Assembly (NCBI GenBank): GCA_013265495.1
Contig: MU057711.1
Span: 372,001 to 436,000 of the forward strand
DNA: 64,000 nucleotides
Direction: 5' to 3'
Source of the DNA: Vicugna vicugna
Taxonomy: Eukaryota
Made by a program: the position numbers and the translations under genes. Positions 1 through 64,000 of this stretch are shown here, piece after piece (positions within the stretch are counted from its first letter, which is position 1; each line of letters begins with the position of its first letter). A model generated the notes under the pieces. It was given only the letters and a program-made list of their open reading frames with translations. It had not been told where the DNA came from and did no database searches.

Positions 1-847
1 TGTGGAAAATTTTAGGAGGAACCTCTACATTTAGTTTCCATATTTGCAGATGGAGTAGGAGTGATAGCTTCTTTGGCAAAACTGAATTTAAATAATGGAT
101 TTAAATAATAGAAGGCATTATTCAGCACGAGCTTAATGCAGTCCCCACTCAGACGGAAGATTTAAGCAATGAGATGGAGCACATAAAAGCTTGACAGTTG
201 CCTCATGCAAATTATTATATTAAAAACTTACACAAAAAAATTAAAAATGAAGCCGACCAAAACCTTCAAGGAAAAAGGGCTGAGGGGTTAAGTGGCCTTT
301 TCAGCAGTCAAGAAAGTGATGTCATCCTTTCGTGGGTGTCTGTCTGGTTCCTCCATTTTCAGATTATTTTCAGGATTATCATTCCTGTAGCTGTGAGTTA
401 TCAGAATAACAGCAAATGTGTATATTCGAAGATTTTTCATTGCCTTCACTCATCTTCCCAAACATACCCAGAAGTCATAATGCTGGAATTACAGTGACAC
501 AATCATCCCCATGGAAACAGAGACTGGTGTCATAAACATGGCATTATGACTTCTCAGCGGGAGGAGGCAGATGGGATTTTGGCACTGAATCTGTAACATT
601 TATTTAAAAACACCAATGTTTAAGAGAATAACATCAAAGCGAAAAAAGAAAAAAGAAAAAAGAAAGGGCATGGAGTGGCCCCTGTAATACTCATGGTGTG
701 CTTTTTGTTTTTGTTGTTTTCCAAGGATTTTTTTCCCCTATGGCAGGACCTGATTTTGCTATTCCTTTTCTTTTTTTGTGTTGTGTTTGCACGACATGTT
801 CTCGTCTTATACATCAGCTGTTCATCTTGTTAGGGGCTGCATGTTTA

Positions 848-956
848 GGTGGAGAAAATGAGACCCCAAGAAAGGGTCTGACTTGCTCAAGTTACTTAGC
901 AAGTTAGAAGTTCCGTTGAAGCCAGAGCCCTACTGACTTCCAATCCACACATCTTA
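848..956 (-). mobile_element. MIR SINE fragment
   Basis: gagaaaatgagacc...tgacttgctcaagttac...gccagagcc...tgacttccaa resembles the reverse-strand MIR core. Confidence 0.6.
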
Positions 957-999
957 GTTTCCCTTCAATGTCTCAGGTGTACTTTGAGAATGTAACTTA

Positions 1000-1421
1000 T
1001 GCATCAGTTAGGACATTGCTTTGGCTGGTCTAATGAGATTCCCCCCTCCAAAAACAGTTTTTAAATGAGAGAAGTTTTTGTCTCTCTCAAAGCAGTCTAG
1101 GGTGTCAGGGGCCCAGGCTGTTTCTATATTATTTTCCTTCTGTCTCTACTGTGTTACTCTCATCTTCTAGTACAGAACGTCACATATCGTTCCTGCGTTC
1201 CAGACAGAGTAAGGGGAGGGCATTCCCCTACCTTTTAAGAGCACAATCTGAGAACTGCGCTGTCACTTTTATTTACATCCTATTGGCAAGAACCTATCCC
1301 TATGGCCATATCTAGCTTCAAGGGAAGCTGGATAGCCATATGATCAGCTAAAAGTGGGTGAACTATTATTATGGGCGAACTGGAGAATAGACACTAGCAA
1401 CAGCTTGGGGTCTCTGCCATA
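1000..1421 (-). mobile_element. MLT1J-like MaLR solo LTR
   Basis: Ends tgcatcagttagga ... tctctgccata; internal catcctattggcaagaac/ggccatatctagcttcaagggaagctgg motifs; flanks actta/acttg (4/5 TSD). Confidence 0.75.
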
Positions 1422-1624
1422 ACTTGCATCCCTTTTAAGAGAGTATTGCTTTCAGGGGACTGTCAACTAATTTCTTTTCAGCTAATGCAATGGCTAGAGA
1501 CAGATTACAGTATTTATTTCCCCCGAATATTTAAAATTATAATTACTATATTCATTATAGAGATCATTGAATTGACAGAAAGACTGGACATCAGACTGAG
1601 ATCAAGACAAATTAATTGACCATT

Positions 1625-2060
1625 AGAGTATGTACCAAGATTGTAACAGAGACCTTCCAGTTCAGTGGCTGTAAGAAGAAATACATTTTTTTCTTTCTTC
1701 ACCTAACAGTCCAAGATGTGTTGTCCACTGTTGGTGAAGCTTTGTTCTATGCAAATATCAGGGATCCAGACTCATGATAGCACTTCTGTTTTAAACATAT
1801 GGCTTCTAAGGTCCCTCTGCTCACTGCCATTCCAGTCATCAGGGAGAGAGAAAGAACAGTTCAGGGTTGGAGCTTTTTTTTCTTAATACGTAGAGCAGGA
1901 ATTGTTCTGCTCATTCTGTTTCTGAGAGCTTAGTCACTTGGTACCATGGGAGCTGGGAAAGATGGCTGCTAGCTGGGTTGCTTACATCCTATAGTCAACT
2001 TCATTTCTATGGAAGAAGGTCACATGAATATTAGTGGACAGCTAGTGGTTTCCTCTGCTG
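1625..2060 (-). mobile_element. Old MLT1 (I/J/L-like) LTR
   Basis: gtaacagagacc...cagtggctgtaa, cagggatccagactc, cttagtcac, gggagctgggaaag, gtggacagctag...ctctgc motifs. Confidence 0.6.
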
Positions 2061-3268
2061 GATAGCACAGCTAGAATGACTGAGCTCCAATAATTTTTCT
2101 TTCATCCAAGTATCTTTCCAGTAAAAGATGAGAGGGAGGGAAGAGACGAGGAAATGAGGGAGAGATTTTTGATTAGTTAGGCTTAGTCCACGTGTACACC
2201 CATTGGCAGCTGTTGTAGAGACAGGAGGAAGGATGATGGAACCTCTCTGTGTATCTGGATTTACATTCCCACCAAGACTATTCATAGTGGAGTGTTGTCA
2301 GGAGTTTCCTTCAAAGAACCCTTGGTTCTAGAAATATTCCTTCTTATTCCCACTGTGCAGCAGCCCTCTCATTTCCTCTTGACAATTAGAGTCAATCACC
2401 TTAACCAACACAACTGTTTTTTGGTCATTTGTCCAGTGACACAAAGAGTTTAAACTAATCATGTGGAATTTCCAACTTTTATTTTAATGTAAACATTGTT
2501 GAAGCCCTCAGGGAGAAGCCTTTTTCTCTTAAATTCTAAAATCTCTAAATTAACAGAGTCTTAAGGTACAGAGATGGGAAGAAAATTGTGTAAGTCTGCA
2601 CTCTCATCATAGTATATTCCGAGTCTCCAGGAAGTAGCACTGGCTCACAGCTGAAGTCCAGTAATTGCTGAGTGGTCCTACTGTTCTCATGTCCTTAATG
2701 ATCAGTTACACTGGCCTCTAGTCCCATTGGTCATAGCAAGGAAGGAGATTTCCAGTACACATTTGTGTTATTCCAATATTCATACTCACCGTTTCCTGGT
2801 TTCCCCTTTATTCCAGGGGCTCTGGGTCTATGAATTGATTCAGGCCTAGGCTGTGATTCTTTTCATAGTGACTTAAGTAATTCTTGTTTGCCAGACCCAC
2901 AGCATGATTAAAGATACAGAGCAAGCAGGGCCAGAGAGTTGCTCATCTGTTTTGGTCCTAGAGAATCCAGTGATTAATTGACTTCCATCAAATATTATTT
3001 CACATATTTCTAATCATTACCTGGCCTCTGCTGCCTATTAAAGAAATGATGCTCAATCGAATATACACATTTGTTTATTTTCATTGTTTAGTTCAATAAG
3101 CTTTGCATTCCTGGCATAAGAATGTATTTATTTTTGAAACAGATACAGAAGCTATCCTTTGCAGGGAGGAGATTAGATGAGAAAAGTCACCCTTCAAATG
3201 AGATCTTCCTTTTTCAATTAGGATGATGCTATCCAGGAGTGACAGAAGAGAACCAGCAGCACTTAAAC
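2061..3268 (-). mobile_element. Degenerate ERVL/MaLR internal sequence adjoining the LTR
   Basis: 2430-2570 (ccagtgac...aacattgttgaagccctc...aaatctctaaattaacagag) resembles the 3' ERVL internal region as recalled; 3000-3268 is weakly gag-like; directly abuts the MLT LTR. Confidence 0.5.
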
Positions 3269-3269
3269 A

Positions 3270-3322
3270 TAATCACAGTCAAGATCCACAGACATTATTT
3301 GTGGAAACAGACAAACTGATTT
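3270..3322 (+). mobile_element. Ancient L1M ORF2 fragment, left half of the interrupted host
   Basis: aatcacagtcaagatccca...gtggaaacagacaaactgatt; the same ORF2 stretch resumes at 8724 (atgcaaaggac). Confidence 0.7.
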
Positions 3323-3460
3323 AATAGGTAGTGGTAATGGTTGTGTAACATTATATTATAATTAATGACACTGAATTGTGCACTTAAAAATGGTTAAATG
3401 GCAAATTTTGTGCTAAACATATATAATCACGATAAAAAATATTTTTAAAAGTTAAAAAAA
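3323..3460 (+). mobile_element. L1MB/MC-type 3' end
   Basis: gtggtaatggttgtgtaacatt...cactgaattgtgcacttaaaaatggttaaa...aaatttt followed by an A-rich tail. Confidence 0.75.
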
Positions 3461-4549
3461 TCTTATGTTAAATTCTGGTCAAGATGGTGGAGTGGTAGGA
3501 CCACGAGCTTGCCTCTCCTCATGACTACAATGAAACCACAACTGATTGCTAGACAACCATCGAAAAAAAGACTAGAACCTAGCAAAGAAGATCATCTTCA
3601 ACTGGAAACATAAAGAGGGAACCACAGTAGGATGGTAGGAGGGGCGTGCTCGCCATATAATCGGGCCCCATACCTCCCAAGTGGGTGACCCACAAACTGA
3701 AAAATAATTAAGTCACAGAGGCCCTCCCACAGAAGTGAGAGTTCTAAGCCCCACATCAGGCTCCCCAGCCCTGGGCTCTGGCACTGGGAAGAAGAGACCC
3801 CAGGACATATGGTTTTGAAGGCCAGTGGGGCTTAACTCCAGGGGCCCCATGGGACTGGGGGAAACAGAGACTTCATTCTCTTGGGAAGCATACACGGAAC
3901 CTCACATGTGCCAGGTCCAAGGGCAGAGGCAGTGATTTCATAGGAACCTGGGCCAGGCCTGCCTGCTGGTTTTGGAAGGTCTCCTGGGGACGTAGGGGAT
4001 GGTTACGGCTCACCTAGGGGACATGAAAGCTGGTGGTGGACATTCCAGAAGTGTTAATCTACATGAGGTTTCCTGGAGGCTGACGTCTTGATTGGATCAT
4101 TAGCACCAAGACCTAGCCCCACCCAATAGCCTGTAGGGAAGCCTCAGGCCAAACAACATACAGGTGGGAACACAGCCCCACCCAGCAGCAGCCTTCCTAA
4201 GTCACAAAGGCCCCTAGACATGGCCCTACCCATTAGAGGTTCAGGACCAAGCTTCACCCAGCGGTGGGCAGGCACCAGCTCCTTCTGCCAGGAAACTTGC
4301 ATAAGCCTCTAGTCCAGCCTCATCCACCAGAGGCAGATACTAGAAATAAGAAAAAAAATCCCATATCCTGTAGAAGGAATCCACAAACACAGCCCACACT
4401 CTACATTAGACCAGCTGGACCCTGGCCCTTGGGTGACAAGAGATGAGTGTACTGCTGGGATGCATAAGACATCTCCCACAGACGGCCACCTCTCCAAGGT
4501 CAAGATACGTAACTAACCTACCTAAAAATGCAAATAGAAAGATACACAA

Positions 4550-5433
4550 ATGAGGCGGCAGAGGACTATCTCCCAGGCCAAGGTGCAAGATAAAATCCCA
4601 GAAGAGGAAATAAGTGATGAGGAGAAAGGCAATTTATCTGAGAAAGAGTTTAAAGTAATGATGGCAAAGATGTTCAGAGAACTCAAGAGAAGTATAGATG
4701 CACAGAATGACGTTTTCAGCAGAGATGGAAAATGTAAAAAATACCCGAACAGAGTTGAAGAATAAAATCATTGAAATGAATAACACACTGGAAGGTACCA
4801 AGAATAGTCTAAATGAGGCAGAAGAATGGATCAATGAGCTAGAAGACAGATTAGTGGAAATCACTACTGCAGAACAGAAAAAAGACTGATAAGAAATGAG
4901 GGTAGTTTAAGAGAACTCTGGGACAACATGAAGTGCACTAATATTTGTATTATAGGGGTCCCAGAAAGAGAAGAAAGAGAGAAAGAACCTGAGAAAAATT
5001 TTTGGAGAGATAATAACTGAAAAATTCCCCAACTTGGGAAAGGAAACAGTCGCCCAAGTCCATGAAGCACAGAGAGTTCTACACAGGATCAACCCAAAAA
5101 GGAACACACCAAGGCACATAGCCATCAAATTGGCAAGAATTAAAGATAAAGAGAAAGTATTAAAATTAGAAAGAGAAAAGGAACAAATAACATACAAGGG
5201 CGCTCCCATAAGGTTATCAGCTCATTTTTCATCAGAAACTCTACAGACCAGAAGGGAGAGACATGATGTATTTAAAGTGATGAAAGGGGAAAACATAACC
5301 AAGAATACTCTATCCAGCAAGGCTCTCCTTCAGACTTGATGGAGAAATCAAAAGCTTCACAGATAAACAAAAGCTGAAAGATTTCAGCACCAACAAACCA
5401 GCTTTACAACAAATGTTAAAGAACCTTCTCTAG
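4550..5433 (+). pseudogene. L1 ORF1p, frameshifted
   Basis: MRRQRTISQ..EKEFKVMM..; AEEWINELEDRLVEI; QEAQRV-like VHEAQRVLHRINPKRNTPRHIAIKL..YKGAPIRLSAHFSSETLQ. Confidence 0.9.
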
Positions 5434-5497
5434 TCATCAAACCATAAGAAAAGAGAACAAAAGTAGAAAGAGAGAGAGAGAAAAAAAAGACCTACAG

Positions 5498-5800
5498 AAG
5501 ATTGCTTTGGCAGTTTGGGGTCTTTTATGGTTTACATAAATTTTGGAATTGTTTGTTCTAGTTCTGTGAAAAATGCTGTGAGTATTTTGATACGGGTTGC
5601 ATTGGATCTGTGGATTGCTTTGAGTAGTACAGCCATTTTGATAGTGTTGATTCTTCTAATCCAAGAGCACAAGATATCTTTCCATTTCTTTGTATTATCT
5701 TCCATTTCCTTCATCAGTGTTTTATAGTTTTCAGAGTATAGGTAACCTCTTTGGTTAAGTTTATTTCTAGGTATTTTGTTCGTTTTGATGCAATGGAAAT
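5498..5800 (-). mobile_element. Inverted L1 ORF2 fragment (post-RT region)
   Basis: LYSENYKTLMKEMEDNTKKWKDILCSWIRRINTIKMAVLLKAIHR..FFTELEQTIPKF. Confidence 0.85.
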
Positions 5801-5858
5801 GTTTACACCAGTTATAAAATTCTAGTTTTGAAGTGGGAAAAAAAAAGGGAATGAAGGG

Positions 5859-6036
5859 CTGCAAATAGCAAAATAGCCTTCTTTCTTATGGGTGAGTTGC
5901 ATTCCATTACATATATATATGCTTCATCTTCTTTATCCATTCATCTATTGATGTGCACTTAGGATGCTTCTGTATCTTGGCAATTATAGATAATGCTACT
6001 TTTAATAGCTAGGTATATGTATCTTTTTGAATTAAT
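5859..6036 (-). mobile_element. Inverted L1 ORF2 C-terminal fragment
   Basis: gctgcaaat...cattccatt...catcttctttatccattcatctattgatg..cacttagg. Confidence 0.8.
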
Positions 6037-6082
6037 TCTTATTCTATGGTTAGCTTTATTCCTTTGATAACTATGTAAGTTT

Positions 6083-6099
6083 AAAAAGCTAAAGCTCTA
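6083..6099 (+). repeat. Left TSD of the NSUN6-L1 chimeric insertion
   Basis: aaaaagctaaagctcta, identical to 8544-8560; preceded by tt (L1 endonuclease TT/AAAA site). Confidence 0.95.
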
Positions 6100-6229
6100 G
6101 GGCTTTCTGCTGTGAAAGAGGGAGCGACTGTTTGGAAGTATGGCCTTCAGGCTGAGGTTGACTGAATTGATACCAGTGTGGTTTCCAGTACACGACAGAT
6201 CGCTTCTCATTCATTTTTTTCTCTGCAAC

Positions 6230-6462
6230 GTTTTATCTGCTTTAGGTAAACAAGAAGCGGAAATGAAGTTTGAAACTCTAAGTTGCTTGTCACACCCTCC
6301 ATCATTCACAGCTGTCAAAGTAAATACCCATTTAGCCTCAGTACAGTGTGTGAAAAATCTGTTATTTGATGAACTTCAGAAGCAGTTTAATGGATTAAGT
6401 TTTCCTGTTCTTCAACGTTCAGAGCTTCAGGATGTCTTACTTATTCCTGTCATTGGACCTAG
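6230..6462 (+). pseudogene. NSUN6: Processed partial retrocopy of NSUN6 (tRNA/mRNA m5C methyltransferase), approximately residues 26-103
   Basis: VLSALGKQEAEMKFETL-SCLSHPPSFTAVKVNTHLASVQCVKNLLFDELQKQFNGLSFPVLQRSELQDVLLIPVIGP vs recalled human IVTALGKQEAERKFETLLKHLSHPPSFTTVRVNTHLASVQHVKNLLLDELQKQFNGLSVPILQHPDLQDVLLIPVIGP; contiguous and intronless; no catalytic or PUA domain. Confidence 0.92.
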
Positions 6463-6932
6463 TTTTAAACTAGTTAGTTATGAGAACACTTCCCAGTGGA
6501 CATCTCCTGTGGAGGTACACTCAGCAACTCTTCTTCCCAGCTGAAGTACTCCAACCCTGCCTACCACACACCACAGCTCAGAAATGGGTCTAGAAGCCTC
6601 TTTTCTGACAACAAGGGAGCAGATCTGGCACCTGTCAGGGCTGTGACAACCACAGAACAAAAAAGAAGGCCCCACTCAACAACAACAATCACGGCAGGCT
6701 CTGATCACACCACCAGCCACACCCCCAATCAAAAGGATAACAGCCCACACAGGGAAGAAAGACATGGCAACCATCCATTCTAAGAACAGCCACTGCAACA
6801 AAGCTATTAGATGAACAGTCTACGCAAGAAAGGTCCCACTTTAAATAAAAACAAACAAACAAAAACCAGTCCTTCAAGACCACAGTAGATTACTGATACT
6901 CCTAAATCATAGAGCTGAGAAATATAAGTGAA

Positions 6933-7819
6933 ATGAAGATGCAGAGCAACCACTCCCAATTAAAGGAACAAGAGCAATCCTCTGGAAGAACGAACAATGA
7001 GATTGACCTCTACAATCTACTAGATCATGACTTCAAAAGAGAGATAAGAAGACTACTGAAGGAAATAATAGAGACTGTAAACAGCATCAGAGAATACTTT
7101 AAAAAGGAAATAGAAACTATAAAGAGGAGCCAGTTAAAAATGAAAAAACTTAATGGCTGAGACGATAGCCAAACTAAAGGCAGTCAAAAGGAGACCAGAT
7201 AATGCAGAGGAAAGAATAAGTAATTTAGAAGACAGGATAACAGAAGTCACCCAATCACAACAGCAGACAGAAAAGCAAGTAAAAACAATGAAGCAATATG
7301 AGGGACCTATGGGATAATATAAAGTGTGCCAACCTATGCATAATAGGAGTCCCAGAAGGAGAAGAAAGAGAAAAAGGAAATGAAAAGATATTTGAAGAAA
7401 TCATGACTGAAAACTTTCCAAGCTTAAAGAAGGAAATAGATATCCAAGCACAGGAAGCACAGAGGGTCCCAAACAAGAGGAACCCTTATAGACCTACACC
7501 AAGACATATTATAATTAAGATGGCCAAAGTTAAAGATAAAGAAATGATTCTAAAGGCAGCAAGAGAAAAACAGAGTTAGCTACAGGGGAACCCTCATAAG
7601 GCTCTCAGCTGATTTCTCTACGCAAACACTGCAGGCCAGAAGAAATTGGCAAGATATACTCAAAGTCTTGAATGAGAAAAACTGCAACCTAGGATACTCT
7701 ATCCAGCAAGACTATCCTTTAGAGTAGAAGGAGCGATAAAGAATTCCACAGAAGCAAAAACTGAAAGAATTCAGCAATGCTAAACCTATGCTAAAGAAGT
7801 GTTGAAAGGTCCACTCTAA
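6933..7819 (+). pseudogene. L1 ORF1p within the chimera, several frameshifts
   Basis: MKMQSNHSQLKEQEQS..; MRDLWDNIKCANLCIIGVPEGEEREKG..EEIMTENFPSLKKEIDIQAQEAQRVPNKRNPYRPTPRHIIIKM; ends ttgaaaggtccactctaa. Confidence 0.9.
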
Positions 7820-8543
7820 ATAGAAAAGAGGCAGGAAGACATAGAAATGAGAAAAGTGTAATTGGAAATGTGATAACTACAATGAGTTCCAAGAGAATAA
7901 ACATGAAGATGTAAAAAAAAAAAAAAAAAGACATCAAAATCCTAAACGGTGGTAAAGGGGAACAAGAAAATATAGATTGTTTTTCCTCTCACTTTTTTTT
8001 CTTTTTTCTCCTTTTTTTTTTTCCAGAATGTGTTTGAGCCTACATGACTACCAGTCTAAAGCAAACAGATATAGTAAGGGGCTAATATACTTGAAAAACA
8101 AGGTAACCACAAATCAAAAGCATATAACAGAGTCACAAAAGCCAAAAAGAAACCAAGCTAATACAAAAGAAATTTATCAAACCAGTAAAATACCATATGA
8201 TATCATTTAAATATGGAATCTAAAAAAAAAAAAGACAAACATTTACAAAACAGAAACAGACTCACAGACATAGAGAACAAACTTATGGTTACTAGGGGTG
8301 GGGAAGGAGGTGGGAAGGAATAAATTGGGAGTTTGAGATTTGTAGATACTAATTAATATATATATAATAGATAAACAACAAGTTCATACTGTTTAGCACA
8401 GGGAACTATATTCAATATCTTGTAGTAACCTGTGGAGAAAAAGAATATGAAAACAAATCTATGTAATTCATGTATGACTGAGCATTGTGCTGTACACCAG
8501 AAATTGATGCAACATTGTAAACTGACTATATTTCAATAATAAA

Positions 8544-8560
8544 AAAAAGCTAAAGCTCTA
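8544..8560 (+). repeat. Right TSD of the NSUN6-L1 chimeric insertion
   Basis: aaaaagctaaagctcta, identical to 6083-6099. Confidence 0.95.
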
Positions 8561-8723
8561 AACATTCTTAGAAACAATGAACAGTACATATATGTAAATT
8601 TAAAAAATATGTGCAGTATATTGTGTATATGTATTTGCATGCAATATATTGTATATGTGCAGTCAAATTGTAACAATTCTATCTAATAAAACTGAAAAAT
8701 GGGAGAAAAAAGCTTATGTCAAA

Positions 8724-9447
8724 ATGCAAAGGACTTAAAATAACAAAAATTGTTCTGAAGGAAAAGAACAAAGGGAAAGGATTTAATTACTTGAATTCTA
8801 GACTTACTATAAAGGTTCAGGAATCAAAATGGTGTGGTACTGACCTGTAAAGAATAGTGTAACAGAACAGAGTCCAGACAGACCCACATATATACGGCCA
8901 TTTAATTTCCCACAAATTGTGCTGGAGGAACTGGATATCCTTATAGGGTAATGAAGACCCTTGAATTTTACTTCACACCATACGCAAATACAAAAAATGG
9001 ATTATAACACAAAATGGATTATATACCTAAATGTAAAACCTACAATAATAAAACTTCTGGAAGAAAACCTGCAAGGAAATCTTAGCTACTTTGGGAAAAT
9101 TTCTTAAATATGACATAAAAACAATATAAAATCATAAATTCAAATTCATCATAATTAAAACCATTCACTCTTCAAAATGTGACAATGAGTGTGTATATGT
9201 CCACGAATGACTGAAAAATTGTGCTGAACGCTGGAATTTGACACAACATTGTAAAATGATTATAAATCAATAAAAAATGTTAAAAAAAAAAGATCCTCTT
9301 AAGGAAACTAGAAAGCAAGCCACAGATTGAAAGAAAAATTGGCAATAAAAAATTGAAAAAAAAATAAAAAAGGACACTTATCCAGAAAATTTTAAGAACA
9401 CTTACAACACAATACTAAGATAAACTCATTTTTAAAGTGGGCAAAAT
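8724..9447 (+). mobile_element. Ancient L1M ORF2 3' region, continuation of 3270-3322
   Basis: gacttactataaag...tggtgtggtactg, cttcacaccatac, aaaacttctggaagaaaac, aagcaagccacaga. Confidence 0.8.
9178..9291 (+). mobile_element. Young L1 extreme 3' end (~115 bp)
   Basis: gaatgactgaaaaattgtgctgaac..ggaatttgacacaacattgtaaaatga..tcaataaaaa + poly(A); same 3' type as 42195-43482. Confidence 0.85.
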
Positions 9448-10818
9448 TGGTTCTTCCACCAAGATGAATAGATGTACTTATCTCTAGTCTCCTTTCAAAG
9501 TAGAGCTAAAGTCCCTGAACATTATATATAAAGCAAACACAAGAAGATGCAGAAACACTGAGTGAAGAAGGCAGACGGGTTAAGGACCTCTGGGCAACAT
9601 GATGATGGGTTCTCTTGTTTTCTTTTGACTTCATATATCCCAGACTTGGCAACCTGGAAATAATAATGGGTGCAGACCAAAAAAAAAAAAAAAATCCCAG
9701 CAAAGTCCTGGACAGGGGCAGCCTAGGAAGATAGGAAGCAGACAGTAACTGCTCTACTCCAGCGAAAAACCATGGAAAAAAATTATGGCCCTTATCCTCA
9801 CCCATGTCATCAAAGTCATGGAAGCCTAGAGGGGAGCCTAGACTTCTACCATCATGAGGCTGTACAGAGGTACCCCAACATTACCCCCAAAGAGGTGGTG
9901 TCAGGGAAGGCCAAGTAGGAATGTGGGACTTCACACCTGCTAGCAGGTAATGAGGCCAGCCTCTGTGGTGCCAATGGAGATCAAGTGGGAAACAAAGACT
10001 TGCACAACACCCAGCAGTTACACGGCTCCCCTCCCCTTCCCATTGGGAGGTAGCAAAGCAGGACTAGGGCAGAGCCAGGACTTTTACTGTAGCCCAGTGG
10101 TAATGAAGCTTCTCTGACAACAGTGTCAACGGAGACCATGTGGGGAGCTGGCACTCTCACTCCTGCTCAGCAGTAAGGAGGAGCCCTCAATGCACAGGTG
10201 TCAGTGGAGGCTGAAGGGAACCTGGACTTCTGCTCCCAGCTGGTAGTAACAAGGCACTGCCCCTACTCATCCTGAGAGAGCAGTGTCAGAAAAATCCAAC
10301 TGAAAAAAACTAAATAATATCCTGAAATCACTCATTATACCAAAAATCACTCATTATACCAAGAAGAACCAGAAAGATCTCAAACTGAATGAAAATACAA
10401 TCAACACATGTCAACACCAAAATGACAGAAAGTTTAGAATTAACTGACAAATATTTCAAAGCAGGCAGAGAAAAATGCCTCAATGAGCAAGTATTAATTC
10501 ATTATGAATTATGTAGTAAGAGAAACATTGAAAACATCAGCAAAGAAATAGAAAACATACAAAGCAGCTAAACGCAGCTTTTAGAACTGAAAAATGTGAG
10601 AACTAAAAAAGGCCCCTCAGTTTATGGGATCAAGGGCAGAATGAAGGGAACAGAGAATAAGTGAAGATAGAATAATAGAAAATGCCCAATCTAAACAATA
10701 GGGTGAAAATATTTGAACAGAGTCTCAGGGACCTATGAGAATATAATAAAAGATTTAACATTAGTGTCATCAGAGTCTCCAAAGGAGGGAGAAAAAATCT
10801 GGCTGAAAAAGTACCTGA
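9448..10818 (+). mobile_element. Old L1M 5'UTR (with internal repeats) and 5' ORF1
   Basis: caagatg start, repeated ggacttc..cagcagtaa..gagg units 9900-10270, ORF1-like agtctcagggacctatgag..cattagtgtcatcagagtc. Confidence 0.7.
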
Positions 10819-13569
10819 TAATTATTGATAGATATATATTTACTGCCATTTGAAAACTTGTTCTTCTGTTGATTTTGTATTTCATTTTTGTTCCTTTATT
10901 TTTTTGTTTTTCCTTTTTGTGATTTGATGGTTTTATTTTGTATTAAGCTTGTGTTTTCTTTTTTCTTTCTTCTTCTCTCTTTTTTTTTTTTTTGCGAGTC
11001 TATTGCACGTTTTTGACTTGTAGCTACCCTATTTTTCAAGTATGTTAACCCATTACTATAGATACTTGCTTTAGACTGGTAGTCATACAGGCTCAAAGAC
11101 CTTCTAAAAAAACTCTACATCTCCTTACTCTTCTCCCCAACATTTTGTGATTTTTAATGTCCTTTTTTACCTCTTCATGTTTAGCCTTTTGCTATTCATT
11201 GTAGTCATAATTACTTTCACAAATTTTTTTTGATTTTTTTTTTTAATCCATGTACTGGCTGATTTAAGTGATTTACTTTCCAATTGTGACTTTCTCTTTC
11301 CTATAGATTCTTGCTTCTTTTCTGTTTAGAGAAGACATTTCAATATTTCTTTTAGGGTAGGTTTAGTCTTGCTATATTCTTTTAGTTTTTGCTTGTTTGA
11401 GAAATTCTTTATCACTCTTTCTGTTCAAAAGAATAGACTTGCTGGGTAGAGCATACCAGGTTGAACATTTTTTCCCTTTCAGGACTTTGAATATATCTTG
11501 CCACACCTTTCTGGCCTGCAACATTTCTGTAGAGAAATCAGCTAATATTCTTATGGAGATGCCTTTGTAATTAACTCTTTGCTTTCCTCTTATTGCCTTT
11601 AGAATCTTCTCTTTATCTTTAACTTTGGCCCTTTTAATTATAATGTATCTTGGTGTAGGTCTGCTGGGTTCCTCTTGTTTGGGATCTTCTTTGCTTCCTG
11701 AACCCGGATATCTGTTTCCTTCTTTAGTTTTGGGAAGTTTTCAGTCATGATTTCTTCAAATACATTTTTGATACCCTTTTCTCTTTCTTCTCCTTCTGGG
11801 ACCCTATTCTGTATAGATTGGAATGCCTTTTACTATCCCAAAGGTCTCATACATTGCTTTCATTTTTAAAATTTGTCTTTCTGTTTGCTGGTCTGATTGG
11901 GTGGTTTCCATTATTCTGTCTTCCAGATTATTTATTCATTCTTCTGCATTACCTAGTTTGCTATTTATTGCCTTTAGCTCAGCTTTTGTCTCAGCAAATG
12001 CATTTTCTAATGTTAATTGCCCCCTCTTTACAGTTTCTAGTTCCTTTTTAGAGTAATGTGCATTCTACCAATAGCCTTTTAAAATTCTATCAGTATTTTC
12101 ACCACCTCCTTTTTGAACTCAGGATCTGATAGTCTGGATATGCTTGCTTCATAGTTTGTTCTTTCAGTAGAATTCTCTTGATCTTTTAATTGAGAGTGGT
12201 TCCTCCACTTCTTTGTTTTACTTATACTTCTCTATGAATTTAGGAAAAACAGTCATCTACTGTGATCACGAATGTCTCTTTTTATGTGGAATGTCCCTGT
12301 ATAGCTTCTGTGAGTTTAATATTTTTGTTGTGAAGGCTAGACACTGAGTATTCCTCCACAGAAGATTTCCACTGGTGCACTCTGTGGTGTTACTTGTCGT
12401 TGGTCATGTGGGGTCACAAAATACAGGTTTGGCATTGCCTTCAGCCCCACCTCAACCGTGGAAATTTAGGCAGTTGGCCCTGGTGCCCCTCAGTCACTGT
12501 GCTCACAAAGCCACTAGGGCAGGCCTGTTGGCACACAACTGCTGAGGTCAGGCACCAGGACTGCTGTCATCGTGCACCTGGACCTCCATGGGAGCTACCG
12601 AGTCAGCCCAGACCCCAGCCTCGCCTCTGAGTGCCTGCACCCGCAGAGCCAGCAGCCGCTACCTTGAGGCCACCCCAGCCACAGGAACACCAGTAACCTG
12701 CTCGGATGTCCCACAGACACTGAGTTTCCAAGTCACCTGTGGTGTTGTAAATCTGTGGATTGTGCAGCTGCTGGGACTCTCAGATTTCAGCCCTGCTTCT
12801 GAAGTTCTGGGCATCTGGGGATCAGCTCAGATTTCAGCCCCACCTCCGTGTGGTTGCAACACACTGGGGCTTCCTCACTCTCAGAACTTGTAGAGGAGGA
12901 GCTGCACCTACTGTGAGGACATCAAGAATGAAGCTGCTCTGGCAGGCCTGCCACTCCCTTTGAGCATGCAGGTTAATGATGGGGCTTCAATGGGGGACTT
13001 GGGCTCCTTCTTGTGCAGACTCCCAGTTGTGGCCCGGAGCACTCTCCAGCCCTTTCAGGCTGTCTCCACATAGCCAGCCCCAGTTCTCTCCCCAGGTCTG
13101 TCCTCTGAAGTCTGAGTTTCAGCATCCAGCTCCTGTGCCCACCAGCAGACATACATCTTGGGCTGGGGAATGCAGCAAGGTGGCACGGACTGTCTATGCT
13201 GGTCTCTCTTTGTTCTGCCTGCTGCAAACTGGCTGCTGCAGTCCCCTCTGCACTTCTGAAGCTCCCTTTCTGTCCCGGCTGATCTCTCCATTGATGAAAG
13301 TGCTTCCCAGAATGAGGGAACATTTCCTCTCTCACAGGTCCATCCCAGAAGCAGAGGTCCTGTCCTGATTTCTTTTTTTTTTCTCTTTTATCCTACCTGG
13401 TTATGCAGTGATCTTTCTTGCAATTTTGCAAGATGATTTACAAGAACTTCTGGCAGCATTCAGCAGGTATTCTGTGAGAACTGTTCCATATGTAGATGCA
13501 TTTTTAGTGTATTATTTGTGGGAGGAGGTGATCCTTCTATTCCATCATCTTTATCCACCCTTCCCTCCC
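10819..13569 (-). mobile_element. L1 5'UTR + ORF1 + inter-ORF spacer, truncated at the first codons of ORF2
   Basis: 5' end aagatgatggaatagaagg (reverse complement ~13535-13555); ORF1 ~11200-12240; spacer homologous to 8020-8185; ORF2 start atggcagtaaat at ~10850. Confidence 0.85.
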
Positions 13570-14800
13570 ATAACCACTTTAAATGTGAACAGTCTAAACA
13601 TGCCAATGAAACGATAGAGACTATGAGAATGGATTAAAAAAAAGATGATCCAACTATATGTGGTCTATAAAAAAAGGTTTTTTTAATATAAAAGCACAAA
13701 TAGGTTAAAAATAAAGGAATGGATCATGTATAAAAACCTGCAGCTAACATCATATTCAATGATGAAAGATTGAAAACTTTTTCTCTAAGATTAGGGGCAA
13801 GACAATGATGTCCATTCTTGCCACTTTTATTCAACATAATATTGAAGTCCTGGCCAGAGCAATTAGTCAAGAAGGAGGAAAAAAGGCATCCAAATGGTAA
13901 AGGAAGAAGTAAAATTATCTCTGTTCACAGATCACGTGCTCTTATATGTAGAAACCTCCAAAGATGCCACAAAAAACTTACTAGAACTAATAAATGAATT
14001 CAAAAACGTTGTAGGATACAAAACCAACACATAAAAATCAGTACAGCATTTCTTGACACTAATAATGAACAGTCAGAAAAGGAAACCAAGAAAATCAATT
14101 CTATTTATGATAGTATGAAAAATAATAAAATACTGAGAAATAACAGATAAACAAATATGGTATATACACACAATGGAATATCATTCAGCCTTATAAGAAA
14201 ATCCCGTCACATGCTACAATATAGATGATTCTTGAGGACATAACGCTAAGTGAAATAGCTAATCACAAAAAGACAAATAATTTATGATTCCACTTATATA
14301 AGGTATTTAAAGGAGTCAAATTCATAGAAACAGAAAGTAACAGAAGCAGAAAGCATCATTCAGTGGTTACCAGGACAAGGGGGGAGGGAGAAACAGGAAT
14401 TTGTTTAATCGGTATGAAGTTTCAGTTTTACAAGATGAAAAAGTTCTGGAGATCTATTGCACAACAAATTGAATATATTTAACACAACTGAACAGTGCAC
14501 TTAAAAATGGTGAAGATGGTAAATTTTATGTTGTGGTTTTTAACACAATCAAAAAGAAGGAAAAAAAGTAAAAGAATGGAGAAAGATATCCCTAACACTA
14601 TTGAAAGCTGGAGCAGCTATACGAATTTGAGAGAAAGCAGACTTCAGAGCAAGGAAAACTATCGTGGAGAAAGAGATGTGGTATATAATGATAATGGGGA
14701 AAATTCTCCAGGAGATATAACAGTCCTTAATGTATATGAGCCTAACAACAAAGCATCAAAATACATGAGGCAAAAACTGATAGAACTGCAAGGAAAAATT
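13570..14800 (+). mobile_element. Old L1MC/MD-type ORF2 endonuclease region interrupted by an L1MB
   Basis: ITTLNVNSLNMPMKR; DITVLNVYEPNNKASKYMRQKLIELQG. Confidence 0.8.
13724..14563 (+). mobile_element. L1MB-type element (RT fragment joined to 3'UTR)
   Basis: agctaacatcatattcaat..ggccagagcaattag; 3'UTR gtttcagttttacaagatgaaaaagttctggagat; TSD aaaaataaaggaatgga (13707-13723) / aaaagtaaaagaatgga (14564-14580). Confidence 0.8.
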
Positions 14801-16250
14801 AATGCATTCTCATGGGGAGAGTCAGATAATAAACAAATTAGTACATATAGTTTGCAAGTTAGTAATTTGTGGTTTGGAAGAAAATAAAGCACCGAAGGTG
14901 AATTTGGAGTGTTGGGGGAGAGTTACAATTTAAATAGGGAGATTAGATGAGACCTCACTACTCAGACGACATTTGAGAAAATAATCTTCTGGTCAAAGGA
15001 AACAGCAACTGTACAGAAGCTTGTAGTGGGAACCTGCCTAGCATATTAGAGATCTTTGTGGGTGGAAGGGAATTAGTTAAGAGAAGGGCAGTGGGGCCAG
15101 AATATATTGTTATGTGGGCTATTGTAGGGATTTTGGCTTTCATTCTGAAAGAAATGAGGGTTTTGAATAGAGCTGTGACATGATATAGCTGGCAGTTTAG
15201 CAGAATGTGGTATAATAAAAAATAAATTTGGTCTTTGTCTCTTAAAGCCCTTGGAATTTTCTGAGTGATAGGAGTGTCTTTTGTATGTTAATGAGATGAC
15301 TTATGGTAGGGGTGGGGTTGAGGGATGGGGGCAGTGTGGCTAGATGACTTCCGGATAAGGGCTGGTCACACTCCCAAGATTAGATGTTTTGAAATTCCAG
15401 CCTCACTTCCCCACTCCCGTCACCTCTGGGGAGGAAAGTGGGTGGGGTTGGAGACTGGCCATTGATTTAATTAATCGTGCCCACACAATGAAACCTTTAT
15501 TAAAACTCTAAAATACTTTGGCTAGGGGAGCTTCCAGATTGGTGTCCACACTGCTGAGAAGGTGGAGGGCCTGGACAGAGCACGAAAGCACTGTGATATT
15601 CCACCTTTCACCCCACATCCCCCAATACCTTGCCCTATGCATCCGCTCCTTTTGGCTGCTCCCAATATACATCCTTTATAATAAAACGGCACTAGTTTAG
15701 CAAAGTGCTTTTCTGAGTTCTGTGAGTCATTCTAGCCAGTTATCAAATTTGAGTGAGTGGGCAGATCATGGGAACCCTCAAACTTGTAGTTGGCCAGACA
15801 GAAGTGTAGGTATCCTGAGGACTCCATTTGTAGATGGTTTCTGATGTGGGAACAGCCTTGTGGGAATGAAGTCTTCCCCTGTGAGGTCTGTACTAACTCT
15901 GGGTGGTTGGTGTCAGAATTGAATAGAATTGTAGGACACCCAGTTGGTGTCAGAAAATTGGAGAATTGGTTATTATTGGAAAAAGCACACAACATGGGAT
16001 CCCTCTGGTTGTTATTTGGAGGGCAGCATGAAGAGGATCAACAACAGAAGAAGCAGGGAGACCAATCAGGTTTCCTACTGCAGTAATCCAGGAGGGACAC
16101 AGCAGTAGTCATGATGAGATGTGTTTGGATTTTGGATGGATTTTCAAGGCAAAGCCAACGTGATTTGCTCATGGATTAGATACGGGATGGGAGAGAAAGA
16201 GGAGTTGAGTTTGATTCAAGGTTTGGGCATGTGGAAATACAGTGCCTTCT
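14801..16250 (-). mobile_element. L2 fragment split by MER21
   Basis: ggaaacagcaactgtacagaagc, gattttggctttcattctga, gcagggagaccaatcagg..ctactgcagtaatccagg, gatttgctcatggattaga. Confidence 0.75.
15206..15994 (+). mobile_element. MER21-like ERVL LTR
   Basis: tgtggtataataa..atttggtctttgtc, aagcccttggaatt, ttttctgagttctgtgagtcattctagc, ttgtaggacacccagttggtgtc. Confidence 0.85.
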
Positions 16251-17508
16251 CAATGCCTTTAGTGAAGGAAGTGTCCTCTGGGCTCTCTTGAAAAATATAG
16301 TGAAGGGTTGGGTGGGCAGGTCACACACGATAAATATATTCCAACACTCTTATCTTTCTATGTATGTGGATTTCTTCTGTATTGTACCAAGAAATGTCTG
16401 GCACTTACACTACATTCAGTGCAGGTCACCGTGTAGTCTAGTTTTACTCAACCGAACAGGCAAACATTTAGAACCACAAGGAGCTGTAGTTAGTGCATTG
16501 AATTCAGTCTCTGGTGAGCACATCCACAATGAGAGATGCAGACTGAACTAGGTCAACTTCTGCCTTCTGTGCTGAGTACCTTCAGAATTCATTTCATACG
16601 TATCTTCCAGGGTTTTGCTGCAGTTATTTTTTTAGTGTTTTGGCCTTCTCCTGGATTGGATTTTGAGTTTGATCTGACCCGAGATTGATCTGGAGTTCAG
16701 CCTAAGTGCAGTGAGAGGCATTGAGTATGGGATCCAAGGAGAATTAATGTCCCCTTGCAATGTGAGGTCATTATGGGGTCCTCAGCTGAGGCATCACAAG
16801 TTAAGATAGAGTAGAAATGGCTGTTTCTGCAGCAAACAGGGTGTCAGTGGGGTTTGGGGGTTTAGAATACTCAAGAGTCAACTAACTCCTCCCAAATATT
16901 GCCAATTCAATCCTCAAGGTGCCATTTCCGCCTCACTCAGTGCCGTAATTTTCACATAAAGGATCAGAAAAGAGTATGAATTCAGCAGCCCACAGGGCCA
17001 GACTTCACTTCTTATTTTTGCTTATGTCCGCCTTGTGGATATTAAAAAATAAGATTCTTTTGTAGCAGTTATTAAAACTCTTCTACCATGCCTTGGAATA
17101 AACCTAACTCAGAGCCTGTAATTTTTTTTGCTTTAAGTTTTCTACTACAGTGAGAAATGCCTTGCAGTCTTCTTGAGCTCATGGTGATATACCCCATCAG
17201 CCATTCCATCCACCGAAGTCTTGATTTCAGTAGGCCTTTGATTCCAAGTGGCCACATCACTTTTATCGCTGGAGCCAAGGACCATTTCCAATTATCCTTA
17301 AATCTTCACTGTCTTCAAACTCAAGCATGTGAGTTAGTCACTCCCATATTCTCATTCCCTTGAGGATTTTTGACGTTGAAGCCATCACTTTTGTGGTTCA
17401 CTTTACTGGTTGAAATGCCTAGTCACACTAAGCTAGTTGAAGGAAAAGACACTTATTAAGAGCTGTAGCTGGATCTCAGAATCACTCAGAGGGCTGAATG
17501 AACAGAGT

Positions 17509-17775
17509 TGTAATGGCTAATTTTAGGTATCAACTTGACTGGGCCATGAGATGCTCAGATATTTGATTAAAATTATCCTGGGTGCTTCTGTGAAGGTGCT
17601 TATGGATGAGATTAACATAAAAATTGATCAACTGAGTAAAATAGATTGATGCCCTAAATGTGGGTGAGCCTCATCCAGTCAGTTGAAGGCCTGATAGAAC
17701 AAAAAAGCTGATTCTTCTTTGAGTAAGAGAGAATTCCATCTGCCCAGTTGCCATCAAACTAGTACATTGGTTCAT
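17509..17775 (+). mobile_element. MLT2 LTR, 5' half
   Basis: tgtaatggctaattttaggtatcaacttgactgggcca..gatgagattaaca..catccagtcagttgaaggcctg. Confidence 0.85.
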
Positions 17776-19420
17776 TTTTATTTTTATTTTTATTTTTTAA
17801 TTGAAGTATAGTTGATTTACACCATTGTGTTAGTTTCAGATGTATAGCAAAGCGATTCAATTACTTATATATGTATAATATATTCTTTTCTATTATAGGT
17901 TATTACAAAGTATTGATTATAGGCACCTGTGCTATACAATAGGTCTTCATTGTTTATCATTTTATATATAGTGGTGTGTACATGTTAATCACAAACTCCT
18001 AATTTATCACTCTCCCCAACCCCTTTTCCACTTTGGTAACCACAGTTTGTTTTCTATGTCCATGAGTCTATTTCTGGTTTGTAAGAAAAATTTGTATCTT
18101 TTTTTTGATTACTTTTTCTCTGTCTGACTTACTTCACTTAAAAATGATAATCTCTGGGTCCATCCATGTTGCTGCAAATAGTATTATTTCATTCATTTTT
18201 ATGGCTGAGTAATATTCCATTATATATACACATACATGTACCATGTCTTCTTTATCCATTCATTTGTCATTGGGTGCATGTATCTTTTTGAGTTAGAGTT
18301 TTCTCCAGATAAATGCCCAGGATTGGGATTGCTGGGTCATATGGTAACTCTATCTTTAGTATTTTAAGGACTGTCCATACTGTTCTCCTTAGTGGCTGCA
18401 GCAATTTACATTTCCACAAACCAAGTAGTAGGATTCCTTTTTCTCCACACTTTCTCCAGCTTGTAGACTTTTTAATGATGGCCATTCTGACTGGTGTGTG
18501 GTGATACCTCATTGTAGTTTTATTTGCATTTCTCTAATAATTAGCAATGTTGAGCATCTTTTCGTGTGCCTGTTGGCCATCTATATGTCTTCCCTGGAGA
18601 AATGTCTATTTAGGTCCTCTGCCCATTTTCTGACTGGTTATTTGCTCTTTGATATTAAGCTGTATGAGTTGTTTGTATATTTTGGAAATTAACCCTTTGT
18701 AGGTCTCATCGTTTCCAAATATTTTCTCCCAGTCCTTATGTTGCCTTTTCATTTTTTTTATGGTTTCCTTTGTTGTGCAAAAGCTTTTAAGTTTAATCAG
18801 ATCCCATTTACTTATTTTTGCTTTTATTTCCATTATTCTAGGAGATGGATCCAAAAAATATTGCTGCAATTTTTGTCAAAGAATGTTCTATGTTTACCTC
18901 TAGGAGTTTGAGTATCTGGTCTTACATTTAGTATTTAATCCATTTTGAGTTTATTTTTGTATATGGTGTTAGAGGATGTTCTAATTTCATTCTTATACAT
19001 GTAGCGGTCCAGTTTTGCCAGCATCACTTATTGAAGAGAGTCTTTTTTCCATTGTATAGTCTTGCTTCCTTTGCCATTGATTAATTGACCAAAAGATATG
19101 GGTTTATTTCAGGACTTTCTATCCTGTTCCATTGATCAGTGTGAATGTTTTTGTGCCAGTACCATAATGTTTTTGTTACTGTAGCTTTGTAGTGTTGTCA
19201 GAAGTCGGGGAGTATGATTCCTCCAGCTTTATTCTTTTTTCTCAATGTTGTTTTGGCTATTTGAAGTCTTTTGTGTTTCCACACAAATTTAACAAGTTTT
19301 TCTTCTAGTTCTGTGAAAAATACCAGTGGTAATTTGATGGAGATTTCACTGAATCGGTATATTGCCTTGGGTCACATGGCCATTTAACAATATTGATTCT
19401 TCCAATCCAAGGACATGTTA
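17776..19420 (-). mobile_element. L1 3' ORF2 + 3'UTR
   Basis: T-tail and ttgaagtatagttgatttac; [46 protein letters not shown]. Confidence 0.9.
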
Positions 19421-19804
19421 TATAGACTGGCTGAATGGATACAAGACAAGACCCGTATATTTGCTGCCTATAAGACTCACTTCAGATCTAAAGACACATG
19501 CAGACTAAAAGTGAGAGGATAGAAAAAGGTATCCCACACAAATGAATATCAAAAGAAAGATGGAGTAGCAATATTTATGTCAGACAAAATAGACTTTAAA
19601 ATAAAGACTGTTACAAGAGACAAAGATGGTCACTACATAATGATCAAGGGATCAATCCATGAAGACACGACAATTGTAAATATATATGCACTTAACATAG
19701 GAGCACCTCAAATATATAAGAGAAATATAACAGACATAAAGGGAGAAATTGACAGTAACACAATAACAGTGGGGGACCTTAACCTTAACACCCACTTACA
19801 TCAA
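19421..19804 (+). mobile_element. Inverted L1 ORF2 endonuclease fragment fused to the previous element
   Basis: MSDKIDFKIKTVTRDKDGHYIMIKGSIHEDTTIVNIYALNIGAP..IDSNTITVGDLN. Confidence 0.85.
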
Positions 19805-20079
19805 AGCCAGGAAGTGGCTTTGCTCGGCACATGGCTACTTAACCTCTTAAGCTGTTGACAATTTCTATTAAAAATCACCTTTGAGACTGGAGAAGAAGTT
19901 CTTATAGTGGCTCCTTCCCAGGGGTAGGGTGGGAGGAGCTGGCTTTCACTAAAGCCACCTTCCCAGGGGTGGTGGAGGTTGAGGAATATGGAGTCAGGGA
20001 GAGGAGTGACCCTGGTCCCCAAGATCTGGTTCTAATCCAGCAAGATCACAGTGTCACCTGGACTGCTTACCCCATGTAA

Positions 20080-20215
20080 AACTGCCACAAGCCTATGAAG
20101 TAGATCCTATTATTTCTCTTTTACTGATATGAACACTGAGGCTCAGAGAGGTAAGGTGACTTGCTGCAGGTCACACAACTTGGAGGTAGTGGGTCAGGCA
20201 GACCTGACTCTGTCA
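20080..20215 (-). mobile_element. MIR
   Basis: cactgaggctcagagaggtaaggtgacttgc..ggtcacaca. Confidence 0.75.
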
Positions 20216-22041
20216 AATAACTCCTTATCTGCAATGCTGACAGTTGCTGAGTGTGTGAGTGGGTGAGTGACTCAGGCTTCTCATCTCAGGGTGAGTCATC
20301 CTGGGTGGTGAGAGGAGGAGGAGGGGACGGCATGATGCCAGCTAGCTCCTGTAGCATCTCCTCCCAGAACCTGGCACCACAGGGCAGTAACTCCTCCTGT
20401 GGGAGGAGCCACAGGAGAGGCCCAGAAGGGACTCAGTTCAGATCAAGAAGCAGACAGTCAACCTAGTCAGAAGGACAGTCCTTTGAAGGTATGAAATCCC
20501 TTGGCTCTGACTCAATAACCTGTTAGGTTAACTTAGCACCTTTCATTTTCCTCTGAAATGACCCTGGGACATTGTACATGTATTTCACACACTCTTCTAT
20601 TTGTGCATTATCTTCTGCAATAAAAAGGTAAAAGGACTCACACATACAACACAAGCAGGGCAGCTGGTATTGTTTGTTTTTTGCAGATGAGGAAACAGAG
20701 GCACAGAAATTATATGATTCGTCTAAACAGAGCTGCCATGTACAGTTGTGCAAGTTTTTCACTGTATAAGGAACTCAGCAGAGAAGTGAGGAAACTGAGC
20801 TACTACCTGTGATAAGATAGCCAAGCTGCCCATGGGCTGCATCTGCTGGAGGAAAGGACACCTTTTTCTGTTTTGCACAAAGATGTCCTTTGGGTTAGGG
20901 GTGGCCCAGTGTCCAGGGTGTGGAAGTGGGTCAGTGGCATCACCGGGAAGAGAGGCCAGGGGTCCAGACTCCTGTAGCTCATCTGTCATGGCCCTTGTCC
21001 ATGTCCTCTTGTCCCTCCCTCCCTTCTGCTGCCCCCAGTCTCTGCCTGCACCCCAACCCTGCCTTCTAAATCCAGCAGCCCTGAAATGAGAAAGCAAAAA
21101 AAAAAAAATTAATGCAAAGGGAGGTCAAATGGAAGTGAAAACAGAATGTAATGAGCTTTAAAAAAGCATCAGCGGCTTCTTCCTGCTGGGACAGGAAGGT
21201 ATGCAAGTGGGGGAAGATGGGACCCTGCTCCTGAGACTCTTTAAAAGGGACAATGCAGCCTGCTCCTGTCTATCCATGCCTCTGGGTTCCTGGCACCCTG
21301 CCAAGTGCAGCTAAAAGTTCTCTTTAGTGGGTAATTTTATGATTTCTTTTTATGCCCCTGTTTTCCTGGAGTAGCTTTATTCATTCCGTCTCGGTGCCTT
21401 GAAGTTCCTTTTGCCCAGCCTGCTGCTTCCTGCAGACTGGCCCTCAATTCCATTCCCTCCAGCTTTCTGCTCCCTGGACAGATGACAGTGCCTCTGGGTG
21501 GTAGGATTTCCTGTGGTCCCAGAGGCTCTGGGCATCCGGAAGGAGAGGACTTTCCAGGGAGGACGGTGTCCTCCCTTCCCACAGACACAGCTGTCCCATC
21601 TGCACCTAAGTGTGCCTTCTCACTATTGCCCACTCAGAATTCATCTTCCTGCTCAGCAGCACCCGGGTTCCTTCCAGGAGTTTCCTCCTTCCCATCATTT
21701 GCTGCCTTGGGGGCGGGCAAGCTCCAGGTCCCTCTTCCCACTACAGAAACTGAGGAAGATAGAGCCTGCCTCTCACTTCCCACCCCCTGGTTTGCAGGGG
21801 ACTGGACAGTGGAACAGGACTTCTGGGGAATTAGACTCAGAGCAAAAGACACGTGAACAGAAGGTGTCCCACACGGGCTGCTCAGGTATGAAAAGCTGCT
21901 GTCCTTCCCGATGCCCAGCTCCTGACGTTTCGGCACCTTCTTGTTTCTCACCCGTTCCACACCCACTGCCCATTATTTCCACCAGCGCCCTGATGTCTTC
22001 AACGGATTCCCTTTGTTTTTGTTGCTTGCAGCCAAGAACCC

Positions 22042-22445
22042 TATCTTAGTCAGCTCGGGCTGCCTTAGCAAAACACCGCAGACTGTGTAGCATGAACAAC
22101 AGACATTTATGTCTCACATTTATGGAGGCTAGAATTCTAGTCCAAGATCAAGGCACCTGCAGATTCGGTTCTCAGTGAGGACCCTCTTTCCAGCTTGCAG
22201 ACAGCCATCTCCTCGCTGTGTGCTCACAGGACCCCCTCTTTGTGGGCTGGCGGGGAAAGAGAGCGAGCACGCTCCCTCATCTCTTCCTCTTCTAAGGGTG
22301 CTAATCTCATCATGAGGGCTCCACCCTCATGACTTAATCTAAACCTAGTTACCTCCAAAGAACCCACCTCCCAATACCATCACATTGTGGGTTAAGGCTT
22401 CAACATATGAATTTTGATGGGGACATAAACATTCAGCCCATAGCA
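22042..22445 (-). mobile_element. MLT1A-type solo LTR
   Basis: tatcttagtc..ggctgcc..caagatcaagg..ggctccaccctcatgac..aacattcagcccatagca; flanks aaccc/aacca. Confidence 0.9.
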
Positions 22446-22789
22446 AACCAGGGTTGATCCAACCGCCAAGTCAGAGGCTTGGTAAGTTACAGCAGATGAG
22501 TAACAAACAGTGTTTCTCTGCCTTTTAATTAAAGGGTGTTGTGGACTCAGCTTTCAGGCCGTGCAACCACTGCTGTCCCCACGTCCCTGACTCCCCAGTG
22601 CTTTCCTCACCACGTCCTCTTTGCCTGGAAGCTACTTGGAGCCATAGTCCCCCTCCAGCTCCCACTTTCCAGTTTCTTAAGACAGATTCCCACACATTTT
22701 CATTTTTAGGAGGTAACAACAAGACTATGCTTAGGGAATCTTTAAAAGGATGAAAACTCAAGTTCTCTTTGAACCGGTGGGATCAACCC

Positions 22790-22978
22790 CCCTGCCTGGC
22801 AGTTTTCTAACTGTGTGGCTTTGGGCAGGTTACTGAGTCATCCCTGCCTCCAGATTCTCGTCTAAAACATGCAATAATAATATGCATGCCTGACGAGTTT
22901 TGTAGGATCAAATGGGGTAACAAACGTAAGGTGCTTAGTATGTTGCTTCACATACAATCACTTAACAAATATGAGCTC
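22790..22978 (+). mobile_element. MIR
   Basis: ctgtgtggctttgggcaggttac..aggatcaaatg..gtaaggtgcttag. Confidence 0.7.
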
Positions 22979-24909
22979 TCATGAGTGTCGTGTTATTTGA
23001 GGAGTGTCTCATCCCTCCCTCGCCATGATCTCTGAAGATTCAGGAAGGCCTCTTTCCAGCCTTCTTTGCCCTTCCTCCTCTGAACCGTGGGAGTGAAACA
23101 CTTAAGTCTTCACCCTTCCTTTGGGAATAATCTCCCCGCCCTGGCTCTGAGAGCCCCCTCTGTGCACTCAGCCCACCCACATGAGGATGGCGCCTGGGTG
23201 AACCCATGTACCACTGGGGTGTCCCGTGCTGGGTGCCAGAGCTGGTATCTATCCTCACAGCCTCTCTGCTTTCTGCAGACAAAGTCTTCTCCCTTCAGTC
23301 CCTGAGAGCTTCAGATTTTCCCACAGTGTCTCAGCTTTTTTCATTCACTCTTACTGAAAGTTCCAGCTGCCTGCTCCTGCAAACCACCTCCTCTAGGAAA
23401 TGTCCTCTGAGTCATTGACAGCACAGCGACGATTCTCCCCAGAGACAGAGCCCACTCTAAGCCCAGCTCACTCTTCTCATCTTCGTGGGCTGAGGAGGAA
23501 ACTGCCTCTGAAGGCTGGAGTTTCTGGGGCCTGGAGGGCTACCGTAACCGGCCAGGAGAGATGGAGGAGCTCCCCAGGCTCTGCCCTAGGAGAGTGTTCT
23601 ACAGCCCTCATGCAAGTTCTTGGACTCCTGGAACTCAGAATTCCAAGGGACACCAAGACAGACTCATACTTTTGTTGAGATTGTGTGGACATCATAAGGC
23701 CACACAGCTGGAGCAGGAAGAGGGACTAGACTTGGGTCTTCTTCATCTTGGTCAGAAGCGTGGCTGGAGGAGCTGTTCTCTCTCCAAGCAAGGCCATCCT
23801 CCAAAAGAGCATGGCTTTGATTCTCTCTCTCCCTCTCACTGTGAAAGCAAAGGCCAGGCTGTCCAGATGCAACTGGAACGTTAACCTAAGGAGAGAACCA
23901 TAGAGAAGGTGGTTGGGGCAGGGGTGGGGGTTTCCTGACTTCCTCTCTCACAACTCCAGTCCTGCTCGCTGGGTGCTGGAACCGGGCTCTGTCTCTGCTT
24001 GCAGCATGGTGTGTTCCCTTCCCTGTATCCTGGTGCTTCTTTTTGAGGTGGGTTAGCGTCCCATTGGCATCACTGCTTCCTTAAGTATAACCGGCCTGAA
24101 GATTTTGGGTCTCAGATCTATTTGTTTGATGGCTCCCTGAATCTCACCATGCAGGAGTTACACACTTGATTTTAAGGGTACAAATGTACAGACTATGGAT
24201 GCTATTAGAAGAAGCCAAGCATTTCTTGTCCTCTGGGAGGCAAGGCAAGTACTTATTCAGAACCCAGGACAGTTCTTGCCTTTCCCTCCCCTTGTAGAGT
24301 GTTTATAAACAGGTTGAACTCTTTCCAGATGTGTTGGATTTCTATTCTTTTGTGAATTAAAGCAAGGTGTCAACTTGGTTTGGGGGATCTCTGGTGTGTA
24401 AGAGGGCCACATTCTAAAGTGTTAAAAGATTCTTTAATAAAAGATGAAAGAAAAATGCAAGTAGCAGTGAGGAGATTTTTTTTTCTTTTCAGTTAAGGAA
24501 CTTGGAATTCGGAACACTTACATGTGAAATTCAGCTGCAGCATATCTGGATATAAATAATACACTGAAATTTTTATGCAGTTAAGCATTACAGGAGTCAG
24601 ACAAGCTCTGCAAGGATTTGCATTTAATTCTGCTTTTTAAAAAATGTGTTAACTAAAAGTAAAAGAATTTTAAGCATATAAACTAAGACAGTAAGGAGAA
24701 CTTGCAGCGCAGAGTGATCTTTTTAATTTAGTGCTTGTGTCTTAAACCATTCATGGGGTTAATTTACAGGAAAAGGTAGCCCTGAGGGTGGGAGGAGGAG
24801 GAGGCCCCACTCCCTTGGCCCTCACCTTCACCTGGATCCATCATTTGGGGTGTCTTCCTTCTTGTGGGTAGGACAGCTCTGAGCAGGCATCCAACAGCTG
24901 GTCAGTGAC

Positions 24910-25291
24910 TGTATCAGTTTTCTAGGGCTTTGTAACAAATGGCACAGGCTGGGTGGCTCAGACAACAGAAATTGTCTTCTTTTAGTTCTTGGAGGCTGGG
25001 AGTCCCGGATCACGATGTTGGCAGGATTGTTGTCTCCCAAGGCCTCTCTCCTCGGCTTGCAGACAGCCGCCTTCTCCCTGTGTCCTCACATGGTCTTTTC
25101 TCTGTGCACACACACTGCTGGCGTCCCTTCCTCTTCTTATAAAGACACCAGTACCACTGGATCAGGGCCCCACCCTTATAACTTCATATAACCTTAATTA
25201 CCTCTTTAAAGGCCCAGTCTCCAAATACAGTCACACTGGCGGTTAAGGCTGTGATGTATGAGTTTGGGAGCACACAATTCTGTCCACAACA
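24910..25291 (-). mobile_element. MLT1A/B-type solo LTR
   Basis: tgtatcagttttctagggct..aacagaaatt..cttataaagacaccagt..tctccaaatacagtcaca..cacaaca. Confidence 0.9.
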
Positions 25292-25904
25292 TTGATCATG
25301 GTCTTAGAGGTGCTGGGTGGGGGTGTCCTCAGATAGTTGTCTTGAATCTACTTCTCTTTTCCTTCCCTTCATTTTGCCTGAATGTATTATACAACCTTTT
25401 AGGTCTTGGTTTCCTCCTGCAATAAAAGGTGGAATGGAATTAAAAAGTGATATTTATGATCTGTTTCAATTCTGGGGTTCCAGCTGATCTTCCAGGTTCA
25501 TACTCAGCAGACACACGTGTTTCTAGGATTTAGACCAACTCCATTTGCAGCTGAGTTTGAAGCCATGGCAACTCTCAACTTATCTAGTAACAAATGTATA
25601 TTCCAGACCCTATGCTGGGTACCAGGGATGTAAAGCTGATCGCAACCCAGCCCTTTTCACAGGGAGCCCCCAGGCAGGTAAAGCAGAGACTGCTCTATGT
25701 ACAAGTGCTGGGTTGGATGAGGAGAAGGAGTTTCAAGGGGCACAGCTCTGCCTGGAGCTTGGAAAGATGGGGCAGCACTCACTCTGTGCCATCCGTCCCC
25801 TGTGCCAAGTGCCCAGTCAGCTTGGCACAGCAGCCCAGCCACACTCTGTGCCCCAGACTGGTGTTGTCTCCTTTAGTCACATGATCTCACTGTGGCATAG
25901 GCAA

Positions 25905-26455
25905 TTTTTTTTTGTATTAAGGTAAATTTTATATGACATAAAATTCAGTAATTTAAGGCATATAATCCAGTTTTGGCTGTGTAACTATCACCACTATCTA
26001 GTTTCAAACATTCTTATCACTTCAAAAAGAAACTGCCACACACACCCCATTTCCCACGCTTCAGCCCCTGGCAACCACTAATCTCTGCCTTCTTTCTCTA
26101 TGAATTTACCTGTTCTGGACATTTCATATAAGTAGTATCACGTAATATGTGTTCTTTTGTGTCTAGCTTCCTTCACTTAACATCTTTAAGGGTCATCTAT
26201 GTTGTGTGTATCTGTATTCCAGTCCTCGGTATGCCTGAATAATACTCCATTTTATTGCTATACCACATTGTGTTTAGCAATTCATCAGTTAATGGACATT
26301 TAGATTGTTTCTATTTTTGGTTACTATGAATAATGTTGCTATGAACACTCGTGTACAAGTTTTTATTTGAAGATGTGTTTTAATTTTCTTGAGCATGTGC
26401 CTAGGAATGGAATTTCTGGATCATGTGGTAACTCTGTGTTTAATATTTGGGGAAC
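25905..26455 (-). mobile_element. L1MB 3' end
   Basis: cagcccctggcaaccactaatct, ttctggacatttcatata, ctatgaataatgttgctatgaaca. Confidence 0.85.
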
Positions 26456-26859
26456 AATTACTTTTATTCTTGCTGAAAGATGAGGAAATTGCAGGCCTGA
26501 GACTCTAGCCCAGAACCTCTCATTCTGGAGCCTGTGCACTGAACCTCTCCACCACACTACCTCAGAGGAACGCTTGAGCTGGATTCTGAAGGGCTGGAAG
26601 CTATCTTGATTGGTGGTGTCAGGAAGGGCATTCTGGGCAGATGTGTTAAGCCTTAGAAGTATGAGACAGATCTTTGCACTTGCAGGAAGAGGTAGTTGAA
26701 GATGTCCGGAGCCTGGGAATTTTTCTGAGCAGAATTGCCAGGGGAGAGGTGGAAGGAGCCAGACCCCAATGGACCTTGTATACCATACTCAGAAATTGAG
26801 TGCAGAAACATTTTAAGTTGAAGAGTAAGTGTGAAAAACATACGTATGTAAAACAAAAT

Positions 26860-27175
26860 GAAAACCAGAACTTAAATGAAAAGGCAAACACCAGGAAAAA
26901 ATATTTGCAAGCCACATGACATTGGGTTACTAGTTTTGTTACATAGAGAACTCCTAAAACTGATTATGAAAATATTTAAAACCAAACTAGATAAATGGGC
27001 GAAGGACATGAACAGATGATTCACAAAATAAGAAATGCAAAGGAGTAAACAAACATATGGAAAAATGTGCAACTTCAAGTATAATCAAAGACACGCAGAT
27101 TTAAACCACAGTAAGGGAACCATTCTTTGCCTATCAGATTAGCCAATGTTTGTCAGAATGATAACAGTTGATTCC
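26860..27175 (+). mobile_element. L1ME-type ORF2 fragment
   Basis: gaaaaaatatttgcaa, aaatgggcgaaggacatgaacaga, cctatcagattagc. Confidence 0.7.
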
Positions 27176-29069
27176 TGCATATCTTTGGTATGTTCAAATC
27201 CCGGATGTCAAATGCTCCTTTCCCTGTAACTCCCTAATTCCAGTTCTCGTCCTCAACTCCCTCAGAAGCTACATCTGTATATTGTTTACAATAAAGAAAA
27301 AAATTGTAAACAAGAAGGTAGAGGGTGCAGGTGACCAAAGTTCAGAACATCATTCGTGTGGACACAAGAAAGGTCGTCCAGCCCCAACTTCTCTTTGGCG
27401 CTTCAGAACTACCCTATGCCAAACTCCTTATTGTTTCCTCCCAGTCTGCTTTGCCACACTCATTTTCATTTTCATTGATGGTATCCCTGGCTAACTTTGC
27501 AATCCAGCCTGAAAATCTCCACCTGAGTCTGCTTGCCAGAGAACTAACCCAAGATAAACGATACTTCAGGGGCTTCCATTTCCATCCCAATGTTTTCACT
27601 TGATTGGAAAAGCGTTCTTTAGAAACAGCTACCGAGTTCAACTCCACAGATTTTTGAAGATCCTTTTGTCATTTTGGAATTTTGTGAGTGACTCCAAGGC
27701 CAAATGGTCCCACCTTCCCACCTGTGACCTGAGTGATTTTTTTTTTGATAATGATTGATAAATTGTCACGTATTTGAGTCATATATATTTTGTCACATAG
27801 AGGTCTGAAATTAAACTAGATTTAGCAGTGAACCAGGAGAGAGCAGAAATATTTGAAATTTTGGTCCCTCTCTCAATTAGCACATTTTTTAAGGAAAACT
27901 TTAAACTTTTAAGGAGAACTCCAACTTCTGAAGGACAGATGGCTTTGACCAGACATGTTTTTGTTCCGAGTTAGTTGAGTTAGAGGGATGAGGGTCTGTT
28001 TACCTCAGATCAGCACTGAAGACAAGGCTACGATTTGGGAGAGGTGGCCAAACTGTGTTTGGGATTTTCAATTCATGGCTTAGGGTACCAATTGTTTATT
28101 TGGGATAGCGAAGGCAGAGGTGGGCAGACATCCAACCATCATGGTATTTGCCCCTGAATGTTCCCTCCCAGCAACACTCTTCCCTTGCTTTAAAGATGTG
28201 GACAGCTGTGATGGGGCGCTGATAGGCAGATGGAATCTGTGGGAGCGCTCTTGGAAAGTTATCATTAGAACGCCCTTTTATCTTTAGAATTAACCTCAGT
28301 TCCTTTTTCTCCAACAGGCGCCAACAAGACTCCTTCTCTATAGCAGTCGCTTTAGCTTGGCCTCTTCCTCCACATCCCTATTCATGTTGTGTCAGATTTT
28401 CTCCAGGTTCCTCAGTTCATTGTTTCATAGAATTGGTTTTTTTTTTTAAATATTTGTGAATTTATTTTGCAGGCAGACATAGCAATTATGGACAAGATTG
28501 ACTATTAGGAGAAATTCTACCCCCCAACCCCGTTTCTCCTCTCCAGGCATGCAGCTGAATAGCACATCACACATTAAATCAAATGAGCAGGCGTTAGCAT
28601 CAGTCATAAACAATTTACACTGCGGAAACTGTTGCCATCTTGCCAAATCCCCCCAAACACTCGATGTGAATTCCAGCTCACCATGCTAGTTAATTCAGAA
28701 CAAGAAATATCCCCCAAAGCAGAACTCTTCCACACTGATGGAGAGTCACACAGACATTTAAAAATCCTTTAATATCCGTCCTTTGATTAGCTCAAGAAGA
28801 TTTCTTTGCCAAAAATATCCATCCTGCTATTTTTAGCTTAAGAAGATTTCTTGGCCAAAGACTACTTCCAAAATTCATCACTGTCTGAGAAAAAGGGGGC
28901 ATGGAGTCACATGGAAATTAGTGCTGTCTGACTCATCTTTGAAACCCCAGCATCTAGCAGAGCAGGGCATGTTGTACGATATTGGGTTAAATCCTAACGT
29001 GCTCCTACCATGCATAAGTTAATTCAGGAGTTCACAGAGGTGACTGAGACAATTTCAGTGCATTCGAAG

Positions 29070-29434
29070 TGTTTTAGGTGGGCTGCTATAACCAAAAATA
29101 CCGCAGATTGTGTAACTTATAAATGACAGAAATTGATTCCTTACAATTCTAGAAGCTAGGAGACTGATACCAGCTTAGTTAAAGTCTGATGAGGGCTCTT
29201 TTCCAGGCTGCAGGCTGCCAACTTTTTGTTGTATCCTCACATGGTGGAGAACAGAGAGCAAGCTCTTTGGTGACACTTCCACGGGGACTAATCCCATTCA
29301 ACACGGCTCCACCCTCACTACCTCATCTAATCCTAATTACCTCTCAAATTCTTTACCTCTTAATGACATCACATTGCAGGGGTGGGATTTCAATATATAA
29401 ATCTTGGGAGTACACACACATTCAGTCCTTAACA
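29070..29434 (-). mobile_element. MLT1A-type solo LTR
   Basis: gggctgctataac..ctcacatggtggaga..ggctccaccctca..cacattcagtccttaaca. Confidence 0.85.
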
Positions 29435-29859
29435 CCGAATAATGCCCATTCCATGTGCTTTTGCAACCAACTTTCTAAGAATGGAAATTGCCCAAGGTTG
29501 GTAGGTAGGAGAACAGTGAACCAGATTTTGAATGTAACACTGTTTGATTCCAAATTTAATAATCTCTCTCTCTCACCATGCTGGAAGATATTTTTTCAAT
29601 ATCTGCCCTTGGCAGATTTTTTTGTTTTTTGGTCTCAGACGCATGTGTGTTTTTGCTTTTTGAAACACTTCTCCCTGCATTCAGAGTCTCCTAGTCAGAC
29701 ACCCTATGTTTTCACTCTGCCTGGACCGCAATGAACAGATAGAGGGAGTATGACGAATAGATTTCAATTAAGATTCTGTCTTCATAAAGAGTATTTGCAT
29801 TTTATGTGAGAAATCTGAAAAAGTCAACACTAAGTCACTGAAATATGTTTTCTCAACAG

Positions 29860-30352
29860 TCTGAGTGTCGCTCTCTGTCTTAAAATCCCCTAATTGGCCT
29901 CCCATGGCACATGGAATACAATTCCAGTTTTACACCAGGGCCTGGAAGGCTCTGCATGATCTGGTCTCCGCCCACCTCCCTGACTCCATCTCAGTCTGCT
30001 CTCTCTCTGTGGTTCATGCCATACCAATCTGCACTCTGGGCGCTCAGAGCCTTACCTAATGCTTTTCCCTCAGATGTTTTCCATGGCTTCCTCCTTCTCT
30101 CATTTGCCTTCCTTTATCACCCAGTCCAAAGTTGCCCCTGTTCCTAGCCCACTCTCTATCTCATGATCTTTTCATTTCTTTATAATACATACCATTAATT
30201 TATTTATTTCTGTGTGTCTGTCTCTTCCACTAGGATGTAACCTCCCTGTTTGCAGGAACCTATTTTCCTTTTTCACTGTTGGAATCCCACATGCCCAGAA
30301 CACTGCCTGGCACATTGTAGGTGCATATTAAATATCTGTAAAATGTGTTAAT
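29860..30352 (+). mobile_element. L2 3' end
   Basis: aaggctctgcatgatctgg, ccactaggatgtaacctcc, agaacactgcctggcacattgtaggtg. Confidence 0.8.
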
Positions 30353-30449
30353 GTCTCCCCTCTTCCCACATTTTATAGACTGGAAATCCTTGGCTCAAAT
30401 CTAAAAAGCTCTACTCCTATTGGAATTTCTCGATGTCTCTTAAAACAAA

Positions 30450-31180
30450 TATTTTTTGCATAGGTAAAAAAGTTAATTGTGGAAATTTCAGAGATACAGA
30501 TAAACAAAGAAGAAAATAAAAATACTTTATGGTCCCACATCCATAGGGTACTACTATTAACATTTTGGTAAGTATTCTTTGATATAGATTAGATAGACAA
30601 AAAGAAGATACATGATTTAATACTGTGTATCCTGTTTTACAGCAATATTTTTCACTTAGAAAGTTACTAGGTGTTTTTTCCTATGTCAAATATATTTTTT
30701 ACAGCTTTTCAAAATAGTACATAATATTATATAATTGTGGGTTTGTATCACAATTTATGACTACTTTTTTGTTGGACTTTTAGATAATTTCTATTGCCTT
30801 TGTGATTATAAGCAATACTGTAAAAGAAAGCTTGTCGATAAATGTTTATGCATATCCTTATCTATTTCTTCACGAAAAGTCCGAGGAATTGGAATTGCTG
30901 GGTCACACAGCTTAAGGTCTTTTGATCCATGTTGCTACGTAGTCCAATTTGTACGACCATCAGCAGCTCAATTTTCTCTATGCTCATATACTTTGAGTAA
31001 TAGTATTTAAAAACATATTTTTTAAAATTCTCATGGGTGGAAATGGCATCTTGCTGTTCTCATTTGCCTTTCTTATATTACTGGTGAGATTGGATATTTT
31101 TTCAAGTCTTTTTGGCCATTTGCATCTTTCATCACTTAACTTCCTTCTCATAATCCTTGTCTACTCTCCTGTTTGATAGT
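30450..31180 (-). mobile_element. L1ME-type 3' end
   Basis: ataaacaaaagaagaaaataaaa, tattaacattttgg, ggaattgctgggtca, tcttttttggccatttg. Confidence 0.7.
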
Positions 31181-31379
31181 TTTAAAAACTAGGTCTCTGA
31201 CTCTAAATTCAATGCTTTCTTTGAATTACAAGGAATAGCTTTTATGAAAATAGGCTTGCGTCCAGGACTGGTCCTTAGGCTGTAATGTGGTTTTTGCCCT
31301 TCAGGCCCTTTCCCCTCGGGCTCCCAGTGTTTCCAATTCTAGCTGTAATAACTCCCTAGTGTCTTTGTTGCTTTATAGC

Positions 31380-31550
31380 TTCCACATTACCTCATTCAAT
31401 TCTTAAAGTGTCTGGAGAGGCAGAAGGGACAAACCATGCTGTTTATATAACAGAGGAAATGGAGACACACTGAGGCCAAGGGACTTAACCAGGATGACAA
31501 ACTAGTACCTAAGTCAAGGTAAATCTTGAGCCAGGATTTCTTAGGAGTCT
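31380..31550 (-). mobile_element. MIR
   Basis: ctcattcaattctta, acagaggaaatggagacac..gacttaaccagg. Confidence 0.6.
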
Positions 31551-31854
31551 AGTGGGAAAGTGATCTGATAAACTAATCACATTGATGGTTAATGACTCTT
31601 ATCATGTATTACTTTTCCAGAGTTATTTGCATTTAAATAGAGGAACCTGAAATAATCACCACCTTGTATGCCTTGTCAAGCCAGGGGAAGAACTATTTTG
31701 GGGTCTGTGGCCTGCCTACCCCTTAAATCCACCGACTTCATCTATACATGTTCCCGGCACTGCTGTCTCAACATGGGTTGACTTGAAACGCCAGCTATGA
31801 CAATCTGCCTGGACACAACGTAATGCCAAAACCATGCAGAAAATAGGGGCTGTT

Positions 31855-31957
31855 TCTCTTTCTTCTCCTTCTCCTCCTCCCCCTCCTCGTCTTCCTCTTC
31901 CTTCCTCTCCTTCCACCCTCCTCCTCCTCTTTCTCTCTCTTCCTTTTTCTCTCCTCT
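31855..31957. repeat. CT-rich low-complexity polypyrimidine tract
   Basis: About 100 nt almost exclusively C/T. Confidence 0.85.
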
Positions 31958-32927
31958 TATTTATCAAGTGTCTTCTAGGTACAGAAAACTGTTTCCCATT
32001 TTCTTCACAAAATTACTCAGACCTCGTTTTCTTTTTGCTGTGGTTAGAAAGTTGCTAAGTGCCTCTGGGTAATGTTTTCTAAGCACCCAGAAGAACAATA
32101 ACCAGTCAGCTAGAAGGCTAGAGGTCACTGAGCAGCAGGGACAGCTCCCCTCTGCCGACCCACCGTCTGGTGACTTCAGTTTCCTCACAACTTCCTTGGC
32201 CCAATGACCCTATGTGGTAGACCCACCACGGATCCTTAGTGGACACTGTGCCCCATCAGAGCAGGTGGGGGGATCTCTGAACACCACCTCCCCAGTGCTC
32301 TTATTTTGTAGTAACATTTTATATTGTACAAAAATCACAAAGCTGTATCAAGACCCCTCTGGGGTGTATTCCCTCTTACCCTGGATTCTGACCTTCCACT
32401 GCCATCTCTACCTTAGTTTTCTCCCTGACAGAGTCCACCTTAGTAACTAAACATCTTATGAGATGAGGTTTGCAATCTTTTTTTATGATTTTTTTTTTGC
32501 AATAGTGTTCTTTTAATAATGATTGAAGAGAATTATTTCAGAGACTGTCTAATGCTTGGTCTGTAGTTTCTTTGGTTTTTTTCTGTTATCATCTTTTGAG
32601 GAACTTTCTAAAGGTCTTTGTTGATACATTAATTTTCGTGGAATTCACATACCAATGCTAGGAATCCCGAGGCTCAAAGCAGACTGGTATAGTATAGCAC
32701 TATGAGTTTTTCCTTTTTGCGAATACTTGAGGTCATACACAGTCAACTGTAAATTGGCTGGAATGAGGGAGATCACAGATAGATCCATACTTTGATTTAA
32801 AAAGTTAATTTTTTATCCTGTGGTGGATTAACCAAGGTCAAGATAAGAAAATACTGGGAGTGGTCTCATATCTCCTGAGGGAAATAATCAGGCAGCAGAT
32901 AATCACTGTTAATTGACACCTCTAACT

Positions 32928-32928
<1 letters not shown>

Positions 32929-32972
<44 letters not shown>
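32929..32972. repeat. (GT)22 microsatellite
   Basis: Direct count. Confidence 0.95.
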
Positions 32973-32975
<3 letters not shown>

Positions 32976-34126
32976 AGCAAAAGGGAGGTCACACGCTCTG
33001 TATGAGTTAGGATCAGTCTTAACTCATCCTGCATCTTTTCATTTTTCTCAAGTTTATTCTCCATCAAATTGTGACAATCATCCCTGTCTTATAAATCAAA
33101 TAGGGTAGAAGTCGAGTTTAAAATGGAACCTCTTTGAGAAGACAGTACCATGCCAATGCGAAGGATTTTGATTCCTGCTGTTTATTGGGGTAGATGGGCT
33201 CACACTGGGATCCAGAGTGCATGTTGGCAGGTTCTCAGAGCTGGATAACTAAGACATCAGGACCCCATACTGAAGTGCCTTCATCTTTGAAGAAAATCTT
33301 TCAGAAGGTAGAATGGCAGATGCCTGGGAATTGATTTTTGAAACACAGCCTTTTTCAAGTATGAAAGGAGCCCACATAACTTGTTTCAGAGAAAGACATG
33401 TTGCAACCACAAGCCTCAGCTCTCAGAGCGTCCCTGGCAGTTTCACACCCATAAGCAAGGGTGGCAGAGATGCCCAGAGAAGCAGGAGGGCACCAGCCTC
33501 ATGGCAAGCAGCTGCTTCTGCTGGAGCCAGAATGATAATTTTCCTCGCATTTTGTCAGAGGCAACGTGTTATTTTGGTAACTCTTTACTTTCCACACTGC
33601 AGCTTCCCATGTAATTACTGAATGCAATTAGGTATTCCATGCTGCAGAATTACTCAGCTATCTGTGCCTCTGAAAGATATGAAAATAAATAATCATGAAA
33701 GTGCATGGTGAAAAACCTCCATCCACCCAAAGAATAAGTCCAGGTTTTCTACCTACCTGACCGTGTGCCTGAATCAGACAAAATAAAATTTGAACATTTG
33801 GGGTTTTTCCTCCATCTGCTGTACGTGCACATGGGTGAAATTTAACGTTTGCACAGAGGAGCAAACTGGCTTGGTTGACTTTTATCTGTCATCTTAAGCT
33901 ATGGTTTCCTGTTCTGGTTTGTGCAGGCATCCAAATACAATCTCTCTATGGCATGAAAAAAAGGAGTGATGGATGAAGGTGCAAAGATAATCCACACAAC
34001 CAGTTTAACTAACTAGTGCACAGGAAGTTGGAAGGTCCACACTGAGTTCTTTATTTTGCACCAAGAGAAAGCCAATAGCAAGGCATATTAAAATAGAGAA
34101 AGGGCTTTAGTTTTTATACACATCTA

Positions 34127-34703
34127 TGTTAACAAGGATTCTTTTGATTGCAAGTGACAGAAACCCAATTCCAGCCAGCTTAAGCAAAGCAGGGGATTTA
34201 GGAACATCATACTGGGGCACCTTTAGAGAATGAAAACCAGCTGCAGGGATATGTGAAGCTCAAAGCTGGGAACTGGCGACTTGATACCACGACTCTGTCT
34301 CCCTCTCTTCATCTCTTAATCTTTGTTTTTTCTCTCTGCTTTGGCTTCATTCTTTTCTTTGCCAGAAAAGTTTTCTCCATTTGGCAGTGATCACTCTTGC
34401 TGAAAACTCTGGGGTCACATCACGTGGAGCATCTGTCAAAGGGAAGAGGGAGTCTTCCATGCTAGTTCTGTCAGGAAGAAAAAGAAGCCAAAGCCTCTGG
34501 TTGGCCTAGATTGGGTCAAGTCCCTTTCCCTGGACAAGTTTCTGGCTTGAGGATTAGGTGATGGTACTAAGATTGGCCCAGCCTGGGTCATACACCCAAC
34601 TCTGTCCAGGGAACAAAGGTTTGCAACCAGAAGAAGGTGGCGGCTGGGACAGGAGAAAGCAGAAAGCTGGTCAGATGACAACAGTAGCACCAAAGCACCC
34701 ACA
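34127..34703 (-). mobile_element. MLT1K-like LTR
   Basis: ttgcaagtgacagaaacccaa..agcttaagcaaa; gattggcccagcctgggtcatacaccca. Confidence 0.75.
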
Positions 34704-35275
34704 TACGACTTTGTGTAAACTTGGAGAGCATCTTCAAGGCCTGAGAGAATAACCAAAAGGATACTGACATGATATCATTTAGTGTAGCATCTTAGAGTTC
34801 AGTTTCCTATTCTTGGAATATGTGTTTTCTTTTGTGACCAGGGCCCAGGTGAGGCCACATAGAAATCTGTAAAAATTTTAGGCAGAATTATTTTCAGAAG
34901 AAATCCAATATCAAAACCCTGGGTATTGTGGAATCGAATGATGGTGGTGAGGACAAATAATGCCTCAGGGAGCCAGCTGTCTGAGTTGTCTTGTTGGGTT
35001 CACGTTAAGCAAGGCAGCCGCGGAAAAAAACCACGTTGGCTGTTTGCTCCCACTCTGAAGTCTTGGTGATGGGGAGGTCTGTGTTTTCTTGCCTCATTTA
35101 TAGATTAATTTTATTTTTATTTCTCTCTCTAGGTAGATAGGTTCACAGGCAGATAGACAAAAATAATTGCCCAATGATACTCTACTTTCCAAAAACAGTC
35201 ACAAATCAAATGTAGGAATTTGGGTGTTTCTATTGGATTGTAAATCTCACATTGCTTGATCTGAATAGTCCCAGG

Positions 35276-35720
35276 GTCTTAGTTTAGTTTCCCCAGAAAG
35301 TAAAGCCTGAAGCAAAGTTCATGTGCTATCTCTTTAGTAGTGAATTCAATCCTAGGGGGCAAGCGTGAGGGACAGGGAAGCAGGGCAGAGGAGGGAAAGC
35401 CAGGATGAGGGTGCCTTGATAAGCTGACCACCCTTGGTAAATGTAACTGATCGCTCTATCTCATGGGACCGTCTTCTACAATGCCAAATAAAAAGATGCT
35501 TCTTAGAACAGCCCATTTGGTTCAACAAGAGAGAAGAATTTCTGCCAGATCCCATCTCCCATTGGTCAAATGCTTGACCTACAGGGCTTGAATGCCCTCA
35601 TATTTGCAGACTGTGCAGCGTGGATCCCTTGGTGTCAAATGGGGAAGTCCCAGGACAAGAGGGTGAAGGTGGGAGGTGCAGGCCTGAGGCAAGGCTCTGC
35701 CAGGTTGTGTTTGAGTGGGG
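35276..35720 (-). mobile_element. LTR16-like ERVL LTR
   Basis: gtcttagtttagtttccccagaaag..gcctgaagcaaag..gtgagggacagggaag..gggaaagcca. Confidence 0.6.
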
Positions 35721-36846
35721 CTGAGTCAACCTGAGCTGGTCCCTGCTGTGCTGACCAGGGCTGGAATGAGTGTCTCAAGGCCCTGGTCAGGTGAGGCTGC
35801 GAGGACGGATGTGATGTACGAGGGGCCCCTCCTCCCCCAAGAATCAAAGTCTCAAAACCTTGGGAAGACCTCAGACATACTTTCAGAGAAGCGGATTAAA
35901 ACCCAGAGAGTTTAAGGGACTTGCTAAAAACCAAAAACCAAATACTTCCCAGCCAGTTATTCCACTTAGTGACAGAGCTTAAAACCTGTCCCGTTCCCAG
36001 CTCTGTCTGTTCATTCACTTCCCCGGCTTCCCAAACATCAGACCCCCATTTGTGGCAAAATTTCCCAAACACCTTCTGAGGTGAGAAACAGAAGTCAACA
36101 CCTCCTAAATATTCATGAGCTGTTTAACGGTTCAATCTCGTTGGGTAGCAATACGTCTATCAGGATCTATTTATTCTCCTTACTTCAGTGCTATTCTGGA
36201 ACGATGCATTACAAACAATTTATGATGTGTTGACAGGACAGATGAATGCTAGGATAATAGGCTGAAGAGGAGAAAATCTCACCACGGCAAACAGCATGCA
36301 GAGGCGTGACTCTGAGAAAGTGGATGGGAATGATATTGATGGCTTGCGTGCTTGGTCATTCATGTGCCAGCCGGCAGCCCTGCTAGTTTTGTGCCACAGC
36401 AGTTGTGTGTCTACCTGCCTCTGCTAGCCCTGGGTGTCTTCACGGTACAACCTGTTGAACTTCTACTTCCCCAAAGGAGGGTGGGATGGCTGGGAAGGTG
36501 CAGCTGTCAGCAGTCTGGGAGCATGAACATTCCTAATGCCTTAGTAACTTTTGGATGGAGATGTCACCTTTCTTAGCCAACCCAAAAGCCATCTGACTCA
36601 AGTTCTGGCTGAAGATTAAGTTTCCAAAAGTCAAGGCTAGTAGCCTAGGCTAAGGAATCTTATCATTTAGAGCTGCTGTTTTGAAATTGTGTCTGAGAAC
36701 AGAACCAGAGCATCCTCTCAAAATGCTGAGCATTAACCCTTCTCCTCCATTCACGGTGATAATGGACACTGACTACTCACCCAGAGTTAGGACAGAACTC
36801 CGCTCTTTCAGTCTTACGCACCTCTCCTATTAAAAGGCCAAAGCAC

Positions 36847-37104
36847 GGGAGGGAGGGGGTAGGAAGGGATAAATTGGGACTTCAAGATTTGCAGATACTA
36901 ACCACTGTATATAAAATAGACAAACAACAAGTTCATACTGTAGAGCACAGGGAACTATATTCAATATCTTGTAGTGACCTATAATGAAAAAGAATATGAA
37001 AATGAATATAGGTATGTATATGTCTGCCTGAAACATTGTGCTGTACACCAGAAATTGATACATTGTAAACTGACTATATTTCAATAAAATATATATATAT
37101 ATTT
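36847..37104 (+). mobile_element. Lineage-specific L1 3'UTR (5'-truncated)
   Basis: gggataaattggga..agcacagggaactatattcaatatcttgtag..ccagaaattga..aactgactatatttcaataaa; same type as 8300-8543. Confidence 0.9.
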
Positions 37105-37199
37105 TAAAATGCCCAAAATAGGTAAGCAAAAATCATGCTGATCTTTTGTTTTCTTCCCAGGATACACATTATGGAAAAAAAATATTTGTTAAGCACTTG

Positions 37200-37490
37200 T
37201 TAGGTATTGCCTACATTTTACAGAGGAGGAAAAAGAGTTAAAGAATTTGTTCAAGGAGACAAAGTTGGCACGTGATAGAATCAGAAATCTGAGTCCTGTT
37301 GGTTGCCTCCCACTATCTGTGCTGTGAGCCTTACCATCTCGCGGCTTTGAGAAATGGTGTTTACTTCTCAGTGCCTCGTATTGCTCATCTATAAAATGTG
37401 GGTTTAGATAAATTGCCTCCCATACCTCAAAGGCAGGCTCTGAGGATAAAATAAATGGGCAAATCTGAAAGCGCGTTGAAAAAAGTGAAA
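37200..37490. mobile_element. Two MIR fragments in opposite orientation
   Basis: tttacagaggaggaa..ttgttcaagg (minus); cagtgcctc..ctcatctataaaatg..tgaggataaaa (plus). Confidence 0.6.
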
Positions 37491-38339
37491 AGATATGGGG
37501 AAACAAAGGAAGGACGCGTCCCCTCTTTGTCTCATGTTTTTGTTGTTGTTTGTTTGTTCCACTCAATTCTTGAGTGCCATTTGGATGGTTTCGACAAGTT
37601 TTCCCTCCTACCCGCCATCCAGGTGAATTACGGTGTTCTGAAACACATATTTGTGCATATCCACCCGATCTGATCTTCAGGATTCAGGGAGCTGGGGGGA
37701 CGAGAGGCAGAGACGATGCCCTTTAATTTCTGAACAAACTGGGTCTGCTGTGGACTCATCTGCCCAGAACTGGCGAATGCACTGCCCAGCATTGTGCAGC
37801 AAATAGCGGCACAGCCCAGCGCTCGGCTGTGGGCTCCACGTACTGTCTCTGTACCTTGCTGTCTAAACCCAGTTTGGGTACAAGAAAATCTTGAAATCGG
37901 GGCTGGCAGTGTGTGCTGGGCAGGCTCCTGGGCATGAGGTGAGGGAGAGAGGATGCTGGAGACTTCTTTGTCAGTTCCGGTTCCTCCTTCACCTCGACAC
38001 TGTCACATGCCTTTCTGAAGCATCCTCTGCTGTCTTCTCATTCTTGACTTCTGGTCCCTGCTCTTTCCCTCAGTACCAAGACCAGAGGGACACAATCAGG
38101 AGAGGGAGGAAGAAATTACAGCCATCCCACATGGCTAGCAGATGAGTATTTGCTTGATTTAGTTGTCGTGACTCAAGTTGCAACGATTTTTAGCTGTTGA
38201 TATTTTGTTGTATATGAATGAATGCTTCCTAACAGGCGTAAAGAGAGGCTTAAAACAATAAAGCTCATCTGTTAGTGTAGGCCCCTCAAGAGTTGATAAC
38301 CACTGAAACTGAGTGATGGGTATATGGACTTCATTAGAT

Positions 38340-38557
38340 CAGGGACCAGTACACATTTTCCCAAAGGGCCAGATAGTAAATAAGGTAGGCATTCAGGCCA
38401 TATGGTCTTTGTTTCAACCACCCAACTCTGCAGTTTCAGTGTGAAAGCAGCTGTAGACAGGAAGTAAATGAATGAACATGGCCATGTTCCAATGAAACTT
38501 TGCAAAAACAGGTGGCAGGCCAGTTCCGGCCCATGGAACAAAATTTGCTGGCCCGTG
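38340..38557 (+). mobile_element. MER58A hAT-Charlie DNA transposon
   Basis: aaagggccagatagtaaata..gaaagcagc..tgttccaatgaaacttt..aaaaacaggtggcaggcc; degenerate caggg/cccgtg termini. Confidence 0.85.
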
Positions 38558-39294
38558 CTTGATTCTGCCTAGTTGAGATGATGTTTTGAATTTTTCCATA
38601 GTAAAACGTTCAAATATTAGTGCCTGAAGTGATATGTGATAGTTTCTTGAAGAGTCAGACCATAGTTCTGACAGCCTTACTCTCTATTGCTGTTCATAGA
38701 GCAAATCACTTGACAGTCATTACATTTTGAGAAGAGTAAGCCTTTTCCCTGTAAATGAAGTAGAACGTTCAGCAAATCTTGAAAACACTGGAGAAACAAC
38801 AAGGTAGTTTCCCTGCAAATTTTGGGTAAAAAAAAAAATCTAATTTTGCCCGAACTGTTTAGACTGGCGAGGCTTAACGGGGAGGCGGGTGTCAGATCTG
38901 GCAAAACTCTTCTTTTTACATCCCAAAGTCGATAATCTACAAGCCCCAGATGTGTGTCTCATGCCCGGGGCCGGGCAGGTGCGATTTAGAAAGTGACAGT
39001 CCTGCTCTCAGGCAGCAATTATTTTCGACGCTCACCAAAGCCGGTTCTCACTCCACTGCTGCTCTTTCTTCTGTTTCCATGGAAATGGACAACAGCTCGG
39101 CTAAAACAAGGCAATTGAAGTTTAAAAACAGTGATTATTTGGACTCTCATTTTCTATGGAAATCACAGTTAGCAATAAGAATCACTAGATCATAATTTTT
39201 TTTCATCCCTGAAATAGGATACCAGACTCTGCAACAATCTTATCTGTAAAATGGGGATGAGTATAGCACTGCTTCTAAGAACTCTCCAGATAGC

Positions 39295-41095
39295 TAAGGG
39301 CAAGTGGTAAATTATAGTAGGTTATGCAGCTATTAAAAATGATGCCACAGGGAGTGATGAATGGCAGGTACAGTGCTCACAGTAAAAAGTTAAGTAAAAA
39401 AGAAAGCAAGATAAAAATGGTCTATATACTATTATGCCAATAACTTAAAATGTACATAGAGAAAAACTGAAAGTAATGCTGTAAAATGAGAGTGAGCTCA
39501 AGAATTATTTTTATCTTTGCAAAGTGGATCTCTGTTCAGTTTTTAACACCAGCTTTTAGAATTACCAATTGGCTTGTGTGACTACATTTTGAGTGTTTGA
39601 TTTTCATCTGATTTGAATGTTTCAAAAAGAATCTGTAAGCACAAAGCTGTCTGAGGAGGGCTATGCACTGTAAAACGATGTTTTGAATTCAATCATTTAA
39701 TAACAGCATTTCTCCAGGGATCTCCCTGTCAAATGAACTGAGCATTCTGTGCTATTTTAGGCAGGGGGAATTTCTCTGGGCGGGACTGGATCTGCAGTTT
39801 CCTCCAGTCTCCTGCAGGACGGAGTGGAGGACTAAGTGCAGATGCTGCCGCCAGTGATGTGTTTGTCCAGCCTACGTGTGGCTGGGCCTTAGAAGATGGT
39901 CCTCTCTCTCTCCCACACACACACTTATCTCCCCATAGTGAAACTATATTTTAGACAAATTAAAGGACTGTTTTACGAAATTCCTCTCAGAGAAACATCA
40001 AAAAAGAAACTAGAGAATTGTTAAAACACAAAATTTCACTATCTTGCAAAGTGCTTTGCTGTATTGCCGGTTGACAAAGATGTTCCTTGAAGTGTTACTT
40101 TTTTCCCTAAGAGGAAAAACTGAAACCAGCTCCAAGGCCCATGAGGGTGAATGGTTTAGTAAATTATAACATTATTATATGAATGGGTCTTTGCACAGCC
40201 GTTAAAAATGTTTACAGAGATTTTTTTAAGTAAAGAAATTAGTAAAAAAAAAAATTCAAGATTTTAAATTGCAAATCTAGTCTACTTATATCTATGTAAT
40301 AGTATACAATAAACATAAAATTTGGTAACATATAAAATAGAAAGAAAACCCCAATAAGAGAATTGTAATTTAAGTTAATTTTTAGTGATAAGAAATGCAT
40401 GAGTACATCTTTTATGCAAAAAATTTAAAGTATTTCACTAAAGCTGGTCTTTTGAGCACAGTGCCCTAAGCACCTGTCTCCCTCCTCTGAAACAACCTCT
40501 TGTATTAGTTTGGTGTATTACATTTATAAGGCAATCTTCATGCTTTTCTATTTCGCCCCAATTTTTCTACATTTCTATATTAGCATATGCTACTTTTATA
40601 GCGTATATGTGCTTTTGCAATCAGACAGTCATTTAAAAAATAAATGAAAAATAAAGCAATCGTAAGACACCATTTCACAACAATCAGAGTGGAAAATATT
40701 TTAAAAATTTAATAACATGAATTGCTTACAAGGATGTGGGGAAGGAGTGGAAAATGTTCATTCACTGACAGCAGGAGTGCTAACTGACACAGCTTCTCTG
40801 GAGAATATTTCATAATATACATAGGGTATAACTTTTTTTCTCAGTAATGACACTTCTAGGCATATGTTCTAAAGAAACTCACACACAGACACAAGGAAAC
40901 AGGTACAGGGATGTTCATTGCAGCATTTTTGTAAGATTGAGAAACTAAATATTCATCAGTGAGAGGTTAATAGAGCAGTTAATATATATGTATATGGAAG
41001 ATCTGTGTGATAATGTAAAGTTAAATGAAATATTCAGTCACGTGAATGACACAGTTTGATACAATCTATATAAAACTCAGAAATATACAAAAACA
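39295..41095 (+). mobile_element. Scattered L1ME ORF2/3' fragments
   Basis: tatgcagctattaaaaa (39323), caaggatgtggggaa, cacttctagg..ctaaagaaactc, gatgttcattgcagcatt. Confidence 0.55.
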
Positions 41096-42194
41096 TTTCT
41101 AGTCCCAATTAAGATGGATAAACATACTCCATCCTGTTTCTCTCCCTGAATGTATCCAAAAGCCCTGGACAGAATACATGCAGCAGCTACCCAGACTCTG
41201 AAAAGTAAATGGTACCAGGCAGATTGAAGAAGAAAACCTGAACTTGAAGCATAATTGACATGTTGAGGATTTTCCCGCCTTTCCTCACTCTATACGTTTT
41301 ATGTTAGTTCCAAGGCGCTAGAATCCTGGACCAGCTCACTGACTGCGGATATAAAGAACACCAAGAGAAGCCCTCTTTTCTTGGCAGAGGATTAGGAAGA
41401 GGAGCCCCTATCAGACAGAGAATGCGGGAAATTTCCTGTAGTTTTTCTTTCCTCTCCCTCCTCCTGAAAGTGAAACCTGGCAGAGACAGCGGTGGCAGCA
41501 GCGGCCAGGCAGGCATCTCAAATTCTGAGGAAGACGAATCCTTCTTTCTAAATGTAAGTGTTGTCTGAAGAGTGAAGGAGTCCCCCACTGTTTTTTCTCT
41601 CTCTCCTGAGGTGGACCCAGTTGTGAGAAGCACCCAGCACTTTGGGGACATGAAAGTCCTGGGTTTCCAGCCAGAGAACAGGAAGGGGGTCCTGGGAGGG
41701 AGTGCGGGGCTGTGGAGAGGAGGGAGCGTGGGGAAGGGCTCCTATGGAGTTGCTGTGAATGAATTCCTGGGCTCAGTCTCCATGTGGCATGCATGTGGAT
41801 CCAATTCTAAACAGCAAACCACCTACTGTGAGAACTCAACGTTGTGGGTGGACCGCCATCCAGGTACCACCTGGCCCCCGCGTCACTCATACACGGACTA
41901 TATCTGAATAACATGGCATAAACTTTGTAAACACTGACATTGAAACCACAGACCACAAAAACTAGGTCAGAACTTGTGGTCTGGTGCCAGTTGGGTCTAT
42001 TGTCTGCTAAATAAAAGCAGAAACAAGTGCTCTGAAAGAAGTGCTCAAATAAGGTTGTCAGGTGGAAGAGAAATGATGCCAGAGGGACTGGGAATTTGAG
42101 AATGAAATAATAACAGAAATAGTAAATACACTGACAGATGCAATAGACTGGTTCCCTGCCTTTAAATTTTTAAGATGAGATATGTATAATAATT

Positions 42195-43482
42195 TTTTAA
42201 AACTTTTTTTATTGAGTTATAGTCATTTTACAATGTTGTGTCAAATTCCAATGTAGAGCACAATTTTTCAGTTTAACATGAACATATAAATATTCATTGT
42301 CACATTTTTTTTTTGCTGTGAGCTACCATAAGATCTTGTATATATTTCCCTGTGCTATACAGTATAATCTTGTTTATCTATTCTACATTTTGAAATCCCA
42401 GTCTGTCTCTTCCCACCCCCCACCCCCTTGGCAACCACAAGTTTGTTTCTATGTCTATGAGTCTGTTTCTGCTTTGTATCTATGTTTTGTTTTATTCAGA
42501 TTCCACATATGAGTGATCTCGTATGGTATTTTTCTTTCTTTTTCTGGCTTACTTCACTTAGAATGACATTCTCCAGGAACATCCATGTTGCTGCAAATGG
42601 CGTTATATTGTTGGTTTTTATGGCTGAGTAGTATTCCATTGTATAAATATACCACATCTTCTTTATTCAGTCACCTGTTGATGGACATTTAGGCTGTTTC
42701 CATGTTTTGGCTATTGTAAATAGTGCTGCTATGAACATTGGGGTGCAGGTGTCATCCTGAAGTAGATTTCCTTCTGGATACAAGCCCAGGAGAGGGACTC
42801 CTGGGTCATATGGTAAGTCTATTCCTAGTCTTTTGAGGAATCTCCACACTGTTTTCTATAGTGGCTGCACCAAACTGCATTCCCACCAGCAGTGTAGGAG
42901 GGTTCCCCTTTCTCCACAGCCTCTCCAGCATTTGTCATTGGGACTTTCGAATGATGGCCATTCTGACTGGTGTGAGGTGATACCTCATCATAGTTTTGAT
43001 TTGCATTTCTCTGATAATTAGTGATATTGAGCATTTTTTCATGTGCCTATTGATCATTTATATTTCTTCCTTGGAGAATTGCTTGTTTAGGTCTTCTGCC
43101 TATTTTTGAATTGGGTTGTTTGTTTTTTCCTTATTAAGTTGTACGAGCTGTTTATATATTCTGGAGATCAAGCGTTTGTCAGTTTCATTTGCAAAAATTT
43201 TCTCCCATTCTGTAGGCTGTTTTTTTGTTTTACTTCTGGTTTCCTTTGCTGTGCAGAAGCTTGTAAGTTTCATTAGGTCCCATTTGTTTATTCTTGCTTT
43301 TATTTCTATTGCTTGGGTAAACTGTCCTAGGAGAACATTTTTGAGATGTATGTCAGATAATATTTTGCCTCTATTTTCTTCTAGGAGGTTTATTGTATCT
43401 TGTCTTCTGTTTAAGTCTTTGATCCATTTTACGTTTATTTTTGTGTATGGTGTAAAGGAGTGTTCTAGCTTCACCGATTTAC
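42195..43482 (-). mobile_element. Young 5'-truncated L1 (ORF2 C-terminus + 3'UTR)
   Basis: [69 protein letters not shown] agatatgtataataatt (42178-42194) / agatatgtataatgatt (43483-43499). Confidence 0.93.
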
Positions 43483-43671
43483 AGATATGTATAATGATTG
43501 AAAGTAAAAAGTGTAGCATTGTCTAGTAGGATTTTTGATGTATAGCTATACTACTTACGACAATTATAGCATGAAGGAGGGAAGGTAAGGGACCTACGTG
43601 GTGACCAAGTTTCTAGATTCCAACTGAAGTGATAGATATTAATTCTAAGCAGACTGTGAAAAGTTAAGTAG

Positions 43672-44305
43672 AGTAGGTTGGCATTATTTACAATAGTCAC
43701 GTTCTAGAAAATTAACAAACACTGAACCATTGCTCCTAGGGGAAATGCAGGATTAGAGTCCTGCAAGCCTCTGGTCAACATTTATATCAACTAATTGAGA
43801 ACCTTATTTGATTTGTGTTTCTCTTTAAAGACATCTTATTTAATGTATATTGTTGATTTGTTGTCATCAAACTCACAACCAATAGCATTATAATTCATTC
43901 CTGAATGAAGTTTGTTTAATACACATATTTTTTTCTGTAAAGCACATCACAGCTTTTTTACACTTAGTGTTAAGACAGCACTGAAGACAGCACTTCAGGA
44001 CTATAATAGGGGGCAATTTTAAACATCAAATTCACCAAAAAAGTACAAAGTGTGAAAAATGTGTCATTAAATAGACGATGAAAAGGAACTTTCACATGAT
44101 GAAACTGAAATAAGAAGGGAGAACATCACCTTATTCTATTCCAGCCAGGAATATGTACGTTGGATGACTCAAATTTTTCACCATTCTGTGCATGTCTGTG
44201 AATAGATGTGGAAGTGCCACGAGTATTCATTTTGTGGTTATGAATAAATTTTAATGAATAGGCAAATTCACAAATATGAAATCCATGAATAATAAAGATT
44301 GCTTG
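43672..44305 (-). mobile_element. MER82-like TcMar-Tigger DNA transposon
   Basis: actgaaccattgctcctaggggaaat..gcctctggtca; cagcacttcag; gcaaattcacaaatatgaaatccatgaataat. Confidence 0.85.
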
Positions 44306-44920
44306 TATATTTATTATGAATTCTAGAGCAATCCACTTAAAAAACTATACAATTGTACAGTAAAAGTAATAAGAAGTGTAACTCAAAGTGATAAGATTTT
44401 CAAATCACTAGAAAAATATCACAGTTCTAAATTTGTATGCATCCAAAAACACAGCCTCAAAATCTATAAAGGAAAAATTACAGAGCTACAACAAGAAATC
44501 AAAAATCTAATATCATAATGGGGAAGTTTTAACATCTTTCCTTCTGTGAGTGCTTGGAAAAACAGGCAAACTATTATAAGAATATAGAATGTTTGATCAA
44601 CCCTTTTAAAATAAAAATCAAAATGCTATATCCAACAACTACAGAATACTTGTGCTTTTAAACCACACAGGTATCATTTGCAATAATTTACCATTTATAA
44701 TAAATCTCTTGCATTAATGGGTCTTCAAGCAAATTTCAATAAATTTCAAACGATTTAAATAATTCAGAGTATGTTTTCAGAGTTAATGTACTTAGGTTGG
44801 AAAACAATTACAAAAATATAACTTACATATATAAAAATTAAGAAATATACTTCTATCTTATCCATGGTAATATTGACCATGGGTCAAAGGTGGTGTCTCA
44901 ATTGAAATTAGAAATATTTT

Positions 44921-45117
44921 CTCCATATTAACTAATATATATAAAAATAAAGACAAATTTCTTCTATATAGCACAGAGAACCATATTCAATATCTTGCAG
45001 TAACCTATAATAAAAAAATATGAAAACAAATATATGTGTGTTTATGTATGACTGAAACATTATGCTGTAAATCAGAAATTGACACATTACAACTGACCAT
45101 ACTTCAATTTTTAAAAA
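44921..45117 (+). mobile_element. Lineage-specific L1 3'UTR fragment
   Basis: agcacagagaaccatattcaatatcttg..cagaaattgacacatt..acttcaa; TSD agaaatatttt / agaaacatttt. Confidence 0.85.
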
Positions 45118-45129
45118 AGAAACATTTTG

Positions 45130-45352
45130 CTTAATAAAAAAGAGATCAAATTTGTAGTTATCATAGGCAAGGGGTTGGGGCACAGGGGACTTGGAGGAAG
45201 GCGATCAAAGGTACAAACTTCCAGTTACAAGATAAATAAGTAGTAAGGGTGTAATGTACAACATGACAGCTTTAGTTACCACTGCTGTAAGACACGTAGG
45301 AAGATTGTTAAGAGAGTAAATCCTAGGCGTTCTCATCACAAAAGAAAAAGAA
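45130..45352 (+). mobile_element. L1MA-type 3'UTR fragment
   Basis: caaaggtacaaacttccagttacaagataaataag..aagagagtaaatcct..ttctcatcacaa. Confidence 0.8.
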
Positions 45353-47099
45353 AAAGACAGAAAAGGTGAAAGGTCTGAAAGGTCCGAAGAGGTATTCATT
45401 TTACTTTGCAATTTTGCCAAGGGCCTGGGGTACTTACTGCATAGTTGACTTTCCCACTAAAGTGATGATTTAACTATCAGAAAACTTTGGTGCCCAAAAG
45501 TATTAATAAAAAATATGCTGTAACATTTGGGAAAAAATGTTTTGAACTGACTGAAAATTAAAGTTCTACATTCAAAACTTGTTCGTGGTGTGTAGTTAAA
45601 GCTCACATAGAGGGGATATTAAACCTTTAAATGCATAGAAAAAAGAAGAAAGACTGATAATCAATGAACTAAGTATTTCATGAAAGGGAAAAAAATTAAA
45701 TTAAACTCAAAGGAAGTAGAAGAAAGGAAATAATAAATAAAAGAATTAGTGAAATAATGTTAAATTATCACAAGATTAATAATATTTGAAACTCCTATTA
45801 AGGCTGATCAAGAAAGAAAATGAGAGAATGCACAAATAACCAATGCCAGGTGTGAAAAAAAAGAGCATTATTTCAAACTCCGTAGATATAAAAAAGTTAA
45901 TAAGTGAGTATTATGAACAAGTTTATGCTAATAATTTAACATACAGATAAACAGATTTCTAGAAAAATTCAACTTACTAAGATGAACACAGAAAAAAATG
46001 AGAAAACTTGAATAGTACAATTTTCCACGCATGTAATATATGTCACAGTAAAAAAGTTAAAAATTAAAAATAGAGTACATTTAAGAATCACAGAGCTGGA
46101 AGCAAACCTAATAAGTCAGTTGCTTTATTAAATGCCTTTGAACAGATTAATGTCTAGATTCCCATTTTATGAAACCTCAGATATGCAACTTTATTTAAGA
46201 CGGTAGAGGTGACTTAACTTTAAATTCAGATAAATAAAAAGTCAATTTAGAGTTCTTTGACATGATGAGATTTTTTTGCCATACTGGATAAAGTGGTATT
46301 AGAACTTCATTAAACTCCTGAAAGTTGATAACCAAGAGAAAGATAGACTTGTCTATTGTCTTCTTGACACAGTTTCCACTGGTTTTCCATTCCTTTTCAT
46401 CTCCTTGACCATCAAGCAATTCTTCCTATTTAATGTCAGTGCATTCTCTCTTTGTTTGAACTAAGAAAAAAACTAGTCTGGATCTGCCTTGTAACATATC
46501 TGAAGGGACAAATAAGCTCACTCAATTCCCCTCCTCTTCCCCCGATGAAAACCTTTCACTTGTCCTGGGATGACACACTGGTAAACTCTGGAAACATTTT
46601 TTAGGCCTACCCTGTGTTTTTAAAAAAGTTTTGATTCCATATAAATCACACTGGTATTAGGCTTCACCACAATACACTGTCTGTTGGACTTGTTACCCGT
46701 TCCTTTTAGGCTGATGACCTCATTGTCTGGCCAGTCCTAGTCTCTGCAGACTTCTACCCCTACAGCTGAGTACGGGATTAATTCTGACCTCTGACAGGAG
46801 GAATCCAGGTTGTCCAGCATCAAGGGTACAAGAAGCTGCTGGGTTGACCCTGCCTTTTTCCTACCTTGGTTCTGTGACTGTGTCCCTCCCCATACTCCAG
46901 TTACAGTATCATACCTTCATGTGCGCATCCTTCTCATTATAACCTTGCCACATGCTTCAGTTTCGGCAAAAACCCAGCTTGGTCCTCCCCTCTCCCATCA
47001 CTAGTTCTCCAGTTTTGGCTGAGTGAAGCTGTTCCAGTCTCCTGCTCCTATCACAGACGGTGGTGCTGAGACACTGCCTGCTGCCCTTACTGAGAAACG

Positions 47100-47320
47100 C
47101 ACTATGGCATATTGCGTGGAGCAAGGAGTCCTGGGGTAAGTTGGTAGCAGCAGCTCAGGGGAAAGACAAATCAAACAGAATGGGTTAAAAATCCTGGCTC
47201 TGACACTTATAAGCTTGATCCTTTTACTTACCCTCTCCAGTTCTCATTTTTCTCATCTGCAAAAGGAGAGTTACAATGACTATCTTATAAGCATGCATGA
47301 GAATTAAATAAGAACTTACA
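47100..47320 (+). mobile_element. MIR interrupted by a templated insertion
   Basis: actatggcata..gagcaagga..[insert]..tgggttaaaaatcctggctctgacactta..ctcatctgcaaaa..gagaattaaat. Confidence 0.7.
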
Positions 47321-47559
47321 CACACACTCCTTTTGGCTCACTGTTTCCTGAATGCCCACGGCCACATCTTAGTCTTGCTGTCTGTGTCCTCTTGCCCATG
47401 CAGTGTCCCCTCAAGAACCTACATGCTCCTCACAATCCTGCAATGGCCCAGCTTCTTCCCATCTGATTCCTCCAATTACCTTCTAAGAGTTGTGTTCCTG
47501 GTGGCCCAAACTTCCTTGTGAGACAGAGCCAAGACACATCTCTCCAGGGAAATAAATTT

Positions 47560-48244
47560 ATATTATGGTGTCTATTTTGTTTCAACACCAACTGACATAA
47601 ACCACCTGGAATCAGCCTCAGATTCCACATATTTGAGGACTTAATCTTCTGCCAGACAGTGCTTGCTTCAGATACCAGCCGCACCGTGGGCGTCCCCAGG
47701 CTGCACTTCTGACCAGCTGGCTGTAAATTTGAGGGTTCCCATGACCCTCTCAGGTTGGATGGTTCAGTAGAACGACTCACAGGACTCAGGAAAGCACTAT
47801 ACTTACCATTGTAATTTCACTATAAAGGATACACATAGGGTGAGGTCTGGGAGGGTCCTGAATGCAGAACTTCCATGCCCTCTGCTCGTGGAGTCAGGCT
47901 AGGGCACCCTGCTGGCACACCAATGTGCTTACCAACCAGGGAGCTCCTCCGAGCTTTGACATCCAGGATTTTATTGGGGCTTCCCTACATAGGCATGACT
48001 GACTAAATCCTTGGCCTTGTGGTTGAACACAATCCCCTCTCTTCTCTCCAGTGGTTGATCTGGCCAGAGGTCACTACCCTATAATCACCTAGCTGGTCTT
48101 TCTGGTGACCATTCTGAAGCTATCTGAAGGTCCCCCACGAGTGACCTGATTAACATAACAAATATACTCTCATCATTCAAGAAGTTTCAAGGTTTTTAGA
48201 AGTTCCCTGCCAAAAATCTGGACAAAGATCTTTATTATACCATA
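47560..48244 (-). mobile_element. MER21C-like ERVL LTR
   Basis: cacttctgaccagctggctgtaaatttgagggttccca, tagaacgactcacaggactcaggaaagcactatactta, tttattataccata end. Confidence 0.85.
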
Positions 48245-48729
48245 GCATCCAATAAATGCTCTGATTAGGATGAAAGATTTTATCTTTCCCAGAAGATAAA
48301 AGGTACATTCCGAAGCCAGCGAGTGCGGTATAGTAAAAGATAGAAGGCAGGAATATTTTAAAATATATTTAGCTCCTGAACTTAATTCAACTCAAGGTGC
48401 ATATCGCTAAGCAATTCAGTGAATGCCTCTCTAAAATAGAGTTTACCAAGTAGAATTTTCTTTCACTTCTCAAGTATGAGTTTTGTAGCTGTTGGTTGTA
48501 TGTTTACTAAAAATTCTTTTCTATTAAAAGATCAGTTTGGGGACCTTTGCTTTGCAAAAAGCTCTGTTCCACAAAGCAGGTAAAATGACTAAAATGACTA
48601 TTTGGGATGCTTTCCAATGTTATTAAATTATTTTTCTGTAAGGAAGTGTCAAGAATAAAAAAAGAGAGAGAATTGAAAGCTAGGATTAATCAAGTGCTCA
48701 AAAGTCTTCCAGTTCAATTCCTGGATATG

Positions 48730-48930
48730 ATGCCTGAGTTATTTCACAGTATTTCTAGCAAGTGTTTAACCCAGCTGCGTATATCCTGTAATGGAGACTT
48801 CACTCCCTCTAGAGGCAGCCCGTCTCATATGTAGACAGTCCATTCCGTGAGAAAGTTCTCCTGTTACACTGAGTTGAGACCAGCCTCCCCCTGTTTTCCA
48901 ACTGGTGATTCTAGCTCTGATCTTGAAACC
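48730..48930 (-). mobile_element. L3/CR1 fragment
   Basis: cttcactccctctagaggcagccc..gacag..agaaagttctcct..ctagctctg. Confidence 0.65.
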
Positions 48931-49174
48931 CATGAAAGAAAGATCTAGTTGGGGACAGACTAAAGGAGGAAGAACATTCTTCCAAAGATGTGTGAGAACA
49001 GACATTCCTGCAGGCAGAAGAGGGGCTTGGAGATCCTATGAGTGTTTCAGCTCCAGGAAAGATGGTGGTCAAGAGCTTATTCTATGGCTCTTCTCAGCTG
49101 TTAATCTGGGAATTTAAGTACCAGACACTTTGCGAATAATGCTGATAAAGTAGATAAAGGGATAGCTAACCTGT

Positions 49175-49395
49175 TTTGAGTGCTATTAGGTGCCAAGGAC
49201 TGTGCTAGGAGTTTCCCTCGCAGACTCACACTTTCTTTGAAAAACAGCCCTGTGTGGTAGACACTATTACTGTCATCACTTTACAGATAAGTTCACTGAA
49301 GGTTGGAGAGGCCAGATAACTTTCTCAAGGGAGCCAGTTTCAAACCATGGATCTTAATTCTAGAATCTGTATTTTTAGTGGTTAACATTATACTG
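49175..49395 (-). mobile_element. MIR
   Basis: gtgccaaggactgtgctag, aacagccctgtg, tttacagataag, aactttctcaagg. Confidence 0.7.
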
Positions 49396-49402
49396 CATTC
49401 CA

Positions 49403-49695
49403 TTTTTTAAAAATGATGGTTGATTTACAATGTTGTGTTAGTTTCTGGTGTACAGCATAGTGAAAACAAATATATATATATATTCTTTTTCATTATAGGT
49501 TATTACAAGATAGTTCCCTGTGCTATACAGTAAGACCTTGTTGGTTATCTATTTTGCATGTAATAGTTTATATCTGCTAATCTCAAACTCCTAATTTATC
49601 CCCTCCCCCATCCCTTTCCCCTTTGGTAACGGTAAGTTTGTTTTCTGTCTGTGAGTCTCTTTCCGTTTTGTAAGTAAGTTCATTTGTATCATTTT
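49403..49695 (-). mobile_element. L1 3'UTR fragment
   Basis: ttgatttacaatgttgtgttagtttctggtgtacagcatagtga..atagttccctgtgctatacagt. Confidence 0.85.
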
Positions 49696-50409
49696 CCACT
49701 TTACTTTTAATGACACATGTGTGTGGTTGATTAGCTTTCCCTGAAGCTAGATCTTTTGTATTCCGATCTCCCTATATGCCATTGACTCTTTAAAGAGCCA
49801 TGATCACTGTGGACAGGGGTAGGGCAGTTTGAGTAGCTGGAGTCCTGGGGTAAGTTGGTAGCAGCAGCTCAGGGGAAAGACAAAATATAAACCAAAATGG
49901 TCCCTAGCACCAGAATCTAATTCTATGACTGGTGGCTTCAGAGTCTATTTATCTGATCTAGATAGCTTTTCTGGGAACGTCCCACTCCAGGGCATGTTAC
50001 CAGCTGGATGTCACTTCACTATAACTTTTATAAATGATTTGCGTCACCAAGAATGGTGGCCTGAAACTGCCTCACAGATTAGTAGCTGCCCAGGGTCACG
50101 GTAATTCAATAAGGGAAGGTTCTTCTGAGCTGAGGATGACAAACAGCCTACATGGTGAAAAGACTCAGGGTTGGGACAGTAAAAGGGAAGTTTTAGGGAA
50201 TTCCATCAGAGAATGCACCCAGGATCCCCATTTTCTTACCCTCAAAGCTTTCACAGGGTATCTGGCTGTGCTTTTTCAAAGTGCTGCAGTTAGTAAAATA
50301 CACAAAGCTTTTGTCTGTGTGTATTTTCTCCCAGAAAAATTTTCAAGGAATTTCCTTAAGGATTTTCTTCAAGAAATCCATCCAGGGTAGGCATCATGGG
50401 ACTACAGAG

Positions 50410-50830
50410 ATAAATCATCTGTGATCTCTGTCTTGGAAGTACAGAGACTGATGTGAAAGTTAACGTGGATGCACAAATCACAATAATACAAGACAGGACA
50501 TGTTATGAGTGGTCCAAGAGAGACAGAAGCAAAATGGAGGGAGCAGTTACCTCCTCTTAACTGAGAATCAAAGAAGGATTCACCAAAAAGGTGGAATTCT
50601 AATCTAGCGGTCACAAACTAGAAGCCATCATCTGACTATGGTCCATAGATGTGTGGGAAGGTAATATACATTCTGTACAAGGCAGCACATCAAACAAGCA
50701 TGGAACCCGGTCTAGAAAACCTCTTTGCTCCAGGCTTGGTCACCAGAGAGTGGACAGGAGAACGGAGAGATTGAATTTGAAAGATGGGCCAGGACTAGAC
50801 TCTGGAGAGCCTTGCCAAGGAATTGGAAGT
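50410..50830 (-). mobile_element. L2 fragment
   Basis: aatcaaagaaggattcac, aggcagcacatcaaacaagcatgga, ggagagccttg. Confidence 0.55.
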
Positions 50831-51731
50831 TTCCTTCTTCCTGAGTATGTGCCATAAAGGGGTCCTCCCAAGGCAGAATTTCCCTGTAACTTTTCAGCCC
50901 TTCTCTCCGAGAGAATGCTTAAAGATGATGGAGGTGAAATTATCAAGTGAGTTTAGTCATCACCTTATTTGGTGACAGTATTCTGTGCCAGGAGAGGTTA
51001 CTGTTATGGAACTCAGAAAACCCCAAAAGGATTAGCAGATGCAGTATTTTTGTGATTATACCAAGGAAAAAAAAGCACATCTTAAATTCTACATTATTGG
51101 GAATAAAATGCGTTCTGTGCGAGCTTTGTTTTTAATACAATACACAAATACAGATCCCTGAAGGAGCCAGCTCTGAACCATGGCTCCCTGGGAATAAATC
51201 CCCTGCCACCCTATTTCCTGTTCTCCTCCAGCCAGCCAGTCTGTCTGCATTGCTCTGGATATTCAGGTTGGAAGAGCTCTGCCTTTAGTCTCACTTTATT
51301 TTCATCTAATGTGCCAATTACGGGTCTTGCAGATCTGCTCATGGGCAGTTTTCCAGAAGACCAGTCTCACTTTGCATAGATTAAATCAACCGGTGCTGAT
51401 TCAATTCCACTGGCAGCACATGCGGGACAACCATTACCCAGGTTCCCTGCTTCCCATTCCTAATTTAGTTCTGCAGTGTCTTTCAGGAATCACCTCTCTT
51501 CCACTTGCTCCCCATCTCTGTCTGGACTCAGATCCAGGAGGTTCTCTACCTCGGCCTGAGGAATGGTGAATTTAGTGTTGTCATTTCAGAGTCAGTACAG
51601 AATTATTTGAATGCAAAACCCCTTTGGCTGTGTCTTGGTGCCATGGAACCTTCGCTGGCTTTTCCAGAATGTGATGAAACCACTGAATCTGAGCCGGAAG
51701 GCTGTTAGCCTTGACTTTGGCAGTAACTCTC

Positions 51732-52242
51732 TGGGGTAGAAAACTGGACTGTGTCCCCAGCATCCAGTCTCCTATCTTCTTCACAATAGCATCAAAAATT
51801 TCCCAGCCATGAGATTTGGGTAGATGAGTCCTACCTCCAGCTCTAGGTGTAGGCCCTCTTTGCCTCAAGCCAGTATGCATATCCCATGCCAGTGGCCACA
51901 GTGATGGGTTCAGAGATTGACCACATACCGAGCTAGGTGAACCAGGGCCAATAAATCTAACTTCTGGCGTTTGGGTTGGGTTATTGGGGAAATGGAATCC
52001 AGGGAGGAAGTATATACTTCTGGGATGTTTTAGGACCCATTTCAGTACCACAATAGAAGAGCCAGAGAGAAAGAGAGAGCATACACAAATCCCAGTCTCA
52101 TCATTGGAGTCTAGATCAAGTCTTATCTAAACCTAGGTGTACCTCTGGGCTGTTCAATTACATGAGCCAATAACTTCTCTTTTTGTGGAAATCATTTGGG
52201 CTGATATTTTTATTTCTTGCAACCAAAGCATCTGGACTGCTG
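51732..52242 (+). mobile_element. MLT1K-like LTR
   Basis: tggccacagtgatgggttcag, ttacatgagccaataa, tttcttgcaaccaaagcatc. Confidence 0.75.
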
Positions 52243-52729
52243 TGTGGTGTTTGGTAAATTACTTACCTGTCTGAACCTCAGTTTCTTCATCTGCCTTGCA
52301 AGAGGCTGGGCTGGCTGAAGTCCATTCCAGCTCTAAGAATCTGAGACTTTGATTTTTTGCTTCCAATTCTTTCTAATGCATGTGACCATTTTCCCTGATG
52401 AGAAAGAAGGGAAGTGTGTGTATAGACTTTCCTGTTTTACCGTAGTTGGTGGCAGGAGTGGATCAGGAAAGGCCACTCTGAGGGAAATGTTTATTTCCAG
52501 TTGAGGCCTGAAGAATGAGGGACAGTGAGGGTGAAAAGCATGGAGTGTATTTCCCAGGCAGCAGGAGCAGCCCGTTGTAAATGGTAGGTTTGGGGACAGG
52601 TTGGCTCAATGTCTTCAAGTCATAATTATAAAAGTTAGCACCTGTCCAATCTTGAGCTCCACGTGCCTGCTCCTCTTCCACACCTGCCTTCATAAAGAAG
52701 ATCCTCCTCTTTCTTATTTATGCATCTTC

Positions 52730-53332
52730 TTTTGTTTTTAATTGAACTATAGTCAGTAACAATGTGTCAATTTCTGGCATATAGCAAAATGTCCAATCAT
52801 GCATATATATATATATATACACATGTATTTGTTTTCATTTTTTTCATTAAAGGTTATTACAAGATATTGAATATAGTTCCCTGTGCTATACAGAAGAAAT
52901 TTGTTTTTTATCTCTTTTTATATATAGTGGTTAAATCTCAATCTCCCAAATTTATCCCTTCCCACCCCATTTCTCCCGGTAACCATAAGATTGTTAACTA
53001 TGTCTGTGAGTCTGTTTCTGTTTTATAGATGAGGTAATTAGTGTCCTCTTTTTTTTCTTTTGTTTAAATTTAGATTCCACCTATGAGTGATATCATACAG
53101 TATTTTTCTTTCTCTTTTTGGCTTACTTCATTTAGAATGACAATCCCCAGGTCCGTCCATGTTGCTGCAAATGGCGTTATGTTGTCGGTTTTTATGGCTG
53201 AGTAGTATTCCATTGTATAAATATACCACATCTTCTTTATCCAGTCATCTGTTGATGGACATTTAGGTTGCTTCCATGTATTGGCTATTGTAAATAGTGC
53301 TGCTATGAACATTGGAATGTCTGTATCTTTTG
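52730..53332 (-). mobile_element. Lineage-specific L1 3' end
   Basis: PMFIAALFTIANTWKQPKCPSTDDWIKKMWYIYTMEYYSAIK..EVSQKEKEKYCMISLIGGI* + 3'UTR. Confidence 0.92.
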
Positions 53333-53974
53333 GCACCTTCCATTTCTACTGTGACTGAAATTCCTTGAGGAAAGAGACTGTGTCTTATCAACTCAGTGCC
53401 TCCAGAGTGCCTAGCACAGTGCTTTCTCTGGACATGAGTTGAATTTCAACTCACGAGTCACGTCTCAAAAGTGTGAAAGAGCATGACAAGTTTGACAATG
53501 AAAAGGAGACAGGGCTGACTAGAGTGGGGACTCATGTAGGAGAGGAGAGGAAATAGGGCTACAAAATTACGGCTGGATAAAGTCTCAAACGCCAAGATAG
53601 GGTACTGGGCCATACGTTACCTTTAAAGAGGGGACTAAATAATAAAGTCATCAAAGGACACATTTGTGCAACCAGAATGCATTCAGCCTTTTCAGCTGTC
53701 CAGACCGTGGACAGATCATTTGGCAACAGGGGATTCGTATGAGCTGAAAAGACAGTATGCTTTGGAAATAGCGTGGGACGTTTCTGGCTTTAGCTTTTAC
53801 TCTTGGTAACCTTCCAAGAATAATCAGTTAGATAGTTAAGCTCATTCCCCACAGGTGTGGATAATCAAGGTGCTAGTGAAAAGGATAAATGATGGCTGGA
53901 ATGCCGCACACTCAGAGAGTTATTGGGGGTGGACCCAGGACAAGCCAAGCCTGGCATTGATCTGCTTCCCCCAC

Positions 53975-53977
<3 letters not shown>

Positions 53978-54009
<32 letters not shown>
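53978..54009. repeat. (AC)16 microsatellite
   Basis: Direct count. Confidence 0.95.
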
Positions 54010-54011
<2 letters not shown>

Positions 54012-54394
54012 ACACACTTATGTTTAGCATCTCTTCTTAAAATCCTCAAAGGATCCTTGATTCTGAATAGGCTGTGAACTATTCTTTCAACTCAGTATAC
54101 TTAATATATCCTAAACATAAACTCATTCTTGTTTTCCCTCAACCCTAATCTTCTTCCTGACTTACACATTTCTACTTTTCTTTTCTTAATAAGGCACCAG
54201 TATGTTCTCAATCTTCCAGGCCTGAAAGCTGACAATCATCTTAGTCCCCACATGCTATTGCTGCCTCCTCATTCACGAGGCTCTTAGTCTTGCCAGTTTC
54301 ACCCTCATCATCTTGTCCTCTCCCTGATAACTCCATGTTCATATTTTCATTAAGGCTCATTTGAACAACTGTTACAATCACTCAAGCAGCCTTC

Positions 54395-56930
54395 ATTTTT
54401 GAAACAACCTCAAACTTACCGAAAGTTGTAAAAACATTTGTTAAAAACATTTGAGAATAAGTTATTAATATGCTCCATTACCCTGGAATACTTTAGGAAC
54501 CACAGAAACCGTAATACAACCATCAAGTTCAGGAAATTTAAATTGATATATTAGTACAATCTAATCTTCAGACTCCCTTCGAGTTTTCCCAACTGGTCCA
54601 AAGTTCTTTTTAGTAAAAGGATCCAGTTCAGGGTTACAGACTGCACCTAGCTGTTAGATCTAATCAGTCTTTTTCAGTCTGTTCAGCAGTGTCCATCTTT
54701 CCTTGACTTTGACCTTGACACCCTTGAAGACTACAGCCACTTGTTTTGTAAAATGTCCTTCAGCTTGGGTTTGTTTGATGTTTCCTCATGGTTAACCAGG
54801 ATGTGCATCTTTGGCAAGAACACTGCAGAAATGATACAACATGCCTCTTATTGCATCTTATTAGGTAGCACATAATTATGACTTGTCCCATCACTGATGC
54901 TAACTTTGATATTTAATAAGGTGGTATCTATCAGGCTTTATAAAGTTACTCTCCTTATCTTTGCAATTGACAAGGTTTTCTTGGTGGGGTATTTTGAAAC
55001 CATGTAGATATTCTGTTTCTCCTCAAACTTCCAACTTATTATGTCTCTCGGTATGAATTCATGGATTCCTATTTTAGCCAATTAGTTATCATCTGTTACT
55101 ATCATTCATTTTGGTGCTCAAATTATCCAAAATTTGCAGAGTGGGAGCCCCCTCAAGCTGGTTTCTGTGCCCTTTTGGCATGACCCCATCAACGTTTGAG
55201 CACCCAGGCTTATCTTGCACCTGCCCTGCCCCAGCCCTGAGCTCAATCATTTCTCCAAGGAGCTCTGGCCCATTTATAGAAGAATGATATTTAGAAACCC
55301 AGATTTGGTGTGCTTATTCAATAAGCTAGGGTGTCATTGCTCCGAGGCCTTCACAGTGCTGAGCTAGGGAATTTATATTTACACATTTATGGATGTAAAT
55401 AAATATAGACATTTATTTACAAATAAATATAGACATATTTATTTACATATCTACTTATTCACTCTAGTTTTCTCTGTTTCCATATTTGTAACTCCCTTCT
55501 CTGACAATAATAAACCTCCCCCCAAGGACTTCCAGTTTCTGGTTCGCATATAACCAGCTTGGAAGTCACCACTCTGTCCTAACAAGAAGCAGAAAGCTGA
55601 ACAGAAAGAAAAGTCAACTCTTGGATCTGGAAGGCAGTGGTGGTGGTGGTGAGAATATACAGGGCAAACCACTGCCCCCAGGATTGGATAGATAGGCAAA
55701 TACAGGCAGTATTAAGTCGCAGCTTACCAGGGCAGAGACTCACTGAGGAGTGGAAACCGCCGTGGGAACCAGTGCCAAGGTAAAGTTGACAACTGTAATT
55801 GCCAATTGCTACACACTCAGTATGGACAACAGTGAGAGTTGAAAACCTCAGGGGGGTTTACCTCTAGGAACTCCACTAAGTTCCCACAGTAAAACCAGAG
55901 GAAAATGCCCTTTTGCTTCTGGCAGAGGGAGGGGAAAAGGAATCATTTTGAAATACACCAGAGCACTTTGTTCTTAGCCAGCCCTGCCCTTGGGAGAAAC
56001 TAGTTAACTAGAGCCTAACCTGATGGGGGTATTAGCAGAGCTTAACTGACCCAGGGAAAGGAAATATCCAATTCCACTCTCTAGCCATCCTGTCCTACCT
56101 AAGGAGGTAGGAAAAAACTGAGAAACTCTTGTGAAGTTCACAGCCCAGAGGCACAGGCTCACTAAAATTCTGAAACCTACTCACAGGACTGTGGAACGCT
56201 TCCCCTCCCCCAACACCTCCTCGCCTCATTACCGAAGATCTATTTACAGTAGTTCCTCTTACCCAGTATGCCATGACTAGCTATCAAGAAAAAATTACAC
56301 AGCATACCAAAAGGCAAAAAGCACAATATGAAGAGACAGAGCAGGCATCAGAACCAGATATGGCAGGAATGTTGGAATCATCAGACCAGGAATTGAAAAC
56401 AACTGTGATTAATATAGTAAGGTCTCTGATGGTTAAAGCAGACAGCACAGAAGAACAGAGGCGCAAGGCAAGCAGAGAGATGGAAACCCTAAGAAAGAAA
56501 CCTGCCTCCCGTGATCCTTATCACACTTACTTATAATCAGTTCTTCTGTATGTAATCGATCTCCCATTCCGGCTGCCCTTCCCACCAACATGGACACAAC
56601 TTCACTCCATCCAGTCTCTGACACCCCCCACTGGACTGCCTTGCTGTGTCTTGTGTGACACCTTCTTCACTGACTGGGACCTGCCACCCCTTTGGAGATG
56701 CATCGTACCCGACTGCTAGCACTCTATGCCAAGCTGCCCCTCCCTCAAACTACACAGAACCCTTCTTCATCCTTCAGCATACGGTGCTGGGACGCCTCCT
56801 GTGTGGGTGTCTTTTTCACCCACCTGTGGGGCTCTGATACTCTGTGCTGGTCTGTCTCCCCAAAATGTCCTCATCATCCTTCTCAGGCTTCAGTATCTCA
56901 CACATGCCATTCCCCTGTGGGAATGTTCTT
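54395..56930 (-). mobile_element. L1MC4-like 3' region interrupted by an L1 5' fragment
   Basis: aggatccagttcaggg, gggagccccctcaagctgg, gtaactcccttctc..aaacct (55490) resuming as gaaacctgcctccc..ctgtatgtaatcgatctccc (56497). Confidence 0.7.
55526..56494 (+). mobile_element. Old L1M (L1MD-like) 5'UTR + ORF1 N-terminus
   Basis: ggacttccagtttctgg start; MTSYQEKITQHTKRQKAQYEETEQASEPDMAGMLESSDQELKTTVINI. Confidence 0.75.
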
Positions 56931-56959
56931 GAGTTGTCTATCTCCAGTCTCTTCCCACG

Positions 56960-57420
56960 TGTGAGACGAAGCTCTGACCATACCACTCCCCTGCTCAGAA
57001 AACCTTCACAGGAAACACCCTGTATTCAAAAGCCTGTGGAAAAAAATCCCTATGTTCATTTCAACTTTGAACCCTTCTCTAATCTGAGACCAATTTATTA
57101 TGCTTACCACTATTGATTTTCATGCAAACCATAGTTCTCTTGGACCTGACTACTTAATATTTCTCTAATGCAGCTCTTAATATTTCTCAAGTGCACCTCA
57201 CACTATTTTTATTCTAAATCCAGGCTCCTGCAGCCTGTCTGCTCTAATGACACTACCCTGAGTTCTTGCACATCCAACATCTGTCTTCTTTATAGTATCA
57301 GCTCAAATGCTGCCTCATCTATGAAGAATTTCTTCCGTCATCCACTCTGAATTCAGATACAAGTTTTTGAGTGTTTTCATGTACCTCACACTGTCTGTAA
57401 CACTTTTATGAGGTATATAA
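56960..57420 (+). mobile_element. L2 fragment
   Basis: ctgaccataccactcccctgctcagaaaaccttca, tcagctcaaatgctgcctc. Confidence 0.6.
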
Positions 57421-57599
57421 GCATATAGAAAGGGGGCCAATATCAGGAAAATGCAAATTAAAACCATAATGAGATTTTACTACACACATATTGGAATGGC
57501 TACAGCTATGACACTATAATAATACCAAGTGCTGGTAAGGATATGAAATAACTGTGTGTATGCATACAATATATACATGTAATTGCATACATATACATA

Positions 57600-57890
57600 C
57601 ATATTTATGTCAGGTTTACTAAGGCATAACAGACATGTAGTAAAATTTTCCCTTTTCAGTGTATAATTCTATGAGTGTGCAATCACGCGATCACCACTCC
57701 ATCGCTTCATAGGCAAGTCTTCCCCAAACTCAGTCCCAGCAACCACTGGCCTGCTTTTTTCATAAAAATGGAATCATGCGCAGAGAATCATATATCCTTT
57801 GAGTTTGGCTCTTTTCATGCATTTCAGATTGATCCATGTTGTGGGAAGCAATTGTCATTCTTTTTTATTGCTGAATTGTTGTACGGATTA
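57600..57890 (-). mobile_element. L1MB 3' fragment
   Basis: gtgtataattctatgag, gcaaccactg, atggaatcat, tttttattgctgaat. Confidence 0.65.
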
Positions 57891-57899
57891 ATCATGTTT

Positions 57900-60800
57900 T
57901 GGTCACAAATACCCAAATTTCAACAAAAGATCACAAAACATACAAATAAACAGGGACACTGGGACCAATCAAAAAAATGAAACAAAACTCTAGAAATTGA
58001 CCCTAAAAATATACATATCTCTGAATTACCTGAGAAAAGGTCAATTTACCAGGAAGAGAGAACAATTATAAAGCTATAGGCACCAAACATCAGAGTTCCT
58101 AAATATATGAATCAAACTTGGCACAACGGAAGTGAGAAATAGATAGCTCTACAATAAAGGCAGGAAACTTCAATACCCTTACTATCAATAACAGAACAAC
58201 CAGACAGAGGATCAATTAGGAAACAAAGGACTTCAACAACACTATAGATGAACTGACCTAACAGACATATGCAGAGCATTACACTAAGTCAGCAGAATAC
58301 ATATTCTTCTCAAGTGTACATGGAATGTTCTCCAGGATAGACCACCTGTTAGGCCACAAAACAACTCTTAAAACCTCAATTATCATCTTACTATCTTAAA
58401 TTCTTTAAAAAGAGTGAAATCATACCAAGTATCTTTTCCAATTGCAGTGGAATGAAGTTAGAAATCAATAGTAGAAGGAAATCTGGGAAATCCACAAATA
58501 CATAGAAACTAAAGGGCATACTCTTAAACAATCCATGGGTCAAAGAAGAAATGACAGGGAAATTAGAAAATATCTCAAGACAAATAAAAATGAAAGCACA
58601 ACATATCAAAACGTATGGATGCCATGAAAGCATGCTAAAGAGGGAAGTTTACAGCTGTAAATGCTTACATTAAAAAATGGAATGATCTCAAATCAACAAT
58701 CTAATTTGACACTTCGAGGAACCAGAAAAAGAGCAAACTGAATTCAAAGTTAGCAGAAGGGAGAAAATAAAAGAGCATTGGTAAGTGGAATAGAGAATAT
58801 AAAAAAGTGAAAAAAAAAGAAAGAAATCAATAAAATTAAATTATCTTTTTAAAAAAAAGATCAATAAAATTAAAAAATCCTTAGCTGATTTAATAAAAAT
58901 GAGAAAAGATTTAGATAAATAAAATCATAAATGAAAGACAGAACATTACAAGTGATGCCACAGAAATAAAAAGGATTATAAAAGATTAGTATGAGCAATT
59001 AAATGAAAAAAAATTGGAAATTAGAAAAAATGGAAAAATTTCTAGAAAAGCACAACCTGCCAAGATTGAACCAGTAAGAAATAGAAAATCAGCACAGACC
59101 TGTAATTAGTAAAGAGATTGAATCAGTAATGAAAACCTTCCCAGTGAAGGAACCAAGGACCACATGACTTCCCTGGAGAGTTCTGGCAACATTTAAAGAA
59201 TTAACACCAATCCTCCTCAAACTCTTGACAAGAAATGAAAAAGAGTCAACACTTCCAAACTCATTCTATGGGGCCATTATTACCTTGACACCAAAGTCAG
59301 ACAAAGATACTACAAGACAAGACAAAAAAACCTTCCCCCCGGAAAACCTCCACAAAACCCTACAGAAAAAATATGTTTAATTAATATGGATGCAAAAACC
59401 TCAATAAAATTCTAGCAAGCCTAATTCAACAGCACATTAAAAGGATTACAAACCATGACGTAGTGGGATTTCTATCTGGAATGTAAAGATGTCTCAACAT
59501 ACAAAAATCAATCAATCTAATATACCACATTAACAGAATGAAGGGAAAAAAAAACACATGTTCATTTAAATTGATACAAAAAAAGTAGTGACAAAATTTA
59601 ACAGCTTTTTATGATCAAAACAGTCCACAAGTTAGGAATAAAGGGAAACAACTTCAACATAAGAAAGGCCATATATGAAAAGCCCACAGCTAATATCATA
59701 CCTAATGGTGAAAGACTGAAAACTATTCCTCTAAGATCAGGAGGAAGACAGAGTGCCTCCTCTCACCACTTCTTTTCAACATAGTAGTGAAAGTCCTAGC
59801 TAGAGCAATTCGTCAAGAAAAATAAATGAAACACATCCAGTTAGAAAGGAAGAAATAAAATTATATGTTTGCAGACAACATGATCTTACATACAGAAAAT
59901 TCTCAAGATTCCACAAAAATTGTTCAAACTAATAAATGAATCAGCAAAGTTGCAAGATACAAAATCAACCCATAAAAATCAGTTGTATTTCTACACAGTA
60001 ACAATGAACAACCAGAAAAGGAAATGACAAAATCAATTCCATTTACAATAGTGTGAAACAAAGTACTCAAATAAACTTAATCAAGGAGATTAAAGCCTTG
60101 TACACTGGAAACTAAAAAGCATTGCTGAAAGAAATGAAAAAAACACTAATAAGTGGAAAGGCATCTTTTGTTTATGGACTGGAAGGCTTCGTATTTTTAA
60201 AGATTTCAATACTTCCCAAAGCAATCTACACATTCAATGCATTCTCTATCAAAATCTCATTGGCATTTTTTGCAGAAATAGAAAAATCCATGCTAAAATT
60301 CACATGGGATCTCCAGGGAACCTATATAGCCAAAACAATCTTGAAAAATAAGAATAAAGTTAGAAACCTGATTTCTAAACATATTACAAAGCTACAGTCA
60401 TCAAAACAGAGTGATACTTGGAAAAAGACAGACATACAGACTAAAGGAATAGAATAGAGAGTCCCAAAACACACCCTTGTGTATACAGTCAAATGATTTG
60501 TTAAAGGAGTGCCAAAGCCACCCAGTAGGGGAAGGACAAATGGCGCTAGGAAAACCTGATAGTCACATACAACGCACTGTTGATAAGATTGTAAAATGGT
60601 GCAGCCACTATGCAAAACAGTATGGAGGTGCCTCAAAAAAATTAAAAATAGAATTATCATATATGATCCAGCAATTCCACCTTTGGATAGGTATCCAGAA
60701 GTATCAAGAGCAGACTTTTGAAGAGATATTTGTATCCTGTGTTCACGGCAGCATCAGCCCTATAGTCACGAGCTAGAAAAAAACCCAAATGTCCACTGTT

Positions 60801-61300
60801 ACATGAATGAATAAACAAAATGCAGCATATACATATCTATTAATTTACTAGGATGGTTGTAGCAAAATACCACAAACTGAGTGGCTTAAACAACAGAAAT
60901 GTGTTTTCTCACAGTTCTGACGGCTGGGAGTCTAAGATCAAGGTGCCAGCAGGGTTGCTTTCTACTTTGGCTTCTCTCTTTGGTTTGCAGAAGGACACAG
61001 CTTGCTGTGCCCTCACAATGCCTTTTCTCTGTGCCTTTGCCTGCCTAGTGTCTCTTCCTCTTCTTTAAGGGCACCAGTCCTGATGGATTGGAACTCCACC
61101 CTCATGGCCTCATTTAACCTTAATTACCTCATTGGAAGCTGTATTTCCAGATACAATCACAATGGGGCTTAGGACTTCAACATATAAATTTTAGGGAGAC
61201 CCGAATCTGTCCATAACACGATTCAATGGAATATTATTCAGGCTTAAAAATGGAGGAAACATGCTGCAACATGTATGACCCTTGAGGATATTATCATTTA
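57900..61300 (+). mobile_element. L1M (MA/MB-type) element with long decayed ORF2, interrupted by MLT1A
   Basis: EN to RT to C-terminal motifs: ttctccaggatagaccac, acacttccaaactcattctatg, aacagcacattaaaaggat, [29 protein letters not shown], atatgatccagcaattccac. Confidence 0.85.
60836..61218 (-). mobile_element. MLT1A-type solo LTR
   Basis: aaataccacaaactgagtggcttaaacaacagaaat..aagatcaaggtgccagcagg..gtccataaca. Confidence 0.9.
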
Positions 61301-61309
61301 ATGTCCTAC

Positions 61310-61695
61310 TAAAAAGATCTCTATGACCTGATTGTAATACTTGCCACCTGTCCTGCCACACAGAGCACTCAGCCCTCCTAACCACGTGCTGTCCTGTCAC
61401 ATGCCCCTGGGCCTTTGCACATGGCTCTCCTCTCTCCTGGAATGCCTTTCCATCACTCCTTAATCCATTCTTCCAAGCCCACCCACGGCACTGTCTTTGA
61501 GGCTCCTGTCCCTGAGGGAGAGTTCATTTCTCCTCTTCTGCGCTCCCCAGTTCTTTGTCGGACACACTATGTTACAACTGTCTTTCTGCCTGCCCCTCTC
61601 CACTAATTACAAGTTCCCAAAGGCACAAAAGTCACCCGTACCTAGGACAGCGCCCGTGTACAGTAGTTAGTCAGTAACATCTGTTGAATGAATGT
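61310..61695 (+). mobile_element. L2 3' end
   Basis: gggcctttgcacatggct..cctggaatgccttt; ..catctgttgaatgaatg. Confidence 0.75.
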
Positions 61696-61764
61696 AGGTG
61701 CAGGTGTGTAAACGGTGGTGGGAGAATTGAGACCACCGTGACTCAGAGTGGGTGAGGCCACCTA

Positions 61765-62045
61765 GTCCACTATTGGCAAAGTGTGGCATGTGTATAAAAA
61801 GTGGCCCACGGGATGACTTTAGGGGCCCATGGATGGACATGATTTTTAAAGTTATAAATTTATTTTAATGTGTCCGAAACTATATAACTACATCTCAAAC
61901 CTCTGCTTTCACGAAACTCAGGGCCTCTCATGAGGCCAAGTAGAGAGCAGTGAGCCGATTTAGCAAAGGCTATTGAGTAAATAATACTAAAGATGGTACA
62001 CGGACACAGTAAAAATCCCAAATGGCTAAAGATTGAGACACATGG
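61765..62045 (-). mobile_element. MER113A-like hAT-Charlie DNA transposon
   Basis: caaagtgtgg..gatgactttagg, tttattttaatgtgt..atataacta, gatggtacacgga. Confidence 0.65.
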
Positions 62046-64000
62046 GGTTAGTCTTTGGCCTCACCCTTGGGTAAAATTATAGACTGATGTTCCCAATGAC
62101 CCTTGGAGAATATTTTCCGTGATTCATCCTATTTTTCAGTCTTCACCAGCAGAAGGGACGGGGTGAGCTGGGGAGAAAGATAAAGGTGTCCTCACTGTGT
62201 CTCCACCCGTCTCTGGAGATGCTGTCTGATTTTGTTCCAAGTGAGGGCTGATGAGCCATTCTCTCCGAGAACATCAATGAGTTCCTTTCAGAGCCAAGCT
62301 CATCAGCATTTCTGGTGATTGTGCATTGTGGTGTCTGCAAACAAGTGATCTATATTCCACAGGCCTCTCCACCAAGATGTTTGTAAGAGCCAGTTAAAAA
62401 GATGGGCTTTGGCTGGCTTCCAAGTCATGAAGACGTAAGTCCTCTTTTGAAAATGTTATTTATGCCTAAAGCTGACCTCATAGAATGGAGTGGGTGGGGG
62501 CAGGTGGCCACCAGGAGGGATGGGGCGGCAGGGGGAGGCAGCGTGAGATGGGGGCAGGAGGTAGTGGTGGGGTTTTTTTTTGTGTTACAGAAAGATTCTT
62601 TGACTTACAAAAGGATTAATCACAGGTCTCCTTTTAAACTGAAAGTTTCATGCATTTTAAAAGAGGATTTGATTTACAAGAAACTTTTCAGGAACACAGC
62701 TGCTGGGCAAAACAAGCTATTTCCACTGACTTGAAATCCGTTTTATGAGCCAGGAGTCTGGGGTGTTAGGGGGAGTGATAAAACTCCTTTAGTTTTTAAT
62801 TGATGAGTGATATTGACTAGCACAGTTAGAGGCCTGGGTATTGGGCCTGGGCCAGTGTGTTTCTGTAGTAAATACGTGTGAATGTGCTGAGTGCTTGAGT
62901 ATTGATTCATTTATGTACCTGTTTGGGTTTTGCTTTTCGAGGCTTTGTACTTTGCAGCTTTCTAGCCAAGCTGGCTTTCACAGAAGCCCGTGTTAGAATG
63001 TACAGCCTAAATCATCTGGCCCATAGCCTCTGGGGAGGGGGCCTGGCCAGACTGCAAGGACTGGACTAAAAGAGGAAAAGAGGGGAGAGGGGGAGCCCGG
63101 GAGGTGAGAGGGCTGCACAAGTGAGGAGATGCCATCTTTGTCTTGGAAACAAACCTCAGGGAATCTTCCAAGCCCCTCCCCTGCCCCATGCAGATTGCTA
63201 ATAGCTATCTCCCTCCCAACTGTCCCACTCCATTGAGTTTTTATTATCACCTCTGTCTTGTGGAAATTCCACACAAGCCCTGGGGTCTTTAAATGATTCC
63301 TGCTCCCTGCTGCCCTGGTACAATAGCAGAGCATCAGGCTGAGAGCTTCCAGAAAGAGAGAGTGCCCTCCTGCTGAGCTTCACTCAGATCGCAACCAGGC
63401 GAAGAAAACCCTAAGAGGCCTTTGTTCCACAGGTTCTAAGACCCACCTTGAACGCTGTCCATGGGATTTCATCCTGGAGCTGGCAAAATAAGGGTACCAC
63501 TCGTGAAAAAGAGCTGCTGCTCTCAGATGGTAAAGATATGAGAAAGTTAGTTATCAGTGGCTAATGCTTACTGAGGATCAAAGAGGTGGAAAATTGCATT
63601 GTAGTTTGTATAATTAGGGGGAGAAAAAAACCCATGCAGAGTGACCTCAGGGAGCTTGCAATCCATCAGGAGAGAAAGGACAGAGTGGCTGGTACATTGC
63701 TCTGCCTGAGGAGAGCATCCCCGCTCAGCAGACCCACCTCCCCTCCCTCGACTGTGTGGCTCTCGGTGACTCGCTTTAGCTGATGAAACGTGAAGATGCC
63801 TCAGAGACACAGCTGTGCTTTGCTGGACTCTCTCCCTTCCTTCAGGCAAGCGTAGTGGTTCTCTGTCAACTGGGCTCTGAGTGAGAACAACAAAGATGCC
63901 AATGTCGGTGGCAAAGCCCCCATCTAACCTGTGGGGCCCAGCAGCAGGACCAGGAGACTCATCTTAAGCCCTGAATTTGAATGATGTTTGCGTACCACAG

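Follow-up and report, generated by a model that had tools for sequence, protein, structure and literature searches.

L1 lineages are described as having repeatedly replaced their 5′UTRs with unrelated sequence, and how they did so is still debated. Splice sites in L1 sense RNA are used before reinsertion, as in the SpIREs and in L1 exon trapping or premature polyadenylation, and cellular RNAs are known to form template-switch chimeras as well; HAL1, or "half-L1," elements were reportedly described by Bao and Jurka in 2010. Spliced chimeras of host exons and L1 have been catalogued only recently and, in the account of Law and Burns (2026; PMC13174262), only in human. In RAP1GDS1-L1PA2, the strongest human example, the first host exons are spliced, by way of an exon donor, to a cryptic acceptor 15 bp upstream of a promoter-deficient intronic L1; two independent insertions with distinct TSDs are reported, and the source L1, which encodes ORF1 and ORF2, is still present in the intron (PMC13174262). 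The MAP3K13-, FHIT-, PALLD-, and CREM-L1 chimeras have sense host exons that end at splice donors and continue into L1, with TSDs on either side, and for MAP3K13 and FHIT the same report describes no source L1 in the gene introns (PMC13174262). The hominid SVA_F1 (CpG-SVA/MAST2-SVA) is non-autonomous and depends on L1, and a GC-rich host first exon is described as having taken the place of its own 5′ module (PMC4114917, PMC6928650). It is described as a multi-copy subfamily that has spread, and the element is reported to have promoter function (PMC4114917).

The 64,000-nucleotide stretch of vicuña DNA analysed here (the window) contains an insertion in which intron-less NSUN6 exons are joined to L1-derived sequence. 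It belongs to a set of at least eight copies that is a clear non-primate example of the host-exon/L1 splicing mechanism recently described in humans. As in RAP1GDS1-L1PA2, a host promoter probably stands in for that of the L1, a short segment precedes the L1 (15 bp there, a 19-nt linker here), and there are several independent TSD-bearing insertions; in contrast, the camelid source is absent, the partner lacks ORF2, eight insertions occur in three forms, and the case is much older. The lack of a source L1 in the host introns is shared with MAP3K13 and FHIT, whereas the MAP3K13, FHIT, PALLD, and CREM chimeras are single insertions with a near full-length coding L1 and the camelid set is multi-copy, with an ORF1-only partner lacking 1.1 kb of 5′UTR. 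Unlike SVA_F1, the camelid set carries three host exons and has an L1-derived partner, and its daughters are unlikely to have spread onward. A literature search on NSUN6 in chimeric retroelements brought up two unrelated reviews.

Anatomy of the insertion at 6100 to 8543

The insertion (6100 to 8543; all features are on the + strand) is bounded by a perfect 17-bp TSD, aaaaagctaaagctcta, at 6083 to 6099 and 8544 to 8560 (17/17 match; local alignment score of 34, with at most 24 after shuffling). The target site is ttt|aaaaag, in agreement with the earlier note, which had described a single insertion with a perfect 17-bp TSD at a TT/AAAA site. A polyadenylation signal, AATAAA, lies at 8538 to 8543, followed by an A-run at the TT|AAAA-like insertion site; the A-tail listed in that note is nearly gone, and the signal directly abuts the A-rich TSD. 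The segment is an L1-mediated (target-primed) retrotransposed insertion.

Positions 6230 to 6463 translate without a stop and match residues 27 to 103 of human NSUN6 (PDB 5wwq/9imb; E = 1.3e-33), with camelid NSUN6 as the top database matches (86 to 87% identity). The intronless NSUN6 coding sequence proposed earlier for 6230 to 6462, a call that depended on such a match, is thereby upheld. The preceding segment (6100 to 6229), previously termed a leader, is present as such but is now recognised as NSUN6 exon 1, a non-coding 5′UTR exon (71.5% identity to C3565:2078198-2078077). It starts approximately 3 nt upstream of the CTTTCTGC motif, where the match to the parent begins, and the end of the parent exon, CTGCGAC|GTGAGT, is the exact point at which the copies join the next exon. 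Exon 3 (6230 to 6382, residues 27 to 77; 88% identity to C3565:2075596-2075441) is flanked exactly by the parental acceptor and donor and holds a cryptic donor, TTTAG|GTAAAC, at 6246|6247, which is used by copy L017. Exon 4 (6383 to 6462, residues 78 to 103; 94 to 95% identity to C3565:2071688-2071607) ends exactly at its donor, which reads CCTAG|GTTTGT in the parent gene. The ATG exon of NSUN6 (C3565:2077797-2077720) is absent from 8/8 copies. Both joins, exon 1 to exon 3 and exon 3 to exon 4, are exact, and the NSUN6 part stops at the exon-4 donor. As read from the borders in the parent and the joins in eight copies, the NSUN6 part of the chimeras is in sense orientation and intron-less, begins near the host transcription start, and terminates exactly at a splice donor. 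The exact exon joins and the end at the exon-4 donor argue for splicing rather than RT template switching.

The leader is 72 to 78% identical to parent exon 1, and the copies are on average 80% identical to one another; this lower identity to the parent counts against the explanation that we consider best. A search for a better parent, with the CpG-rich leader of L017 as query, returned family copies only.

Between exon 4 and the L1 part lies a 19-nt linker (6463 to 6481). L1 sequence had been placed straight after NSUN6, at 6463, but L1 homology begins at 6482/6487, from where non-chimeric relatives align, and the linker is not part of the 5′UTR of their family. It occurs in all six full-length chimeras and at no other place in the assembly (6 matches, control 0). 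Genome-wide searches for its origin found no source: an 18-mer with at most one mismatch gave 20 matches (6 of them the chimeras) against 14 for the control, and a 22-mer with at most three mismatches gave 23 against 27.

The distal L1 5′UTR extends from 6482 to 6932, and the match of 6493 to 6524 to the reverse complement of 12344 to 12375, given earlier as 28/32, was reproduced exactly. In the non-chimeric relatives, the shared 5′UTR continues for approximately 1,125 nt upstream of the position equivalent to 6487; the promoter-proximal 5′UTR is therefore missing in the chimera, and the proposal that host exons replace the proximal L1 5′UTR stands, with about 1.1 kb lost. The ORF1 remnant (6933 to 7870) consists of at least four reading-frame pieces and is homologous to the L1 at 12283 to 11277 of the window; 7292 to 7576 match Pfam PF02994 (L1 ORF1 RBD-like domain; E = 2.6e-19), and 7554 to 7724 match PF17490 (22.6 bits, cut-off 22.2). 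The inter-ORF spacer (7871 to 8189) includes an A-run (7913 to 7930), a polypyrimidine tract (approximately 7990 to 8022), and a splice acceptor, here called acceptor B, with the intron end at 8024; relatives read TTTTTAG|GATGTG at this site. ORF2 is absent, the spacer (to about 8190) jumping to the L1 3′ end (from 8184): in the alignment, full-length L1s leave at 8190 and L1 3′ ends enter at 8184, which places the deletion junction at 8184 to 8190. The remainder (8190 to 8543) comprises the end of ORF2 and the L1 3′UTR and aligns with the 3′ ends of L1s elsewhere in the window and at other loci. Splicing was considered as the origin of the ORF2 deletion and rejected, the boundaries ACCA|GAAAAATACC showing A-rich microhomology and no GT-AG; the deletion is consequently not of the SpIRE type, whereas the use of acceptor B by copies L016 and L017 is SpIRE-like.

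The deletion junction is common to a family of half-L1 elements. A 33-mer across it has 53 matches in the genome and none in the control, and five non-chimeric copies match 6487 to 8542 continuously, including the ORF2 deletion. The L1 partner of the chimera is a member of a multi-copy family that had already lost ORF2; it was not an ordinary L1 from which ORF2 dropped out when the chimera formed. By description, the family may be termed HAL1-like: it is L1-derived, amplified in its deleted form, and resembles HAL1 in keeping ORF1, lacking ORF2, and being multi-copy, whereas the NSUN6 5′ module is no described feature of HAL1. HAL1 elements reportedly have several independent origins among mammals (Kojima 2018, PMC5753468), and HAL1 has no mention in the main text of a survey of Camelus transposable elements (PMC8605555). 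The matches thus indicate a camelid family of ORF1-only L1 derivatives that this one Camelus repeat survey does not mention (PMC8605555).

Independent insertions in three splice forms

A census with a 363-nt query of the NSUN6 part yielded ten candidates, all of which were scored: the window copy, seven other copies, and two parent exons. For the NSUN6 part this census is complete. Five loci, at C4104, C841, C6191, C6334, and C10307, are candidates for further, 5′-truncated insertions. The eight copies are scattered through the genome, each in its own unrelated flanks, and seven of them have a TSD of 11 to 17 bp exactly at the element ends; for L016, no TSD was detectable. The TSDs of the other copies begin with AAAAA, AAGAA, or AATAA, and their tails are short or decayed. 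Unrelated flanks and individual TSDs in 7/8 copies exclude segmental duplication. The earlier suggestion of a multi-copy chimera at different loci is thus borne out, in place of the single copy that would have favoured a one-off template switch.

Three splice forms were distinguished. In six copies, exon 4 is joined to the linker and the half-L1. In L016, the end of exon 4 is joined to acceptor B (polypyrimidine-TAG|GATGTG) at position 8025, and in L017 the GT donor 17 nt into exon 3 is joined to the same acceptor at 8025. Acceptor B (polypyrimidine-TAG|G), the site used by both copies, is visible in the relatives.

The L1 parts point to one source. A 100/100 branch, with a stem length of 0.026, sets the six full-length chimeras apart from ten non-chimeric relatives, and 40 marker sites distinguish the two groups. 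L016 and L017 carry 4/4 and 3/4 of the 3′ markers, respectively, and non-chimeric copies carry 0 to 1 of 4; the non-chimeric copies form one side of a 93/89 branch. By these marker bases, all eight copies share one source half-L1. Within the chimeras, the tree of the L1 part is nearly star-like, with inner forks mostly below 80 and tip branches of 4 to 10%, and every ORF1 examined is broken. The copies are an old burst from one source, and the window copy is one long-dead daughter.

The NSUN6 exons carry a corresponding signature. The seven copies with exons 3 and 4 have seven differences from present NSUN6 in common, three of which affect two codons whose residues are conserved across mammalian proteins (81/81 and 77/81). 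The common non-synonymous changes are absent from NSUN6, so that the working gene was probably not the direct source. Moreover, L016 needs an intact exon-4 donor, and the source must therefore still have had the intron. More probably, the 5′ region of NSUN6 had been duplicated, or retrocopied after partial processing, and this copy, evolving neutrally, was the source.

Origin of the chimeras and alternative explanations

The source locus is absent from this assembly, in NSUN6 or elsewhere. No sense L1 or half-L1 with 5′UTR or ORF1 was found in the 4.8-kb intron after exon 4 or within 150 kb of NSUN6, and the assembly has neither an empty site nor any duplicate of the intron sequence around exon 4. 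The earlier note had read the insertion as an NSUN6 transcript spliced into a sense intronic L1 and had pointed to the parental intron after exon 4 as the place to look for it; the splicing part of this reading is supported by the exact joins and the donor end, and the L1 in the NSUN6 intron is not there. Since the source is absent, the acceptor before the linker is not visible. We infer a cryptic acceptor at this place, the 19-nt linker presumably being intron sequence between it and the 5′-truncated half-L1 of the lost source.

In our judgement, the chimeras likely arose by splicing of NSUN6 exons to an intronic, 5′-truncated half-L1 and reverse transcription of the hybrid RNA, at least eight times from one source. 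Specifically, an ancestral camelid locus would have comprised NSUN6 exons 1, 3, and 4 followed by an intron carrying a sense, 5′-truncated half-L1 with ORF1 but no ORF2. Transcription would have begun at the NSUN6 start, NSUN6 donors being spliced to acceptors inside the half-L1 or shortly before it, and the hybrid transcripts would have been polyadenylated at the L1 signal. Lacking ORF2, the half-L1 would have been mobilised in trans, with L1 proteins from elsewhere copying its hybrid RNA back into the genome at new sites, and at least eight insertion events would have produced the three splice forms. Read in this way, the camelid set shows that the splicing route works outside primates, that it can rescue an element without promoter and ORF2, and that a single source can give rise to insertions at least eight times; the series of splice forms, in addition, reveals how the vanished source locus was built.

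A different, and rather unlikely, account is a self-propagating chimeric family in the manner of SVA_F1, in which, once the first copy had inserted, daughters spawned further copies from a portable internal promoter provided by the NSUN6 exon-1 module. For SVA_F1, the promoter function is reportedly linked to the MAST2 part. Several observations are in line with such a family: the 5′ ends of the copies span at most approximately 37 nt in the start region of NSUN6 and show no common upstream transduction; the leader was CpG-rich, L017 still having 12 CpG in 141 nt; changes absent from the gene are common to the copies, as expected of a retrocopy master; and the window copy, L011, and L012 have a 2-nt deletion and a substitution in exon 3 in common. 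However, processed copies read CCTAG|TTTT at the exon-4 end and could not have supplied the intact donor of L016, the 2-kb L1 part contains no robust nested groups, and the copies lack promoter sequence upstream of the start, such as the CCGGAAG motif 5′ of exon 1. Nor is any examined copy a plausible master; L013, tried as a candidate for its retained CpGs, was rejected, its 5′ end being approximately 28 nt shorter than in the other copies. The earlier idea of a family driven by the NSUN6 promoter thus fits poorly with copies that lack the upstream sequence and with a nearly star-like radiation. It seems improbable that the exon-1 module was a portable promoter from which a chimeric half-L1 family for some time transcribed itself while being mobilised in trans; if true, the family would be a natural snapshot of L1-type elements swapping their 5′UTR for host sequence. 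In a related, bolder reading, the master would have been a retrocopy that still had an intron, and alternative splicing of its transcripts would have preceded each insertion.

Trans-splicing of an NSUN6 pre-mRNA to the transcript of a half-L1 situated elsewhere, followed by retrotransposition, would account for the lack of a half-L1 in NSUN6 today and is an option raised by Law and Burns for human chimeras without a source L1 (PMC13174262). It is very unlikely here: the three joints use the same single half-L1, and repeated trans-splicing to one copy among at least 53 is hard to envisage; the changes common to the NSUN6 exons suggest that the source was a single physical unit; and at 4.8 kb the intron that follows exon 4 is short, whereas the trans model as presented in that report is tied to long introns (PMC13174262). 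Least credible of all is RT template switching from half-L1 RNA to NSUN6 mRNA during TPRT (U6-L1 type), or a chance nested insertion beside an NSUN6 pseudogene: a linker without a found origin does sit at the joint, but U6-L1-type joints should be unrelated to splice sites and should take up the partner RNA at its 3′ end, whereas here the joint lies at the exact exon donor in seven copies and two further joints use a GT donor (the cryptic one in L017) and a canonical acceptor, and a single switch would still need a transcribed master.

Copy L013 keeps its CpGs (CpG o/e of 0.57 to 0.58 versus 0.07 in one flank), and its pairing with L011 and with other copies, based on A>G and T>C changes within CpGs, was rejected as reflecting retention rather than common descent. 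Among public sequencing runs, no RNA run was found among the matches listed for the stretch from 5950 to 6560; the stretch or part of it occurred in 20 rows from 13 studies, and in 14 rows with five coded organism labels it was present at 0.57 to 0.84 of the sampled words.

Composition of the chimeric element

A 17-bp direct repeat without mismatches flanks the window copy (6100-8543) on both sides (6083-6099 = 8544-8560); its alignment score of 34 compares with a shuffle maximum of 24, and the insertion target reads ttt|aaaaag. The translation of 6230-6463 is free of stops and matches residues 27-103 of human NSUN6 in the PDB (E 1.3e-33); in a large protein collection, 261 of 340 candidate proteins reached E ≤ 0.001, the top matches being camelid NSUN6 (86-87% identity). 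Within the L1 part, PF02994 was matched at 7292-7576 (E 2.6e-19) and PF17490, barely over the cut-off, at 7554-7724, with ORF1 distributed over at least four frame pieces. Given the target-site duplication (TSD), the NSUN6 protein match, and the L1 ORF1 domains, the chimeric insertion described in the earlier note is real. It is hosted by an older plus-strand L1, with ORF1-like sequence upstream (4859-5389) and an L1 3' end downstream (9207-9277).

The window is part of contig C699 of the 2.03-Gb assembly, and the parent gene is located on the minus strand of C3565, where the camel NSUN6 protein maps as 11 exon pieces. The leader of the chimera (6100-6229) corresponds to noncoding NSUN6 exon 1, which ends in the parent at CTGCGAC|GTGAGT, and is followed by exon 3 (6230-6382) and exon 4 (6383-6462), each with an exact join. 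The end of the latter is the exon-4 donor (CCTAG|GTTTGT in the parent). Missing is the ATG exon, parent exon 2 (residues 1-26; coding part C3565:2077797-2077720), which has its own acceptor and donor. L1 homology sets in at 6482/6487; the intervening 19-nt linker (6463-6481) is foreign to the L1 5'UTR, as relatives continue there with different sequence.

The L1 partner is a half-L1. Members of this ORF2-deleted family occur genome-wide and have a complete 5'UTR (~1.5 kb), ORF1, a spacer, and an L1 3' end (examples L033 to L037: C6437:675000-681000, C5765, C3316, C8245, and C10646). Five nonchimeric loci align with 6487-8542 unbroken across the expected place of ORF2 (81-85% identity; two of them reach only 8507 and 8527), whereas three other loci exit the alignment at 8190 and are full-length L1s going on towards ORF2. 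At the deletion junction, ...ACCA is joined to GAAAAATACC... with A-rich microhomology; splicing as the origin of the deletion was ruled out because its boundaries lack GT-AG. The junction 33-mer gave 53 genome matches at ≤3 mismatches versus none for the control, a lower bound for copies diverged by ~8-10%. Two such junctions on C1292 (1780994-1781026 and 1786097-1786129) are 5.1 kb apart, share a private variant, and probably represent a local duplication.

Nonchimeric half-L1s carry ~1,125 nt of additional 5'UTR upstream of the equivalent of 6487, and the chimera therefore lacks the promoter-proximal 5'UTR, as had been proposed. The 28/32 motif match reported in the earlier note, with the L1 on the minus strand at 12344-12375, was reproduced exactly. 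This second L1 in the window (10981-12375, minus strand) consists of 5'UTR, ORF1, and spacer and is ~76-79% identical to the L1 part of the chimera.

Copies and splice forms

A census with a 363-nt query from the NSUN6 part returned 10 candidates, every one of which was scored: the window copy, seven further copies, and two parent exons. The entire 2.4-kb chimera is present on C8000 (L011; identity range 83-88% when the loci were searched by BLAST with the complete element), C12268 (L012), C2289 (L013), and C12035 (L014). L015 (C7895:890500-896500) lacks the equivalent of 6940-7397; it also shows a 33-nt tandem duplication within the NSUN6 leader and extra L1 3'-end pieces immediately downstream. 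In the two remaining copies, 6114-6462 (L016, C12330) or 6101-6246 (L017, C1706) is fused directly to 8025-8548. TSDs of 11-17 bp with 0-2 mismatches were found exactly at the element ends in seven of the eight copies, none being detectable for L016. Since the flanking sequences of the eight copies are unrelated to each other and seven carry their own TSD, segmental duplication was excluded as their origin, and NSUN6-L1 is a genuine multi-copy chimeric retroelement.

Further members may lack the NSUN6 part. A chimera-type T occurs at 8 of the 53 junction matches, five of them at new places (C841, C4104, C6191, C6334, and C10307); for a second marker motif with 299 matches, C4104 and C841 carry both chimera-type bases among the 100 matches listed. 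The C4104 copy begins at the equivalent of 6685, that on C841 3' of the equivalent of ~6847. With these candidates, the chimeric set therefore probably amounts to 10-13 copies, of which roughly half are full length.

The short forms bear on the mechanism. Relatives show, immediately before 8025, a long polypyrimidine tract followed by TAG (TTTTTAG|GATGTG), i.e., a splice acceptor in the inter-ORF spacer with the intron ending at 8024. The L016 joint (...GGACCTAG|GATGTG...) is the exon-4 donor fused to this acceptor, whereas in L017 (...GCTTTAG|GATGTG...) the donor was the GT of TTTAG|GTAAAC, 17 nt into exon 3. At the exon-4 end, processed chimeras have CCTAG|TTTT and lack an in-register GT; hence, the template of the L016 transcript must still have contained intron sequence 3' of exon 4. 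A microhomology deletion could mimic the L016 joint, with TAG on either side, yet this is unlikely, as its two ends would have had to coincide by chance with a donor and an acceptor that were both in use. A splicing origin of the chimera is well supported.

A single lost source

A sense L1 in the NSUN6 intron after exon 4, the origin suggested in the earlier note, was not found: neither half-L1 5'UTR nor ORF1 sequence is present in this 4.8-kb intron or in the 150 kb around NSUN6. Assembly-wide, a 27-mer of linker plus L1 start matched six chimeras only (≤3 mismatches), and the linker alone gave no origin above chance. An 891-nt query covering the end of intron 3, exon 4, and the start of intron 4 returned only NSUN6 itself and the exon-4 part of seven copies. 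On these searches, the assembly contains neither a duplicated NSUN6 5' region nor an intron-keeping retrocopy, and the source is absent from it.

A tree built from the L1 part (16 rows, 2,082 columns) separated the six full-length chimeras from 10 nonchimeric relatives by a 100/100 branch with a stem of 0.026 and tips of 0.044-0.105; 40 marker sites distinguish the groups. In the 3' 530 nt, L016 carries four and L017 three of four marker bases, versus 0-1 in six nonchimeric copies, which fall on one side of a 93/89 branch. Among the chimeras themselves, the branching is close to star-like. Pairings involving L013 were rejected as shared descent, nearly all of the sites being A>G or T>C at CpGs and hence retained CpGs, and a 2-nt deletion plus substitution in exon 3 common to the window copy, L011, and L012 has no counterpart in the 2-kb L1 part. 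Of the proposed multi-copy family driven by the NSUN6 promoter, the multiplicity holds (eight NSUN6-bearing copies), but self-propagation is the less likely reading of the near-star tree; the set is best explained by one lost, intron-bearing source that fired repeatedly.

This source was probably not a working NSUN6 gene. Compared over the 236 nt of exons 3-4, identity is 87.7-91.9% between the copies and the parent and 86.6-92.6% among the copies; seven sites separate the parent from all copies with data, L016 among them. Three of these sites fall in two codons, changing T to A and H to C; judged by protein conservation, both changes arose in the source, because the residues are TT in 81/81 and H in 77/81 mammalian NSUN6 proteins (81 of 120 sampled matched the anchor). 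At a fourth site the copies have the common mammalian T (73/81), and Camelus and Vicugna proteins share A; this single site suggests that the NSUN6 part was captured earlier than the last common ancestor of extant camelids. Private change amounts to 2% of the NSUN6 part and, similarly, 1.9% of the L1 part (40 sites), in keeping with a unit whose entire length evolved neutrally prior to the burst. A duplicated NSUN6 5' region and a partly processed retrocopy would both fit as the source. The leader is 72-78% identical to parent exon 1 (C3565:2078198-2078059), with a copy-to-copy mean of 80%; either this 5'UTR exon of the parent evolves unusually fast, or the source had a different version.

Known counterparts, age, and CpG retention

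No NSUN6 chimeras turned up in the literature search. The main text of Law & Burns 2026 (PMC13174262), from which NSUN6, camel, alpaca, and HAL1 are absent, describes 17 human L1 insertions with 5' mRNA or lncRNA pieces, 6 of which end precisely at splice donors; the MAP3K13 and FHIT chimeras have no source L1 within the gene. For RAP1GDS1-L1PA2, it reports two independent insertions arising from exons that were spliced to a cryptic acceptor located 15 bp upstream of an intronic L1 with a disabled promoter, to its authors' knowledge the first such instance. As far as that text goes, the camelid set shares this mode of working but differs from the human chimeras in its at least eight insertions, three splice forms, and ORF1-only partner, so that mobilization must be in trans, and from RAP1GDS1-L1PA2 in that the source is lost. 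SVA_F1 (MAST2 exon 1) is the nearest nonautonomous parallel to the chimera and HAL1 the nearest label for the half-L1. The main text of a Camelus transposable-element survey (PMC8605555) does not mention the half-L1 family, nor do HAL1, ORF1, chimer, or NSUN6 occur in it.

No ATG-started ORF over 101 amino acids was present in the L1 part of any chimera (18 rows examined), the longest among the 12 other rows being 211 amino acids. Tips of 0.04-0.10 substitutions/site correspond, as a rough estimate, to tens of millions of years at commonly quoted mammalian neutral rates. Sequence words of the window copy are present in sequencing runs with five coded organism labels. L013 (C2289:375500-382500, element 3418-5826, minus strand) has a CpG observed/expected ratio of 0.57-0.58 in its 5' kilobase, compared with 0.07 in one flank, which suggests long protection from germline methylation at that one copy. 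L017 (C1706:1710500-1716500, element ~1355-2050), the shortest splice form, retains 12 CpGs in its 141-nt leader; its surroundings are CpG-moderate with a GC content of 0.5-0.66, and this retention may be a regional effect.

Follow-up and report, generated by a model that had tools for sequence, protein, structure and literature searches.

An NSUN6/LINE-1 chimera in the vicugna genome with junctions at splice sites, present as eight retrocopies in three splice forms

The window analysed here is a 64,000-nucleotide (nt) stretch of the Vicugna vicugna genome (assembly GCA_013265495.1, contig MU057711.1, forward-strand positions 372,001 to 436,000). At window positions 6100-8548 it contains a 2.45-kb unit, a retrocopy that ends in poly(A) and lies between the two repeats of a 12-nt target-site duplication. 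The first repeat of the duplication, GCTAAAGCTCTA, lies at 6088-6099 with AAAAA just before it, and the identical 12-mer is found again at 8549-8560, directly past the poly(A). All parts of the unit, and both repeats, are read on the plus strand. The 5' portion derives from the host gene NSUN6: a copy of its 5' non-coding exon (the presumed first exon, 6100-6229) is followed by complete copies of the c.76-231 exon (6230-6382) and the c.232-311 exon (6383-6462). A linker of 19-24 nt (6463-6481, or to 6486, since the LINE-1 [L1] match begins at 6482 or at 6487) leads into the 3' part of an L1 5'UTR (6482-6932). Beyond this are a decayed L1 ORF1 that is broken across three frames (6933-7724), a polypyrimidine tract with an AG (7985-8026), a 160-nt spacer (8027-8186) and, directly abutting the spacer, an L1 3' end (8187-8548) that aligns to the 3' ends of other L1s and carries AATAAA at 8538-8543 and a short poly(A) at 8541-8548.

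The NSUN6 assignment is also seen at the protein level. An open frame at 6116-6544 matches human NSUN6 structures (9imb, 5wwq; E 6e-34), with query residues 34-117 corresponding to chain residues 21-105, and the top NSUN6 protein matches are camelid sequences (87%). Two other L1 remnants in the neighbourhood were labelled by reading of frames: a minus-strand remnant with an ORF2-like frame upstream of the element (5532-5885), and an inverted L1 downstream (minus strand, approximately 10700-12100), whose frames are ORF1-like and which shares the spacer-type peptide motif.

The genome's own 2.03 Gb were searched; BLAST alignments and a tblastn search with camelid NSUN6 (protein P0003) served to map the parental exons. 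The parent gene lies on the minus strand of contig C3565. Its 5' non-coding exon ends at 2078059 (GCGAC/GTGAGT, the slash marking the exon edge here and below), 228 nt upstream of the ATG exon (c.1-75; 2077831-2077723), which is bounded by ttttccag/ and AAGGAG/GTAGGT. The c.76-231 exon (2075596-2075441) lies between ttttcag/ and AAAAG/gttcat, and the c.232-311 exon (2071686-2071607) between ttttttaacag/ and CCTAG/gtttgt. The exon after c.311 starts at approximately 2066807, beyond an intron of about 4.8 kb. In agreement with this map, residues 25-77 and 77-104 of P0003 fall on the two captured coding exons, while residues 103-140 map about 4.8 kb beyond them.

The copied segments follow these exon limits precisely. 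The 6100-6229 copy (71.5% identity to C3565:2078198-2078077, E 1e-15) stops at exactly the parental donor base of the 5' non-coding exon; the c.76 exon opens at 6230 (88% identity to C3565:2075596-2075441); the c.231/232 joint is found at 6382/6383; and 6462 is c.311, the final exon base, two bases into codon 104 (94% identity to C3565:2071686-2071607). The parental introns of 2.5 kb and 3.75 kb are missing at 6229/6230 and 6382/6383, both of which are exon-exon joints. A BLAST alignment of 6381-6466 to C3565 2071688-2071603 (94%) overruns c.311 as far as 6466 because the TTTT of the window equals the GTTT of the intron at three of four bases. Three boundaries coincide with splice sites to the base, and this is therefore not attributable to chance. 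A first-pass annotation of the window had placed the abrupt end of NSUN6 similarity at 6462 on an exon end, on the basis of human exon boundaries after c.75, c.231 and c.311. This genome's own NSUN6 has the same boundaries: both ends of 6230-6462 are exon boundaries, with AG before 6230 and GT after 6462 in the gene, where CCTAG/gtttgt marks the last base of the c.232-311 exon. The same annotation described the captured piece as exactly two complete exons, which is right for the coding exons and leaves out the third piece, the 5' non-coding exon at 6100-6229.

No copy contains the ATG exon, which in the gene lies between the 5' non-coding exon and the c.76 exon. Its absence reflects either skipping or the use of the upstream exon as an alternative first exon. 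As genome queries, the first-exon copy of the window and a CpG-rich version of it from another chimera (C1706) returned chimeras only, and the parent exon was recovered by local BLAST alone.

The chimera is present in eight copies, which fall into three splice forms. Type A comprises the copy in the window and five other full copies (C8000, C12268, C2289, C12035 and C7895) of approximately 2.4 kb each, with identities of 84.5-87.6% between C8000 and the other five. A 27-mer spanning the type A junction has six matches in the genome with up to three mismatches allowed, all of them in type A copies, and its control has none. The copies share no flanking sequence, and similarity between them sets in only with the unit itself. 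Target-site duplications surrounding the whole unit are readable in seven of the eight copies (the exception is C12330); that of the C1706 copy is 17 nt long with one mismatch, and several start within or after A-runs. In all eight copies the 3' end consists of AATAAA followed by an A-run, with poly(A) at the L1 end only, and all eight 5' ends fall within about 35 nt of each other in the first exon. In a tree with four non-chimeric relatives, the six type A copies form one clade (100/100) on a stem of approximately 0.03 substitutions per site, with terminal branches of 0.044-0.10 and a star-like arrangement inside the clade. At a generic mammalian neutral rate, these branch lengths translate into tens of millions of years. 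As judged from the tree and the common junction, the six full copies probably stem from one capture event.

Individual copies show features of their own. The C2289 copy (type A, 378917-381298, minus strand) is richer in GC than the other five full copies, with 56 CpGs where they have 8-15. Of its 89 private changes, 72 are AT-to-GC (33 A>G, 22 T>C, 10 A>C and 7 T>G), a pattern that looks like GC-biased gene conversion or long-term hypomethylation. ADAR editing was considered and rejected, since A>G and T>C are both in excess and both strands are therefore affected. In the C1706 copy (type C, 1711855-1712541), the exon-1-derived part has 12 CpGs in 139 nt, a GC content of 0.63 and a GC-rich flank, with 1-7 CpGs in the other copies. 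The C7895 copy (type A) has a 33-nt tandem duplication in its exon-1-derived part, near 891750. In an index of sequencing runs, 14 rows with five organism codes contain at least half of the sampled words of 5950-6560, and no RNA dataset is among those 14.

The two remaining copies join NSUN6 to L1 at other sites. Type B (C12330) contains all three NSUN6 exons as far as CCTAG and then continues with GATGTG, approximately 1.5 kb deeper in L1; it leaves NSUN6 at precisely the equivalent of 6462 (c.311), where the gene continues with GT. Type C (C1706) has the first exon and retains just the initial 16 nt of the c.76 exon, ending in TTTAG, before the same GATGTG. Its donor is a cryptic AG/GTAAAC inside the c.76 exon, seen in the window as TTTAG/GTAAAC at 6245/6246. 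The acceptor used by both of these forms corresponds to the tract at 7985-8026, where a pyrimidine run over 30 nt long leads up to CAG in the window (ttttttttttccag followed by AATGTG); in 14 of 17 non-chimeric relatives, the site reads ttcattctttttag followed by GATGTG. Across the three junctions, which involve two donors and two acceptor regions, each site that can be checked follows GT/AG. Given the exact parental exon ends, and the sister retrocopies with their GT donors and a polypyrimidine-AG acceptor in L1, the junctions are therefore spliceosomal and not template switches. That the spliceosome made the fusion, rather than random template switching, had been proposed in the first-pass annotation and is strongly supported by these data.

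As judged by sequence, the L1 partner is a member of an abundant, ORF1-only, HAL1-like family consisting of a 5'UTR, ORF1, the 160-nt spacer and the last ~360 nt of L1. ORF1 is recognized by Pfam as Transposase_22 (7292-7576, E 2.6e-19) and Tnp_22_dsRBD (7554-7724, 22.6 bits, cutoff 22.2); the match to the trimerisation domain is weak and falls under its cutoff. ORF2 is absent, as only 522 nt separate the start of the spacer from the poly(A). By comparison, in an L1 with RVT_1 ORFs on C9185, the counterparts of 6487-6687 (5'UTR) and 8184-8543 lie approximately 3 kb apart with the RVT_1 ORFs between them. A probe covering 8110-8270 spans the ORF2-less joint in 40 of 40 scored loci (33 of them non-chimeric) out of 1068 first-look candidates, and the spacer (8027-8186) was unmatched in two ORF2-bearing L1 loci. 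One non-chimeric, ORF2-less member with a full 5'UTR is located at C8245:1491376-1493414. The 5'UTR of such relatives reaches approximately 1 kb further upstream than the L1 part of the chimera. The first-pass annotation had proposed a cryptic acceptor in or just upstream of the L1 5'UTR; the L1 part in fact starts about 1 kb inside it. Because the partner has no ORF2, the enzymes for its mobilisation must have been supplied by other L1s.

The linker separates the exon end from the L1 homology by approximately 20 nt in all six full copies. All 30 L1-only genome matches begin at query positions 383-394, equivalent to 6482-6493 in the window, and in five of five non-chimeric relatives fetched, the homology boundary reads CCACAG/AGGGCAC, where the context of the AG is C/A-rich and not pyrimidine-rich. 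Under fuzzy matching, 6463-6481/6486 has no counterpart in 70 kb around NSUN6, including the intron after c.311. Local alignment of the linker to three L1 loci gave scores of 7-10, compared to a shuffled mean of 9.6. Allowing up to two mismatches, a 20-mer of the linker has 43 matches in the genome and its reversed control has 17. A variant of this 20-mer, TTTTAAACCAGTAAGTTTTG, recurs at eight loci (such as C2791:249134, C7314:2051584 and C8032:3362050) inside an unrelated interspersed repeat; we take this recurrence as chance because there is no flanking similarity to the chimera. No linker-bearing source element was returned by the genome search, though such an element would outscore ordinary L1 matches. 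By analogy, the linker may be the flank of a 5'-truncated source element, as in the human RAP1GDS1/L1PA2 chimera, which has one source, two copies and a cryptic acceptor 15 bp upstream of L1 according to the available text of its description (10.1101/2025.02.02.635956). A micro-exon or junction filler would be alternatives.

Substitutions shared by the copies bear on their immediate source. All seven copies that have both coding exons differ from the parent gene at the same seven of 236 sites. Four of these bases, in two codons, change Thr54 to Ala and Gln65-His66 to Gln-Cys, and both human and camelid NSUN6 retain Thr and His. One of the seven sites probably changed in the gene's own lineage, as the copies and human both have Thr there. 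The copies thus share amino-acid changes that the gene lacks, which suggests as their immediate source a hybrid locus that evolved free of constraint. Type A in addition shares changes that are absent from type B (two sites in six of six copies and one in five of six). In the 3' part of L1, type B has four of four and type C three of four of the bases that mark the type A lineage; these marker bases are also present in four of 21 non-chimeric relatives, and in a tree of this 514-nt part, which is poorly resolved, the eight copies do not form one clade (5 changes). Members C841:200760-201340, C4104:16545685-16546270, C10307:589925-590510 and C6191:27010-27590 have two to four of the four marker bases. 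They are 5'-truncated and therefore uninformative on the junction; they may be daughters of the chimeric lineage, in which case the family would have more than eight copies. Two points are difficult for a founder locus: type B needs a GT after c.311, but the six full copies read AG/TTTT, and no copy has sequence upstream of the NSUN6 start site, which leaves a founder promoter unaccounted for. At 6351-6353, three adjacent bases read GTG in place of ACA in seven of seven copies with the exon; this is one complex mutation, which produces His66Cys and removes an upstream ATG.

We favour spliceosomal junctions followed by L1-mediated retrocopying of the spliced hybrid RNA, a reading to which we assign a probability of roughly 85%. 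The hybrid RNA would start at the NSUN6 transcription start with the 5' non-coding exon, bypass the ATG exon and continue with the c.76-231 and c.232-311 exons. The c.311 donor would then be spliced to the linker of approximately 20 nt, followed by the ORF2-less L1, which would be entered about 1 kb into its 5'UTR and run as far as the L1 poly(A) signal. Proteins of L1 acting in trans would have inserted this RNA and two alternatively spliced forms of it at no fewer than eight places. Two further steps are less certain than this core: that an L1 downstream of the c.311 exon was joined to it by cis-splicing to give the first hybrid, and that a founder hybrid locus no longer present in the assembly, rather than today's NSUN6 itself, gave rise to the copies. 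The low identity of the first-exon copy to the parent (71.5%) speaks against the reading, and the lack of a source L1 or linker match at the NSUN6 locus speaks against the cis-splicing step.

The founder may itself have been mobile. On this tentative and rather doubtful extension, the hybrid would be a small self-sustaining family, in which an ORF1-only L1 minus the ~1 kb of promoter-bearing 5'UTR acquired a new 5' end, the NSUN6 first exon; founder copies would have been transcribed and re-mobilised, and both the splice forms and a donor-killing G>T at 6463 would have arisen within the family. If true, this would parallel SVA_F1 within the L1 lineage and document how L1-type elements replace their 5' ends.

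The position of the main-junction donor may also be read differently. If the donor were the GT four bases into the intron (GTTT/GTAACA), NSUN6 sequence would extend to 6466, the founder would have had an intact AG/GT that was re-spliced to give the C12330 form, and the G>T change at 6463 would have come later, in the type A lineage. A founder retrocopy and the C12330 form would then no longer be in conflict. Consistent with this, the TTTT at 6463-6466 equals the intronic GTTT at three of four bases, the BLAST alignment extends to 6466, and the six full copies do have extra shared changes that are missing in C12330. We nevertheless regard this reading as possible at best, since a three-base match is weak, T is found at 6463 in all six copies so that the G is unobserved, and past 6466 there is no resemblance to the intron (a comparison of the linker with the intron bases past GTTT shows poor likeness by eye).

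In this assembly, neither the 4.8-kb intron that follows c.311 nor the 23 kb beyond it contains an L1, and none lies elsewhere in the 70 kb of the NSUN6 locus. An intron without an L1 would be expected under trans-splicing, in which NSUN6 pre-mRNA is joined to the RNA of an unlinked ORF2-less L1; the spliceosome would still be involved, and no L1 need ever have been in the intron. We consider this unlikely, as the bypass of the ATG exon is common to all three splice forms, both forms with coding exons have the same derived substitutions, and the L1 marker bases occur in all three, which together point to one physical source. The intron is also short, whereas the available text of the preprint on human chimeras (10.1101/2025.02.02.635956) ties such events to long introns. 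Trans-splicing leaves the ~20-nt linker unexplained, and cis-splicing does so equally.

The eight copies might instead have been drawn directly and repeatedly from a functional NSUN6 with an intronic L1, with no founder and with later loss of the L1-bearing allele. The C12330 form would then be simple, a real donor being present, and the clustering of 5' ends at the gene start and the star-like tree of the six full copies would be accounted for. We think this improbable: seven of seven coding-exon copies have amino-acid changes at residues conserved between human and camelids and absent from today's gene, and it is unlikely that a functional allele with these changes existed and was then lost.

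Chimeric retrocopies of similar appearance are known to form by template switching of the L1 reverse transcriptase, here from L1 RNA to NSUN6 mRNA, as in U6/L1 chimeras. That origin is very improbable for this element, since nothing would direct a jump onto mature mRNA, with the next exon attached, to the final base of an exon, the three different junctions are GT/AG at all checkable sites, and the same junction is found in six copies with differing target-site duplications. Insertion of an L1 beside an old NSUN6 processed pseudogene, with spread of the compound by segmental duplication, can be dismissed almost entirely, given flanks that lack similarity right up to the unit, a copy-specific target-site duplication round the whole unit and poly(A) at the L1 end only.

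Spliceosomal capture followed by retrocopying has close counterparts in human. According to the available text of one preprint (10.1101/2025.02.02.635956), 17 human mRNA/L1 chimeras have first exons in sense; six end at splice donors, some have acceptors in L1, and most of the gene loci are without an intronic L1. The vicugna chimera resembles these in having sense first exons before L1, an end at a splice donor, and a target-site duplication and poly(A) round the unit; as in some of the human cases, an acceptor lies within L1 in types B and C (in others of the human set a cryptic one lies a few bases upstream), the junction includes a short unassignable sequence, and the intronic L1 is missing, as it often is in human. 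It differs from those described in that text in having eight copies in three splice forms (there one or two per event), in a partner without ORF2 (theirs are mostly >5 kb with both ORFs), in the bypass of an internal ATG exon and in its non-primate mammalian host. NSUN6, alpaca and camel have zero occurrences in the preprint, and a literature search on NSUN6 with LINE-1, retrocopy or chimeric gave no NSUN6 among the matches listed.

Exon-headed subfamilies are also described for SVA, namely SVA_F1 in human (MAST2 exon 1; PMC4859970) and STK40-SVA in chimpanzee (PMC6139936). As these papers present them, a non-autonomous, L1-mobilised element lost its own 5' part, gained a host first exon by splicing to an internal acceptor and then multiplied, as may be said of the vicugna chimera. 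The SVA families are young, with tens of members (94 for STK40), in contrast to the eight old, decayed, L1-derived copies with ORF1 found here (PMC4859970, PMC6139936). SpIREs, as described in the available text (PMC5860796), likewise are retrocopies that record splice sites used inside L1 RNA, here the L1-internal pyrimidine-AG acceptor; they are spliced within L1 RNA, whereas the donor of the chimera is in a host gene. The partner itself recalls HAL1, the 'half-L1' ORF1-only elements (Bao and Jurka 2010, as cited in PMC4859970), in having ORF1 and an L1 3' end without ORF2 and in forming a multi-copy family with the same internal joint, a likeness of architecture. Relative to HAL1 as outlined in that source, the chimeric copies have host exons in place of the front of the 5'UTR. 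The kind of element is thus already known from human mRNA/L1 chimeras and exon-headed SVAs; this member stands out for its unusually many copies, the three splice forms, the ORF1-only partner and the non-primate host.

The repeated gain of unrelated 5'UTRs and promoters by L1 lineages is a long-standing question. Capture of a host first exon by splicing has recently been proposed as a route to new L1 5' ends, and the NSUN6-L1 chimera is a natural example of it beyond primates. The parent gene, the three splice forms and the eight insertions are found together in one genome and provide an internal control. For the genome itself, a 5' fragment of a housekeeping tRNA methyltransferase gene, intron-poor, has been scattered as eight pseudo-exons, which annotators could take for NSUN6 paralogues.
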